From Epithemia pelagica (lineage: Eukaryota > Protista > Bacillariophyta), in assembly GCA_946965045.2 (NCBI GenBank), contig OX337236.1, positions 2,728,001-2,792,000 of the forward strand: 64,000 nucleotides of DNA. The letters are read 5' to 3'. The position numbers were made by a program, and so were the translations under genes. Of the stretch, positions 1-64,000 are shown in pieces. Under the pieces are notes generated by a model. It had not been told where the DNA came from, searched no databases, and saw nothing but the letters and a program-made list of their open reading frames with translations. The first letter of the stretch is position 1, and the number at the start of each line of letters is the position of its first letter.

Positions 1-2
1 GA

Positions 3-87
3 TACCCCCAAGTAGGGGTGAGTGGTCGGGTCGCATGTGTGTCGTGCTTTTGGTGTGCAAACTGTTACTCACCCCCGCTAGGGGGTA
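3..87. mobile_element. 85-bp miniature TIR element (MITE) of the TACCCCC/GGGGGTA MULE-like family
   Basis: Starts TACCCCCAAGTAGGGGTGAGT and ends ACTCACCCCCGCTAGGGGGTA. It is collinear with the reverse complement of the terminal arm ending at 37726. The right flank GCCAAAAAGA ends in GA, matching the only two visible left-flank bases, which is consistent with a 10-bp TSD. Confidence 0.75.
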
Positions 88-125
88 GCCAAAAAGAGTT
101 TGAGGACACCACCACCGTGACCATC

Positions 126-1628
126 ATGTCATTCCACTCATCAAGGAGCAGTACTATGGCCATTGTCCGGTCGTTTCTCGTGGTGCCAGCCAGGAAACAG
201 ACCAAGATTCTGTTGTATAGTGGTCTATTGGCATTGTTTGTGTCGTACCAGGTTCTTTTATTTGATAGAACACAACGACTTCATCAAGACATTTTGATAT
301 CCGCCGAGTTCGAATCCACTACTCCATCGAAAGCCGTTCACTTCTCCTCTTCGGACAGAGAAAGAACTAGTCCTGCTGAACTGTTGGCCAACAGCCAATC
401 CATTCGAGATCGAATTCGACCCTTATTTTCTTCCCACACTTGGCGGCAGCAGCACTCGGTGGATAGCTCATCCGATTTTGTTGTGGTTCCAGTGTTTGAA
501 CACAACTCGACAGACAGTCCATACTTTGAGGTACCCTTTGTCACGGACAACCGTCATTTACCAACGGAGAATGACAACGACAAGATTTATACCATCACAG
601 CCTTTACCCAAGTCAGTGTTAACAAATTGCCCAGAGTCAAGAACATTGTCCGACGATGGAGGGCACCGGTCAGCTGTGCCGTCTACCTGTCGACTGAGCA
701 GGATATGGAAACCCTTATCGACTTTTTGGAGCAGCAGCAACAACATCTAGAGGACGGTATGTGGTGGACAAACTTTGTAGCATTTCACGTCATGGTGGAG
801 CCTCTTGTTGTTGTTCCGAATCCTGACCATACGACAAACAACGAGAACACAAGTAAACCGTACCCTGTTAACATTCTTCGATCCTTGGCCCTCAAACACG
901 TACAGACGGATTATGTATTCCTGCTGGATGTTGACTTTGTTCCAAGCGTGGGTGCACATGATCGAATCGCACGTATAATGGAATCCATGGAACACAAAGA
1001 GAAGCAGCAGCAGCAGGCCCAAAGCAACAACACAAACAACAAGGACGTGAATCAACATGCAAAAACCATGTATATTTTGCCAGCTTTTGAACAGTTTCCG
1101 GAAAATGGCACCGATGTCGTAAATAATGTATCAAGTGTACCCTCGACAAAGAAGGAGCTTTTTCGTGCCGTAAACCAAAAACGAGTGGAAAGATTCCACA
1201 AAAATAGGGGATGCCACCATTTCATCAACTACACGAAATGGTTTTCTCTGACCAACACATCAACGGAAAATCAAGAAAGACAGTCGTATCATCATCATCT
1301 CTATTGGGTGAAGTACCGAAATATACACTTCGAACCTTATGTGGTTGCACGAAAAGACTGCTTGCCACTCTTTTTCCCTGAATATCGTGGATTTGGGTTC
1401 AACAAGGCATCTTGGTTCGTGGAATGTGTGTTGCGGGACTTCAAGTTCCGAGTACTTCCCGATGACTTTGTGGTTCACATGAATCATCCCTATGGCAGAG
1501 GACGTTTCGCCGGTAAGCTGGGTTTCTACAACCAAAAATTTTTGCAGTATCTCAAGAAGGTGTATGGGCCTGAAAAGTTTGAACTCTTCATTTCGCCTGT
1601 CAACCGCGGGTGGATTATCTTGCAATAG
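126..1628 (+). CDS. GT49-family glycosyltransferase (LARGE/B4GAT1-like), type II membrane
   Basis: First ATG at 126, then an N-terminal TM segment, DYVFLLDVDF (DxD), FEPYVV, GFGFNKASW and VLPDDFVVHMNH motifs. No intron is needed. Confidence 0.8.
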   Translation: MSFHSSRSSTMAIVRSFLVVPARKQTKILLYSGLLALFVSYQVLLFDRTQRLHQDILISAEFESTTPSKAVHFSSSDRERTSPAELLANSQSIRDRIRPLFSSHTWRQQHSVDSSSDFVVVPVFEHNSTDSPYFEVPFVTDNRHLPTENDNDKIYTITAFTQVSVNKLPRVKNIVRRWRAPVSCAVYLSTEQDMETLIDFLEQQQQHLEDGMWWTNFVAFHVMVEPLVVVPNPDHTTNNENTSKPYPVNILRSLALKHVQTDYVFLLDVDFVPSVGAHDRIARIMESMEHKEKQQQQAQSNNTNNKDVNQHAKTMYILPAFEQFPENGTDVVNNVSSVPSTKKELFRAVNQKRVERFHKNRGCHHFINYTKWFSLTNTSTENQERQSYHHHLYWVKYRNIHFEPYVVARKDCLPLFFPEYRGFGFNKASWFVECVLRDFKFRVLPDDFVVHMNHPYGRGRFAGKLGFYNQKFLQYLKKVYGPEKFELFISPVNRGWIILQ

Positions 1629-1692
1629 TGTAAACATGTAAAGGGTAAATACCCACAAAGATATACCGCATCATATCCTCGCCGCAAAACCA

Positions 1693-1752
1693 CAACAACA
1701 ACAACAACAACAAAAAGAGCCACCACAACAACAACTCCTACACCAACAACCA
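1693..1752. repeat. imperfect (CAA)n microsatellite
   Basis: Runs of caacaacaa between two convergent genes. Confidence 0.7.
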
Positions 1753-2073
1753 CTGCTACAACAAGTGTCTCTTTTGCGACAACACCACACGGCCTCTAGG
1801 GTTCTTCCGTTTGGAGGTTGGTTTGCCTCGCTAGCTAGGTACTTTTGAAACAGAAAAGTTCTTGCCAGTTCAGTAGTGTGTACATCTCTATACTCGAGTA
1901 TTGTAGTATCTACACCAGCACACACGGTAGCAATGCTCTATCCTTGTTGGTCCTGCCAAGGCACCGCCAACCCTGGTTTCAAACTAGACATGGACATGAA
2001 AACGTCGACTTGCTGCCCCGCTCGTGCCGTCGTAGGATTCGTTGCGTTGTTACGGGGCTTGGTCTTGTTGGTC

Positions 2074-3147
2074 TTATTCTTGTTGTGGTTGTTGGTTTTG
2101 TTGTTGTTTTTGGAGAATATAGTCCAAGGCCGCCGTGACGGCCGCCACTTGAGCTTGATTGCAAAGTTCCGGAGTCACGGCGGCCGTGGTCGAATCGGGA
2201 TACACTTCCGTCGTGGCGACGTAGGGGGCATTCGTGACACCGCCACACAAACCCAACGAGGCCTTGGGCAACAAACAAATGCCCGGTGCCACAGCGGTCA
2301 AGCCCAGCACCAAGGTTCCATCGGCCATGGTCGGGGCAATGTGTGTGACGGTACGGACGCCATCTCGAATGGCACTCAAAAACTCCATGGTATCCGGGGC
2401 ATTCTTCTTCTTCTTGTTGGTAGTGTCATCCTGATTGCCCACAACGTAAAAGCCATCGGGAATGGCATCGCCCGGATACGACTCGGCACCGGCCTTGGCA
2501 AATTTGGCCGGTCGAAATTCTGTCGCATCGGTATCGGTCGTTTCGTGCAAATCCAAATGACAGGTCCAGAAAATCTTCTTGTTATTATTTGTGGACGCTG
2601 GAAGGTGGTGCACCAAGTAGTCCATCAAGGCCTTGGATTCCGGAGTTTGTTGTGTGGCATCGTGCGGCAGAAAACTCCGATTGGGATCCAGCAAGTCGGC
2701 TTGCCAGCGTTGTTCGTGTTCGTACGACCAGGGACTCACACAGGGGACCACGACCCAATTGACGTGGGCGTCATAGTCCAACACTTTGGTGGAAAGAAAC
2801 AAGAGGGCCCCCTGCACGCCCGACGTTTCGTATCCATGGACCCCTCCGGTAATCAAGACATTGGGTAAGGTGGGATTCCAATCCTTTTGGGATCGGACCG
2901 CCATGAGTGGATAGGGAGGATTGTGGGATGACAAGGATCCATAGTCTTCCACCAGGACCGAATCGGCATGAGCTTGCGCAAAATTTTGCAAGGACGTGAC
3001 GACTTGGTCCTGATAGGATCGTGTGCGTTGGGGAACCGTCCTTTTCCATTCGTCGTCTTCTTGTTTTGTCCATGGTTGACCAGGTTGACCAATGGGATAA
3101 TATCGGTTCGGTCGAGTCGTCAGTTCGGACGAAGGAGGTGTCGCCAT
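2074..3147 (-). CDS. M14-family zinc carboxypeptidase (succinylglutamate desuccinylase/aspartoacylase superfamily, REP34-like)
   Basis: ATG at 3147 (MATPP). Motifs ITGGVHGYETSG (HxxE), DPNRSF, LDLHET and TTEVYPD. Intronless. Confidence 0.85.
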   Translation of the reverse strand: MATPPSSELTTRPNRYYPIGQPGQPWTKQEDDEWKRTVPQRTRSYQDQVVTSLQNFAQAHADSVLVEDYGSLSSHNPPYPLMAVRSQKDWNPTLPNVLITGGVHGYETSGVQGALLFLSTKVLDYDAHVNWVVVPCVSPWSYEHEQRWQADLLDPNRSFLPHDATQQTPESKALMDYLVHHLPASTNNNKKIFWTCHLDLHETTDTDATEFRPAKFAKAGAESYPGDAIPDGFYVVGNQDDTTNKKKKNAPDTMEFLSAIRDGVRTVTHIAPTMADGTLVLGLTAVAPGICLLPKASLGLCGGVTNAPYVATTEVYPDSTTAAVTPELCNQAQVAAVTAALDYILQKQQQNQQPQQE

Positions 3148-3707
3148 GTTGTGGTTGTGGTTGTTGTGGTTGTTGAGGAGAAGGATGCTGGTAGTTGGTG
3201 CACGGTCTGGGTCGAATCCACGGGGACGTGACTTCCCAGACGACTGTATACCACAAAGAAAGGCAGGAACACGACGCGAAGAAGAACCACCACACAACGT
3301 TCTCGGTCGGTCCGAGGTACCCGCAACAGCAACAATTCCGACCACCAAATTCAGAACAAGAAAACGAAGAAAAAGAATCCCCAAACGACTAGGACGTGAA
3401 CCACAACAACCACAAGGGAGACGAGAGAAGAGCATGCACGGAATCACCCTTCCCATGGCGAGAATGGCGAGATCTGGATCTTTTTTCCTTCTTCTGGGGG
3501 TGAAACAAAAGTCGCATCTCCTTTTAGGGGTCGATACAGAAAACGGGGGTGGGTTTACTACCCCCAGAACCAGAATTGTGATTGATTCGGCCACATGGGA
3601 CATGGGACCCAATACACATATACAATATACACACTACGGATACACACATATCGGTCCGCACCAATCAGCAGCAGCAAACACACTCTCTGCAGCCAACGTT
3701 AGGAACC

Positions 3708-4910
3708 ATGAGCCTGACACTGCAAGAACAAGCATGGCAGTCGGGCCTTGTCCTTTTGGACGAAGATTCAGAATGGAATACTAACGATTGGCCTCCTCTC
3801 CAGGGTGGATGGCGTGACGAACCTGCTACGGTCGTACTAAATCATCCCGACAGGGACAAGGAGAACAACAACAACATCAACAAGAGACAAACGGTTGTCG
3901 TGTTGGGAGGATATCAAACATCTCAAGGCGAGCTCGATTCCGTTCTTGTATTGAATCTGGCAGACCCAGACAAGCAGTGGCGAGAAGGGCCACCCATGAA
4001 CCAGAAACGCGTTGGACATGCCGCTGTTCTGTGCAACGGAAGCATCTACGTTATGGGAGGATACACTGGCTATTCAAGGTTGGATTGCATGGAACGCATT
4101 GATGCCAATGATATGGTACAATCATCCTTAACAGCAAGCACCACATATGAGAGTCATTGGACGAATCTGACATGTCGATTATCAACGCGACGATCAGGAT
4201 GTTGTGCTGTTGCGGTTCACAATCGATACATCGTTGTAATGGGTGGCTACAATGATCGTTATTTGTCGTCGGTGGATATTATTGATACCAGTAACCACAC
4301 TGTCACTGCGGGACCAAGCATGACTGCTCCACGAGCATGGTGTGCCAGTGTGGTCATTGGACACCGCATCTTTGTCGTTGGAGGTCGTAACAAGCATGAC
4401 AATCTTGACTCGGTGGAGTACATTGACTTTGCAATGCCTTGTGATAATGAGAAGACACAGGAGGAAACGGCTACTACAGTCATTTCCTTCTCGTCCAGTT
4501 GGACCACTCATTCTGATTTGGTGCTTTCCAATGCACGAAGTTCTTGTGCTACGGTCGCCGTGGGATCTTGTCTGGTAGTGACGGGAAAAAGCAGTGGAAG
4601 CGTGGAGGTCTTGGATACGCGCCGCAACCGCGTGTGGAATCTCCCACCACTCACTGACTACTGGAATGGCTGCAGTATGGTGACTGTTGCCAATCAAATT
4701 GCTGTGATTGGTGGATGGCGCAATTTTTCCTGTGCAACAGTGCCACTCATGGACCAGAATTCGTGGTGTTTTCGTCGACTCTGTGAGTCGCAGCCCAACG
4801 GATGGTATCACCAATGGAAAGGAATGGGTGCCCGAGATACCAATGCGGCAACCGATATGTACCGTGCTAAATGGAAGGATGACACTTGGTTTTGTTGTTT
4901 GTTGTTGTAA
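3708..4910 (+). CDS. Kelch-repeat beta-propeller protein (paralogue 1)
   Basis: ATG at 3708. Repeated GG-Y/W Kelch units (VVLGGY, IYVMGGY, IVVMGGY, IFVVGG, IAVIGGW). Confidence 0.9.
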   Translation: MSLTLQEQAWQSGLVLLDEDSEWNTNDWPPLQGGWRDEPATVVLNHPDRDKENNNNINKRQTVVVLGGYQTSQGELDSVLVLNLADPDKQWREGPPMNQKRVGHAAVLCNGSIYVMGGYTGYSRLDCMERIDANDMVQSSLTASTTYESHWTNLTCRLSTRRSGCCAVAVHNRYIVVMGGYNDRYLSSVDIIDTSNHTVTAGPSMTAPRAWCASVVIGHRIFVVGGRNKHDNLDSVEYIDFAMPCDNEKTQEETATTVISFSSSWTTHSDLVLSNARSSCATVAVGSCLVVTGKSSGSVEVLDTRRNRVWNLPPLTDYWNGCSMVTVANQIAVIGGWRNFSCATVPLMDQNSWCFRRLCESQPNGWYHQWKGMGARDTNAATDMYRAKWKDDTWFCCLLL

Positions 4911-5257
4911 TGGAATTGAACTTTTTCCAATTCCATGACGATAGACATAGACCCGTGTATAGGTAATAGGTATCCTAATGTGTGGTTTCGTTGCCATGTT
5001 CCTGAACTACTGGTAGGTACTCGGAGTACTACTTCCTCACACTTTTTGGTATCGTAGTAGTTGGTTGCGTTTAGTTCCTTACGAGTAGTAGCCGAGTGTT
5101 TGGGAATGGTGGAACCTGTGCCGTGTATACTGCAAACACTCGCCCATTTGCCAATGCGTGTACCTACCGTAGCAGTACCACCAAAAAGAGAAGGATGCTC
5201 TTCCTCTTCACATTCCACAGTGCTCCTCCTTGTCCCTTACATTCTAGTGTTGTTCCT

Positions 5258-7904
5258 TCAATCTTGATGCGGTCGTGGTTGCAGTACCGGGCGGGCATGA
5301 CGGCGATGATGGCGTCGTTCGCCAGCGGGGGCCGCTTGCTGCTGCATGCGTCGTTGTCGTCGTTCTCGTTGTTTGTACAAGGCCGATGCCACATAGGCCA
5401 TTAGTGCCGCTGCGTACAGATACCAAACCAACAAGAGATCGGCCGCACACTTGGCCGGAGCATCGCCCAGATTGACTGCCTCGTCCGGCTGCTCCACAGC
5501 AGTGTCTGTGGTGGTGGTGGTGACAAAAAAGTTGGCCGTGGCATGGGGCAAATATTCAAAACATCCTGCTGCCTCGTCCTTGTTGTTGTTGCTGGGTGGA
5601 AGACACAAAATGGAGGGCAGCCAACTGCCGACCCATTGTCCCGAATTTAAGGCCAGACCATCCCAAAAGAGATAGTACTTTTCCGCTGGCTGTAGCAAGA
5701 GTCGTTGAAGCCACACCAATGTCCACGAGGAGTCTGCGGCAAGTCCCCCCTCCTCCGTGTCGGAAACGACCACGCGTCGTCCCAAACTTCCATGACAGGC
5801 TTGGGCATGTCCAAAAAAGCCCTGTACCAGTCCCCATGAAACGGTGCTCAACCACACCGTCCCAATGACCACCGCCAATTCCAACAAACGGCCGCGCAAA
5901 TCCACACCAAAACTCTTTTTCAGAGTCGTTGCCATACCACCGGCCAAAATCCCAATGACAATAAAGGAAAAAGGCAACAAGAAGAGGCCCAAATCGTACA
6001 TGAGCGGATCGCGCAAAATACCAGGAAAGCTCACCAAGCACAGAGCACCATAGACCACGGTGGACCACCACAAACGGACGGGCTTGTAACACACGTGCTT
6101 GTGAATAATGTGCCAGGCGACATTTTGACAATGACGACTGCAATAATAACTCCGCAAACAACGGACACACTTCCATCGGGCTCGACGACGACACAAACTA
6201 CAAGCCCATCGGCGACGAGCCACACCGCGTTTCTTCAACAAGCGGCGGGCGCGGCAATAGAGGGCCACAACGGGAGACATGAGTACAGGCGCCAAGGGAC
6301 GCAACCAACGACGTCGTACCACGGCGGTTCCAATTTGCCACATAATGTGTGGATTCCGTAAGGCCTGCAATACGTGAGGAGGCATGGCGTCCAGCCAATC
6401 CTCCGCTTGGGGTTCCCGTTCCAAGGCATGGACCGGTCGAGAGGTGGGAGGAGGGAGGGCGTAGCGGGCTCCACAGGTTTCGCAATTCAATCCATTTTGG
6501 GCCGCCGGGTGTCGAGACCGGCATCTCCATTGTTCCACACATAGGTAGTGCACAAAGGCCATAGATCCGGAACATTCACAAGGTGCCAGCATGGGATTGT
6601 CCATCATATGCTGGTTGGGTGCGTAGATTGGATGAGGAAGGACTGGTCCAGTTTGTGCCGTCTTTGATACTGCGGCATCCTTGTCAGTATTTTCGCCCTC
6701 CACTTGATTATTGGCCAGTACTCCATTTTCCGTTTCATCCTCCTCTTCTTCTTCATCATCGTCCTCCATGTTACCCGAGGATTGTCGTGAACTGACCCGA
6801 AATACCGGGGTGGGCCGTGCCCTTCCTCCCCCCTCGTCCGCTTCATTGTCGGCTGCTGCCGAGGGTTGTTCGTCATCGGCATCGTCGTGCAAGCCTTCTC
6901 GGCAAATTCGACAAAAGACGGGTTCCATGGTCGGTGACACCCAATTGGCCCATTTGCCGGCGGTCGACGACGGAGTGGCCAAGGCACAGACGGGCGGAGA
7001 CAATCCATCATCGTACATGGGCAACAGTTTCATTTCGTCCGACGATATAAAGGTCAAACCAGTGCGGAGACAGGCCAAGGACGGACGTCGTGGATCCAAT
7101 GAAGCATCGGCTGCCGAGGGCGTAACTAAGCCTTCGTCTCCACCGTCCTCATCATCGTCGTCGTCCTCATCATCTTCGTCATCGTCTTCTTCATCATCTG
7201 GAATCCTTTCGAGTTCATGTACTTCGCATTCCTTCATTTCTTCTTCTTCGTCCTGTTTGTCCTCATCATTATTGGGATTTGGTACTCTTACAGTTTCAAA
7301 CAAATTCGCTTCCAAACCCTCCGTCGTTGCTGTCGCATCCTTTTCATTTGCCGGAGAAGTCTCCTTCGCCTCCGTCGTTTCTATTTTCAAAAGAAAGTTC
7401 CACACCAGAGGAGAATAAATCGTATAAAAATAGAAAAAGTCAGAACAGTGGGTTCCTTCCCGAAACAAACAAGAACACTCGTCTCAATTCAAACACAAGA
7501 ACACACACACACACACACAAGAGCGACGTACCATCTCCCTCGTACGTTTTGGCTTCTTCCAGCGACGGTTCGGGCCCAGTCTCCTCCGACAGTGAGGAGG
7601 ACGCAACCGTGCCTTTTTTCTTGGTGCTGCCTTCGCGTTTGTTGGTGGTGGTCGTCGTCCGCACGGGCAGAGGTTGGACGGCCACGTATCCGGCAAAGCC
7701 GCCCTTGTGACCGGGCCATTGCAAGCGCAACCAATACCAGCCATGGGCCAAACAAATGTCATCCACCAACACGACTTCGGTATGTCGAATCCGACGAAGA
7801 GGAGAGGGTTGCAACGGATGAGCATGCGGTTTGGAATGAACCGTCATGGAATGTTTCCAGGGTTCCGACTGCCCCGCGCCCGATTGACACAAATACAAGG
7901 GCAT
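5258..7904 (-). CDS. Membrane-bound RING-CH (RINGv) E3 ligase with MYND finger; join(7532..7904,5258..7380)
   Basis: GT-AG intron at 7381-7531 (GTACGT...AAATAG) joins the exons in frame (2496 nt). RINGv motifs CRIC and PCECSGS..VHYLCVEQW..CETC; MYND motif CSLC..CVRC..YYCSRHCQ..W..HKHVC; several C-terminal TM segments. Confidence 0.85.
7500..7519. repeat. (AC)n microsatellite inside an intron
   Basis: acacacacac run within the 7381-7531 intron. Confidence 0.8.
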
Positions 7905-9214
7905 GGTTCAACACAACGAGTCTTTTCAAAAAGTCTGTGCGGCCACCGCGCGCGAGAGAGAGAGAACGAGACGTTTGGCCCTTGTGTGCGTGAATCGAGT
8001 GTCACACAGATATGGTGCTTCCAACAAACAAAACTTGGTTGTCAAACGTCGGGAAGAAAAACTACCAAAGAAAAATACGTGCCACACAGACACAAGGAAG
8101 AATAATAGGACCGTGATACAAACGGCTTAGGGGACAGGTCACCAATCAATCAATCAAAAAGACAATCGTGAGACCGCACAACAGGTAGGTTCTCGCGGTC
8201 TTGTGGGTGTACCAAACCAGGATCAGAATGGCGTGTCACACACAAGTGTTCCAAACAGGAAGCCACGGGAGCACCGCTCAAGCTGCACGACACAATGCTG
8301 TTACACCTGCTGCGGTTTTGGAATGGGGCTGCTCACAACCCAAGAAAAGAGCTGCTTGGTTCAAACCTCCTCTCCTCTTACCACAATCCGGAAACACGAT
8401 GCTGTGGTGTGCCAAAGAGAGGGTGGTCTTCTTTGTTCTGTCTTGCGTCGAACAGCAGCGGGGTTCGTTCTATCGTCACCGTCACTTTTGTCAAAATATA
8501 GCAAGACCACACAATGAGAATAATGGAGAGGGTGTGGGGTTGGTGTGCTCTCTATCTGCGCGCGTGGAGCTGCTCCCAAAAGGAGTTTCTAAGCGATCCC
8601 TCTACATATATATTTTGAGATATAGCCACATTTTTTACATCATAGACGCTTGGAAGTCAAAATGTGCGCCGTGCGAGGTATGCTTGTGACGCGCCAGCCT
8701 TCCCCAATGTCCAACCCCAGAACCATCTTCCTCTTCGGGGGTCCGAAGGGGGAGCCCCCTGGAAATCGAGCGCGCAAAACCAAGAGCCCCCGACATGTGC
8801 TCTGTTGAGATAACGTTACAACACATGTCTGTTTGTAAGTATACGAGTCGGGATCCACGCTTCCACGCCGGCCGATAGTTCGAAAGTAGATCGACACACG
8901 CAGTCTGCATCTACACGACCCTTTTATTTCTCTCATCATTGTCTTCTTCTCTTCTTGGGGTGTGTTGCGATTGCGATCCATCTATCATCGACTTCCAAAC
9001 TCCGAACAAGAAACACGTTGTTTCTGTTACTTACAGGCGCAAGTTAGTGCGGCGTAATCGAAGCAGTATCGAGGGAGGAACCAACACCGACGTTAGAGTA
9101 GTTCGTGGAGCAGAGACGACGACCGTTCACAATCAAGGAGCACTGTCTGTCGTGACAACCCAAACCTCGACGACGAGAAACCAGACAGACTTGGATAAAA
9201 CACCTCCAACATAC

Positions 9215-11134
9215 ATGGAACCATTCAGGGGTAGTAGGATTGCCTGTCGGCGGCGGCCGCGAAGAAGAAGGTGGAACCACCGAATACCGGCTCACACGAA
9301 CAACCATACGCTTTGGGTATTATTGCTTTGCACCTTGTTTTGGGGCCCCTTGGTACCATCACAACAAGAAACACCCTCTTGGTTTGCCTTGGCAGCCAAC
9401 AACAACAATGACGACAATCAGCAACAACAACAACAAGGTTCTTCTTCTTCCTACAATTTTGCCATGGCCGAGGAGCAGCAACAACAACAAGAAGAAGACG
9501 ATGTCTACCTGCAAGAATTGCATCAATATGGAAATGTCAACGATGATACCTTTTATTGGAATTCCAATAACAATGTGGGATTTGACGGTGTCAGTGTCAT
9601 GCCCTTATCTTGTATCAATTAGTAAGTTTACGATGGCAGGGATTCGGACGCTTTGTTTAGAACGTTCCAGTCGGTGGGTGTTCTCACAAGGTTGGGTGAA
9701 TCACCTATTTCTTGTCATACCTCGTGTCTTTTTGTATACGAACCAACAGCAATGGAGGCCACATGATCAAATTTCAATTGTTTGACACGGTCAAGAGTTA
9801 CCAATGTCGAACGACAGAGATATCAACCTTTGTCGTGTCCATTGCCCATTACATGCGGGCTTATTTCAATGTCCAAGCCTTGTCACGGGGACAGGACTTT
9901 GAACTTCCCGCCGATTCCTCCTACTTGAATTGTCAAAAGGTCAAATTTGGGGAAGGCCTGTACCTGTATGGCAAGATTGGGTGTATGGAACGGGCTACCT
10001 TTACCTCGACCAAACTCCAATTGCAGTTGTATACCGATCCACAATGTTCCCAAATGTACGACGATGGCCGGTCGGCACGAGAACATGCCATGAAAGGATA
10101 CCTCGTGGTCGGGGAAGAACAACAAGAAGAAATTTCGACCAGTGTCTCCTTCCAGGTTCCCTTTTACGAATGTTCGGCCTGTACCTTGGAGAATGGTGTG
10201 TCCGATACCTTTTCCAAACTCGACAAGAATTGGTACGATGACCTGTATGTGAATACGTATGGGTACTCGCAGTATCAAGACGATGATCAAGCCGACGATG
10301 ATGATAACAACAACAATAATGACAACAACAACAACGACCGTGATTGGAATCAATGGGACGATCAATACATGAACGACGATTGGAATTACAACGGAAATGT
10401 CAACTACAATGGCAATGCCAACTACTACTACAATAACAACAATGGGAACAATCGAGGGTTGCGCGTAGTACTACCCGAGGACGCCGAGGTACGTCCCGTT
10501 CTTGGATCGATCGCACTGTTTTCTGTGTTGGAGTCGCTCACTGGTTTGTTCGTTTCGTGGACATGTGTTCTGTGGGTCTGTTGAAATGTCGCCTACACAG
10601 CACTTTGAAACCGAGTTTTGGAAGGAAGTGGAGACACTCCGAAAACTGGAGGATTCTATGAATGTGGAAGAATGGAACATGTGCCAACAAATTTACAAGT
10701 ACGGTCTTTGGTGCGACGCCGATTGTCGTGCCTTGGACTACTTTCGGACCGACAAATGGTCCGTGGCGGACATTGTGTTACTTTCCGTCATGTGTATTTT
10801 GTTGACAGGAATGATGTTTTTCAATGTCACCAAACGATACAAACAGCAACAATACGCTCGCAAATTTGGTGACCCGGAAAGTGTGACACTCTCCTTGCCC
10901 GGTCTTCCGCCCTTTCCCATGGCGGTGATTTTCCTCTCTGCCTTGACCACCATGATCACCATGGCCAAGTTGAAGTTTGTCAATGAGACGCTCGTCTTTT
11001 CCGTGGTGGCCTGTCTGCTCCTGTTGATTTACACATTGAAACTGACCGTCTTTGAAACCCGTGACCCCGTCAAATTGGCGGCCCCCCGACACGATATGAT
11101 GGACCATCGATTGGATGATCACTTGTTTGAATAG
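9215..11134 (+). CDS. N/Q/D-rich, Cys-containing membrane protein, silicanin-like (paralogue 1); join(9215..9621,9750..10488,10601..11134)
   Basis: Two GT-AG introns give a 1680-nt open frame. Hydrophobic leader, poly-N/Q tract, conserved Cys domain, RGL motif and three C-terminal TM segments. The gene structure is well supported; the family label and start codon are tentative. Confidence 0.7.
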
Positions 11135-12349
11135 TCATAAAAACAGACAAGGGGGGAAGCTACCAAAAAAGACACGACCAACAACACACACAGCGCGTGG
11201 CGCCATACGACATATGGTGGTTGGCCCCCCAAATGGTGCACAGTCCCGTCCGCTGGGTTTGAGGATGCTCCTATGGAAGGAACGTTGTCGTACACTTGAT
11301 TGCACACGAGGAGTGCCCTCGTAGGTCGTGACAAGGGTCACTCAAAAGGCCTTCCTTCCGAAATGCACCGATTGTGACGACATTACCGATGGGAATGTAC
11401 TCACAATGGATACGACTCCGAATACCATCAAGAATTTGTGAATAAAGTCGGTTGAATCCGTCCGGTTCGAACATATATTTAATACAGTAACCGTTTACGT
11501 TTCTAAATCTCGTGATACTTCGCCTAGGGTACATACATAGGGTACATACATCGATTGTTATTGGTACCGCCAAACGGTGTGTATTCACTATGTGGGTGCA
11601 TCACTTTATGGAGCAACCAGCAGAAAACGCTTTCTGCCACGGGTCAATCTACCGTGGACTTTTGTGAGCCCATGACCCTTGTCGAACTCCATGGTCGTTA
11701 GGGTGGAGCTCTTACGGTAATTTCTTGTTGACCCGCATTTCAATTCTTCCCTCAGCGACCCACCAAAAAATACGAACATGTGGACTCTCGATTCGAATAG
11801 CCATCGAGTCCTGTTTGGTGAACGAGTCGGAAGGAGAATTCGTTGTCATACAGTATTATAGAGAAATTTGTCCAATAGATTCACAATTGCCTCGGCGAAC
11901 ATGGTTAATTAGACATGCACCAAAACCGTTGAACATGCGTTAACTTTAAATGTGCGATTCGATTCAAGATCCAATGGCTTGGTATTGGAAAAACAGTTAC
12001 ATAGGCGAATTGAAAGATTTGGAACGCCAGCCGAGGGAATGCATCCACAAAATCCCATGGATGGCACTCCGGGTAGGAAGAATTAATTAGACACGTGCGG
12101 ATAGGCTTTGGCGGCGGTGATGCTCTGTTGCAATTGTGGCTTGGGATAGTTGGAAGACTTGGGACGACTCATCATCTTCACCCTTTTCAAACACTCTACC
12201 TACCGTCAGAGAAGAGGTTGCGCGTCGACCCTTCTATCTCTACCCTTTGCATCATTTCACATCGTCTTGTGTTGTGCGACAAAAGGACCAACCGCTTGGC
12301 CTCGAAAAGGAAGTGCCTTATTGAATTGTGACCTGTTAGCAATCCGGAA

Positions 12350-14346
12350 ATGGATCCTTCCATGAGCAGCAATTCTTCCTTTTCCTGCTCTTCCTCCATG
12401 TCGTTGACGGAGGAAGCTTGTATGCAAACATCTCGCTTGTCTCCAACCAACTTCACTGCAATGCAAAGAAAAGCATTGCCATGTCGTCGAAACCATGGTG
12501 GCAAGCTCCTGGTTTGGAAGAGAAAAACGCCCGAATCTGTCATTCTGGCGTTGTTGCTCGTATTGCTAGTGCTTCCACTGCATCAACGTCCGAGCTCTTC
12601 TTCTTCCTTGTTTGCCATGGCTGCCAACAACAACGATGATTTCTACAACGAGAACATTGATGATTACTTCAACTACAACAATCAGAACAACAACAACCAG
12701 AACAACAACCAGAATAACAACAACAATCAGAACAACAACTACAACTACAATGGAGGAAACAACAACAACAACAACCAGAATGACGGAAACGAGAACAACG
12801 AGATCGATGACGATGGCTACAAAAATGAAATGATGCAATATGGACAACAAGACGACGACATTTTCCACGATACTCTGGATTTCAACTCTGTCAGTTTCAT
12901 GCCTGTATCCTGCATCAACTAGTAAGTCATGAGCATGCGCTTTGGACTGTGAAGAATGAGAACTGTTGTGTATTGCAGACGTTGCATCGTAAAGACGTAC
13001 CTCATAATGTCCTGGTTCTTTGTTTTGCATCATTTGTTTGTCCCTGGTAACAGCAACGGAGGACACATGATCCAGTTTCAACTGTTTGATTCATCAAGGA
13101 GTTATCAATGCCATTTTGGTGAAATTGCCACGTTTGTAGTGTCGATTGCTCATTACATGCGCGCATACTTCAACTATGAAGCATTGAAGAACGGAAAAGA
13201 CTTTGCGCTTCCCGAGGATGCTGCGTTTTTGGCCTGTCATGAAGTTCAACTAGGCGACGACTATGATGGCATCAACCTTTATGCCAAGATTGGATGTATG
13301 GAACGAGCCACATTCTCGTCGACAAGGTTGCAGCTCCACTTTTACACGGATGCGCAATGTATGGATTTGTACGATGATGATAGATCCTCCCGAGAGCATG
13401 CTACTCAGGGCTATATGGTGGGCGATGATGGTGACCTTATTTCCTCTGCGGTATCATTTCGAGTGCCTTTCTATTCGTGTGCGACCTGTTATCCCAGGAG
13501 CATATCTGGAACCTTTAACAAGCGCAACAACAACTGGTACGATGATAAGTATATTAGCGTCTACGGTGAGAAGCAAAACTGGGAGGGCAACGGACAAGAA
13601 GAGAATGACGACGCCAATCAAGGTGACGATGCTTACATGGTGTCGAACGACGACATTAACTATGACGATGCCCGATTCAATGACGATAAAGTCGATGTGA
13701 ATTATGACAACTACAATGGTAACCGGGCATTGTTGTCCGAGCAGGAAGTCATGGTACGTAATAGACAAACAACAAGGACAAGGCGGAGCACACCTTTGTG
13801 GATCGTCTCTCATTTCTACGTGTTTCATTTGAACAGGACTACGAAACTGAGTTCTGGGACGAAGTTGAGGAACAGAGAAGATTGTATGAGAATAACTACG
13901 ATATTGGAGACTGGAACATTTGCCAAAGAATCTACCAATATGGCATTTGGTGTGATGCAGACTGTCGCGCCCTTGACTTTACAGATCAATGGTCGTCATC
14001 GGATATTTTCCTTCTCTCCATCATGTGTGCGTTTTTGGCTGGAATGATGCTTTTGATTGTTGGTAAACGTATGAAGGGAGAGAAGAAGGCGCGCATGTAT
14101 GGAGACGACGATGCGCCGCTGCCTGGATTGCCTCCCTTGGTCATGGCAATTATCTTTTTGCTGACCTTGGGCATTGTGGTGATCATGGCCAAGCTGAAAT
14201 TTGTCAATGAAACCTTGATCTTTTCCGTTGTGGCTTGTATTTTGTTCTTTGTGTACATGTTGAAGTTGACCTTGTTTGAAACGCCAAGGCCCGTCTTGCT
14301 GGCAGCGCCACGACACAGTCCATTGAATGATCACTTGTTTGACTAA
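12350..14346 (+). CDS. N/Q/D-rich, Cys-containing membrane protein, silicanin-like (paralogue 2); join(12350..12921,13054..13753,13837..14346)
   Basis: Same intron positions as paralogue 1 (CIN-Y/NGGH split), 1782-nt frame. Shares FVVSIAHYMRAYFN, KIGCMERA and KLKFVNETL with paralogue 1. Confidence 0.7.
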
Positions 14347-15124
14347 AATCTCTACTGTCTATGAGGAGAGCAATAACCGAAAACAACAATCTGTGAAGCA
14401 AAGCGCTTTCATGTCCCTATTCATGGAGGAGGAGGAGGAACCATTGCGGACAAGAAGAAACCCAAGGGTCCCCACGTGTCGACTTGGTCTACGGTAGTCG
14501 GTAGTGTGTGTGATTTGCCGCACAAAGAATGGTGGTCTGTGTGGTGTGGTCTATCTCATTCTATATCATTAGTCGTTTTAGTAGTCCCTACATCTCTCTT
14601 GTCTTTCTCTTCCTGTCAAGTTGCCCGTGACTTAATGGCTGGCATTCTCTAGGATCTGTTCACAGCATTGTGTCTCTTCGTTTGTTAGGCCTTCCGGCTT
14701 GCGTTATGGCGTCAAGCCATTCCATGCAAGTGTCCCAGGAAATACTCTTCAATAAAAAGATAGCGCAGAGAAGAACGCGAGAATTTTTCGAGATTCCGAT
14801 GACGTGATAATATACGTCTTAGCGGTGGAATCATAGACATATTCACCCAGATGAAGCAATGACATATTCACATGCGACTCCAAAGAAACTCCAGCTAGGG
14901 ATTAGACGAGATGATTGATCGGTGGAATTCTTTCGTAGAAGCAAAAGATCTTTTGGGGAGGTTAAATCTCTGTGCTGCAACTGAGCAATCTTTCTCTTGG
15001 AGGAACCACCCACAACAAAGAGCCATACGAGAGCATAGAACGAGCTGTTCTTGTTTCTCGCTGCTGCAGAGAAGACAAAGATTGAGAAGAACCAGAAAAA
15101 GAACGACCTTTGACGAGGAATACG

Positions 15125-17292
15125 ATGATTCCGTTGGTATCGAGTGATGCTCCTCGCATGGATGAACGATTGTCTCCTAGCCAGTCGCAACAAGGGAAAA
15201 TGAAGACGAAAAAGAGTTTGATTTCACCACGAACCACATCCTCCTTGTTGTCACTATGTTGGGTGGTGCTGGTTCTCTTGTTTGTCCATCGCTGCTGGAC
15301 CACGACATGGTTGTATTGGAAACTCCCTACTGTTTTGACTTCCTCTGCTAGTCTGACCAAAACCACCCCAAATACACCACAGGTACAACCACAGCAACAG
15401 TCTGATGCGAGGACGGCATCTTCAATTCCGTTTCAGTCGACCAAAGAACAACAACCAGACCGAAAGAGTGGACCGCCATGGCTGGAATCCCAGAATTCTC
15501 CTCGGCACCATTATTCTCGCACCAGGCTTTCGCATGGCATGCCTTTTTTCGTTTCGTCCTTCTCCAATCGTCATTCTCCGTATCATTCACAAGGGACGTA
15601 CGACTCGAGAGCTTTTGAAACTTTCCACATGAAACATTATACTGAGAATAATAACGACAGCGACGATAAGGATGATGATGACGACGACGATGATGGTTTT
15701 GATCCTTTCCCAGCTTGGTCTTCCATGGGTCAATCCATCATGCTTCGTGATTTGGATACCTGGGAAGGTTCGGCATGGCATGTAGCCATGGTACACGGGT
15801 TGGATGGGACGGGGGAAATTGTGGCCAATGGATATCCCGTCTATGACATACAATCCAATCAATACAGGGGATACAAACTCTTTACCTACACCTATGTCGG
15901 GGCCAAACGGCAATGGATTCGTCTCGATGACCCTCGAAGAAAGGGAGAAGCCACCGTCCTTTCCTCGGGCGAGGATGACCCTACAAGTCCCAGTATTTTC
16001 TTCCCTCCCATAGAAAAAGCGGGCGAGTATTCATTGGACTTTGACATGGACATGGTTGCGTCCCCTGGTCCTTGCGCGGTGGCCATTAGTCATTTGGCCT
16101 CCATACCGTCAGCCGACCATAACCAAAATGAAGAGTACGATGGAGAAATTCGCGTCTGGACCTTGTCCGGTATGATACAAGGAATGGGTGGTCGAGTGGA
16201 ATTCAAGTGGTTGCCTCTCCCCGTTATTTCCAAATCCAATCTTCCAACCACTACTACTGCTACGACTTCTGCTCCATCCATGAAGGAGTCATTACCCTTG
16301 TCCAAGTATTCCATGTTTGGTCGATCCGTATCCATTTCCGCTGGACCCGTTGTGGCCGTAGGGATCCCCAGTGTGTCTGCCGCGGTGCCTGGACAAGTCC
16401 ATGTCTACGAATGGGCACGATCCCACCCGCATCAACCGTCTTTTGGGAAGGAATGGAAACTGTTGGGACGTCCCATTGTGAATAATCATCATCATTGGTC
16501 CTTCGGATGGAAAGTTCAATTGAGTAAACCAACACCAACACCTGATGGCAACCCCCTGACAGTGGCCATTTTGGGATCGTATTACTCCATTCAGGACAAT
16601 CCCAACAATGTCACATATCCAGACTGTTTGATTCATGTCTATCGATACAAGGAAGAAATTCAAGATTGGGTTCAGTTGGGACAAGATATTACCAATGACA
16701 AGGAAGAAACGGATGAGTACGACCTCCTTGAATGCCGTGACATGGTCATGTCTTCCGATGGGAGTACTATTGTCGCTGGTGTTTACGAATACAATGCGGG
16801 ATGGCAAGCTAAACCGTATGGTCATGTGCGGGTTTGGACCTGGGACGAATCTTTGTGGCAATGGAAGCGAAAGGGAAGAGGAGATGTGGAATCCTTGATT
16901 CGCGTGGGTATTCACAACCAGAACAATCAGACTCGCAAAAAGGCCTGGAAACGCAATACCAGCTTTGTTGTCGGAAGGGTCGCCAGTTTATCCCACGACG
17001 GCAATCGCTTGGTGGTCCTTTCGGGAGAATCTTCCTTGGACAAGCATCGGCTTGGATCATACAAGATGTTTTGACCACCTTGGACTACCATGATGCAGAA
17101 CCCGATTTGGACGACAAGAACAGTAGCAGTGGTGGTGGTACCTGGAAGGTTGCCACTCATGAAGTACCCTTGCATGGCGAACCCTTATCCATGGCCATGT
17201 TGGATGCAGGTACGCACTTGGCCTTGGGCTTTCCCGATGCTATGGCGGGTCATGGTCGACTCGATACGTGGGAGTATTGGGAGGGTCCGTAG
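15125..17292 (+). CDS. Type II membrane FG-GAP-like beta-propeller protein, probable 1-nt frameshift near 17070
   Basis: TM segment near the N-terminus. Blades such as FGRSVSISAG.VVAVG, FGWKVQLS, MSSDGSTIVAG and SLSHDGNRLVV. The last blade (LSMAMLDAGTHLALGFP) continues in another frame to 17292. Confidence 0.6.
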
Positions 17293-17799
17293 CTGTTCCA
17301 CCAAGTACATACTCCTCTCTAGCTAGAGAGGTAGATGGATGGATGGATCAAGCAAGAAGGATGATCCTTTTGTTGATCCATCACAGAGTCTCCTCTTCCG
17401 TTTTTCTAGGCTTTCATTCTGTGGACTCGGTCATCATTTTGTGCGACCATAATGTAGACCAAATGAGCGTAGACTTTTGGTCTTGATCCTGTTATTGTCC
17501 GGTCCCGCTGAAACCTACGACTTTTGAGTCACGAAAGTAAAATCCCGCTGTAACCTTACCTGTTACCTGTACCAGCTGCGACAAATAATGTATCCGTTGA
17601 GGTGTAGATTTTTGTCCATACGCAGAGCGGGGCGATCCCCAACAATTATATCTCTCACAATTTTGGCAGGTGGTGGCCCACGAATTCAAAATGACACATC
17701 TGTGAAAATTTCGTTTCGTTGTTGGAGGCCGAGTCCTTGTCACCTCGTCACTATATCTGTTGTGGTTGACGATCTGACTTGCAGCACCTTGCTACTAGT

Positions 17800-19743
17800 A
17801 TGTTAGTGTCGAGAACGACCAACAATAACAACAACCAAGACAACCACACCATGAGATTATTCCCAAATTCTTCCGAGAAGACTATTACCATGCACCGCCG
17901 AGCAGATTCATTTCGCCAAAGAAAACAACAAAATCGACCGGTCGGTCGTGTTGTGATGGTGATTGGTTTTGTCTTTTGCATGGGAAACACTTTTTGGTGG
18001 TCTCAACAAAGCATTCGAGAAATCTGGAACCGGGACGACGAAACGATTCGAGCCGAGACCACTACAAGTTTTGTGTTGCAAACTATTTCGTCTAGAATAC
18101 CGCGACTCGAAGGCTCACGCAATGAACACAATCGCTCAATGCAGGAGCGTCCCAAGAACCGTTCAACATCCCTCATTGACTTGAACGACACACCCGAAAC
18201 ACCTCGAACCATTGTTTGGTGGTGTTTCTTGGACCGAGAGACGACCTACCAGTTTTTTCATTTCCCTCATGCATTTCAAGCATTGAGTCAGTGTTGGAGC
18301 TTTTTCCAATTCAAACAAGAGAAACTCCAGAAAGCACAAAATGATGAGTATCGAGAAAACAAAAAGAACGACACCTTGTTGTCGTCCTGGACAGCCCCTC
18401 CAAATATCAACTATCAGTGTCATATCAACATGGACAACCTAAGGGCTTTGAAATCTGTGAGCAAGGATTGGCGAGCCGCCGTGATCTTAGAGTTGATGAA
18501 CTGCACCTACTCCTACAAGCAGTACAATGTTTCTTCATCCCAAACAGGTGAACTATTTCTGTCCCGCCATCAAAACGACAACAGCACCTACGCATCTGAC
18601 CGTTCCACGACAACTGTGCGTGATGAGCATGAGCTTCCTCGGAACAATGCCACTCATACACATTACTTGTTCCGACCCCACCCTGATGATTCCACCGGTT
18701 ATCGATTCTTTTGGTATCCTCATTACGCACACGAATTGCAAAAACGTCTTGCTCCTGCTACTCCCTCTAAAACCAACCAACGCAATGCATCTCGTATTGT
18801 GGTCGTGAGGAATACGATGACCAGTAAGCACGATAGTGAGATCCCAAACGACAGTGCCTTGCAAGACACTGCCAGGACACTCCATCATAATGCATCTCGT
18901 ATTGTGAGGAATGCTACGACCAGCAAGCACGATAGTGAGATCCCAAACGACAATGCCTTGCATGACACTGACCGCACACTCTGCATTGGATTGGTCAATC
19001 GGTTGTCGACGCGTCGCATTGGGAACATGGACGAACTAGAACAAGCCATTCGCAAGGCTTATCCACAGGCTGTCGTAGAACAAGTCTCCATGAATGACAT
19101 GAAACCCCTCGAACAATTTACCTGGTGGTCCCGACAATCCGTTGTCATTCTTCCACACGGGGCATCATCGACCAATCTCCTCTTTTTGAAACAAGGCGCC
19201 GCCGTTGTCGAAGTCTTTCCCCCTCATTATTACTGGTGGGGCTTTTGGAAGTTGGCCCAATCGATCCAGGTACGATACTATGGCTATTTTCCAATTTTGA
19301 CAGACCAATCGCTTGCATCCAATAAGAGCGGTACCACCACCACCACCACAACCATAACCACCACAAAGAGCCATGCGAATCATACATTTTGTGGTGAGCA
19401 TGACCATGACATGGACCAGCGTGCCACAGATTTGCTTCAGGACTACAAACAAAATTGTCGCACGCTAGAGCTTCGCTCCAAGCATCGCAAAATTGCCGTC
19501 CAGGAACCATCCATTCCCCATTTGCTGGTTTTGCTTCAACGAGCCATATTAGACGGAGAGAGACTTGGACGACTGCAACAACAAAGATCGAACGAACCAG
19601 GGGACAAACGGGATTCAATAGGGTCCTCATACATTCCACAAATTTCTTACATTGAGTCCACATGTGATTTGGTCAATCATGGCAATGCCAAGAAAACCTT
19701 TGTCTATCACTTGGATAATGACGTGCCCCCATCGCGGTTCTAG
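17800..19743 (+). CDS. GT61/DUF563-like glycosyltransferase, type II membrane (copy A)
   Basis: IGLVNR..TRRIGN, EQ..WWSRQSVVILPHGASSTNLLFL and AVVEVFP motifs, plus an N-terminal TM segment. Start codon is uncertain (17800 or 17851). Confidence 0.75.
   Translation: MLVSRTTNNNNNQDNHTMRLFPNSSEKTITMHRRADSFRQRKQQNRPVGRVVMVIGFVFCMGNTFWWSQQSIREIWNRDDETIRAETTTSFVLQTISSRIPRLEGSRNEHNRSMQERPKNRSTSLIDLNDTPETPRTIVWWCFLDRETTYQFFHFPHAFQALSQCWSFFQFKQEKLQKAQNDEYRENKKNDTLLSSWTAPPNINYQCHINMDNLRALKSVSKDWRAAVILELMNCTYSYKQYNVSSSQTGELFLSRHQNDNSTYASDRSTTTVRDEHELPRNNATHTHYLFRPHPDDSTGYRFFWYPHYAHELQKRLAPATPSKTNQRNASRIVVVRNTMTSKHDSEIPNDSALQDTARTLHHNASRIVRNATTSKHDSEIPNDNALHDTDRTLCIGLVNRLSTRRIGNMDELEQAIRKAYPQAVVEQVSMNDMKPLEQFTWWSRQSVVILPHGASSTNLLFLKQGAAVVEVFPPHYYWWGFWKLAQSIQVRYYGYFPILTDQSLASNKSGTTTTTTTITTTKSHANHTFCGEHDHDMDQRATDLLQDYKQNCRTLELRSKHRKIAVQEPSIPHLLVLLQRAILDGERLGRLQQQRSNEPGDKRDSIGSSYIPQISYIESTCDLVNHGNAKKTFVYHLDNDVPPSRF
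18784..18981 (+). repeat. in-frame tandem duplication (35 aa + 33 aa) within GT61
   Basis: NASRIV..RN..TSKHDSEIPND.AL.DT.RTL occurs twice. Copy B has one unit. Confidence 0.85.
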
Positions 19744-20688
19744 AGCGAGTTCTTACTACAAAGACAGTTGTGTTTGGATCCAAGTGATGCGATCTCCATC
19801 CAATAAGGGATGCAACGGTAGGACAAGATGCAAAAGGGCAAGGTCGCTTGATCAGGTCCAATGATCTTTGCAGCAAAACCATGCCTTGCCGTAAAAGTCC
19901 ATAAAAGTGCGCACCATCTCGTTTCAAGTGATACATCCGCTGGTCTTTTCAAACCACGCACGAACGGGGATGAGACTTCAAACTCTTTCTCCCTGATGAG
20001 TTCCATTATTCCGGCGTTGGACCGAACCGGATGGTGGTTACCAAACCGGAACCATCCCCTGGCTCAACACTACGGTTCTCTTTGTAGTTCTACCACACTA
20101 GTGGACATTCTTGGAAAGCGGGTTCTTCTTCTCGCTACTTTTGTTCTTCTTGACTAAGTACTAGGAGTAGAAAAGGTGTGTAAGCCCTAACCAAGATGAT
20201 GCTCTGGTAGCTGGACCCAGTTGGGAGTCACTTCCAACTCTTGGAGAGAATGGACAAGTGGCAGGACAAGCGTGTCCACAAGGGGCTCAAAGGGATGGAC
20301 AGGATGCACCGTGAAGTTTGCCTTTGTACTAGGTGGCAACATCGGACAGAAGGAATCGAGGTGGTAAAGAAAATGCATGAAAAGCCTCCTACTCTAGAAT
20401 ACCAAGATCTCCAAATGCTGATAGCTGACCATGGCGAACGCGTGCACGTCATGGCATCAGAAGGAAATTCATGTGCAGTCGTATTCGACAGAGCAAGCCA
20501 CTCCTGTATAGTGAGTTGGAGCTGTTCATTTCTAATACGATTAACAACGTAACTTAGGAGTGGCGTGATCTTCATCAGAGCATAAAATCTCGTGACATAA
20601 ACATGACAATTCCATGATATTGCTTACTCTGTTTTTGATGTGACATGCATGGTCCTCACTCGTTTACAGTTTGATTGGCGCAGGATGT

Positions 20689-21804
20689 TCAATTGACATC
20701 TCGGATACCCATTCCTTCCAAACAATGATACCATTCGTTTCGAGGCTGCTCACAGAGTCGACGAAAGCACCATGTATTCTTGTCAATTAGTGGTAATGTC
20801 GCACAGGTAGGATTGCCCCATCCACCAATCACGGCAACTTGATTGGCAACAGCCACCAAACTGCAGTCCTTGCGGTGATTATCCAATGGTGGGAGATTCC
20901 ACACGCGGTTGCGGCTCGTATCCAATACTTCCACAGTTGCATTGTAATGTCCTCCCGCCACTACCAGACAGGATCCCACGGCAACCACTGCACATGATCC
21001 TCGTGCATTGGAAAGCACCAAATCAGAATGAACGGTCCAAGTGGACGAGAAGGAAATGAGTGTAGACAAAGTGTCGTCTTTTCTCTCCTCTTCACAGTCC
21101 AAATATTCCACCGAATCAAGTTCGTCGTCAACATCGTCATGGTCACCGTTTCGGCCTCCAATGACAAAGATGCGGTGACCAATGATCGCACTTGCAAAAT
21201 ATGTTCGAGGAACGTTCATGGATGGTCCCGCGGTGACAGAATGATTGCTGGTATCAATAATATCGACCGACATCAAGTCTTCCACTCCGTCACAGCCACC
21301 CATCACAACAATATATCGGTTGTGGACCGCAACAGCACAACATCCAAATCGTGGCGTTGATAATCGACATGTCAATGTCGTCCAATGGCTCTCATGTGAA
21401 CTCAAATCATTACAGTCAATCCGTTCCATACAATCCAAAGTTGAATTTGAAAGATCATTGTACCCTCCCATAACGTAAATGCCTCCGTTGCACACAGCAG
21501 TGGCATGCCCATAACGTTTCTGGTTCATGGGTGGCCCTTCTCGCCACTGCTTGTCTGGGTCTGCCAGATTCAAAACAAGAACGGAATCGAGCTCGCCTTG
21601 GCCTGATTGATATCCTCCCAACACAACAACCGTTTGTCTCTTGTTGATGTTGTTGTTGTCCTTGTCCGTGTTGGGATGATCCAGTACGACCGTAGCATGT
21701 TCGTCACGCCCTCCACACTGGAGAGGAGGCCAGTTATGATTCCATGTCTTATCCAAAAGGACAAGGCCCGACTGCCATGCTTGTTCTTGAAGTGTCATTG
21801 CCAT
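20689..21804 (-). CDS. Kelch-repeat protein (paralogue 2, copy A)
   Basis: ATG at 21804 (MAMTLQEQAWQSG). Kelch GG repeats. Confidence 0.9.
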   Translation of the reverse strand: MAMTLQEQAWQSGLVLLDKTWNHNWPPLQCGGRDEHATVVLDHPNTDKDNNNINKRQTVVVLGGYQSGQGELDSVLVLNLADPDKQWREGPPMNQKRYGHATAVCNGGIYVMGGYNDLSNSTLDCMERIDCNDLSSHESHWTTLTCRLSTPRFGCCAVAVHNRYIVVMGGCDGVEDLMSVDIIDTSNHSVTAGPSMNVPRTYFASAIIGHRIFVIGGRNGDHDDVDDELDSVEYLDCEEERKDDTLSTLISFSSTWTVHSDLVLSNARGSCAVVAVGSCLVVAGGHYNATVEVLDTSRNRVWNLPPLDNHRKDCSLVAVANQVAVIGGWGNPTCATLPLIDKNTWCFRRLCEQPRNEWYHCLEGMGIRDVN

Positions 21805-22280
21805 GGTTCCAAACGTTGACTGCAGATTTTTATGGACGAGAATCGAGACTGTTGCTGCTGATGGAAGCACGACTGACTTTGCAAGTGTGTGTCTCATCAC
21901 ATGGTGTGGGTTTTGTCTGTACTGGGTGGAGTGACGTGGCCGATGCTGGCCAGACTCCCGCGACCGACAACAGAGGTGCGACTGCTCCGCCTCCTCGACG
22001 CGAGGCGAGCATCCGATTTGGATCCCACAATCGGAAGTTTTAGGATGACCCTGATGCAGAGTCGTTGGAGCGTGAGAAGAGCTCACTCTTCTTGGGTTCA
22101 GCATCTTTGCAACGACTACGAGACGAGTTCAAGATCGCAACGACTTTAGTTAGCTTATATCTGCCTTAGTTCATCTTCATCATGACTTTTACCGGTTCCC
22201 CTCCTTTCCTTGAGGATCGTTTTGGTAAGACGACGACGTCGACGAAAGGATCTGATCCCCCTGCTCCTTCTTCGTCTACT

Positions 22281-23063
22281 TGTTACAATTCTTTCTGAAT
22301 CGTAGGGACATTGATGCTCGGTAGAGCAGACAATCAGGTAGGTCACCAACCGATACAAGCTTCTCAGGGTCAGAGAAGCAAGCAAGTCGAAGTCTATCAG
22401 AAGGATAGTCGGGACACAAAAGAGGATGTGATAAATGGTGATATTGTTAGATTGTGTGTTGATTACTACGATAGGTCTACGTGAAATGTTCGGTCCTGCC
22501 AAGGGTCATGTGTCATAGGTTCTTGGCGGCAACAGGTTTGGAATAGTTGGAGTTGATTCATGTGATGTATATGACATGTATATGTGGGCGGATAACATAT
22601 ACAGGGTCAACAGCTCTTGCTTTGGGTTGGCATAGTTGTTTTCATGGCGCGCAGCTTGTTGACAATTTGGAGATTGTGGGAATGGAAATATGGTCTCGCG
22701 TGATCGTGTGTCGTGCTTGGGATACTTAGACCGTTGGATCGGATAGATGCCGATAGCGCTCGGATGTCGCTTGGGCGCGCTCGATGATTTCGGGCGCGTA
22801 CGCTTAGGGCGTTAGTATAATGTCCGAGCAACGGCCAAATTTATGTCCGTTGTAATACCGCACGACCCAGTTTAGTCTTGAGAGTGAGTTCGTCAATCTA
22901 TTCTCACTTTTCATGATTTGCGAAGAAATATAGGTCGATATAGCGCGAAGCTAGGAAACATAGCTCGAAGCTAGAGGGCATGATGCGATAGCACGAGGCT
23001 ATGTGACATGGGGAATCGATGAGATGTAGAATCTAACCACCATAGACGGTGAGAATTCTAACA
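22281..23063 (-). repeat. 3' LTR
   Basis: 783 bp, TGTTAC..CTAACA. No differences from 29882-30664 seen by eye. Confidence 0.95.
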
Positions 23064-26000
23064 CTCCCCACAACTCGTCGTTTCAGCCTTGTCATCATTG
23101 GATTTGTTGAGATCTTGAACTTCTCCTTTCCAAAACAACAATGGCTTGAGCATGGGCCAAATAGATACGAAATCCCAATGTTTGCTAAGGATATCGGCAG
23201 GGTTGGTCTTTCCATCTTTCCAGTAGAATGCAACATACTTTGCTGCGATGGCTTCACGAACTCGGTGGTATGACAGAAGATGGTGTCTCTTGGATAGTAT
23301 GGAGTGAGGAACGGTTGCATTGAGCACAACAGATCTGTTATCTCCGTACAAGTAACTTCGCTCTCGGATAGGTACTCCAAGGTAGCGGAGAGAATGTCGT
23401 AATTCTGTAATCTGATCTATTGCTGTCCTTGCAGCCACAAACTCGGATCCATAGGTAGCAGTTTCCACCGTGCTCTGTCTCTTGCTGTACCAGTCAATAG
23501 GTGTTCCGTTCAACAAATGTAGAACAGCAGTGACGGATTTACCAGTGACTATGTCATGCATGAGATTGGCATCAACATAATGAGTTGTGGTAACATAGCG
23601 GCCAAGAGGTGTTGGGCAGTCTTCAGGAATACGTTCACTTGCATTCGAATAGACAGTGCGAGTCCAATCAAATTCTTGGGTAGGAAGACTTGAATAATCA
23701 GGCTCTCCAATCCTAAATCTGATTGCGCCTTCTGGGAGATGTGCAAGGTATCCATAGATACGCTTGGCTCTATCAAGATGTCCTTTCCTCGGAGCAGCAC
23801 GAAAGCGTGATAGCGTCATTGTAGCGGTGAAGACGTCGAAACGACCAATAGTGATCACCCATTGGAGTTGTCCAATCAGAGTTTGGAAATGGCTAGTACC
23901 TTCTTCATCAAGGAGCTCAGAATCATTCAATTCAGGATGATCTCCACCAATAAGAGGTGTTTTGGCTTTCTTGGGTTTCTCCTTGAAGATTCGTTCGAAA
24001 GTGTCCATCATCTTACCAATGTAGCGTCTTGGATCTGCTACGAATGTTCCATCAGAATCCTTGGTGTAACAACATCCCAAATGGAAATCAATAGGTCCAT
24101 CTCCTTTGAGTTTGAAGTTGTATTTCTCCTTCAGGATCTTGCAGATATTCCCAGGATCAGTAGAAATAATGGCTAAGTCATCAACGTATACGGCAATGTA
24201 TTCGTAACAGTCTTCTCCAGGTGCTTTCCTCATCCAGATATCCGGATCTGCTTTGCTTGGTGAAAATCCCATGTCTGTCAAAACATCGAATAAGACATCA
24301 TGCCAGCGTGCGCCTGATGACTTCAATCCATAAAGTGCCTTGTATATAATCAGGATGTGACCTTCTAATTCCTTGAATTCAGGTCCTGCGACAATGAAAA
24401 TTTTCTCCCCTGTCAAGGCTTCCAGATATGCATTTCCAATATCTGCTCCCCATATTTCCAAGTCATTCAAAGTACCCAGGAATAAGGCAATGCGGAGGTT
24501 GCGAATGGAAACAACACCTGAATAGATTGTCTCAACAGGTTCTTTTGTGAGATGTCCATCTGCGACAAGTCTTGCTTTATGTCGTCCATCATGTTTTACG
24601 TCAAAGACAAGATGCACACGTATCTTATGATATCCTTCAGGTGCATTGGATACTTTCCCTTTAATGAAGATGGCTTTCCCAAAATCCTTGAATGTCTTGT
24701 AGGACTGGATCTGTGACAATTCTAATTCTGTTGCATCCTGCCACTTTGTGTTGCCATGTTGTTTATCAAGAGCAACAGCTTCCTCATAATTGCGTGGTAC
24801 TTGAAATCCAAACTTATACTTGACGGAATGGTGAACTTGTTTAATCCTTGACTGTTTGGCTGCTCGAATGAGACGTTTGCTTGTTTTGACATAACGTTTC
24901 AAATGCTTCCATCCAGGTTCGTTGAGTAAACCATGTTTCTTTCCATAAATTGCTACAGTGATCGGATCATCATTGGCGATGAGTGATAAAGGTTCATAGG
25001 TAGTCTCCCCAGTTTCCCAATCAACAAGCAAATTATATTTGCTCCCCTTGTAATCTGGATCAGTTGTGTTCAGTGGGCCTTGATGGGCAATGACATCCCT
25101 GAACCTGAAAAGATTATCTCCAGAGGTTTGAGCTTGGTTATCTCGTTCGATATACTCCATGAGTTGATTATAGGATATCATCTCATCAACATCAGAATTT
25201 GTCTTTCGGTAAATGTACTTGACACGTTCTTCCTGTTTCGTTGCTTCTTCATTAAGATCAATGACTCGTTTGATGACACGTGCACGGTGTCGCTCCCCAT
25301 TTTCTTCTGTGTCGCATAGGAATGTGCGTCCTATCATGTCGTCAAAATCGATCGTGGGCATTGGTTTGGATGGATCTTCACTATCACTGCGAATGAAGAC
25401 AGTGTCAGCTTGCTTATCATTGTCATCCTTCTCAGACGAATCCTCCCCTGAAGGTCGATCCACACGTAGGTTAGGTGTAGTGGATTCAACACGGCGAACG
25501 GCAGAACGATAGATGATCTGGTTATCCTGGGTGAGAATTTTCCAAGTAAAAGAATCACCAACGTTGTGAGCAAAACCAACCCAGTGGCCAAGTTTCTCAT
25601 CAGAAGAAGATGGATATGAACCGGAATTGGGTTCAGCGGGGTCGACACGGTAGTAAACCTCATCCCAGAAAGGAAAGAACAAGAGATGAGTAATGTCGGG
25701 TGGGCGACCGGAGAGAGCCTCAAGAGGAGTGCGACCGGAGTGGGTGGGTGATGACGTATGGTTCAATAAGTCACAGACATACTCAAGGCAAAGAAGCCAG
25801 GTGTTGGCAGGGCAACCAGTGGCATTCATGAGAGCGTTGGTCATACGTTTAACGGTCTGGTAACGGTTTTCAGCCTTATTCTGGTGTTGATGGTAAGGTT
25901 CGGATCGATACTCCCCAATAAGCAAAGTGCGAAGAATGTCTTTAACCTTTTGAGAGATGAGAGATGAACCACCATCACTGATAAGAGTCTCCATGGCACC

Positions 26001-28745
26001 ACGAAACCGGATATTGTCCTGAAGAGTATTGACAAACTGTTTGGTTGACTTGATCCCATAGATATCAGTAACCAGAGTATCTCGACCAACAAAGATTTGT
26101 GCGACTTTACCGCCATGGTCAACAGCAGGGGTGTCGGAGAAAACCGAGTCAGTAGCAACGGGTTCATGGCGTCGAGGTATATTAAGGACCGGATTGCGAG
26201 CCTTGAAATGTTTCTTGAGGGTGTCGTGGTCAAAAGTAATGCTACCATTACGTGTAGTGTGCTTGAACGTATCGGCAATAACATCTTCAGATTGCCAACC
26301 AAAGAATGGACGGAACTTCTTCCAGTCATACGCTTCCTGGTAACGACGGTGGACAGAGGCATGAAGTGTAGGATCATTACCTTCTGCGTCAGCATAGATA
26401 GAAAAGAAGGGTGCGTCGTCAGGTCCATGATCGTATGGGAGATCCAAAAGGAGATTGAGGTTACAAACAACACGATCAGTGTACTCCCCATAGTTGTCAT
26501 ATGGATGGTTCGACATACTACCATCAGTCGTGACGTGTTTCCAATCAGGATCATTGTCAGAGGGTGTGGGAGAATACGAATGGTCCAGAACACCAGGATC
26601 CCATGTGTCGGGTGACGTGAAGATGATCTGAGGTAAGGTATCCATGTCATCGTCGCTGGGGATACCCAAGGAGTGGATGTAGGCTAACCCATCCTTGATG
26701 TGAAGGGGTATGGCACGACCATCAAGTGTAGTGATGCGTTGTTTACCATCAACTTTAACAGATCGTTCATCAACAGCAAGTCCGAAATGCTTGAATTGAC
26801 CAGGAGCATGGATAGATAAGCCCTTCCCATAATAAGCATATTCATTGAAGATGCCGACAATAGGTCCATCATTGGTCTCAAACTTTGCGGCACATGTGAC
26901 GACAGGAAGTCCAGTAAGTTCATGGTTATCAATACCCACAATAGTGATATGGCGGCCAGTCTTAGAAAGGATGCGCATGTCAGAACCAGCAAGTCCTCCA
27001 TTAGCACCACGGTCAATCAATTGATTCCCTGGTAAAGTAGATTTCCTGGAAAACAGATAGCGTGGAACATGTCCTGCTTGTTTATGCATGTTGGCTTTGA
27101 AAGTAACCTTCTTGCTCGTCTTGGACTTGGCGTTAGAAAGAACACTAGTAAGGTCAGTTGCCGGGTGATTGATATCAGTCGTCATGGCTTGGTTGATAAA
27201 TTGTGTAACCGGATCTGAATCATCTGAATGCTCAGTGACTACGCCAGGTGAGTCGTCATCAGATACAACTTGGTTGGGATCAGGATCAGGTTCCGGATCA
27301 ATGTCGAGGGCATGTGTTTGCACTGTCCTCGGTGTTGTTGATGAAGGTGTTTGAATCATCTTGTTATATTCAATGATCAACTTGCGATCTTCTTCAGAAA
27401 GTTTGAACCATAGGTCACGCGGTAGACTAACCTTGGACGAAGAGGATGGAGATTCAGATGTCGCTTTGGTGTTGTGGACATGATACTCCATATCATCTTG
27501 TGAGGTTATGTCAGCATCTGTATCTTGGCCATATAGTGATTCATGTTGTTTGACATGTCGACGGCGACTATGAACAGATGACTGGGTTGCTTGATCATGG
27601 TCATAAGCTGCGTCTAGAAGGAGACGGAAGTATGATTGATAGCAAAGGGATTTTGCACCGGATTTGGTGTTCACCACATTATCCAAGATCTTGACTCGGC
27701 GGAGATCAGGTACCTTTTCTACAGCTTGCATGAGGAAGGTCATCCTGGTATGATCAGGGATGCGATCAGACAATGTCACTAAATTGTCTAGCAAACGTAG
27801 CTGCTCTTGAAAGTGTAGAAGAAATTGACGTGTTGTTCCGCGCCATGTGTCGTCAAGACGTAGATTGGAAATGTAGTTGGTTAAGCGGAGGACTTCTCGC
27901 TTTGCTAGGTCGGATTCGGTATGCAAAGAGTGTAACTTCTGCAATACGGCACGCGCATCTTCATCATGTTCATGTTCACGTACATAGGCTCGACCTTGGT
28001 CAGTCTGAATGATACGGACAAGAACGGAGTAAAGAAATACTTGTTGCTCTTGAAAAAGTTCTTCGGCATACTCATCATCATGGGGTGGTGTGTATTTGAA
28101 ATTCAGGACGTTGGATAGGCCTTGAGCCTTAGCTGTAGTCTTGAATACACGCCAGAATGAATCGTAGTATCGTTCATCCTTGAATACCTCGTATGCAGTT
28201 GCGTCGCGCTTGGTTCCCTTTCTGAATGCTGTAAGGTCTTGTTGAGATTGGGATGCGGCAGTAACTGTGCTGACAGATTTCACAGATGACGGTGACTTCA
28301 TTGGCGAGACTGGGACTTGACTAGGTGGTCCCTTAGAGAAATCTGTGTTGATCCTCCAAGTGTTGAACTCTTTCCTCGTTAGGTTCATCCAGTCGCTATT
28401 GGATAGCTCGTCTTGAATTTCATTGGTCTTGTATGTGGCCCAATAAGCCAAGAGCTTGATCTGCTGTCTTGTGGGGCCTTGTAGATCATGTGTCTGTTTG
28501 TTGACCTTGTATTGTGTCAGTTCCTTCATGGATTCCTCGGTATTAGTTTGCATATACGAGATAACATGGGTAATGTTCTCAAAACCATGGTATTTCATCC
28601 ACTTCATTAAGTAGTCGGCCCTTTCTTTGGTGAAGAATTGGCAGACAGTAAATATGATGTGGTCGAATAGGTCTGTGTCCGAGACATTGTCTTGGTTATC
28701 TTCTCCCTTAGGAGTCGTAGGTGTCTTGGGTGATTGAGGATCCAT
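23058..28745 (-). CDS. Copia gag-pol polyprotein (gag, protease, integrase, RT, RNase H), 1895 aa
   Basis: Protease IDRGANGG; integrase DSVFSD/LISDGG/HQNKAENR; RT WGADIGNAYL and AVYVDDL; RNase H YVDANL. The INT-RT-RH order is diagnostic of Copia. Confidence 0.97.
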   Translation of the reverse strand: MDPQSPKTPTTPKGEDNQDNVSDTDLFDHIIFTVCQFFTKERADYLMKWMKYHGFENITHVISYMQTNTEESMKELTQYKVNKQTHDLQGPTRQQIKLLAYWATYKTNEIQDELSNSDWMNLTRKEFNTWRINTDFSKGPPSQVPVSPMKSPSSVKSVSTVTAASQSQQDLTAFRKGTKRDATAYEVFKDERYYDSFWRVFKTTAKAQGLSNVLNFKYTPPHDDEYAEELFQEQQVFLYSVLVRIIQTDQGRAYVREHEHDEDARAVLQKLHSLHTESDLAKREVLRLTNYISNLRLDDTWRGTTRQFLLHFQEQLRLLDNLVTLSDRIPDHTRMTFLMQAVEKVPDLRRVKILDNVVNTKSGAKSLCYQSYFRLLLDAAYDHDQATQSSVHSRRRHVKQHESLYGQDTDADITSQDDMEYHVHNTKATSESPSSSSKVSLPRDLWFKLSEEDRKLIIEYNKMIQTPSSTTPRTVQTHALDIDPEPDPDPNQVVSDDDSPGVVTEHSDDSDPVTQFINQAMTTDINHPATDLTSVLSNAKSKTSKKVTFKANMHKQAGHVPRYLFSRKSTLPGNQLIDRGANGGLAGSDMRILSKTGRHITIVGIDNHELTGLPVVTCAAKFETNDGPIVGIFNEYAYYGKGLSIHAPGQFKHFGLAVDERSVKVDGKQRITTLDGRAIPLHIKDGLAYIHSLGIPSDDDMDTLPQIIFTSPDTWDPGVLDHSYSPTPSDNDPDWKHVTTDGSMSNHPYDNYGEYTDRVVCNLNLLLDLPYDHGPDDAPFFSIYADAEGNDPTLHASVHRRYQEAYDWKKFRPFFGWQSEDVIADTFKHTTRNGSITFDHDTLKKHFKARNPVLNIPRRHEPVATDSVFSDTPAVDHGGKVAQIFVGRDTLVTDIYGIKSTKQFVNTLQDNIRFRGAMETLISDGGSSLISQKVKDILRTLLIGEYRSEPYHQHQNKAENRYQTVKRMTNALMNATGCPANTWLLCLEYVCDLLNHTSSPTHSGRTPLEALSGRPPDITHLLFFPFWDEVYYRVDPAEPNSGSYPSSSDEKLGHWVGFAHNVGDSFTWKILTQDNQIIYRSAVRRVESTTPNLRVDRPSGEDSSEKDDNDKQADTVFIRSDSEDPSKPMPTIDFDDMIGRTFLCDTEENGERHRARVIKRVIDLNEEATKQEERVKYIYRKTNSDVDEMISYNQLMEYIERDNQAQTSGDNLFRFRDVIAHQGPLNTTDPDYKGSKYNLLVDWETGETTYEPLSLIANDDPITVAIYGKKHGLLNEPGWKHLKRYVKTSKRLIRAAKQSRIKQVHHSVKYKFGFQVPRNYEEAVALDKQHGNTKWQDATELELSQIQSYKTFKDFGKAIFIKGKVSNAPEGYHKIRVHLVFDVKHDGRHKARLVADGHLTKEPVETIYSGVVSIRNLRIALFLGTLNDLEIWGADIGNAYLEALTGEKIFIVAGPEFKELEGHILIIYKALYGLKSSGARWHDVLFDVLTDMGFSPSKADPDIWMRKAPGEDCYEYIAVYVDDLAIISTDPGNICKILKEKYNFKLKGDGPIDFHLGCCYTKDSDGTFVADPRRYIGKMMDTFERIFKEKPKKAKTPLIGGDHPELNDSELLDEEGTSHFQTLIGQLQWVITIGRFDVFTATMTLSRFRAAPRKGHLDRAKRIYGYLAHLPEGAIRFRIGEPDYSSLPTQEFDWTRTVYSNASERIPEDCPTPLGRYVTTTHYVDANLMHDIVTGKSVTAVLHLLNGTPIDWYSKRQSTVETATYGSEFVAARTAIDQITELRHSLRYLGVPIRERSYLYGDNRSVVLNATVPHSILSKRHHLLSYHRVREAIAAKYVAFYWKDGKTNPADILSKHWDFVSIWPMLKPLLFWKGEVQDLNKSNDDKAETTSCGEC
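23064..23070 (-). promoter_or_regulatory. short polypurine tract
   Basis: TGGGGAG on the element strand directly abutting the 3' LTR. Confidence 0.6.
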
Positions 28746-28774
28746 GGTGTTATTTGGTTGGTTCGATGTTTATT

Positions 28775-28985
28775 TAATGTGCGGTGTGATGTGGTTTATT
28801 TAATGTGTGATGTGATGTGAACCCGGATGTACCACGTGTGCCACGTATGTACCACGTATGTGATACCCGGATGTGTGTTGTGATGTGCGACTCCTGGAAA
28901 TTTCCGTTGATTTCGACAAATTTTCGCCGAGTTTCAACAAATTTTCGCCGAATTTTCGCGATTTGACGGGAATGTGTGGCGTGTT
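28775..28985. repeat. short-repeat spacer between ORF0 and gag
   Basis: Repeats of TTTAATGTG, ACCCGGATGT, CCACGTRTG and AATTTTCGC. Confidence 0.65.
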
Positions 28986-29065
28986 GTGCGACCAAGGGTA
29001 CCCGGATGTGCGTTGAGTTTAAGTCTTGGAAAGGTTTTGAGAGGACGGGAGTTAACTATGAGTAA

Positions 29066-29845
29066 TTAAGCTTCGGTCTCCGAATCCTCACCCTCTTCCG
29101 AATGATCAGAGTCGCTTCCAGGCTCAGATGGGGCAGCACAAGCAACAGAAGAAGGGGAATCACCTTCAGCCAGGTGGTTCTCGACCTCGGCACGCAAAGG
29201 GTAGATAGTTGCACGATGGTCCTCGATGGTATGGACCTCGTGGATGTAGGCAACGTAGTTATCTAGGCGTACAACGTTAGGAGGCAGAGGGCAAGTCGTC
29301 GCGTTCACGACGTGAATGGTATTGTAGTATCCAGTTGGGCGCTCGAAGGTTAGGAAGCGGAGGTGGACAGTACGGATGGGGTTGCCCGAGAGGGCGGCAA
29401 AGATGAGGCGACGCCTCGGAGAACGATGAAGTTGGTCGTTCAGACGGTCAATGTCTTCTTGGTCGACGATGTGGGTCACCGATTGGAACTGACGTTCGAT
29501 CTGGGTCTCCCCACGGATGATCTCGGGATCGAAGGTCGAACAAGTTGGTTGGCGGAAGTACTTGATATGATCAGCAATCAACCGGGTGGTACGACGGGAT
29601 CGAGAAGGGACGAGCCGACGAGGCGGACTCGGGGGCCGAAGCAACGGCGCAGGGATCGGAGCGTGAGGCTGGGTTGGAGTCTCGAATGGGTTGCTGTTGG
29701 AACTGTCGACGGAGATGTTGACCGATGTGTTGGATGCCTTCGGCGTCGGCACCAGTTCCTGCTGCACCAGGGTATCGGGCTGCCCGGGATGCAGGTTGGC
29801 TCGATAGATCTGTCGTACAGGAGTGATAATCTCGTTAGTATCCAT
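29066..29845 (-). CDS. Extra 259-aa ORF (ORF0) of unknown function inside the Copia element
   Basis: ATG 36 nt downstream of the 5' LTR, same strand as gag-pol, uninterrupted, Pro-rich N-half and acidic tail. Confidence 0.65.
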   Translation of the reverse strand: MDTNEIITPVRQIYRANLHPGQPDTLVQQELVPTPKASNTSVNISVDSSNSNPFETPTQPHAPIPAPLLRPPSPPRRLVPSRSRRTTRLIADHIKYFRQPTCSTFDPEIIRGETQIERQFQSVTHIVDQEDIDRLNDQLHRSPRRRLIFAALSGNPIRTVHLRFLTFERPTGYYNTIHVVNATTCPLPPNVVRLDNYVAYIHEVHTIEDHRATIYPLRAEVENHLAEGDSPSSVACAAPSEPGSDSDHSEEGEDSETEA

Positions 29846-29868
29846 GAAACCACAAGGAAATAAGCTTT

Positions 29869-29881
29869 GAGACTGTTAATC
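29869..29881 (-). promoter_or_regulatory. candidate primer-binding site complementary to a tRNA-Asn(GUU) anticodon arm
   Basis: The element strand reads GATTAACAGTCTC immediately after the LTR, with no TGG. Its complement GAGACTGTTAATC has the form stem-CT-GTT-AA-stem. Confidence 0.55.
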
Positions 29882-30664
29882 TGTTACAATTCTTTCTGAA
29901 TCGTAGGGACATTGATGCTCGGTAGAGCAGACAATCAGGTAGGTCACCAACCGATACAAGCTTCTCAGGGTCAGAGAAGCAAGCAAGTCGAAGTCTATCA
30001 GAAGGATAGTCGGGACACAAAAGAGGATGTGATAAATGGTGATATTGTTAGATTGTGTGTTGATTACTACGATAGGTCTACGTGAAATGTTCGGTCCTGC
30101 CAAGGGTCATGTGTCATAGGTTCTTGGCGGCAACAGGTTTGGAATAGTTGGAGTTGATTCATGTGATGTATATGACATGTATATGTGGGCGGATAACATA
30201 TACAGGGTCAACAGCTCTTGCTTTGGGTTGGCATAGTTGTTTTCATGGCGCGCAGCTTGTTGACAATTTGGAGATTGTGGGAATGGAAATATGGTCTCGC
30301 GTGATCGTGTGTCGTGCTTGGGATACTTAGACCGTTGGATCGGATAGATGCCGATAGCGCTCGGATGTCGCTTGGGCGCGCTCGATGATTTCGGGCGCGT
30401 ACGCTTAGGGCGTTAGTATAATGTCCGAGCAACGGCCAAATTTATGTCCGTTGTAATACCGCACGACCCAGTTTAGTCTTGAGAGTGAGTTCGTCAATCT
30501 ATTCTCACTTTTCATGATTTGCGAAGAAATATAGGTCGATATAGCGCGAAGCTAGGAAACATAGCTCGAAGCTAGAGGGCATGATGCGATAGCACGAGGC
30601 TATGTGACATGGGGAATCGATGAGATGTAGAATCTAACCACCATAGACGGTGAGAATTCTAACA
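29882..30664 (-). repeat. 5' LTR
   Basis: 783 bp, matches 22281-23063 at offset 7601. Confidence 0.95.
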
Positions 30665-33600
30665 CTACTCCCGGGACGGCGGTTGTCTCCCAACCTGATG
30701 ACCCGAACGGCGATCGAAAGCCTTCCGCCTCCGACAAGTCTACCCTCAAGGATGATGCTAAAGATGACGACATTTCGGTTGATTCTGACGCTGACCTCCA
30801 GCAGAAAGCCTTCTTGGATGTTGTTGCCTCCAAGTCCGAGTTCCCGTTCCAGACTGACAAGAAACTCAAGGCTCCGCCTCCTCCAGCTCGCAAGACTTCT
30901 GCTTCTCGTCTCGACAAAGATGCTCCTCCAGATGCTCTTGATAAGGATGGTTTCATCCTGGTTGACAATGAAATCGGTGACGACGCCATCAACGACAATC
31001 CGTCCTCCTCCTTTCGTGCAGGCGCCTATCGTCACGAATTTTACTTCACTCAAGATTTCCATTTGCTCGGGAACAAGTCTTTGGAGCACATCTTCTCCAA
31101 ACTGGAGAAAGTCGACCCTATCGACTGGTGCGATTCTTTTCTCCAGCCGTTTCATGTCGCTCTAACTTGTGATCCTACTTTGTGGTCGCAAGCATACTCT
31201 AGTTTTAATCGTCTGTCCTCTTCTGACGATCTACATATTTGGTTGACCTCGAAGATGAGAGGAAACCCTTTAGCCTTTCTGGGTTTGTCTCGTGGTGATC
31301 GCCCCGCCCTTCTTTTTCACAACCTCTGTTGCCCTGCAGATTGCGGGACGATTGTCGAACCTGAAACGATCTTCTACGGACTCAACTGCATCTCCTTTGA
31401 AACTATGCCCTTCCAGATTGAGAGTGATGATATCCCTCTACTTTTGAGTGATCATGTCTTTTCCCAAGTCCCCACCTTTGCGGAGATCCTTGAGCATTGT
31501 GTTGTTGAAATCGAAGACTTCTCCCCTTCTTCGTCTTTTCCCCATCTTTGGTTTGATCCCTCCAAGTTTTAGACATTCACCTCCTCGTCACCTTCCTCCA
31601 ACGAATCAAAATCCAGTCGGGAATTCTACTGCTCAAGTTTGTGCCTCATCCCACCGTGCTTGTCTGGATTGTTGCTTCATAACACTGACTCTTCGCGCGT
31701 CTCTTTCGAAGACATCGCTAGCGGATTATACAAGGTAGCCTTATTCCATTGGTGGGAAGCCTCCCAAGAGCTTCCCACCGATACCAAGAAACAAGGTATG
31801 CCTCTTGATTACCCTCTTCTTCAGATTCAAGAACCCATTCTCCGTTTCCTTTGGGTTGTGCTTCATCGTCGGGACTCTCCGAAGCTGCAATCGATCTTTC
31901 CCTCGATCCCCAAGGATCCGTCCAAAGCGGACAAGAATGCATTGTTGGATCATCGCTCTCGCATCTTTCCCGCTCTCAGCACTAAGCACCCCCAAGAACA
32001 GCAGTCCTCTTCTCGACGCCCATCCCTCCGTCGATCCAATTCAAGTGTGCATTTTTGGTCACCCTCACCGGTTGATTGTTTGCCTCCTTCCCAAGATTCT
32101 TCTTCTTCAAACGATTGTTCCTCCTCTCAAGGTGGCGTCCGAATGTTAGACGATGAAGGGAATGTACATTTTGTTTCACCAGAAATGTTCTTACTCTCAA
32201 AATGTATCAAGGAGGTGACCTCCAAGAAGAGCGGCAACGAAGACGACATCACTGCTCCCGAGTCCAAGAGCATGTTCCAAGACATGCCCTTGAACGCCCA
32301 GAAACAATTGCGTTTGGGCTCCATCACTCCGTCCGCATCGTCTCTCCCCAAAGAACTTTCTCCAATCATCAAGATTGTGTGGAAATCGAAAAACTCCGCA
32401 ACCTTTTTCAAATCATTCCTTGCAGAGGTGTTTGATCCATCCGACAACGCTTGTACTATCCTCTTTGGACAGTGCACCGGCGTGATTCAGAGACTTGGCC
32501 TCCTATGGAAATCTGAGGCTTCTTGCCCAGGCGGATTCAGCCCGTTCTCATTTGATCCTTACGCCATCCCAGGCCTGGATTCCAACAACACCCTTGACAA
32601 GAACATTCGCCAGCAAATCCACGATGCTTCAATGTGTCACCTAAACGACATGAAGCAATCGAAGGAAATGCAACAGCTTTACTCCGACCATAACCTCTTC
32701 TTTCCCAGGACGGCCGACGAATTCGAAAAACAGCTTCGATCCTTTTGGGCCTGTGCCAAAGGACTTTGTGGTGCCTCTTCGGTTATTGCGAATCAAATTC
32801 TCAAAGTGTTGAATTTTTATCACCAGTTCCGTACCAAGATCATGGCAAAACAACAGAGCTCCAGCAATGACTTTTACTTCGGCCAATTTCTCTTCGCCAT
32901 TGATGAAGCTGTCCAAGAATTTGTGGCGACCCTTTCCAGTGCCTCATCCATCAGTGAAATTGGTTTTCGTGACTTCGAGGAACAAGTGAATTGGATTTTA
33001 TTTACTGTGAAGACTGGTTCGACCTTGGTCTCTCTCCCTCCAGTCCTTCAAGCCAAGTTCCAAGTAAATCAACAAAAACATTCTTCCAAGAAACGGTCTA
33101 GTGGTCCTGATGATGGTTCTCCAAGCTCCAAACGCCAGCAAAACTCATCCTCCTCGAATTCGGATTCCTCCAAGACCCCCATTACCTTCGACTCTCCTTC
33201 AAATTGGCTCCTCACACAGAACTTGAACTATATGCGCGTCTTTCCTCCAAGTGTTCTCACAAAGATCCCTTTCATTGAAAAGAATGGCAAGAAGCAACAT
33301 TTTTGCAATATTCTCTTCACGAAAGGAATTTGTAAGAAAGGGAAGAAGTGCAAGTTCCTCCATGACGATCCCAGCAAACACGACAAGAAAGCGGAGATGG
33401 ACGAGTTTTACCGATCCGCGTACGCCAACGCCAATAGCAATTGACGCCAGGACGGGTTGATTGTTGCCTCCTCTTCGATTCCTTCTCCTTTGTTGCGAGA
33501 CGACTCTCAACCCACCAATAATAGTAAAATTATAGTTCCATAGTGTTCTCACTTGAAGCCTCTTGCTCCACCTCCGCCACTTTCATCCGACATTGTTCCA

Positions 33601-34037
33601 TCCTTTCTCCCTCCATTGGCGACACGTTGTTGCGAAAGCCCAAACCTCGTGGACGCGGATGCGCATCCTCGATGCATGCTTCTTGCAAGACCAGCAAAAA
33701 CTTGTTCCCGACCAAAACAGTAAGGTTACACACACAAGCCAAAATGCGCGATACAAAGAACGTACAATACATAATATACGCCTCATCCCCCATTGCCTTA
33801 TCAAGACCAAAAGTGTACAAGCTGAGTTCAGGGAGTGTGTTCCTGTCGTAGACTCCTGTACAATTATTACTACAAGAACAATCCTCGATAGCGTTATGTG
33901 GTATTAGTGTCCGACTAGCGACTTCCCAGTGGCTTTAATAAGTATTTTATTATCTGTAGTGTTATGTGTGACTTCTTCCGAACGCTAGAATTTCGTCAAA
34001 AATTACGGTTGACTGTTGACCATGGTGGAGGGCCATC

Positions 34038-34126
34038 CCAACCGCGTACCTTGTTGCCGAGCTGTATCGAGGTGCCTCAGGGTGTTGTTAGGCCATCACC
34101 AATGGGGCAACAAGGTATGCGGTTGG
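34038..34126. other. stem-loop near the 3' end of the gag-only element
   Basis: CCAACCGCGTACCTTGTTGCC pairs with GGCAACAAGGTATGCGGTTGG (20/21 Watson-Crick, one G-T). Also present at 49097-49185. Confidence 0.75.
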
Positions 34127-34208
34127 CATCATCCTCATTAACGTGATCATCGGACGCACCCCACACACGATAGTCTCGTACAAAACGAAGTTTTTCTGGG
34201 GGGACGAG

Positions 34209-36366
34209 TACCCCCTAGCGGAAGGGTGAGTCCAGGTTAATCGTGATTCAAGGTGGCATTCTCATACTCACCCCCAAGGCTCGATCTCGCTCATCCGACT
34301 TTGACCCAAACCCAAAATTTCAATACACGCATTCACTGCATCCACCACGGTGGGTGGAGGTGCAACAGACTACCATGTCGTCCTCCAAGTCTTCTTCGTC
34401 ACACAAACGACACCGTCGGACCCAGTATGAAGTTAGAGAGGCTTACCAGCAAGCGCAAGCCCAGGAAGCGTCCACACCCAACAGTATTGAAGCAACCAAC
34501 AACAACCGTTGCAACACTGTTTGGTTTGTAATGCAATCAAGTAGGATCGACAAAAAGCTGGATGCCTGACCTCTTGCGAAGATCATTGAATGGTCAAGAA
34601 TAATTTTCCCGCGTTGGACAATGATGATGGCGATGACGATTCCAAGCATACTTCCACCACCTCAGACAATGAAAGAGGAACAGCACCAATCCGTTCCGTC
34701 CCATTTCCATGGCGGTATGATCCAAATCATTGTCCAACATTCCCAAGAGCAACTATTTGATGAATTGGTTGAGTCGTCACAGTGTCGCTGTCATCGACGG
34801 ATGGCTGTTTTTGTTGGGTAGACTCTTGTAGGGCTTGGACGGGGCCTTACTGACGGGTGTTGATGCTTGTGTGGCTTGGTGCGATTTGTATTGCTCTCAT
34901 ACCATGGTAAGCAATTGTGTCGCTTCCTTGTTGGCCGTATCTGTCTGCAAGATTTGCAACAAATCATTGGCAGCATTGTGCGAGATAGAGTCGTCCGTTG
35001 TCATCATGGTTGTTGTTTTCGAACAAGAGGGAAGAAACGCGCTTGTGCAAGTCCAGCCACAATCCTCCTTTCATTTACTCCGTTGTTTTGCCAAAATTGT
35101 GCAAGCCATTGTCACCTTTTCCAGCTGTCAGTGCTACTGTAAAAAGCAAAGCTGTCCAAACAGTGGCAACCCAAACAACAATGGCAACAAGACAATTAAG
35201 TCGAGAAATGTATCACGGCAAAACCAGCTGGCGAACCTGTCACCAGCACTAAACACAACCAATCATCAAAGATAGCACCTAAACGCAACCAATCATTGGC
35301 CAAACATGACACTACCCACCGCTTGATTCAACACGATGTTATTTTGTGGTGTTCTCGTTCTCTTGTGGATCAAAAACAAATTGGATTCCATTGAATAGAT
35401 GTAGAGATTAGTCTTTGATAACGTCTGAATCCTGAAAAAGACCTTTTGTCATAAAGAGAAATGCCAACTACTATAGCTGGCTGCTTTCACCTTCATGGCA
35501 TGGCCATGCGAGCCCACCTCCTGATTTCGTCTCTCACAGCACAAAACCATAAATAGTTGATTCGGGAAGTCTTGCAACAACACTGAGAGTCACCAGGTAT
35601 ACAGGGGAGGGGTAATTGACCATGGGAGGTACTTGAAAAGAGGCAAAGTCATCCATAACACGTTCAGACAAAGGGTTATCTGTTTGATTGTTGTTGTTAT
35701 GGTTTTGCGGTTGCCTGGTGTTTTGCATGTTTTGATGAGGTCTTTCTTTATCCTCCGAAGTGGTTTGTCTTGGAATGCCAGTTCATTGAATATATTGCGT
35801 CGTTGTACGCCTGAGTGCTCGCAAGGCCACATCAAATCATGTTGTTTGTCGAAGACAAGGTCAGTCAGAGACTCGACATCCCTCACCATAGATTCAGACG
35901 CCGTGGCAGTCATGAAAACGCCGACGTGATGGAATGTTGTAGCTTCAGTGAAGATGGAGACACGTTCGGGAAGGGAAAGGGGAGTACAGACGACACTTGG
36001 TTGGAAGTAAAGGTAGTCGTAATGGGGTTGGAGGGAGGGTCATCTGTCTCGGTGTGGTTGTCTTCGTTTGTAATGTATTGATACGGAGTGATAGGAGCGA
36101 TCGGTCGGGCCGCACCAGCAACTGCAACGCCAGGAGTGTCCCTTGGGTTGTTACAGACAGGATGGACAACGCGGGTGGACTTCCGAGGGTCCATGGGTGT
36201 TGCTACAACCACAGCAAGATGGGCCTCGTGGTGTTTGCGTTGTGGTGGTTGTGAGTTTGGGTCAAAGTCGGAAAATCGCCGATTTTGAGAGTCGCGCCTT
36301 GGGGGTGAGTATCAGAATGCTCCCTCTCTCATTCACGACCAGGACTCACCCTTCCGCTAGGGGGTA
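34209..36366. mobile_element. 2158-bp non-autonomous MULE-like DNA transposon
   Basis: Perfect 25-bp terminal IR TACCCCCTAGCGGAAGGGTGAGTCC. The IR continues imperfectly past 100 bp, with an 18-bp perfect block at 34294-34311/36255-36272. 10-bp TSD GGGGGACGAG. Absent from copy B. Confidence 0.9.
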
Positions 36367-36616
36367 GGGGGACGAGATTGTCGAGATGTTTCGGAAGCAC
36401 TTTGCACAACAGAGGCATAATTATAAGGGCTATATTAAGAAGATGGCTGGCGCGGTTTACGTAGATTTTCTACTGGAGCGCTACGAGAGGAACATTCTGT
36501 CTGAACTCAGACGAAAGCCAAGAAAACGGTAAAACGCGTGGCGTGTCTCTTCAGCGAGGCTCCATCGTCATTTTTTCCATGTTTCCCCCCAACAGTCCAC
36601 ACGAAAACCACCAGAG

Positions 36617-37726
36617 TACCACCCAGCGGGGGTGAGTCATGAGGTTAAGTGATTCGATTCTGGTGTGCAAACTCCTTCTCACCCCCACGGCGCGTCCCTT
36701 CCGCTCTCAACTTTGACACAAACCTCGCAACCACTCCGCGCATTCACCACGGCACTGGAGGTGATGCGATCGTCCATGGCCCATCATCACTGCCCAAAGG
36801 CCACCATCATCCAAAACAAGGCGCATGTGGACTGTATGACTCGATGGTGGTGCGGAAAGGTTGACATTGGCTTACCAAGGTCCATGGTAGGCAGCAACAG
36901 AAGCATCGCCCAAAACAACCTTCTTCTCACCCATTATTCCTTTCTATCAGGCATCGACGATGTTCCCCCTCTTCCTTTCTCTTCTTCCTTCATTGATTGC
37001 ATCAGCCTATCTTTATCCCATGGAAAACAAGGCCCTCAGCACTCGACAAACAACAACAACATTGGGGTCTTCGCTCTCCACACACAACAATGATAAGACA
37101 CAAATTAAGCTCAAAGATACGAAGCACAAAGATCACACAGCGATCACCTCTTGTTTGTTGCATCTAGCTTCCCCAAAGACAAAGACAACAAGACAACAAT
37201 CAACCATAGTTTATGACATAGATGGTGATAAGCAAACAAATAGACAATCCCCAAGCACGAGTCGTCTTGCCGTTGTAATCGGAAAAAGCCTGGTTGATTG
37301 TGGTTTCGAGCGAATGCAAAGCTTCCATTTGGTCTGTGGAGGTGCAAGGGAGGCTTGCGGATGGTTGGATCAAAAGGAGAGCTTGCATGGATGGATGGAA
37401 AGGATGGTCATCTGTCTCGTTGGTGTGGTTGTTCTTGGTGGTGGTATGCAGACCATGGAGAGACTCGTTGCGGCGGGTTTCGGAGGCAACCGCAGGTTCA
37501 CGATGGTCCGGTGGGGTAAGGAAGACATGTTGGTCATCTTGGGTGAAGGATTGAACGTTCATGGGTGATGTTATGACACTCTCAAGATTGGCTCCGTGGT
37601 GAATGTGTGGTGTGTTTTTGTGGTTTGTGGCAAAGTCGGACCCTCGCGCCGTGGGGGTGAATAAGACTTTGCACCTCGAATTCACGACACATGTGCGACC
37701 CGACTATTCACCCCTGCTTGGGGGTA
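36617..37726. mobile_element. 1110-bp non-autonomous MULE-like DNA transposon
   Basis: Imperfect TIRs TACCACCCAGCGGGGGTGAGT / TTCACCCCTGCTTGGGGGTA. 9-bp TSD CCACCAGAG (36608-36616, 37727-37735). A single site remains in copy B at about 49506-49514. Confidence 0.88.
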
Positions 37727-37747
37727 CCACCAGAGGCGGAAAACACA

Positions 37748-39443
37748 ATGTACCGAAACAGTGTCCGGTTCAGTCTTTATTGGATGGCACTCAGTGTCCT
37801 TGTGAGTGTCCTGTTGATTCGCAGGTCTCTCCATGACGAAATGATTCCACAGCGGCACTTGGTGCCGTCGTTGTCGTCAGTCGATCTATCCTGGCTAATA
37901 GTACCAACAGAGGACGATGCGTCTTTCGTGGACACCACCAAGAATGATTCCAGAATGGAGGTTGCTCCTACTAAACTACAACCGTCATCATCACAATCAT
38001 CTGTCGACATCAACCACCTCTCGACAAGAACCACCAATCAAAGTTCGACATTTACGGCCCAACAACGCATCATGGCGGCGGCTCACTTCAGTTTGGCCCA
38101 AAGCCGACAACAACAACAACAACAACAACATCTTATTCCTACTCCAAGAAACAGCAGTCAAAGTGTTTTCTTCACCACCATATACAACTTCAACAACAGG
38201 ACCTGGGTGTTACCACAACAATGTGAATCTCGTTGTCACAGTACGGTCGATCCGAGTGGACCTTACTTGTTATCCAATAGTGCCTATGGAGAATTGGCCG
38301 ACATTGATACCAATCATTGGAAACCGGCACAAGCCTTGTTGGATTTTACCCAAAAGCAATTTTGGAATGAGTGTTTTCCACCCATTGTCATTATCTACTT
38401 GTAGACCATGAGAGATGTCAATCACCTGTGGCGACAAATGACCATGTTTCCCGGAAATTTGAAACGGCCCTATATCATTTTGGCCACGGGATGGGTCATT
38501 GATTATTCACTTCCTTTTATGCAACGGTTGCTGCAAGATCCGAATTTGATTCGCATTTATGCTTCCAGTGTCGAAGTGAATCGACAGGATCCCTACCAAG
38601 TGGAAAAACTGTATACATTGCCGCTTGGTTTGATTCGAAATCCAGAACTGGATCAAGGGACAGCGCTTGTCGATGTCATGACAAGTTTACGCCGGAATGT
38701 TTCGTCCCTTGTTTCCGCGGCCACAACAACTCCTGAAACATACGGCGAATCACACTTCCTACAACCACAAGAAGCAGGACCACAACGATATACCAAATTG
38801 TTGTTGGTCAATTTCTCTCCCTACAATTTCAAGGCCCAATTTCGCACGGAACCCTTTCAACATTGTTGCAATAGTACTGAAACGGTGCGTCTCAATACCA
38901 CCTGTACGGAAGGTGGCTTTTATGACTATGTGCCCAATCCCCGTGGGGGTGTCCGTCGGAAATACACTCCTACGGAATGGCAGCAAGCCAGTCGATCCGT
39001 CTATCGCGACTGGGCGCAACACAAGTATACCGTGGCCCCTCGAGGCCAGAAAATGGATTGTTATCGCTTTTGGGAAAGCTTGTATGTAGGATCGGTACCA
39101 ATCGTATGGCGCCAACATGCCTATTATCGAGACTTGTTGGATCGGTATTTTCATTTACCAGAAAAGAGGGTGCCCATTTTGTATGTCGACGATTGGCACA
39201 ATATTACCAAGGACTATTTGGAACAAGAATGGCCGCGGTTTGCAAACATCTTGGCCCAACCGGAATGGCAAACATGGCCCCCCCAAATACTTGACCATGG
39301 ACTATGTGGAGGAGGGAATTCGACAAGCGGTGCAAAACGTGATGGAAACCCGAGGCGAAACCTTGTCGCCGGAAGGCACGCAATTTTACAATCCGGACGA
39401 TCGGGATTGGTTCTGGAACAATCGACATCGGTGTCACGAATAG
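37748..39443 (+). pseudogene. Exostosin/GT47-like glycosyltransferase, copy A, disrupted
   Basis: TAT->TAG at 38402-38404 and C7 instead of C6 at about 39278-39284, relative to the intact copy at 49527-51191. Confidence 0.8.
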
Positions 39444-40091
39444 AGATGAAGGAAAAAACATGAAGGAAAGGAATGCACCGTTTGGTGTGAACAACAAGGA
39501 CGACGACCGAAGCGCACATTCTCTACCCAGTCCCTTATCGGTCCTTCCTTTTTCGTACCAACAGAAGGAAGCTCTGTTACCAAGACCAGATACGCAGTCA
39601 CTACCGATTCAAAGATTGTGTAGTACTACCGTGATTCCATCGTGAATATTGCTCCAAATAGTAAGTACCATTGGAGTGTGTTGAGGAATGATGGAGGCGG
39701 GACAGATGTTAAGGATGCAACAGCGAGAAAATGATTTCGGCGCATGGAGGAACGTAAAGGAAACAAGCAAAACAACGACGATAGAAAAATCTCATTCTCT
39801 GAGGAGTAGATTTCGTGGTTTGCCTATACAGCAGCTTCGTGAGTCTCAACATACGATGAGAACCTACCACGGCGGCATAGCTCGAGCGGCAATTGAAGCG
39901 ATGGCCCAACTGCCAGCATGGAAGAGGTCCATACGAGCTCGTAAACATAATCATCAATGGCCAGATAAATTGCGTCTCGAACAGTCGGTTCTCGTTTCCG
40001 TTGTGACGACAAATAATGAATTTGTGCTATAACGCCTAAACTAGCTGATGGTAAGTAGCAAGCATATTTGAAGCACCTCCCTCTCCAAACT

Positions 40092-41192
40092 CTATTCCAG
40101 TACCTGATTTTCATATTCTCTCGCTGCTCTCCTTAGGTCAATGACAAAGTCTTCGACTGCGCCAGCCTCTAGATCGTCTAGAACGTATTCGGTGGTTCCG
40201 TTTTCTCCTGGTGCCCCCTTGCTCACCTTGAACAAAAATCCACGGAAAGGCAAAGTGATCGACCATGCTGCCTCATCGTTCCGTGCGTTTTCCCAGCGGT
40301 TCACATCGACGCCGACAAGCCGATCGGTTTTTCGCTGGAAGAAATCCTGCTTGTGGTCGTCTGAGAGATCTTGAGTGCCAAAACTAACTGCTTTCATGAC
40401 AGTGATCGTATCGCTGTCTTCGTCTGCCTTTCCCCAGAGCACAGCGGCAGCTTCGTACGTCGCACCACGCGAAGGTGGGTATAACTTCATGGCCAGAAAC
40501 AACCGAACATACTTAGGTGTCATATAGGCCCGTCCCCGCTCCCTGATCTGGACGGGATCTCTATTGTCGTACTCGATCTCCCAAATGAACCGCGAGTATG
40601 GATTATTCTTGTTTGCCCTGTCTGCGTCTCGGCCGTTGTGATCTCGGTTCTCCTTGAACGGAAAAACACGTTTATCTGGCTGAAAGCTACCGTATCCTCC
40701 GGAGCTGAGACCTCCATAGGACAAATACCTCCGCAAAAACTCGTTTGTAGTATGCCAGACACTCAGCATGGCAACAAACCAGGAGTCAACAGCTCCATGC
40801 TCGGGGCCGGGCATATACGTTATGAACAGAGCCGATGTCTTGGCGGCACCAAGTTCGGGAAAGAGCAAGAAACGCGCCTTTCCAACGTCTTCGCCCGGCA
40901 TCCATTCTTTGCTTACACCAGTCGCAACGAGCAACACCGCAGGTGTCGCAGTATTTGCTTGATTTGAACCATCACCGAATCGCCCCTTGTATTCCTTGAA
41001 CGCGCTCTCGAGATGCGCCATTGGTATGGTGCCGTCCTTTTTGGAGCAGATCCACGGAGAGTACTGATGGCCCTCCTTCAGATAGGATAACTTTGATCTC
41101 TTGAGCTCTTCGCCGAGCCACTTCTCGGCCTCCATCTTGTGGCAGTCAACGATATCGAGAGCCGGGTCGTGGTGCGCACCGTCATCGTTCAT
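40092..41192 (-). CDS. Uma2/DUF820-like PD-(D/E)XK nuclease-fold protein, copy A
   Basis: MPGPEH, FQPD and RFIWEIEY spacing resembles the Uma2/Crinkler REase core. The upstream ATG used by copy B is out of frame here (C9 vs C8 run). Confidence 0.6.
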   Translation of the reverse strand: MNDDGAHHDPALDIVDCHKMEAEKWLGEELKRSKLSYLKEGHQYSPWICSKKDGTIPMAHLESAFKEYKGRFGDGSNQANTATPAVLLVATGVSKEWMPGEDVGKARFLLFPELGAAKTSALFITYMPGPEHGAVDSWFVAMLSVWHTTNEFLRRYLSYGGLSSGGYGSFQPDKRVFPFKENRDHNGRDADRANKNNPYSRFIWEIEYDNRDPVQIRERGRAYMTPKYVRLFLAMKLYPPSRGATYEAAAVLWGKADEDSDTITVMKAVSFGTQDLSDDHKQDFFQRKTDRLVGVDVNRWENARNDEAAWSITLPFRGFLFKVSKGAPGENGTTEYVLDDLEAGAVEDFVIDLRRAAREYENQVLE

Positions 41193-41365
41193 GCCCCCCC
41201 CCTTTCTGGCCGCCGTAGCCAACAGTTGTGTTGGTAGTATTGTTGGGCCTTGCCATGGCGTTCGTCGTTCCCGACAGCTCATATCCTGCAAGCAACGACG
41301 CAATGGTGACACAAGAGGAAGCAAAGCAGACAACGAGCAAAACTGCCATCCAAGAAACGAAGAGC

Positions 41366-41986
41366 GAGTGATAAGGGCTGGGTAAGCCGATCCATGTTCG
41401 GCTAAGTAGGTTCAGTACAAAAGCTACGTAGCGTACATAAAATCCCATAGTACACGTCATACCTGAAATGGTGGGAAGTCCGAAAAAATGCAAAAACACT
41501 CCACGATGACGGCAAGATCCGTTGATGCCGCATGCATTTACCGATGCATCGCATCAACATCCTACTACTGTAAGTTGTTTGAGTTTGCTAGTATTACTGT
41601 GTTCTGCAGCTACAGAAGATTTGTCGCGTTGGATCAAAAGTTATACTCATTTTTCTGTGGTGATGTAATCTAAAAACCTTCCTAACTCACTCATTTTTCA
41701 ATGCTGACTCGACCGAATCGAAAGCATAGTCACTCTAGTAGTAAATAGTCTTTTTGTCAAAGCGGTCGAGTCAAGCTCTATTATTGAGGAAGTTATGGCC
41801 ATGGGGGTGACGGCTTCCACCATTGTCGAGCGATGGCTTCCAATTTGCATTGTTTCTCGTGGCAGCAAGTTTTCGATTTGTGACCATTCGCCCCACTTGT
41901 TACAGTAATGAAAATAGTACTACGTAGCTTAATGTACTGAGCCTACTTAGCCGAACATGGATCGGCTTACCCAGCCCTTATCACTC
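41366..41986. mobile_element. ~620-bp non-autonomous TIR element at the duplication junction
   Basis: ~66-bp near-perfect IR GAGTGATAAGGGCTGGGTAAGCCGATCCATGTTCGGCTAAGTAGG.. at 41366-41431 and about 41920-41986. No TSD found. Confidence 0.75.
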
Positions 41987-41997
41987 TACTTCTGCTC

Positions 41998-42055
41998 TCT
42001 AGCTAGAGTGCTAGTAGGAGTAGCTAGCTAGCTACTCCTAGCGACTCTAGCTAGA
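41998..42055. repeat. 58-bp palindrome
   Basis: TCTAGCTAGAGT..ACTCTAGCTAGA arms around a perfect 26-bp core (42015-42040). Confidence 0.9.
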
Positions 42056-42412
42056 ATGACTATAGAAAAAACAGTGGAGGTCTGAAAAGTACGGGCTACC
42101 ACTGTCGATTTCTTAGTCGGCCGGAGCGTAGGCTTTTGGTCTTGATCCTGTTAATGTCCGGTCCCGCTTAAGCATACAACCTTTGAGTCACGGAACTTAG
42201 TGTAGTGCTGTACCAGCATAGCTTCTCTGAAATGTATCCGTTCAGGTGTAGATTTTGTGCAGACGCAGAGCAGGGCGATCCCCAACAATTATACCTCTCA
42301 CAATTTTGGCAAGTGTTGGCACGAATTCTCGTGCCACCATCTGCGTGAAATTTTCGTCGTTGTTGGAGGCCGACTCTTTGTCACCTCGTCACTATCATGA
42401 GCCGATTTGCAG

Positions 42413-43321
42413 CACGAATTGCAAAAACGTCTTGCTCCTGCTACTCCCTCTAAAACCATCCATCAGAATGCATCTCGTATTGTGAGGAATGCTACGACCA
42501 GCAAGCACGATAGTGAGATCCCAAACGACAATGCCTTGCATGACACTGACCGCACACTCTGCATTGGATTGGTCAATCGGTTGTCGACGCGTCGCATTGG
42601 GAACATGGACGAAGTAGAACAAGCCATTCGCAAGGCTTATCCACAGGCTGTCGTAGAACAAGTCTCCATGAATGACATGACACCCCTCGAACAATTTACC
42701 TGGTGGTCCCGACAATCCGTTGTCATTCTTCCACACGGGGCGGCATCGACCAATCTCCTCTTTTTGAAACGAGGCGCCGCCGTTGTCGAAGTCTTTCCCC
42801 CTCATTATTACTGGTGGGGCTTTTGGAAGTTGGCCCAATCGATCCAGGTACGATACTATGGCTATTTTCCAATTTTGACAGACCAATCGCTTGCATCCAA
42901 TAAGAGCGGTACCACCACCACCACCACAACCACAACCACCACAAAGAGCCATGCGAATCATACATTTCGTGGTGAGCATGACCATGACATGGACCAGCGT
43001 GCCACGGATTTGCTTCAGGACTACAAACAAAATTGTCGTACGCTAGAGCTTCGCTCCAAGCATCGCAACATTAACGTCCAGGAACCATCCATTCCCCATT
43101 TGCTGGTTTTGCTTCAACGAGCCATATTAGACGGAGAGAGACTTGGACGACTGCAACAACAAAGATCGAACGAACCAGGGGACAATCAGGATTCAATAGG
43201 GTCCTCTTACATTCCACAAATTTCTTACATTGAGTCCACATGTGATTTGGTCAATCATGGCAATGCCAAGAAAACCTTTGTCTATCACTTGGATAATGAC
43301 GTGCCCCCATCGCGGTTCTAG
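42413..43321 (+). pseudogene. 5'-truncated GT61-like gene, copy B
   Basis: Lacks the ~945 bp encoding the start, TM anchor and N-terminal half. The C-terminal ~300 codons remain open. Confidence 0.75.
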
Positions 43322-44265
43322 AGCGAGTTCTTACTACAAAGACAGTTGTGTTTGGATCCAAGTGATGCGATCTCCATCCAATAAGGGATGCAACGGTAGG
43401 ACAAGATGCAAAAGGGCAAGGTCGCTTGATCAGGTCCAATGATCTTTGCAGCAAAACCATGCCTTGCCGTAAAAGTCCATAAAAGTGCGCACCATCTCGT
43501 TTCAAGTGATATATCCGCTGGTCTTTTCAAACCACGCACGAACGGGGATGAGACTACAAACTCTTTCTCCCTGATGAGTTCCATTATTCCGGCGTTGGAC
43601 CGAACCGGATGGTGGTTACCAAACCGGAACCATCCCCTGGCTCAACACTACGTTTCTCTTTGTAGTTCTACCACACTAGCGGACATTCTTGGAAAGCGGG
43701 TTCTTCTTCTCGCTACTTTTGTTCTTCTTGACTAAGTACTAGGAGTAGAAAAGGTGTGTAAGCCCTAACCAAGATGATGCTCTGGTAGCTGGACCCAGTT
43801 CGGAGTCACTTCCAACTCTTGGAGAGAATGGACAAGTGGCAGGACAAGCGTCTCCACAAGGGGATCAAAGGGATGGACAGGATGCACCGTGAACTTTGCC
43901 TTTGTACTAGGTGGAACATCGGACAGAAGGAATCGAGGTGGTAGAGAAAATGCATGAAAAGCCTCGTACTCTAGAATACTAAGATCTCCAAATGCTGATA
44001 GCTGACCATGGCGAACGCGTGCACGTCATAGCATCAGAAGGAAATTCATGTGCAGTCGTATTCGACAGAGCAAGCCACTCCTGTATAGTGAGTTGGAGCT
44101 GTTCATTTCTAATACGATTAACAACGTAACTTAGGAGAGGCGTGATCTTCATCAGAGCATAAAATCTCGTGACATAAACATGACAATTCCATGATATTGC
44201 TTACTCTGTTTTTGATGTGACGTGCATGGTCCTCACTCGTTTACAATTTGATTGGCGCAGGATGT

Positions 44266-45381
44266 TCAATTGACATCTCGGATACCCATTCCTTCCAAAC
44301 AATGATACCATTCGTTTCGAGGCTGCTCACAGAGTCGACGAAAGCACCATGTATTCTTGTCAATTAGTGGTAATGTCGCACAGGTAGGATTGCCCCATCC
44401 ACCAATCACGGCAACTTGATTGGCAACAGCCACCAAACTGCAGTCCTTGCGGTGATTATCCAATGGTGGGAGATTCCACACGCGGTTGCGGCTCGTATCC
44501 AATACTTCCACAGTTGCATTGTAATGTCCTCCTGCCACTACCAGACAGGATCCCACGGCAACCACTGCACATGATCCTCGTGCATTGGAAAGCACCAAAT
44601 CAGAATGAACGGTCCAAGTGGACGAGAAGGAAATGAGTGTAGACAAAGTGTCGTCTTTTCTCTCCTCTTCACAGTCCAAATATTCCACCGAATCAAGTTC
44701 GTCGTCAACATCGTCATGGTCACCGTTTCGGCCTCCAATGACAAAGATGCGGTGACCAATGATCGCACTTGCAAAATATGTTCGAGGAACGTTCATGGAT
44801 GGTCCCGCGGTGACAGAATGATTGCTGGTATCAATAATATCGACCGACATCAAGTCTTCCACTCCGTCACAGCCACCCATCACAACAATGTATCGGTTGT
44901 GGACCGCAACAGCACAACATCCAAATCGTGGCGTTGATAATCGACATGTCAATGTCGTCCAATGGCTCTTATGTGAACTCAAATCATTACAGTCAATCCG
45001 TTCCATACAATCCAAAGTTGAATTTGAAAGATCATTGTACCCTCCCATAACGTAAATGCCTCCGTTGCACACAACAGCGGCATGTCCATAACGTTTCTGG
45101 TTCATGGGTAGCCCTTCTCGCCACTGCTTGTCTGGGTCTGCCAGATTCAAAACAAGAACGGAATCGAGCTCGCCTTGGCCTGATTGATATCCTCCCAACA
45201 CGACAACCGTTTGTCTCTTGTTGATGTTGTTGTTGTCCTTGTCCGTGTCGGGATGATCCAGTACGACCGTAGCATGTTCGTCACGCCCTCCACACTGGAG
45301 AGGAGGCCAGTTATGATTCCATGTCTTATCCAAAAGGACAAGGCCCGACTGCCATGCTTGTTCTTGAAGTGTCATTGCCAT
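44266..45381 (-). CDS. Kelch-repeat protein (paralogue 3, copy B)
   Basis: Near-identical to 20689-21804, same length. Confidence 0.9.
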   Translation of the reverse strand: MAMTLQEQAWQSGLVLLDKTWNHNWPPLQCGGRDEHATVVLDHPDTDKDNNNINKRQTVVVLGGYQSGQGELDSVLVLNLADPDKQWREGLPMNQKRYGHAAVVCNGGIYVMGGYNDLSNSTLDCMERIDCNDLSSHKSHWTTLTCRLSTPRFGCCAVAVHNRYIVVMGGCDGVEDLMSVDIIDTSNHSVTAGPSMNVPRTYFASAIIGHRIFVIGGRNGDHDDVDDELDSVEYLDCEEERKDDTLSTLISFSSTWTVHSDLVLSNARGSCAVVAVGSCLVVAGGHYNATVEVLDTSRNRVWNLPPLDNHRKDCSLVAVANQVAVIGGWGNPTCATLPLIDKNTWCFRRLCEQPRNEWYHCLEGMGIRDVN

Positions 45382-45620
45382 GGTTCCAAACGTTGACTGC
45401 AGATTTTTATGGGCGAGAATCGAGACTGCTGCTGCTGATGGAAGCACGACTGACTTTGCAAGTGTGTGTCTCATCACATGGTGTGGGTTTTGTCTGTACT
45501 GGGTGGAGTGACGTGGCCGATGCTGGCCAGACTCCCGCGACCGACAACAGAGGTGCGACTGCTCCGCCTCCTCGACGCGAGGCGAGCAGATCCGATTTGG
45601 ATCCCACAATCGGAAGTTTT

Positions 45621-48600
45621 AGGATGACCCTGATGCAGAGTCGTTGGAGCGTGAGAAGAGCTCACTCTTCTTGGGTTCAGCATCTTTGCAACGACTACGA
45701 GACGAGTTCAAGATCGCAACGACTTTAGCTAGCTTATATCTGCCTTAGTTCATCTTCATCATGACTTTTACCGGTTCCCCTCCTTTCCTTGAGGATCTTT
45801 TTGGTAAGACGACGACGTCGACGAAAGGATCTGATCCCCCTGCTCCTTCTTCATCTACTCCCGGGACGGCGGTTGTCTCCCAACCTGATGACCCGAACGG
45901 CGATCGAAAGCCTTCCGCCTCCGACAAGTCTACCCTCAAGGATGATGCTAAAGATGACGACATTTCGGTTGATTCTGACGCTGACCTCCAGGAGAAAGCC
46001 TTCTTGGATGTTGTTGCCTCCAAGTCCGAGTTCCCGTTCCAGACCGACAAGAAACTCAAGGCTCCGCCTCCTCCAGCTTGCAAGACTTCTGCTTCTCGTC
46101 TCGACAAAGATGCTCCTCCAGATGCTCTTGATAAGGATGGTTTCATCCTGGTTGACGATGAAATCGGTGACGACGCCATCAACGACAATCTGTCCTCCTC
46201 CTTTCGTGCAGGCGCCTATCGTCACAAATTTTACTTCACTCAAGATTTTCATTTGCTCGGGAACAAGTCTTTGGAGCACGTCTTCTCCAAACTGGAGAAA
46301 GTCGACCCTATCGACTGGTGCGATTCTTTTCTCCAGCCGTTTCATGTCGCTCTAACTCGTGATCCTACTTTGTGGTCGCAAGTATACTCTAGTTTTAATC
46401 GTCTGTCCTCTTCTGACGATCTACATGTTTGGTTGACCTCAAAGATGAGAGGAAACCCTTTAGCCTTTCTGGGTTTGTCTCGTGGTGATCGCCCCCTTCT
46501 TTTTCACAACCTCCGTTGCCCTGCAGATTGCGGGACGATTGTCGAACCTGAAACGATCTTCTACGGACTCAACCGCATCTCCTTTGAAACTATGCCCTTC
46601 CAGATTGAGAGTGATGATATCCCTCTACTTTTGAGTGATCATGTCTTTTCCCAAGTCCCCACCTTTGCGGAGATCCTTGAGCATTGTGTTGTTGAAATCA
46701 AAGACTTCTCCCCTTCTTCGTCTTTTCCCCATCTTTCGTTTGATCCCTCCAAGTTTGAGACATTCACCTCCTCGTCATCTTCCTCCAACGAATCAAAATC
46801 CAGTCGGGAATTCTACTGCTCAAGTTTGTGCCTCATCCCACCGTGCTTGTCTGGATTGTTGCTTCATAACACCGACTCTTCACGCGTCTCTTTCGAAGAC
46901 ATCGCTAGCGGATTATACAAGGTAGCCTTATTCCATTGGTGGGAAGCCTCCCGAGATCTTCCCACCGATACCAAGAAACAAGGTATGCCTCTTGATTACC
47001 CTCTTCTTCAGATTCAAGAACCCATTCTCCGTTTCCGTTGGGTTGTGCTTCATCGTCGGGACTCTCCGAAGCTGCAATCGATCTTTCCCTCGATCCCCAA
47101 GGATCCGTCCAAAGCGGACAATGCATTGTTGGATCATCGCTCTCGCATCTTTCCCGCTCTCAGCACTAAGCACCCCCAAGAACAGCAGTCCTCTTCTCGA
47201 CGCCCATCCCTCCGTCGAGGATCCAATTCAAGTGTGCATTTTCGGTCACCCTCACCGGTTGAATGTTTGCCTCCTTCCCAAGATTCTTCTTCTTCGAACA
47301 ATCGTTCCTCCTCTCAAGGTGGCGTCCGAATGTTAGACGATGAAGGGAATGTACCTTTTGTTTCACCAGAAATGTTCTTACTCTCAAAATGTATCAAGGA
47401 GGTGACCTCCAAGAAGAGCGGCAACGAAGACGACATCACTGCTCCCGAGTCCAAGAGCATGTTCCAAGACATGCCCTTGAACGCCCAGAAACAATTGCGT
47501 TTGGGCTCCATCACTCTGTCCGCATCGTCTCTCCCCGAAGAACTTTCTCCAATCATCAAGATTGTGTGGAAATCGAAAAACTCCGCAACCTTTTTCGAAT
47601 CATTCCTTGCAGAGGTGTTTGATCCATCCGACAACGCTTGCACTATCCTCTTTGGACAGTGCACCGGCGTGATTCAGAGACTTGGCCTCCTATGGAAATC
47701 TGAGGCTTCTTGCCCAGGCGGATTCAGCCCGTGCTCATTTGATCCTTACGCCATCCCAGGCCTGGATTCCAACAACACCCTTGACAAGAACATTAGCCAG
47801 CAAATCCATGATGCTTCAATGTGTCACCTAAACGACATGAAGCAATCGAAGGAAATGCAACAGCTTTACTCCGACCATAACCTCTTCTTTCCCAGGACGG
47901 CCGACGAATTCGAAAAACAGCTTCGATCCTTTTGGGCCTGTGCCAAAGGACTTTGTGGTGCCTCTTCGGTTATTGCGAATCAAATTCTCAAAGTGTTGAA
48001 TTTTTATCACCAGTTCCGTACCAAGATCATGGCGAAACAACAGAGCTCCAGCAATGACTTTTACTTCGGCCAATTTCTCTTCGCCATTGATGAAGCTGTC
48101 CAAGAATTTGTGGCCACCCTTTCCAGTGCCTCATCCATCAGTGACATTGGTTTTCGTGACTTCGAGGAACAAGTGAATTGGATTTTATTTACTGTGAAGA
48201 CTGGTTCGACCTTGGTCTCTCTCCCTCCAGTCCTTCAAGCCAAGTTCCAAGTAAATCAACGAAAACATTCTTCCAAGAATGTTATGCGCGTCTTTCCTCC
48301 AAGTGTTCTCACAAAGATCCCTTTCATTGAAAAGAATGGCAAGAAGCAACATTTTTGCAATATTCTCTTCACGAAAGGAATTTGTGAGAAAGGGAAGAAG
48401 TGCAAGTTCCTCCATGACGATCCCAGCAAACACGACAAGAAAGCGGAGATGGACGAGTTTTACCGATCCGCGTACGCCAACGCCAATAGCAATTGACGCC
48501 AGGACGGGTTGATTGTTGCCTCCTCTTCGATTCCTTCTCCTTTGTTGCGAGACGACTCTCAACCCACCAATAATAGTAAAATTATAGTTGCAGAGTCTTC

Positions 48601-49253
48601 TCACTTGAAGCCTTTTGCTCCACCTCCGCCACTTTCATCCGACATTGTTCCATCCTTTCTCCCTCCATTGGCGACACGTTGTTGCGAAAGCCCAAACCTC
48701 GCGGACGCGGATGCGCATCCTCGATGCATGCTTGTTGCAAGACCAGTAAAAACTTGTTCCCGACCAAAACAGTAAGGTTACACACACAAGCCAAAATGCG
48801 CGATACAAAGAACGTACAATACATAATATACGCCTCATGCCCCATTGCCTTATCAAGACCAAAAGTGTACAAGCTGAGTTCAGGGAGTGTGTTCCTGTCG
48901 TAGACTCCTGTACAATTATTACTACAAGAACAATCCTCGATAGCGTTATGTGGTATTAGTGTCCGACTAGCGACTTCCCAGTGGCTTTAATAAGTATTTT
49001 ATTATCTGTAATCTGTAGTGTTATGTGTGACTTCTTCCGAACGCTAGAATTTCGTCAAAAATTACGGTTGACTGTTGACCATGGTGAAGGGCCATCTCAA
49101 CCGCGTACCTTGTTGCCGAGCTGTATCGAGGTGCCTCAGGGTGTTGTTAGGCCATCACCAATGGGGCAACAAGGTATGCGGTTGGCATCATCCTCATTAA
49201 CGTGATCATCGGACGCACCCCACACACGATAGTCTCGTACAAAACGAAGTTTT
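45621..49253 (+). mobile_element. 3.6-kb gag-only tyrosine-recombinase-type retroelement, copy B
   Basis: GAAGTTTT at 45613-45620 and 49246-49253, one 911-aa ORF and a 3' stem-loop. Class inferred. Confidence 0.55.
45761..48496 (+). CDS. 911-aa gag-like protein with C-terminal CCCH zinc finger
   Basis: Uninterrupted ORF ending CNILFTKGICEKGKKCKFLH (C-x8-C-x5-C-x3-H). Ser/acidic low-complexity linkers. Confidence 0.75.
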   Translation: MTFTGSPPFLEDLFGKTTTSTKGSDPPAPSSSTPGTAVVSQPDDPNGDRKPSASDKSTLKDDAKDDDISVDSDADLQEKAFLDVVASKSEFPFQTDKKLKAPPPPACKTSASRLDKDAPPDALDKDGFILVDDEIGDDAINDNLSSSFRAGAYRHKFYFTQDFHLLGNKSLEHVFSKLEKVDPIDWCDSFLQPFHVALTRDPTLWSQVYSSFNRLSSSDDLHVWLTSKMRGNPLAFLGLSRGDRPLLFHNLRCPADCGTIVEPETIFYGLNRISFETMPFQIESDDIPLLLSDHVFSQVPTFAEILEHCVVEIKDFSPSSSFPHLSFDPSKFETFTSSSSSSNESKSSREFYCSSLCLIPPCLSGLLLHNTDSSRVSFEDIASGLYKVALFHWWEASRDLPTDTKKQGMPLDYPLLQIQEPILRFRWVVLHRRDSPKLQSIFPSIPKDPSKADNALLDHRSRIFPALSTKHPQEQQSSSRRPSLRRGSNSSVHFRSPSPVECLPPSQDSSSSNNRSSSQGGVRMLDDEGNVPFVSPEMFLLSKCIKEVTSKKSGNEDDITAPESKSMFQDMPLNAQKQLRLGSITLSASSLPEELSPIIKIVWKSKNSATFFESFLAEVFDPSDNACTILFGQCTGVIQRLGLLWKSEASCPGGFSPCSFDPYAIPGLDSNNTLDKNISQQIHDASMCHLNDMKQSKEMQQLYSDHNLFFPRTADEFEKQLRSFWACAKGLCGASSVIANQILKVLNFYHQFRTKIMAKQQSSSNDFYFGQFLFAIDEAVQEFVATLSSASSISDIGFRDFEEQVNWILFTVKTGSTLVSLPPVLQAKFQVNQRKHSSKNVMRVFPPSVLTKIPFIEKNGKKQHFCNILFTKGICEKGKKCKFLHDDPSKHDKKAEMDEFYRSAYANANSN

Positions 49254-49526
49254 TCTGGGGGGACGAGAGACGAGATTGTCGAGATGTTTCGGAAGCACTT
49301 TGCACAACAGAGGCATAATTATAAGGGCTATATTAAGAAGATGGCTGGCACGGTTTACGTAGATTTCCTACTGGAGCGCTACGACAGGAACATTCTGTCT
49401 GAACTCAGACGAAAGCCAAGAAAACGGTAAAACGCGTGGCGTGTCTCTTCAGCGAGGCTCCATCGTCATTTTTTCCATGTTTCCCCCCAACAGTCCACAC
49501 AAAAACCACCACAGGCGGAAAACACA

Positions 49527-51191
49527 ATGTACCGAAACAGTGTCCGGTTCAGTCTTTATTGGATGGCACTCAGTGTCCTTGTGAGTGTCCTGTTGATTCG
49601 CAGGTCTCTCCATGACGAAATGATTCCACAGCGGCACTTGGTGCCGTCGTTGTCGTCAGTCGATCTATCCTGGATAGTACCAACAGAGGACGACGAGTCT
49701 TTCGTCGACACCACCAAGAATGATTCCAAAATGGAGGTTACTCCTACTAAACTACAACCGTCATCATCACAATCATCTGTCGACATCAACCACCTCTCGA
49801 CAAGAACCACCAATCAAAGTTCGACATTTACGGCCCAACAACGCATCATGGCGGCGGCTCACTTCAGTTTGGCACGAAACCGACAACAACAACAACAACA
49901 ACAACATCTTATTCCTACTCCAAGAAACAGCAGTCAAAGTGTTTTCTTTACCACCATATACAACTTCAACAACAGGACCTGGGTGTTACCACAACAATGT
50001 GAATCTCGTTGTCACAGTACGGTCGATCCGAGTGGACCTTACTTGTTATCCAATAGTGCCTATGGAGAATTGGCCGACATTGATACCAACCATTGGAAAC
50101 CGGCACAAGCCTTGTTGGATTTTACCCAAAAGCAATTTTGGAATGAGTGTTTTCCACCCATTGTCAGTATCTACTTGTATACCATGCGAGATGTCAATCA
50201 CCTGTGGCGACAAATGACCATGTTTCCCGGAAATTTGAAACGGCCCTATATCATTTTGGCCACGGGATGGGTCATTGATTATTCACTTCCCTTTATGCAA
50301 CGGTTGTTGCAAGATCCGAATTTGATTCGCATTTATGCTTCCAGTGTCGAAGTGAATCGCGAGGATCTCTACCAAGTGGAAAAACTGTATACATTACCCC
50401 TTGGTTTGCTCGTCGATGTCATAACAAGCTTACGCCGGAATACTTTGTGCGTGGTTTCCGCGACCACAACAACTCCTGAAACAACCGACGAATCACCCCG
50501 TGTCCTAGAACAACAACAAGAAGCAGAACCACAACGATATACCAAGTTGTTGTTGGTCAATTTTTCTCCCTACAATTTCAAGGCCCAATTCCGCACGGAA
50601 CCCTTTCAACACTGTTGCAATAGTACCGAAACGGTGCGTCTCAATACCACCTGTACGGAAGGTGGCTTTTATGACTATGTGCCCAATCCCCGTGGGGGTG
50701 TCCGTCGGAAATACACTCCTACGGAATGGCAGCAAGCCAGTCGATCCGTCTATCGCGACTGGGCGCAACACAAGTATACCGTGGCCCCTCGAGGCCAAAA
50801 AGTGGATTGTTATCGCTTTTGGGAAAGCTTGTATGTAGGATCGGTACCAATCGTATGGCGCCAACATGCCTATTATCGAGACTTGTTGGATCGGTATTTT
50901 CATTTACCAGAAAAGAGGGTGCCCATTTTGTATGTCGACGATTGGCACAATATTACCAAGGACTATTTGGAACAAGAATGGCCGCGGTTTGCAAACATCT
51001 TGGCCCAACCGGAATGGCAAACATGGCCCCCCAAATACTTGACCATGGACTATGTGGAGGAGGAAATTCGACAAGCGGTGCAAAACGTGATGGAAACCCG
51101 AGGCGAAACCTTGTCGCCGGAAGGTACACAATACTACAATCCAGACGATCGGGATTGGTTCTGGAACAATCGCCATCGGTGTCATGAATAG
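49527..51191 (+). CDS. Exostosin/GT47-like glycosyltransferase, type II membrane (copy B, intact)
   Basis: N-terminal TM segment. KYTVAPRGQKVDCYRFWESLYVGSVPIV matches the exostosin C-terminal P.G..DC.R.WE.L..G.VP motif. Confidence 0.75.
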   Translation: MYRNSVRFSLYWMALSVLVSVLLIRRSLHDEMIPQRHLVPSLSSVDLSWIVPTEDDESFVDTTKNDSKMEVTPTKLQPSSSQSSVDINHLSTRTTNQSSTFTAQQRIMAAAHFSLARNRQQQQQQQHLIPTPRNSSQSVFFTTIYNFNNRTWVLPQQCESRCHSTVDPSGPYLLSNSAYGELADIDTNHWKPAQALLDFTQKQFWNECFPPIVSIYLYTMRDVNHLWRQMTMFPGNLKRPYIILATGWVIDYSLPFMQRLLQDPNLIRIYASSVEVNREDLYQVEKLYTLPLGLLVDVITSLRRNTLCVVSATTTTPETTDESPRVLEQQQEAEPQRYTKLLLVNFSPYNFKAQFRTEPFQHCCNSTETVRLNTTCTEGGFYDYVPNPRGGVRRKYTPTEWQQASRSVYRDWAQHKYTVAPRGQKVDCYRFWESLYVGSVPIVWRQHAYYRDLLDRYFHLPEKRVPILYVDDWHNITKDYLEQEWPRFANILAQPEWQTWPPKYLTMDYVEEEIRQAVQNVMETRGETLSPEGTQYYNPDDRDWFWNNRHRCHE

Positions 51192-51870
51192 AGAAGAAGG
51201 AAAAAAACATGAAGAAAAGGAATGTACCGTTTGGTGTGAACAACAAGGACGACGAGCGAAGCGCACATTCTCCACCCAGTCCCTTATCGGTCCTTCCTTT
51301 TTCGTACCAACAGAAGGAAGCTCTGTTACCAAGACCAGATACGCAGTCACTACCGATTCAACGATTGTGCAGCACTACTGTGATTCCATCGTGAATATTG
51401 CTCCAAATAGTAAGTACCATTGGAGTGTGTTGAGGAATCATGGAGGCGGTACAGATGTTAAGGATGCAGCAGCGACAAAACAGCGAGAAAATGATTTCGG
51501 CGCATGGAGGAACGTAAAGGAAACAAGCAAAACAACGACGATAGAAAAATCTCATTCTCTGAGGAGTGGATTTCGTGGTTTGCCTATACAGCAGCTTCAT
51601 GAGTCTCAACATAGAGCACCTGGATGATGCGATGAGAACCTACCACGGCGGCATAGCTCGAGCGGCAATTCAAGCGATGACCCAACTGCCAGCTTGGAAG
51701 AGGTCCATACGACGAGCTCGTAAACATAATCATCAATGGCCAGATAAATTGCGTCTCGAACAGTCGGTTCTCATTTCAGTTGTGACGACAAATAATGAAT
51801 TTGTGTTTTTACGCCTGAACTTGCTGATGGTAAGTAGCAAGCATATTTGAAGCACCTCCCTCTCCAAACT

Positions 51871-53049
51871 CTATTCCAGTACCTGATTTTCATATTCTCT
51901 CGCTGCTCTCCTTAGGTCAATGACAAAGTCTTCGACTGCGCCAGCCTCTAGATTGTCTAGAACGTATTCGGTGGTTCCGTTTTCTCCTGGTGTCCCCTTG
52001 CTCACCTTGAACAAAAATCCACGGAAAGGCAAAGTGATCGACCATGCTGCCTCATCGTTCCGTGCGTTTTCCCAGCGGTTCACATCCACGCCGACAAGCC
52101 GATCGGCTTTTCGCTGGAAGAAATCCTGCTTGTGGTCGTCTGAGAGATCTTGAGTGCCAAAACTAACTGCTTTCATGACAGTGATCGTATCGCTGTCTTC
52201 GTCTGCCTTTGCCCAGAGCACAGCGGCAGCTTCATACGTCGCACCACGCGAAGGTGGGTATAACTTCATGGCCAGAAACAACCGAACATACTTAGGTGTC
52301 ATGTAGGCCCGTCCCCGCTCCCTGATCTGGACGGGATCTCTATTGTCGTACTCGATCTCCCAAATGAACCGCGAGTATGGATTATTCTTGTTTGCCCTGT
52401 CTGCGTCTCGGCCGTTGTGATCTCGGTTCCCCTTGAACGGAAAAACACGTTTATCTGGCTGAAAGCTACCGTATCCTCCGGAGCTGAGACCTCCATAGGA
52501 CAAATACCTCCGCAAAAACTCGTTTGTAGTATGCCAGACACTCAGCATGGCAACAAACCAGGAGTCAACAGCTCCATGCTCGGGGCCAGGCATATACGTT
52601 ATGAACAGAGCCGATGTCTTGGCGGCACCAAGTTCGGGAAAGAGCAAGAAACGCGCCTTTCCAACTTCTTCGCCCGGCATCCATTCTTTGCCTACACCAG
52701 TCGCAACGAGCAACACCGCAGGTGTCGCAGTATTTGCTTGATTTGAACCATCACCGAATCGCCCCTTGTATTCCTTGAACGCGCTCTCGAGATGCGCCAT
52801 TGGTATGGTGCCGTCCTTTTTGGAGCAGATCCACGGAGAGTACTGATGGCCCTCCTTCAGATAGGATAACTTTGATCTCTTGAGCTCTTCGCCGAGCCAC
52901 TTCTCGGCCTCCATCTTGTGGCAGTCAACGATATCGAGAGCAGGGTCGTGGTGAGCACCGTCATCGTTCATGCCCCCCCCTTTCTGGCCAGTTGTGTTGG
53001 TAGTATTGTTGTCCCGTCCTCGATATTTGCCAGCAGTGGGCCTTGCCAT
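51871..53049 (-). CDS. Uma2/DUF820-like PD-(D/E)XK nuclease-fold protein, copy B
   Basis: ATG at 53049 is in frame (392 aa). Same catalytic-like motifs as copy A. Confidence 0.6.
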   Translation of the reverse strand: MARPTAGKYRGRDNNTTNTTGQKGGGMNDDGAHHDPALDIVDCHKMEAEKWLGEELKRSKLSYLKEGHQYSPWICSKKDGTIPMAHLESAFKEYKGRFGDGSNQANTATPAVLLVATGVGKEWMPGEEVGKARFLLFPELGAAKTSALFITYMPGPEHGAVDSWFVAMLSVWHTTNEFLRRYLSYGGLSSGGYGSFQPDKRVFPFKGNRDHNGRDADRANKNNPYSRFIWEIEYDNRDPVQIRERGRAYMTPKYVRLFLAMKLYPPSRGATYEAAAVLWAKADEDSDTITVMKAVSFGTQDLSDDHKQDFFQRKADRLVGVDVNRWENARNDEAAWSITLPFRGFLFKVSKGTPGENGTTEYVLDNLEAGAVEDFVIDLRRAAREYENQVLE

Positions 53050-53372
53050 GGCGTTCGTCGTTCCCGACAGCTCATATCCTGCAAGCAACGACGCAATGGT
53101 GACAAAAGAGGAAGCAAAGCAGACAACGAGCAAAAATGCCATCCAAGAAACGAAGAGCGACCAATCTGTTCCCGGGATCAGGGATTCCCGTTTTGGTCGC
53201 TCTTATTTATCAGTCGCACCTCTGTCCGTCAGGAGTCAGGATTCGCGACACACACCCTAGAGAGCGCAGGTGGTTTGAGGGTTAAGTCTCCCGCTGAGGG
53301 TTGCGAGACAAGAATGGGATAAGGATGTACAATCCAACGGCTACAATATTGTACTCCTAATACTCTTACATA

Positions 53373-53453
53373 CAGCCCCCAACGGGGGTGGTTTTGAGGG
53401 TTTATTGTCAGTGAACCAAATTAAACCCTCTTAGCCACCCCCGCTGGGGGGTG
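53373..53453. mobile_element. 81-bp MITE related to the CCCCC..GGGGGTG TIR family
   Basis: Imperfect 32-bp IR and an exact 10-bp TSD CTCTTACATA (53363-53372, 53454-53463). Confidence 0.88.
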
Positions 53454-53789
53454 CTCTTACATACATAAAATACGATTCCCCGTACGGTCGGGGTCGCTTG
53501 TGCATTGTGCATACGAGTACGGTCGGTTGTGGCAGTTGTAGGTTGTAGCGGAACATTTTTTTGAATTGATCCCTACTTACTGACCAACGGACGGTTTTAA
53601 CTTGTAATAACGGCTCGAAGGCAATCCTGGCGAGAGCCCACTCCTGTGCTTTCTCACTTTTTTGTTGTTTCGCAGTTTCCCCAATAAAAAAGGAAACAAA
53701 AAATACCGACCCACCCAGGTATTCGCACACACGAGAGAAACAAACCAAGATCCTACAATAAGGACCCGAAGAGGAGCTTCCTTGTCATT

Positions 53790-55444
53790 ATGGTATTGCG
53801 ACACAGTGTCCGATCCAGTGTGCTTTTGCCAATGGGACTCTGTGTCGTTTTCAATGTCCTTTCGATTCTCACGTCCCTCCATCATGAAATGACCCCATTC
53901 ACTAATCGACACCTGTCGTTGTTGTCGCCCATTGGCGACATGTCTTGGATGGAACCGAAGCCGAAGGAGGAGGAAGACAGCGAGTATATGTAAATTCACA
54001 AACCACAGGAAGAGATCTTTCGACAGGTATCAACAACAAGAGATATTTCGACAGGTACTGGGAGTACCGCTCAACAACACAGCATGATGACTGTCCATCA
54101 AAGTGTGGTGCAACAACAACAAGAAGACCAGCTGAGTGGAAAACCAAGGAAGAACGAGACAACAAGACCTGTTCCAATCACCAAGACTTGGGTCTTGCCA
54201 TCTCAATGTGAATCTTTATGTCACAATACGGTCGATCCTCGTACTGGTCGGTATCCTACTCGGGTGAGCCCCAGGGGACCCTATTTGCTATCCAATAGTG
54301 CCTATGGAGAATTGGCCGACATAGATTACAACAATTGGCCAGTGACACAACCTTTGATGAATGTTAGCCAAGCATCCTTTTGGAATAAGTGCTTTCCACC
54401 CATTGTCATTATCTACTTGTACACCATGCGAGATATACCGTCTTGCCTGGACATTTGAAACGACCCTATATCATTATGGCCACAGGATGGGTCATTGATT
54501 ATTCACGTCCCTTTATGCAAAAGTTGTTGCGAGATCCCAATCTCATTCGCATTTATTCTTCCAGTGTCGAATTGAATCGCGAGGATCTCTACCAAGTGGA
54601 AAAACTGTATACATTACCCCTTGGTTTGATTCGAGATTCAAACATGGATCAAGGGACTACTCTTGTCGATGTCATGACCAGTTTGCAAAAGACTTTTTCC
54701 GTTGTAACAACTCCTGCAGTTGCGGACCATCAAACACCCGACGAACCGTACCGTGTTCTACAACAACAAGAAGAAGCAGGACCACAACGATATACCAAAT
54801 TGTTACTGGTCAATTTTTCTCCCTACTATTTCAAGGCCAAATTCCGAACCGAACCCTTTCAACATTGTTGCAATAGTACCGAAACGACGCGTCTCAACAC
54901 CACGTGTACGGGCGGTGGCTTTTATGAATTTGTGCCCAATCCCCGTGGGGTTGTCCGTCGGAAATACACCCGTACGGAATGGCGGGGCGCCAGTCGATCC
55001 GTCTATCATGACTGGGCACAACACAAGTATACCGTGGCCCCTCGAGGCCAAAAAGTGGATTGTTATCGCTTTTGGGAAAGCATGTATGTAGGATCGGTCC
55101 CCATTGTCTGCCGTGGACATCAGTATTATCGAGACTTGTTGGAGCGGTATTTTCATTTATCGGAACACGAGGTTCCCATTTTGTATGTCGACCATTGGCA
55201 CAATATTACCAAGGACTATTTGGAACAAGAATGGCCACGCTTTGCACAAATCTTGGCCCAACCGGAATGGCAAACATGGCCCCCCAAGTACTTGACCATG
55301 GACTATGTGGAGGAAGACATTCGACAAGCGGTACAACACGTAATGGAAACCCGAGGCGAAACCTTATCGCCGGAAGGAACGCAATACTACAATCCAGACG
55401 ATCGGGATTGGTTCTGGAAAGATCGCCATCGGTGTCATGATTAG
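53790..55444 (+). pseudogene. Exostosin/GT47-like glycosyltransferase, older paralogue C, disrupted
   Basis: The N-terminus aligns with copy B. Stop at 53991-53993, and a 22-nt deletion near 54432 shifts the frame. The catalytic part (to 55444) is still open. Confidence 0.7.
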
Positions 55445-56196
55445 AGAAGAAAAACAAACGAACGGAATCCACATGAAGGAAAGGAATCTATTGTTTAGTG
55501 TAAACAACAAGGACGACCACCCGCGCCCACACTCTCTACCCAGTCTTTTGTCGGTCCTTCCTTTTGTGTACCAATAGAAGGAAGCTCTGCTACCAAAAAT
55601 AGATACGCAGTCACTACTCCTACTCACTACCGATTCAAAGATTATGCAGCAATATGTCTAGCCCGAAACTATCAAGTCAACCCTATTAGTGTGGAATGGA
55701 AACGAGTGAGGTGGTCGTTGCACTGTCCGTGTAATTTCTACTTGTTTTCAGCCACCACTAACCACGGCTGGTCCTTATCATCCTCCTCCTCCCGGATCTA
55801 CGCCACTCATGGCCCGTCCATATCCAGCAGCACCAGTCGCAATGCCCATTCTCGTAGTACCAACACCACCGGCACGAGCAGCCGCAGCACCCATGAGTCA
55901 TGATAGTGGTGGTGATTCGGAGCCACCGACCGAAGCGGACGAGTTAAAAATACTCCTAGATAAAAATACCTTATAGCTCTAGCAGGTAGAGATTTATTGC
56001 CTGGGGGCGAGCGACTCTCGAAGGAATGCAACGCGGCCCGTCATACCCTAACTCTAGTTTGGATTTGTCCCCTTGCATGACTGCGAAAGCGCGTTCAAAT
56101 CGAACGAAGAAAACAAGTCGCTTGAGAACAAAACGTCTAGGCTTGATCCTTTCTTCTATCACCACGATGCGTATTGGGCCTTGCTCGTTTACGAGC

Positions 56197-57354
56197 TTAT
56201 GTCGAGGAAGAGAAGGGTGAGATATCAGCATCTCGGCTGACCATACCTTCAAGAGAATGATACCATCCGTTCGATTGTTGCTCACAGAGTCGACGAAAAC
56301 ACCACGTATTCTTGTCCATTAGTGGGAATGTTGCACAGGTAGGATTGTACCATCCACCAATCACGGCAACTTGATTGGCAACAGTCACCATACTGCAGTC
56401 ATCGCGGTGATTCCCGAATGGTGGAAGATTCCACACGTGGTTGCGGTGCGTATCCAACACTTCCACGGTTGGATTGTATTGTCCTCCTGTCACTACGAGA
56501 CAAGATCCCACGGCAACCACTGCACAAGAACTTCGTGCATTGGGAAGCTCCAGCTCAGAATGAGTGGTCCAACTGGACGAGGAGGAAATGACTGTAGCAG
56601 CCGTTTCCTCCTTTGTCTTTTCATAATCACAAGGCATTGCAAAGTCAATGTACTCTACCGAGTCAAGATTGCCATGATCGTTACGACCTCCAACGACAAA
56701 GATTCGGTGGCCAATGACCGCACTGGCACAACGCGTTCGTGCAACGTTCATGGATGGTCCCGCAATGACAGTGTGATTTTTGGTATCAATAATGTCCACC
56801 GACGACAAATAACGATCGTTGTAGCCACCCATTACTACAATGTATCGGTTGCGAACCGCAACAGCACAACATCCCGCTCGTCGTGTTGATAGTCGACAGT
56901 TCAATGTCGTCCAATGACTCTCATGCATACTGCTTGTTGTTAAAGATGATTGCATTAAGTCATTGACATCAATGCGTTCTATACAATCCAACCTTGAACC
57001 ATCAATGTACCCTCCCATCACGTAGACGCTGCCATTGCACACAACAGTGGCATGCCAATCACGTTTCTTGTTTAAGGGTGGCCCTTCTCGCCACTGTTTG
57101 ATAGGGTCTTCCAGATTCAAAACAAGAACGGAATTGGCGGTACCCTGACCTTGTTGATATCCTCCCAACACGACAACCGTCTGCCCCATGTTGTTGTAGT
57201 TGTCGTCGTTATCGGAATGATTTAGTACGACCGTTGCATGACGATAACGCCATCCACCCTGGAGAGGAGGCCAGTCGCTTTCATTCCATTCAGGTGTCTC
57301 GTCTAACAGGACAAGGCCCTTTTGTCGCGCTTGTTCTTGCAGTGTCGTTGTCAT
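56197..57354 (-). CDS. Kelch-repeat protein (paralogue 4)
   Basis: ATG at 57354 (MTTTLQEQAR). Kelch GG repeats homologous to the other three. Confidence 0.9.
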   Translation of the reverse strand: MTTTLQEQARQKGLVLLDETPEWNESDWPPLQGGWRYRHATVVLNHSDNDDNYNNMGQTVVVLGGYQQGQGTANSVLVLNLEDPIKQWREGPPLNKKRDWHATVVCNGSVYVMGGYIDGSRLDCIERIDVNDLMQSSLTTSSMHESHWTTLNCRLSTRRAGCCAVAVRNRYIVVMGGYNDRYLSSVDIIDTKNHTVIAGPSMNVARTRCASAVIGHRIFVVGGRNDHGNLDSVEYIDFAMPCDYEKTKEETAATVISSSSSWTTHSELELPNARSSCAVVAVGSCLVVTGGQYNPTVEVLDTHRNHVWNLPPFGNHRDDCSMVTVANQVAVIGGWYNPTCATFPLMDKNTWCFRRLCEQQSNGWYHSLEGMVSRDADISPFSSST

Positions 57355-57669
57355 GGTTCGAAATGTTGACATATAGAATTGATGGGGATCGTGATTGCAA
57401 CAGCGAGATGCGTTTGTGCCGTCTTTTGAGATTTTACCGCGACGCTGTGCAGACGGACAGACGAAATGAACTCCGACGGACGACCGCAGACGCATACTAC
57501 CTCCTACTAGCGGCAATATGAGTCAGGAATGCTCGTGATTCATGGTGTATTAGTCATAGTAGAACCGGCCATGGTTTGCTCACTCTTTTTAAAATCCAAG
57601 AGTCCGGAAGTAGACGCGCAATCTCTGCACTGTAGTGTAGGATCTTCGTGAAAAAAAAAATAAAAAGCC

Positions 57670-58770
57670 ATGTCGTCCGATTCCATCATCGTTGTTGGAG
57701 CTGGAAGTGCGGGCATTATAGCCGCAAGGGATCTAGTCCGAGCCGGATATACGGACGTTCGAATCCTCGAGGCATCTGACCGATACCTTGGACGTCTACG
57801 CAAAGACGACGACTTCGTGGATTTTCCAATCGACCTAGGTGGTCAATGGGTAACGGGCAATACCTCTGTGTTGGATGAGATCATCGATGACCCCAATACG
57901 GACATGACCATGGCGCTCATTCCGAATACTATGGACGTTTTTCTTTACCTTCCAAATTTGGAACGACAGGTACAAATCGATAAAGCAACCGACATTATCG
58001 CAAGATCGGATGACAAGTTTGTTGGAAATGCGACCTACTATGATTTCTTCAACACGTACCTGGTACCAGACGTGATTGGTAACATGGAATTGAATTGTGC
58101 GGTTCAAAGCATCAATTATTCTAACGACGATTCGATCACGGTGGAATCGTCATGCGGTGCATACCTGGCTGACCATGTAATTGTCGCGGTTCCTTTGAAA
58201 ATCTTACAGGATGATGACATCTTTTTTGAGCCGGCATTGCCCAGAAATAAGCTTCGTGCGCTACGTACTGCAACATGGGCGGACGGAATCAAGGTATTCA
58301 TTGAGTTCGACGAGCACTTCTTCGAAGATCGGTTATTTCAGGCGATCGATGACTTCTGGAACTACGGTGCGGAGAGTCGCTATTTCTGGGATGAATCATT
58401 TGGTGAATATACGGACAGGTTTGTCTTGGGAATGCTAGTGGTCGGAGAATTAGCTAATGAATATATCCAAAAAAGTGACGAGGAAATTGTTGTTGCAGTC
58501 TTAGAGGACCTCGACGAAATCTTCGATGGTCAGGTAACACCCAGTTATTTGCAGCATGTCGTCCAGAATTGGTCAATGGAGCCTTACGTGCGTGGTTTGT
58601 ATTCGTTCTACGCACCATCGGAGATCAGTTTACAAAGAACTCTCCGAGAACCAATCCAAGATTGTCTTCATTTTGCTGGTGAATATATCCCCATGGATAT
58701 CACACATTACGGCTATGCCGACGGAGCTGCGTTATCGGGCCGAAGCGCGGCAAGTGAGATAATCCTCTAA
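57670..58770 (+). CDS. Flavin-containing amine oxidoreductase (Amino_oxidase family)
   Basis: IIVVGAGSAG (Rossmann), ILEASDRYLGR, DLGGQW, LHFAGE and GAALSG motifs. Intronless. Confidence 0.9.
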   Translation: MSSDSIIVVGAGSAGIIAARDLVRAGYTDVRILEASDRYLGRLRKDDDFVDFPIDLGGQWVTGNTSVLDEIIDDPNTDMTMALIPNTMDVFLYLPNLERQVQIDKATDIIARSDDKFVGNATYYDFFNTYLVPDVIGNMELNCAVQSINYSNDDSITVESSCGAYLADHVIVAVPLKILQDDDIFFEPALPRNKLRALRTATWADGIKVFIEFDEHFFEDRLFQAIDDFWNYGAESRYFWDESFGEYTDRFVLGMLVVGELANEYIQKSDEEIVVAVLEDLDEIFDGQVTPSYLQHVVQNWSMEPYVRGLYSFYAPSEISLQRTLREPIQDCLHFAGEYIPMDITHYGYADGAALSGRSAASEIIL

Positions 58771-59219
58771 TTTGAGCGTCAAAAAGAAAATTGTGATGGA
58801 ATACTCCAATACATGCGCAGTCACAGCAGATACTTTTCTTTTGAAGAATCTGTATGGGAGTAGTACAAAACCATTCTTTTCTAGTAGAGAGGCACACTCC
58901 AAGCCAGTAAAACAAATCACATCTTGTCCCTTTGTCGTTGTTGTAGTGTTTGTTTCTATTTTGTGTTGTTTGACTTTTCTTTTGTCATTTTTTGGGACTC
59001 AACTATTCCTACTATCAGTGGGACTCAAAACGGTTTTTACGCAGGCGACAAAGGGCGAATCCCCGAAAATGAGTCAGATCTCCGATGCGGTCTGTGCAGC
59101 CAGCCAAAGTCACCGCCTTCACGACAGGGATCATGTGTTTTCTTTCTTTGTATTTATATCAAAGATATACGAGCAAAGGTATCTTATTCACTGTTCTTCA
59201 TGGGTAAAGGTCTCACTCA

Positions 59220-61766
59220 ATGCCATCAACGCACGAGGCAGCAATAACCACCATTTTTGAAGCGGAGAGACCGCAATCAACGCAACAGCACGATAGTAAT
59301 TATGGTGGTGCTACAGCGGGCAACAATAACTCATTGGTTGTCGGTCCATACAAGGAAAAAGAAGACAAAGAGTCGAGTGGAAGAGCAATCCTATGCGGTC
59401 AGCAGCACCAGCTTGAAGGAAAGAGCGACACCAATCCATCATGCACGACACGAAGTCATGTGTCAAACTGCATATCTCCCATCGGTAGACACATTGGTCT
59501 GACCAGCAACAGCAGCAACAAGAAGACACCAATCATCAATCCATACAAGAAGAGAAAGGCGGACACTATTATTATGAGTGAGAAGCGACACTGTCGTACG
59601 AAACATCAGGAAGAGGATCATGTTGAAGTGAGGAATGCGTTCAATCAACCGGTCAATGCGAATTCCCAACGACGAAGCAACAATCATCATGCGTCATCCA
59701 AATCTTCGATGAGAACGATGTTGGATGTTGTATGGTTGAAACGAGATGTTCGTTTGCATGATCATGGACCATTCGCTGAGATTTCACGTTCATCGAAACC
59801 ATTTTTGATCCTGTATATGTACGAACCTGATCAATTATCCGAGCCAACCGTACATGGATCACATCTTCGATTCATTCATGAAGGACTGATTGATCTAGAC
59901 AATCGCTTTAATGTTGAATTTGGCCATGACGGCAATAACAAGGAGGTGCAAGAGAAGAAAGCTAAGAGTAGATCTGCTTCTTTTAAGGCACTGACCATAT
60001 GTCACAGTAATGCAATTGCCACTTTGAATGCCATTCATGAAAATTGCAATTTTTGTGTTGGACGTCTGCTCGCGCACCAGGAGACTGGTCACTGGCAATC
60101 TTACATGAGAGACAAGGCTGTACGAAAATGGTGTCGTTCCAGAAACATTCCTTTCATCGAATACAATCAAAACGGTGTGACAAGGTGTTTGAAATCACGT
60201 GATGATTACTCGAAAAAATTCAAAGCCTTCATGTCAATGCAACCATATGCTACGCTATACATCACCTCGGGGCTTCTTGAGCGATTGGTGGTCTTACCTG
60301 ATCTACCAGGATTTATGTCAACAGATTTTGAATCGCACTTGAATGAAATGTCTGAGATTGCAGTTGAGCAACGGTTGGATCTTCCCGACCGACAACAACA
60401 GGGCGGAGAAACGAAAGCACTTTCTACTCTGAAATCTTTTCTACAAGACCGTGGCTCAAATTTTTCTTCCAATATTTCCTCGCCGAACACAGCATGGACA
60501 TCATGCAGCAGGCTTTCCCCGTACTTGAGCTGGGGAAATATATCATTGAGAATGGTATTCAATCGATTATCAGAGCGGCAAGAGCAATTGAGAACACTGA
60601 AAAAACAAGGAGGGGATATTGGCAACTGGTTGAAATCTTTGCAAGCCTTTTCCTCAAGGATCCATTGGCGTTCTCATTTCATTCAAAAATTGGAAACCGA
60701 ACCAATGATGGAAAAACGTGATTTATGTCCCGCTTATCAACCATTACGTAGACAAGATGGTGACTGGAATTCCAAACATTACGAGGCATGGAAAGATGGA
60801 GTGACTGGCTTTCCTTTTGTTGATGCCTGTATGCGTTGTTTGTCAAAACATGGATGGTTGAATTTCCGTATGAGAGCCATGCTAGTGTCCTTTGCAACAT
60901 ACAATCTATGGTTGGATTGGAAAGGTGTTGCACCACATCTGGCCAGGCACTTTTTGGACTATGAACCAGGGATACACTATCCTCAGCTTCAAATGCAAGC
61001 AGGTTGTACTGGGATCAATGCCATGAGAGTATATAGTGTTACCAAGCAAGGAAAAGATCAGGATCCGAGTGGTATATTCATCCGAAAATATGTTCCTGAG
61101 CTGTTTAGAGTTCCTGACAAATACATCCATGAACCCTGGAAGATGCCGGCATCGGAACAAATCAAGTGCGAAACCTTGATAATCACTTACATTGAAAAAG
61201 AATCATCATCAACAGCGAGAGTAAATGCAGATGGATCATCGTGGAACACATACCCGGAACCCATTGTCGACGAGAAAGAGACCGCTAAAATCGCAAAATC
61301 CAAAATCGCTGGAATCCGAAAGCTTGAATCAACAAAAGTGATGGCAAATCAAGTTTTCCAAAAACACGGTAGTCGTAGTAGGAGGGATGGAGATGAAATG
61401 AAAGGAAAACCATCAAAAGTTGGCTCTTCTGGAGTTGAAGAGCAAGCACAAAAAAAACCTGGGAAACAGCAACCTAGAATCTGTTCCTATTTCAGTGGTA
61501 GCAAATGCAGCGACAATGGGAAAACAGTCATGATCACTGCCACAAAGAGCAGTAGACATAAACATCCATCCATAGTTGGAAATGATGCTGTTGAAGAAGG
61601 ACAAATCTCTGATCAAGATGTTGCTAAAACGCCGTCATTCCCGAAGAAACGGGCAAAAAAGAAAGATAATTCTTCATGTTGGGCATGCCATGTTTGCACT
61701 TTCCTGAATGATAAGCCATTGGGACTAGCATGCAGCATTTGTGGTGAGCCCAGAAAGATCTGCTGA
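59220..61766 (+). CDS. Cryptochrome/photolyase-family protein with C-terminal PIP-like motif and NZF/RanBP2 zinc finger
   Basis: VVWLKRDVRLHDH, SRLSPYLSWG, TGFPFVDACMR, GWLNFRMRAML and QDPSGIFIRKYVPEL motifs. The tail has QPRICSYF and WACHVCTFLN-x7-CSIC. Confidence 0.92.
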   Translation: MPSTHEAAITTIFEAERPQSTQQHDSNYGGATAGNNNSLVVGPYKEKEDKESSGRAILCGQQHQLEGKSDTNPSCTTRSHVSNCISPIGRHIGLTSNSSNKKTPIINPYKKRKADTIIMSEKRHCRTKHQEEDHVEVRNAFNQPVNANSQRRSNNHHASSKSSMRTMLDVVWLKRDVRLHDHGPFAEISRSSKPFLILYMYEPDQLSEPTVHGSHLRFIHEGLIDLDNRFNVEFGHDGNNKEVQEKKAKSRSASFKALTICHSNAIATLNAIHENCNFCVGRLLAHQETGHWQSYMRDKAVRKWCRSRNIPFIEYNQNGVTRCLKSRDDYSKKFKAFMSMQPYATLYITSGLLERLVVLPDLPGFMSTDFESHLNEMSEIAVEQRLDLPDRQQQGGETKALSTLKSFLQDRGSNFSSNISSPNTAWTSCSRLSPYLSWGNISLRMVFNRLSERQEQLRTLKKQGGDIGNWLKSLQAFSSRIHWRSHFIQKLETEPMMEKRDLCPAYQPLRRQDGDWNSKHYEAWKDGVTGFPFVDACMRCLSKHGWLNFRMRAMLVSFATYNLWLDWKGVAPHLARHFLDYEPGIHYPQLQMQAGCTGINAMRVYSVTKQGKDQDPSGIFIRKYVPELFRVPDKYIHEPWKMPASEQIKCETLIITYIEKESSSTARVNADGSSWNTYPEPIVDEKETAKIAKSKIAGIRKLESTKVMANQVFQKHGSRSRRDGDEMKGKPSKVGSSGVEEQAQKKPGKQQPRICSYFSGSKCSDNGKTVMITATKSSRHKHPSIVGNDAVEEGQISDQDVAKTPSFPKKRAKKKDNSSCWACHVCTFLNDKPLGLACSICGEPRKIC

Positions 61767-63130
61767 AAAAATGAATTAGGAGTGAAACGCAATTCCATGG
61801 TCATGCATGTTAAACATTCCTCAGTGACTAAATCTTTCTTGCCATGATTCCTGGATTATGGTCCAAACAGCCCAGTGCTTCAGGGATTTCCTTCATGACT
61901 TCTAAGTCAAGCTGCATCTCACGCCAGCCCCAGCCAAAGACCAGCGTCAGATCAATTTGGTAGTACTGTGAATTTTGAAGACGAAGATTTCACGAAGATG
62001 GTGTTACTTGATCAAAGCGATGAGATTGAATAAAAGGATCAAAATCAAGCCACTTTGGAATCAAGCAGCAAATCATAATTTGTTGTCATAATTTGAGCAA
62101 TACTTGAGTTGTCACACATATGTATTGTAGTTTAGGAAGCACATGTATGTTGCATAGTCTCTGCAGTTAGAAATCCAGTTTGCAGTTTGAAATGATACAA
62201 GCCTTGTGCCAATGTGCAGAGCAACAACTTGGCAGGAATAACTTCAATCCTTTGATGAGTTTTTCTGATTTTTCTTCCTGTGCTTTTCCAAACAAGTCTT
62301 TTTCAAGTGCTGATCCTATTCTATGGAGTGATGAAACATTATGCATAATCATACGGTTGTAAGACTACGAGAATATCTCAAGGGCCGGTACCATGTTTGA
62401 AGTTAAAATGATGAGACACAAGAAAGGAAAGCAATGAATGATAGTGCCAAAATGATGAGACAGAAGAAAACAATGCAATGAATGAAAGAAAGAATAGATA
62501 TTTATTTTAACTGTCTCTACTTATCCACATCACGCATAGTTTGCACTATCCGTGACTTCGCGGGGACTGAGGACTCGCTCAGACGGGAGTCTGATTGGGG
62601 TATCAATTGGGATGGGGTTAGGAATCGTGTCTTCTGAATGTTGAATATTTGTGGCATAATTTTGAGAAAGGATTTTTGGCGACATGGGAGAGGGTCGTGA
62701 AGAGGGGGTTGGAATGGCGAGGTTTGAAGAGTGCGGAGCGGATGTCGGGGACGGAGTAACGAGGTTAGTACGGAGGAAAGTACGGTTGTTTGGCAGATTT
62801 ATTTACAAACGTAATGGGGAGAATCAAACGGGATACTTTGATGGACAGATTTATGTATTAGAAAATAATAACTGGGCAGCATGATCAGGTGTGAGTTTTC
62901 ACCGGTATGGTTTCTCTCATGGCCATTGTAACAAGGAACAATTACCTGTGAGTGGTTGAGTCAAATTGATACACAGATATGGATCAATGTGAGGGGACCA
63001 AGCAAGATATCATGTATTGAGGGTTTGCAGACTAAGGACAGACCATGGAGGTCTCAAACAAGGAAGGTTAGACATAACCTGATCACCTCAAGATGACCAC
63101 ATGCGTACTTGCAAACCACCTCACCGGGAA

Positions 63131-63288
63131 TGTTTTAGCTGCCAAAATAGTAAGCAGAATTAGTAGATCACAAGTTAAGTCAGCGTAGAAACACTGGGAA
63201 ATTTCTACACCATCCACTAGCGTTGCAATAGGAATTGCATTAGAATTAATTGTGTTTATCAGACCCAGTGTCTGCAAAGTGAGTAACA
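63131..63288 (+). repeat. possible short 5' LTR of a second Copia element
   Basis: TGTT..AACA segment 62 nt upstream of a gag ORF. The partner LTR is outside the window and the left boundary is uncertain. Confidence 0.3.
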
Positions 63289-63350
63289 CGAGTGTATTGA
63301 GTGGGGAGCACTAGGATTGATCATCTAGAAGCTCCAAGTCTAAGGTTAGC

Positions 63351-64000
63351 ATGGCAAGTTTATCCAATGTTCAGATCATGAACATGATTGGAGTTGGACC
63401 TGCAGCCAACAGGAATGCCATCATTGCGGACCTCTTGTCTGAGGGTCTGGATGGACTGAAGCACATGATGGACGAGGAAGTTCGAGACACATGTGCATCA
63501 TATGCTAAGAGGACGGATAATCCGTTCCCAGTCATCCTAACACCCATGCAGAAGCCGCGTATCAAATCTCTAGTTTTATGGGTTAAGGATCAAGAGAGGG
63601 TCGTACAAGCACTGGCTTTTCCGGGTACTACCATGCAGGCGCAGTTCAGAACTGCACTTGCGGAGGCGCTGGGGAGAGAGAGGAGGCGCAAGGACCAGAA
63701 AAAGGAGGGAGAGTTGTATCTTGACTCATCTTTCAATACAAAGCTCAAGTCTGCGTTACAGTGGGAAAAGTGGGCGGAGGAACGGAACACAAACCTGTGC
63801 CAGATCATAGGAGTCAGAGGAGTTCCCCTTACTTATGTAATTTGCGAGGAGGACATGCCAGTATTTGACGCAAGCCTGCCATACGACAAGGCGGTTATTA
63901 ATGCAATGACTCTCACTGGCCAGGAGTTTCAACAAGATGCAAGGACCGTCCACAAGATTATCATGAAGAATGTCCACGAGGACTCGGATGCTTATACTTA
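63351..64000 (+). mobile_element. 5' part of a Copia (CoDi-like) gag ORF, running off the window
   Basis: I translated an open frame from the ATG at 63351 to the window end (not in the ORF track). It contains IKSLVLWVKD, GVRGVPLTYVI and LTGQEFQQDARTVHKII, typical of diatom Copia gag. Confidence 0.75.

What the first reader, a model, noticed from the sequence alone, without database searches (positions are those of the whole stretch)
59220..61766. Photolyase with a PIP box plus a ubiquitin-binding-type NZF finger: possible light repair at ubiquitinated PCNA
Seen: the tail after the FAD domain carries QPRICSYF (61470-61493), a match to the PIP consensus Q-x-x-[ILM]-x-x-[FY]-[FY]. It ends in WACHVCTFLN-x7-CSIC (61680-61742) with the TF dipeptide, and basic NLS-like patches flank the core. 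Established: PIP plus a ubiquitin-binding zinc finger is how Y-family polymerases and Spartan dock on ubiquitinated PCNA at stalled forks, and TF marks ubiquitin-binding NZFs. Inference: this bacterial-type photolyase may be recruited to replication-blocking UV lesions, a coupling I do not know to have been described.
Basis: partly seen in the sequence, partly recalled or inferred. Interest (0 to 1): 0.8.

Follow-up and report, generated by a model that had tools for sequence, protein, structure and literature searches.

The report
Photolyase relative tethered to DNA clamp
A diatom gene encodes a light-sensing flavoprotein of the poorly understood NCRY class whose tail carries a conserved sliding-clamp (PCNA) docking motif and a ubiquitin-binding zinc finger, and its bacterial and archaeal relatives end in clamp-binding motifs too, which suggests that this whole class works on DNA at replication clamps.

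Summary

Both are conserved:
- 110 of 119 orthologues end in the finger. Thr is invariant, Phe/Tyr occurs in 108/110, and the hydrophobic residue in the second CxxC in 110/110. That is the NZF ubiquitin-binding signature.
- A relaxed PIP motif (Q-x-x-I/L-x-x-h-F/W/L) sits about 27 residues after a conserved KHGSR helix. It is found in 60/102 linkers against 0.6 in shuffles, with variants in the rest.
- Prokaryotic relatives carry, at the aligned position, C-terminal beta-clamp motifs (QLSLF, QLSLDL...) or Q-x-x-L-F in marine group II archaea. Counts are 29/31 and at least 64/120, against under 1 by chance.

The core is not a classical photolyase. It belongs to the NCRY/NewCRY class (VcCry2-like): the CPD-binding E, N, M and W are invariantly R, F, A and M, and the proximal Trp is lost.

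The protein probably starts at M167 (59718), so the N-terminal basic patch is probably not translated.

Clamp and ubiquitin docking is well supported. Light repair is not shown. I found no paper describing these tails. The earlier scan notes returned for this genome did not cover this gene.

The parts
59220..59717 (+). In-frame upstream extension of the ORF (codons 1-166), probably 5' leader and not part of the protein.
   Evidence: Public model P0001 and most orthologue models start at the equivalent of M167. No Pfam hit. No RNA-derived contig lies between 58957 and 59611.
59718..61766 (+). Probable coding sequence of the NCRY-class protein, 682 aa plus stop, without introns.
   Evidence: AF2 model mean pLDDT 86.4, pTM 0.82. 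RNA contigs cover 59612-62100 in pieces.
59718..61376 (+). Photolyase-homology region (alpha/beta domain plus FAD domain) with two packed C-terminal helices ending in KHGSR (61362-61376).
   Evidence: Pfam PF00875 and PF03441. pLDDT above 95 and helices 519-550 in the model. Generic CPF fold, at most 23% identity to any solved chain.
60657..60995 (+). Span holding the NCRY signature residues of the flavin/substrate pocket (ORF numbering): R480, F549, A553, H586, L590, M592. They replace E. coli photolyase E274, N341, M345, N378, W382, W384.
   Evidence: Alignment to 1dnp_A. R, F, H and M are invariant (80/80), A is 79/80, and position 590 is L in 63/80 and otherwise mainly I, V or M, across eukaryotic, bacterial and archaeal members. 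Same R/F/A/M replacement reported for NCRY in bioRxiv 10.1101/717249.
61377..61679 (+). Disordered linker between the core and the finger.
   Evidence: pLDDT below 50 for model residues 570-582 and 594-651. Length and sequence vary among orthologues.
61470..61493 (+). PIP-box-like clamp-binding motif QPRICSYF (ORF residues 751-758).
   Evidence: Relaxed motif in 60/102 orthologue linkers against 0.58 (max 4) in shuffles, with variants at the same place in the others. The Q column is at least 90% conserved and aligns with prokaryotic clamp motifs. Position 4 is I/L in 91/91 and position 8 is F/W/L. The model has a short helix at residues 588-592.
61644..61664 (+). Basic patch KKRAKKK, which looks like a nuclear localisation signal, directly before the finger.
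   Evidence: Sequence. Similar KKR/KRxK patches precede the finger in many orthologues. Function is inferred.
61680..61742 (+). NZF-type (RanBP2-fold) C4 zinc finger with T827-F828 and I840, the ubiquitin I44-patch-binding signature.
   Evidence: phmmer finds HOIP NZF1, RYBP, NPL4 and TAB2. The orthologue profile finds HOIP NZF1 at 1.4e-7, plus TAB2, TRABID, HOIL-1L and NPL4. Pfam Zn_ribbon_RanBP in 34/43 orthologue fingers. T 110/110, F/Y 108/110, hydrophobic residue 110/110. The AF2 finger superposes on NZF structures at 0.5-0.8 A over about 26 residues.

Best explanation
The gene encodes a nuclear flavoprotein of the NCRY/NewCRY class of the cryptochrome/photolyase superfamily. A flexible C-terminal tail docks it on the sliding clamp.

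Shown here:
- The core has the NCRY pocket, with R, F, A and M in place of the CPD-binding E, N, M and W, an invariant His next to the flavin, and no proximal Trp.
- The tail carries a conserved PIP-like motif and a terminal NZF finger with the ubiquitin-binding Thr-Phe/hydrophobic signature.
- Bacterial and archaeal members end, at the aligned position, in beta-clamp-type (QL[SD]LF, QLxLxL) or Q-x-x-L-F motifs.

Inferred:
- The Q-x-x-I-x-x-h-F motif binds the PCNA pocket.
- The NZF adds avidity for ubiquitin on or near PCNA (for example K164-Ub after fork stalling), as in ZRANB3.
- This places the flavin domain on template DNA beside a stalled clamp. There it acts in a light-dependent way on a substrate other than a duplex CPD, most plausibly a UV lesion in single-stranded or junction DNA that excision repair cannot handle.
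- The diatom lineage added the ubiquitin reader to an older clamp tether.
For: Class:
- Pfam domains.
- Alignment to E. coli photolyase.
- R480, F549, H586 and M592 in 80/80 family members and A553 in 79/80.
- The same replacements are described for NCRY, and loss of E274/N341 for NewCRY.

NZF:
- PDB hits are to NZFs.
- Pfam RanBP finger in 34/43 orthologue fingers.
- Signature conserved in 110/119 orthologues.
- The fold model matches NZF structures.
- NZF definition from PMC11372445.

PIP-like motif:
- 60/102 linkers against 0.58 in shuffles.
- Fixed position, median 27 residues after KHGSR.
- Q column at least 90% conserved across 80 sequences.
- A short helix is predicted on it within a disordered linker.

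Prokaryotes:
- 29/31 long-tailed relatives and at least 64/120 bacterial proteins end in clamp motifs, against under 1 in shuffles.
- MAFFT aligns their Q with the diatom Q.
- Beta-clamp consensus from PMC9690074.

Precedent: ZRANB3 uses PIP + APIM + NZF on polyubiquitinated PCNA (PMC6116012).

Against a signalling-only role: V. cholerae VC1392 is blue-light induced, but a triple CPF knockout leaves the blue-light transcriptome unchanged (PMC5241685).
Against: - No binding was tested.
- Position 7 of the motif is usually M, S, L or A rather than aromatic, and in the Thalassiosira-like group (named members are Skeletonema, Cyclostephanos and Thalassiosira) the motif is Q-x-S-L-L-x-S-W. It is therefore a non-canonical PIP, and PIP-like motifs can bind partners other than PCNA.
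- The window's own finger does not reach Pfam's threshold on its own.
- The NZF could read other ubiquitinated chromatin proteins, as RYBP reads H2A-Ub.
- The pocket lacks the residues needed for CPD repair, and VcCry2 is cited as inactive in repair assays.
- The Bacteroidota subclade lacks the clamp tail (1/44).
- Whether Q-x-x-L-F binds archaeal PCNA is unknown.
- I ran no control on the C-termini of other photolyase classes.
Confidence: 0.55

Rival explanations
1. One reading: an active CPD or (6-4) photolyase is recruited by PIP + NZF to mono-ubiquitinated PCNA and photoreverses replication-blocking dimers.
For: The docking modules are conserved. The pocket is invariant across three domains, so it is under selection for some activity. 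PMC5241685 states that both V. cholerae CRYs are ssDNA photolyases.
Against: E274, N341, M345 and W384 are replaced by R, F, A and M, W382 is lost, and there is no His-His of (6-4) photolyases. PMC7736829 and PMC9016551 cite VcCry2 as lacking repair activity. The statement in PMC5241685 rests on a paper about DASH cryptochromes (my own recollection), so it is doubtful for VcCry2.
Confidence: 0.2
2. It is a light-signalling cryptochrome, and the tail serves regulation rather than repair. Options are PCNA-coupled degradation (PIP degron), ubiquitin-dependent turnover, or reading of ubiquitinated histones in the manner of RYBP.
For: NCRY/NewCRY was proposed to be signalling-only. RYBP and YAF2 NZFs are among the hits. 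The window motif has a Lys at +4.
Against: The PIP-degron signature (TD plus basic +4) occurs in 0/91 orthologues. Bacterial members have plain beta-clamp motifs and no ubiquitin system. The V. cholerae CPF triple knockout does not change the blue-light transcriptome.
Confidence: 0.15
3. The motifs are chance matches or drifting low-complexity tail sequence without function.
For: A single strict PIP match in a 212-aa tail is not rare. The linker is otherwise poorly conserved.
Against: Both motifs are conserved in position and signature over roughly 100 divergent orthologues and across domains, far above the shuffle controls.
Confidence: 0.04

Closest known systems
NCRY / NewCRY class of the photolyase-cryptochrome superfamily (VcCry2 of Vibrio cholerae, 'PtNCRY')
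   Same: Two-domain photolyase-homology region. The CPD-contact residues E, N, M and W are replaced by R, F, A and M. C-terminal extensions have been noted. Function is unknown (PMC7736829, PMC9016551, bioRxiv 10.1101/717249).
   Different: The papers I could read describe the extensions only as variable, and call NewCRY bacterial/haloarchaeal and signalling-only. Here the extension is a clamp-binding motif in bacteria, marine group II archaea and diatoms, plus an NZF in the eukaryotic clade.
ZRANB3 (human annealing helicase/translocase)
   Same: It combines a PIP box with an NZF ubiquitin reader, which target it to polyubiquitinated PCNA at stalled forks (PMC6116012; PMC11372445).
   Different: ZRANB3 is a SNF2 ATPase/HNH nuclease and also has an APIM. 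Here the catalytic module is a flavoprotein, and I did not search for an APIM.
Y-family TLS polymerases, Spartan, SNM1A, FAN1, WRNIP1
   Same: Same logic of a clamp motif plus a ubiquitin-binding zinc module in a disordered C-terminal tail. In bacteria, Pol II, IV and V carry C-terminal QL[SD]LF-type motifs, as the bacterial NCRYs do.
   Different: They use UBZ3/UBZ4/UBM rather than NZF, and they are polymerases, proteases or nucleases.
Class I CPD photolyase, (6-4) photolyase, DASH cryptochrome, plant-like CryP
   Same: Same overall fold (Foldseek target-normalised TM 0.7-0.8). FAD-contact residues such as D372, R342, R344 and W338 are kept.
   Different: At most 23% identity. CPD-binding residues and W382 are missing and there is no HHLARH. 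NCBIfam scores are far below the cut-offs for PRK10674, DASH, plant CRY and 8-HDF types. The CryP motifs MWQNxG and WRDLAY are absent.

Membership tests
NCRY / NewCRY (VcCry2-like) CPF class | Photolyase-homology region with alpha/beta and FAD-binding domains | tested here: met
   PF00875 and PF03441. Confident CPF fold.
NCRY / NewCRY (VcCry2-like) CPF class | CPD-contact residues E274, N341, M345, W384 (E. coli numbering) replaced by R, F, A, M | tested here: met
   R480, F549, A553 and M592 from the alignment to 1dnp_A. R, F and M are 80/80 and A is 79/80 in the family alignment. Criterion.
NCRY / NewCRY (VcCry2-like) CPF class | Direct sequence kinship to VcCry2 (VC1392) | not tested
The link rests on the signature residues and on the papers equating NCRY, NewCRY and VcCry2.
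NZF (Npl4-type) ubiquitin-binding zinc finger | RanBP2-type C4 zinc-ribbon fold of about 30 residues | tested here: met
   W-x-C-x2-C-x11-C-x2-C. PDB NZF hits. PF00641 in 34/43 orthologue fingers, though the window's own is below threshold. AF2 plus Foldseek give rmsd 0.5-0.8 A to NZFs.
NZF (Npl4-type) ubiquitin-binding zinc finger | Thr-(Phe/Tyr) after the first CxxC, plus a hydrophobic residue inside the second CxxC | tested here: met
   T827-F828 and I840. Among orthologues T is 110/110, F/Y 108/110, and M/I/V/L 110/110. Definition from PMC11372445.
NZF (Npl4-type) ubiquitin-binding zinc finger | Binds the ubiquitin I44 patch | not testable with these tools
   Needs binding assays or complex modelling.
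Canonical PIP box (Q-x-x-[ILMV]-x-x-[FYH]-[FYH]) | Q1, hydrophobic 4, aromatic 7 and 8 | tested here: inconclusive
   The window sequence QPRICSYF fits fully. In orthologues Q1 and I/L4 are kept and position 8 is F/W/L, but position 7 is mostly M/S/L/A. As a family feature it is a non-canonical PIP.
Canonical PIP box (Q-x-x-[ILMV]-x-x-[FYH]-[FYH]) | Binds the PCNA interdomain-connector pocket | not testable with these tools
   No multimer modelling or binding assay was available.
PIP degron (CRL4-Cdt2 substrates) | T-D at positions 5-6 and a basic residue at +4 | tested here: not met
   0/91 orthologues have both. The window has C-S at positions 5-6.
Class I CPD photolyase | E274, N341, M345, W384 lesion contacts and the W382-W359-W306 triad | tested here: not met
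   Four contacts and W382 are replaced, while W359 is kept. PRK10674 scores 136 bits against a cut-off of 506.
Eukaryotic (6-4) photolyase | Catalytic His-His in the W-I-H-H-L-A-R-H motif | tested here: not met
   The window has W-L-N-F-R-M-R-A at that place.
Bacterial beta-clamp-binding motif (in prokaryotic relatives) | C-terminal QL[SD]LF pentapeptide or QLxLxL hexapeptide | tested here: met
   QLSLF, QLNLF, QLDLF, QLSLDL, QLALDL, QLSLPL and others in at least 64/120 bacterial proteins (shuffle mean 0.57) and in 29/31 long-tailed loci. Consensus from PMC9690074.

The most novel reading that the evidence does not exclude
NCRY/NewCRY, about 8% of the photolyase-cryptochrome superfamily and so far without a function, is a family of sliding-clamp-tethered, light-driven DNA enzymes. 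They act on template lesions at stalled replication clamps in bacteria (beta clamp), archaea and diatoms (PCNA). Diatoms have coupled the enzyme to damage-induced ubiquitin signalling through an NZF. Earlier negative repair assays would then have failed because the clamp, or the right single-strand/junction substrate, was missing.
Probability: 0.25. Interest if true: 0.9.

Novelty: new variant of a known kind. Interest (0 to 1): 0.78.

Why it matters
Direct photoreversal and replication-coupled damage tolerance are normally treated as separate pathways. A flavoprotein of the photolyase fold carrying the same clamp-plus-ubiquitin address label as translesion polymerases and ZRANB3 would link them. 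The clamp motif is conserved from bacteria to diatoms, so it gives the large uncharacterised NCRY/NewCRY class a concrete, testable partner (DnaN or PCNA). It also gives a reason to repeat repair assays on clamp-loaded, single-stranded or junction substrates. For diatoms, which replicate DNA under strong light, it suggests a lineage-specific way to handle UV lesions met by the fork.

Tried and rejected
- **Strict PIP pattern.** It matched only 6/120 orthologues, which at first looked like non-conservation. Reading the tails showed a relaxed motif at a fixed place.
- **Plant-like CryP (PCRY-like).** Rejected: its motifs MWQNxG and WRDLAY are absent.
- **Class I/III CPD, DASH, plant CRY and 8-HDF types.** NCBIfam scores are far below the cut-offs.
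- **(6-4) photolyase.** Rejected: no His-His.
- **PIP degron.** 0/91 orthologues.
- **The 848-aa model with an N-terminal NLS.** Rejected in favour of a start at M167.
- **Pfam on the single finger.** No hit. The orthologue set and the PDB profile were needed.
- **Foldseek on the 34-aa finger.** Only weak E-values because of its size, although all the top hits are RanBP2/NZF fingers.
- **Gene neighbourhoods of two prokaryotic loci.** No repair genes.
- **Naming the taxa of the basal eukaryotic clade.** Failed because the sources give no names.
- **Literature.** Searches for photolyase with NZF, PIP or clamp motifs, and for VcCry2/NewCRY/NCRY, found no description of these tails. Only open-access PMC and bioRxiv were searched.
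- **Earlier scan notes.** The look-ups on PCNA returned nothing on this gene.
Full report
**Observation**

The window holds an uninterrupted ORF at 59220-61766 on the + strand, 848 codons. Pfam finds the two domains of the photolyase/cryptochrome superfamily: DNA_photolyase at residues 170-230, and FAD_binding_7 at 477-696 with E 1e-63. The tail carries QPRICSYF at 61470-61493. It ends in W-A-C-H-V-C-T-F-L-N-x7-C-S-I-C at 61680-61742, preceded by KKRAKKK at 61644-61664.

**Gene model and expression**

- The public model of this very gene (P0001, 682 aa, two substitutions) starts at M167, which is 59718.
- Most orthologue models also start about four residues before the W[LF]KRD strand.
- Contigs from marine metatranscriptomes, two of them poly(A)-selected, lie on 59612-62100 in pieces. 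None lies on 58957-59611.
- I therefore take 59718 as the likely start.
- Contigs cannot show a transcript end, so this point is probable rather than proven.
- With that start nothing precedes the core, so I saw no sign of organelle targeting; no targeting predictor was run.

**Which class the core belongs to**

NCBIfam models for E. coli-type, DASH, plant CRY and 8-HDF photolyases all score far below their cut-offs. No solved chain is more than about 23% identical.

In the HMMER alignment to E. coli photolyase (1dnp_A), residues fall into two groups:

| E. coli residue | Window protein |
|---|---|
| W277, W338, R342, R344, W359, D372 | kept |
| E274 | R |
| N341 | F |
| M345 | A |
| N378 | H |
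| W382 | L |
| W384 | M |

The His-His of (6-4) photolyases is replaced by N-F.

I aligned 80 sequences: 62 eukaryotic, 15 bacterial and 3 archaeal. R480, F549, H586 and M592 are present in all 80 and A553 in 79. Position 590 is L in 63 and otherwise mainly I, V or M.

This is the signature published for the 'NCRY' group, where E, N, M and W are replaced by R, F, A and M, and a 'PtNCRY' is mentioned (bioRxiv 10.1101/717249). It also fits 'NewCRY', which is about 8% of the superfamily and lacks E274 and N341. NewCRY was said to occur only in bacteria and haloarchaea, and to be credible only as a light-signalling protein, because VcCry2 binds FAD (PMC7736829; PMC9016551).

The protein is therefore an NCRY, not a classical photolyase. 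It is also not the plant-like CryP, whose motifs MWQNxG and WRDLAY are absent.

**The finger**

- The last 46 residues alone find ubiquitin-binding NZFs in the PDB: HOIP NZF1, RYBP, NPL4 and TAB2, at E 5e-4 to 5e-3.
- A profile of 43 orthologue fingers finds HOIP NZF1 at 1.4e-7, followed by TAB2, TRABID, HOIL-1L, NPL4, RYBP and YAF2.
- 34 of the 43 fingers match Pfam Zn_ribbon_RanBP. The window's own finger does not reach the threshold.
- An AF2 model of the finger (pLDDT 85) superposes on NZF structures at 0.5-0.8 A over about 26 residues. Foldseek E-values are weak for so small a domain.
- NZFs are defined as RanBP2-fold fingers with a Thr-(Phe/Tyr) motif plus a hydrophobic residue inside the second CxxC (PMC11372445).
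- Of 119 orthologues, 110 end in the finger, a median of six residues before the C-terminus. Thr is present in 110/110, Phe/Tyr in 108/110, and Met/Ile/Val/Leu in 110/110.

**The PIP-like motif**

The strict consensus matches only 6/120 orthologues. Read by eye, however, the tails share a motif at one place, such as QPKISSMF, QPKIKDAF, QLRINDLF and QPGIQSFF.

- A relaxed pattern hits 60 of 102 linkers, against 0.58 (maximum 4) in 500 shuffles.
- The remaining linkers carry variants at the same spot, such as QQSLLKSW in the Thalassiosira-like group (its named members are Skeletonema, Cyclostephanos and Thalassiosira), QGNIRSML and QPGIESFL. Several have a second x-x-I/L-x-S-F-F-like motif nearer the finger.
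- Over the 91 orthologues picked by a looser pattern that fixes Q at position 1, a hydrophobic residue at position 4 and F/Y/W/L/M at position 8, position 4 is I (66) or L (25) and position 8 is F (57), W (18) or L (16). Position 7 is mostly M, S, L or A. The motif lies a median of 27 residues after the KHGSR helix.
- As a family feature it is a non-canonical PIP. The window's copy happens to be canonical.
- The PIP-degron signature is absent (0/91).

**Prokaryotic relatives**

The core finds relatives of 36-41% identity over its whole length. They include marine group II archaea, SAR116, Alphaproteobacteria, Planctomycetota, Bdellovibrionota, Chloroflexota and many Bacteroidota. All share the D-Y/F-E-P-G-I-H...Q-M-Q pocket motif.

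- Members that keep the KHGSR helix continue with a basic linker and end in a clamp motif. Every group II archaeon ends in Q-x-x-L-F at the very C-terminus. Bacteria end in QLSLF, QLKLF, QMSLSL, QLTLAL and similar. The count is 29/31, against 0.03 in shuffles.
- A second search with a bacterial profile returned 120 proteins. At least 64 end in QL[SD]LF or QLxLxL types, against 0.57 in shuffles, and many of the others are near variants.
- QL(S/D)LF at the C-terminus is the beta-clamp-binding consensus (PMC9690074).
- In the joint alignment, the Q of these motifs falls in the same column as the Q of the diatom motif. That column is at least 90% conserved.
- The Bacteroidota subclade has a shorter tail without the motif (1/44), which serves as an internal control.
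- A quick maximum-likelihood tree puts the eukaryotic sequences in one clade (SH-aLRT 100), with the archaea as weakly supported sisters (87) and the bacteria apart. The careful search did not finish and the root is arbitrary.

**Structure**

The AF2 model of the 682-aa protein gives the following:

- pLDDT above 95 for the core.
- Two helices (519-550) packed on the core and ending in KHGSR.
- A linker with pLDDT below 50.
- A short helix exactly on I-C-S-Y-F (model residues 588-592).
- A folded finger with pLDDT 74-84.

This is the anatomy of a globular enzyme on a flexible leash with two docking elements.

**Mechanism and its rivals**

*What is shown.* The class of the core, the NZF signature, and a clamp-type motif conserved at one tail position in three domains of life.

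*What is inferred.* The motif binds PCNA (DnaN in bacteria). The NZF binds ubiquitin on or near PCNA. The flavin domain then works on DNA beside the clamp.

*Closest precedent.* ZRANB3 uses PIP, APIM and NZF to bind polyubiquitinated PCNA. TLS polymerases, SNM1A, FAN1 and Spartan follow the same logic with UBZ or UBM modules (PMC6116012).

*Repair versus signalling.*
- A repair function is attractive, because a lesion in single-stranded template cannot be excised.
- It is not supported by the pocket, which lacks the CPD contacts.
- Secondary citations say VcCry2 lacks repair activity. One paper says the opposite.
- A purely transcriptional signalling role fits poorly with beta-clamp motifs in bacteria.
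- It also fits poorly with V. cholerae data. VC1392 is blue-light induced, yet a triple CPF knockout leaves the blue-light transcriptome unchanged.

*Confidence.* I put clamp/ubiquitin docking with unknown light-dependent DNA chemistry at 0.55. The full photolyase reading gets 0.2, a regulatory or turnover reading 0.15, and chance under 0.05.

**Novelty**

The NCRY/NewCRY class and a diatom member are known. Their extensions are mentioned only as variable. I found no paper linking any photolyase or cryptochrome to PIP boxes, clamp-binding motifs or NZF fingers. This holds only within open-access PMC and bioRxiv.

I file this as a new variant of a known kind. It offers a concrete functional lead for a large uncharacterised class.

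**Limits**

- No binding or multimer modelling could be run.
- VcCry2 itself could not be fetched.
- The taxa of the basal eukaryotic clade are unnamed.
- No control was run on the tails of other photolyase classes.
- The RNA evidence comes from sparse metatranscriptome contigs of related strains.

Noticed in passing
window 57670-58770 (+): The gene directly upstream encodes a 366-aa flavin-containing amine oxidoreductase (Pfam Amino_oxidase, E 1.4e-48). RNA-derived contigs reach the window at about 58800-58956, just downstream of it (58800 is where the laid stretch begins), at higher depth than on the NCRY gene.
   Followed up: partly
window 59220-59717: 166 in-frame sense codons with no stop lie upstream of the probable start. 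They are Ser/Asn/Lys-rich and hold a KKRK patch. They match no family and no RNA contig covers them. Some orthologues (P0019-P0038 group) do have 50-94-aa N-terminal extensions, so a longer isoform is not excluded.
   Followed up: partly
L012:6133-7140 (-) and L003:4517-5764 (-): A histone-deacetylase-family (Pfam Hist_deacetyl) gene lies next to or near the NCRY gene in both an alphaproteobacterial and a marine group II archaeal locus. This may be coincidence.
   Followed up: no
Loci L016, L018, L020, L026-L028, L030-L033 and other Bacteroidota loci: The Bacteroidota subclade of NCRY keeps the invariant pocket but has a shorter tail (ending ...HVNKxx) without KHGSR or a clamp motif (1/44). 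The tether is therefore not universal in the class.
   Followed up: partly
Proteins P0042, P0048, P0033, P0097; P0005, P0008, P0067, P0110: Some orthologues carry the PIP-like motif twice (for example QTSIKAMF repeated about 25 residues apart). Others have an extra x-x-[IL]-x-S-F-F motif close to the finger, which suggests multivalent clamp binding or a second partner.
   Followed up: no
Family alignment A2, window residue H586 (60975-60977): The residue facing flavin N5 (Asn in photolyases, Asp in plant CRY, Cys in insect CRY, from my own knowledge) is an invariant His in all 80 NCRY sequences. I do not know of another class with His here. It may set an unusual flavin redox or protonation chemistry.
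   Followed up: partly
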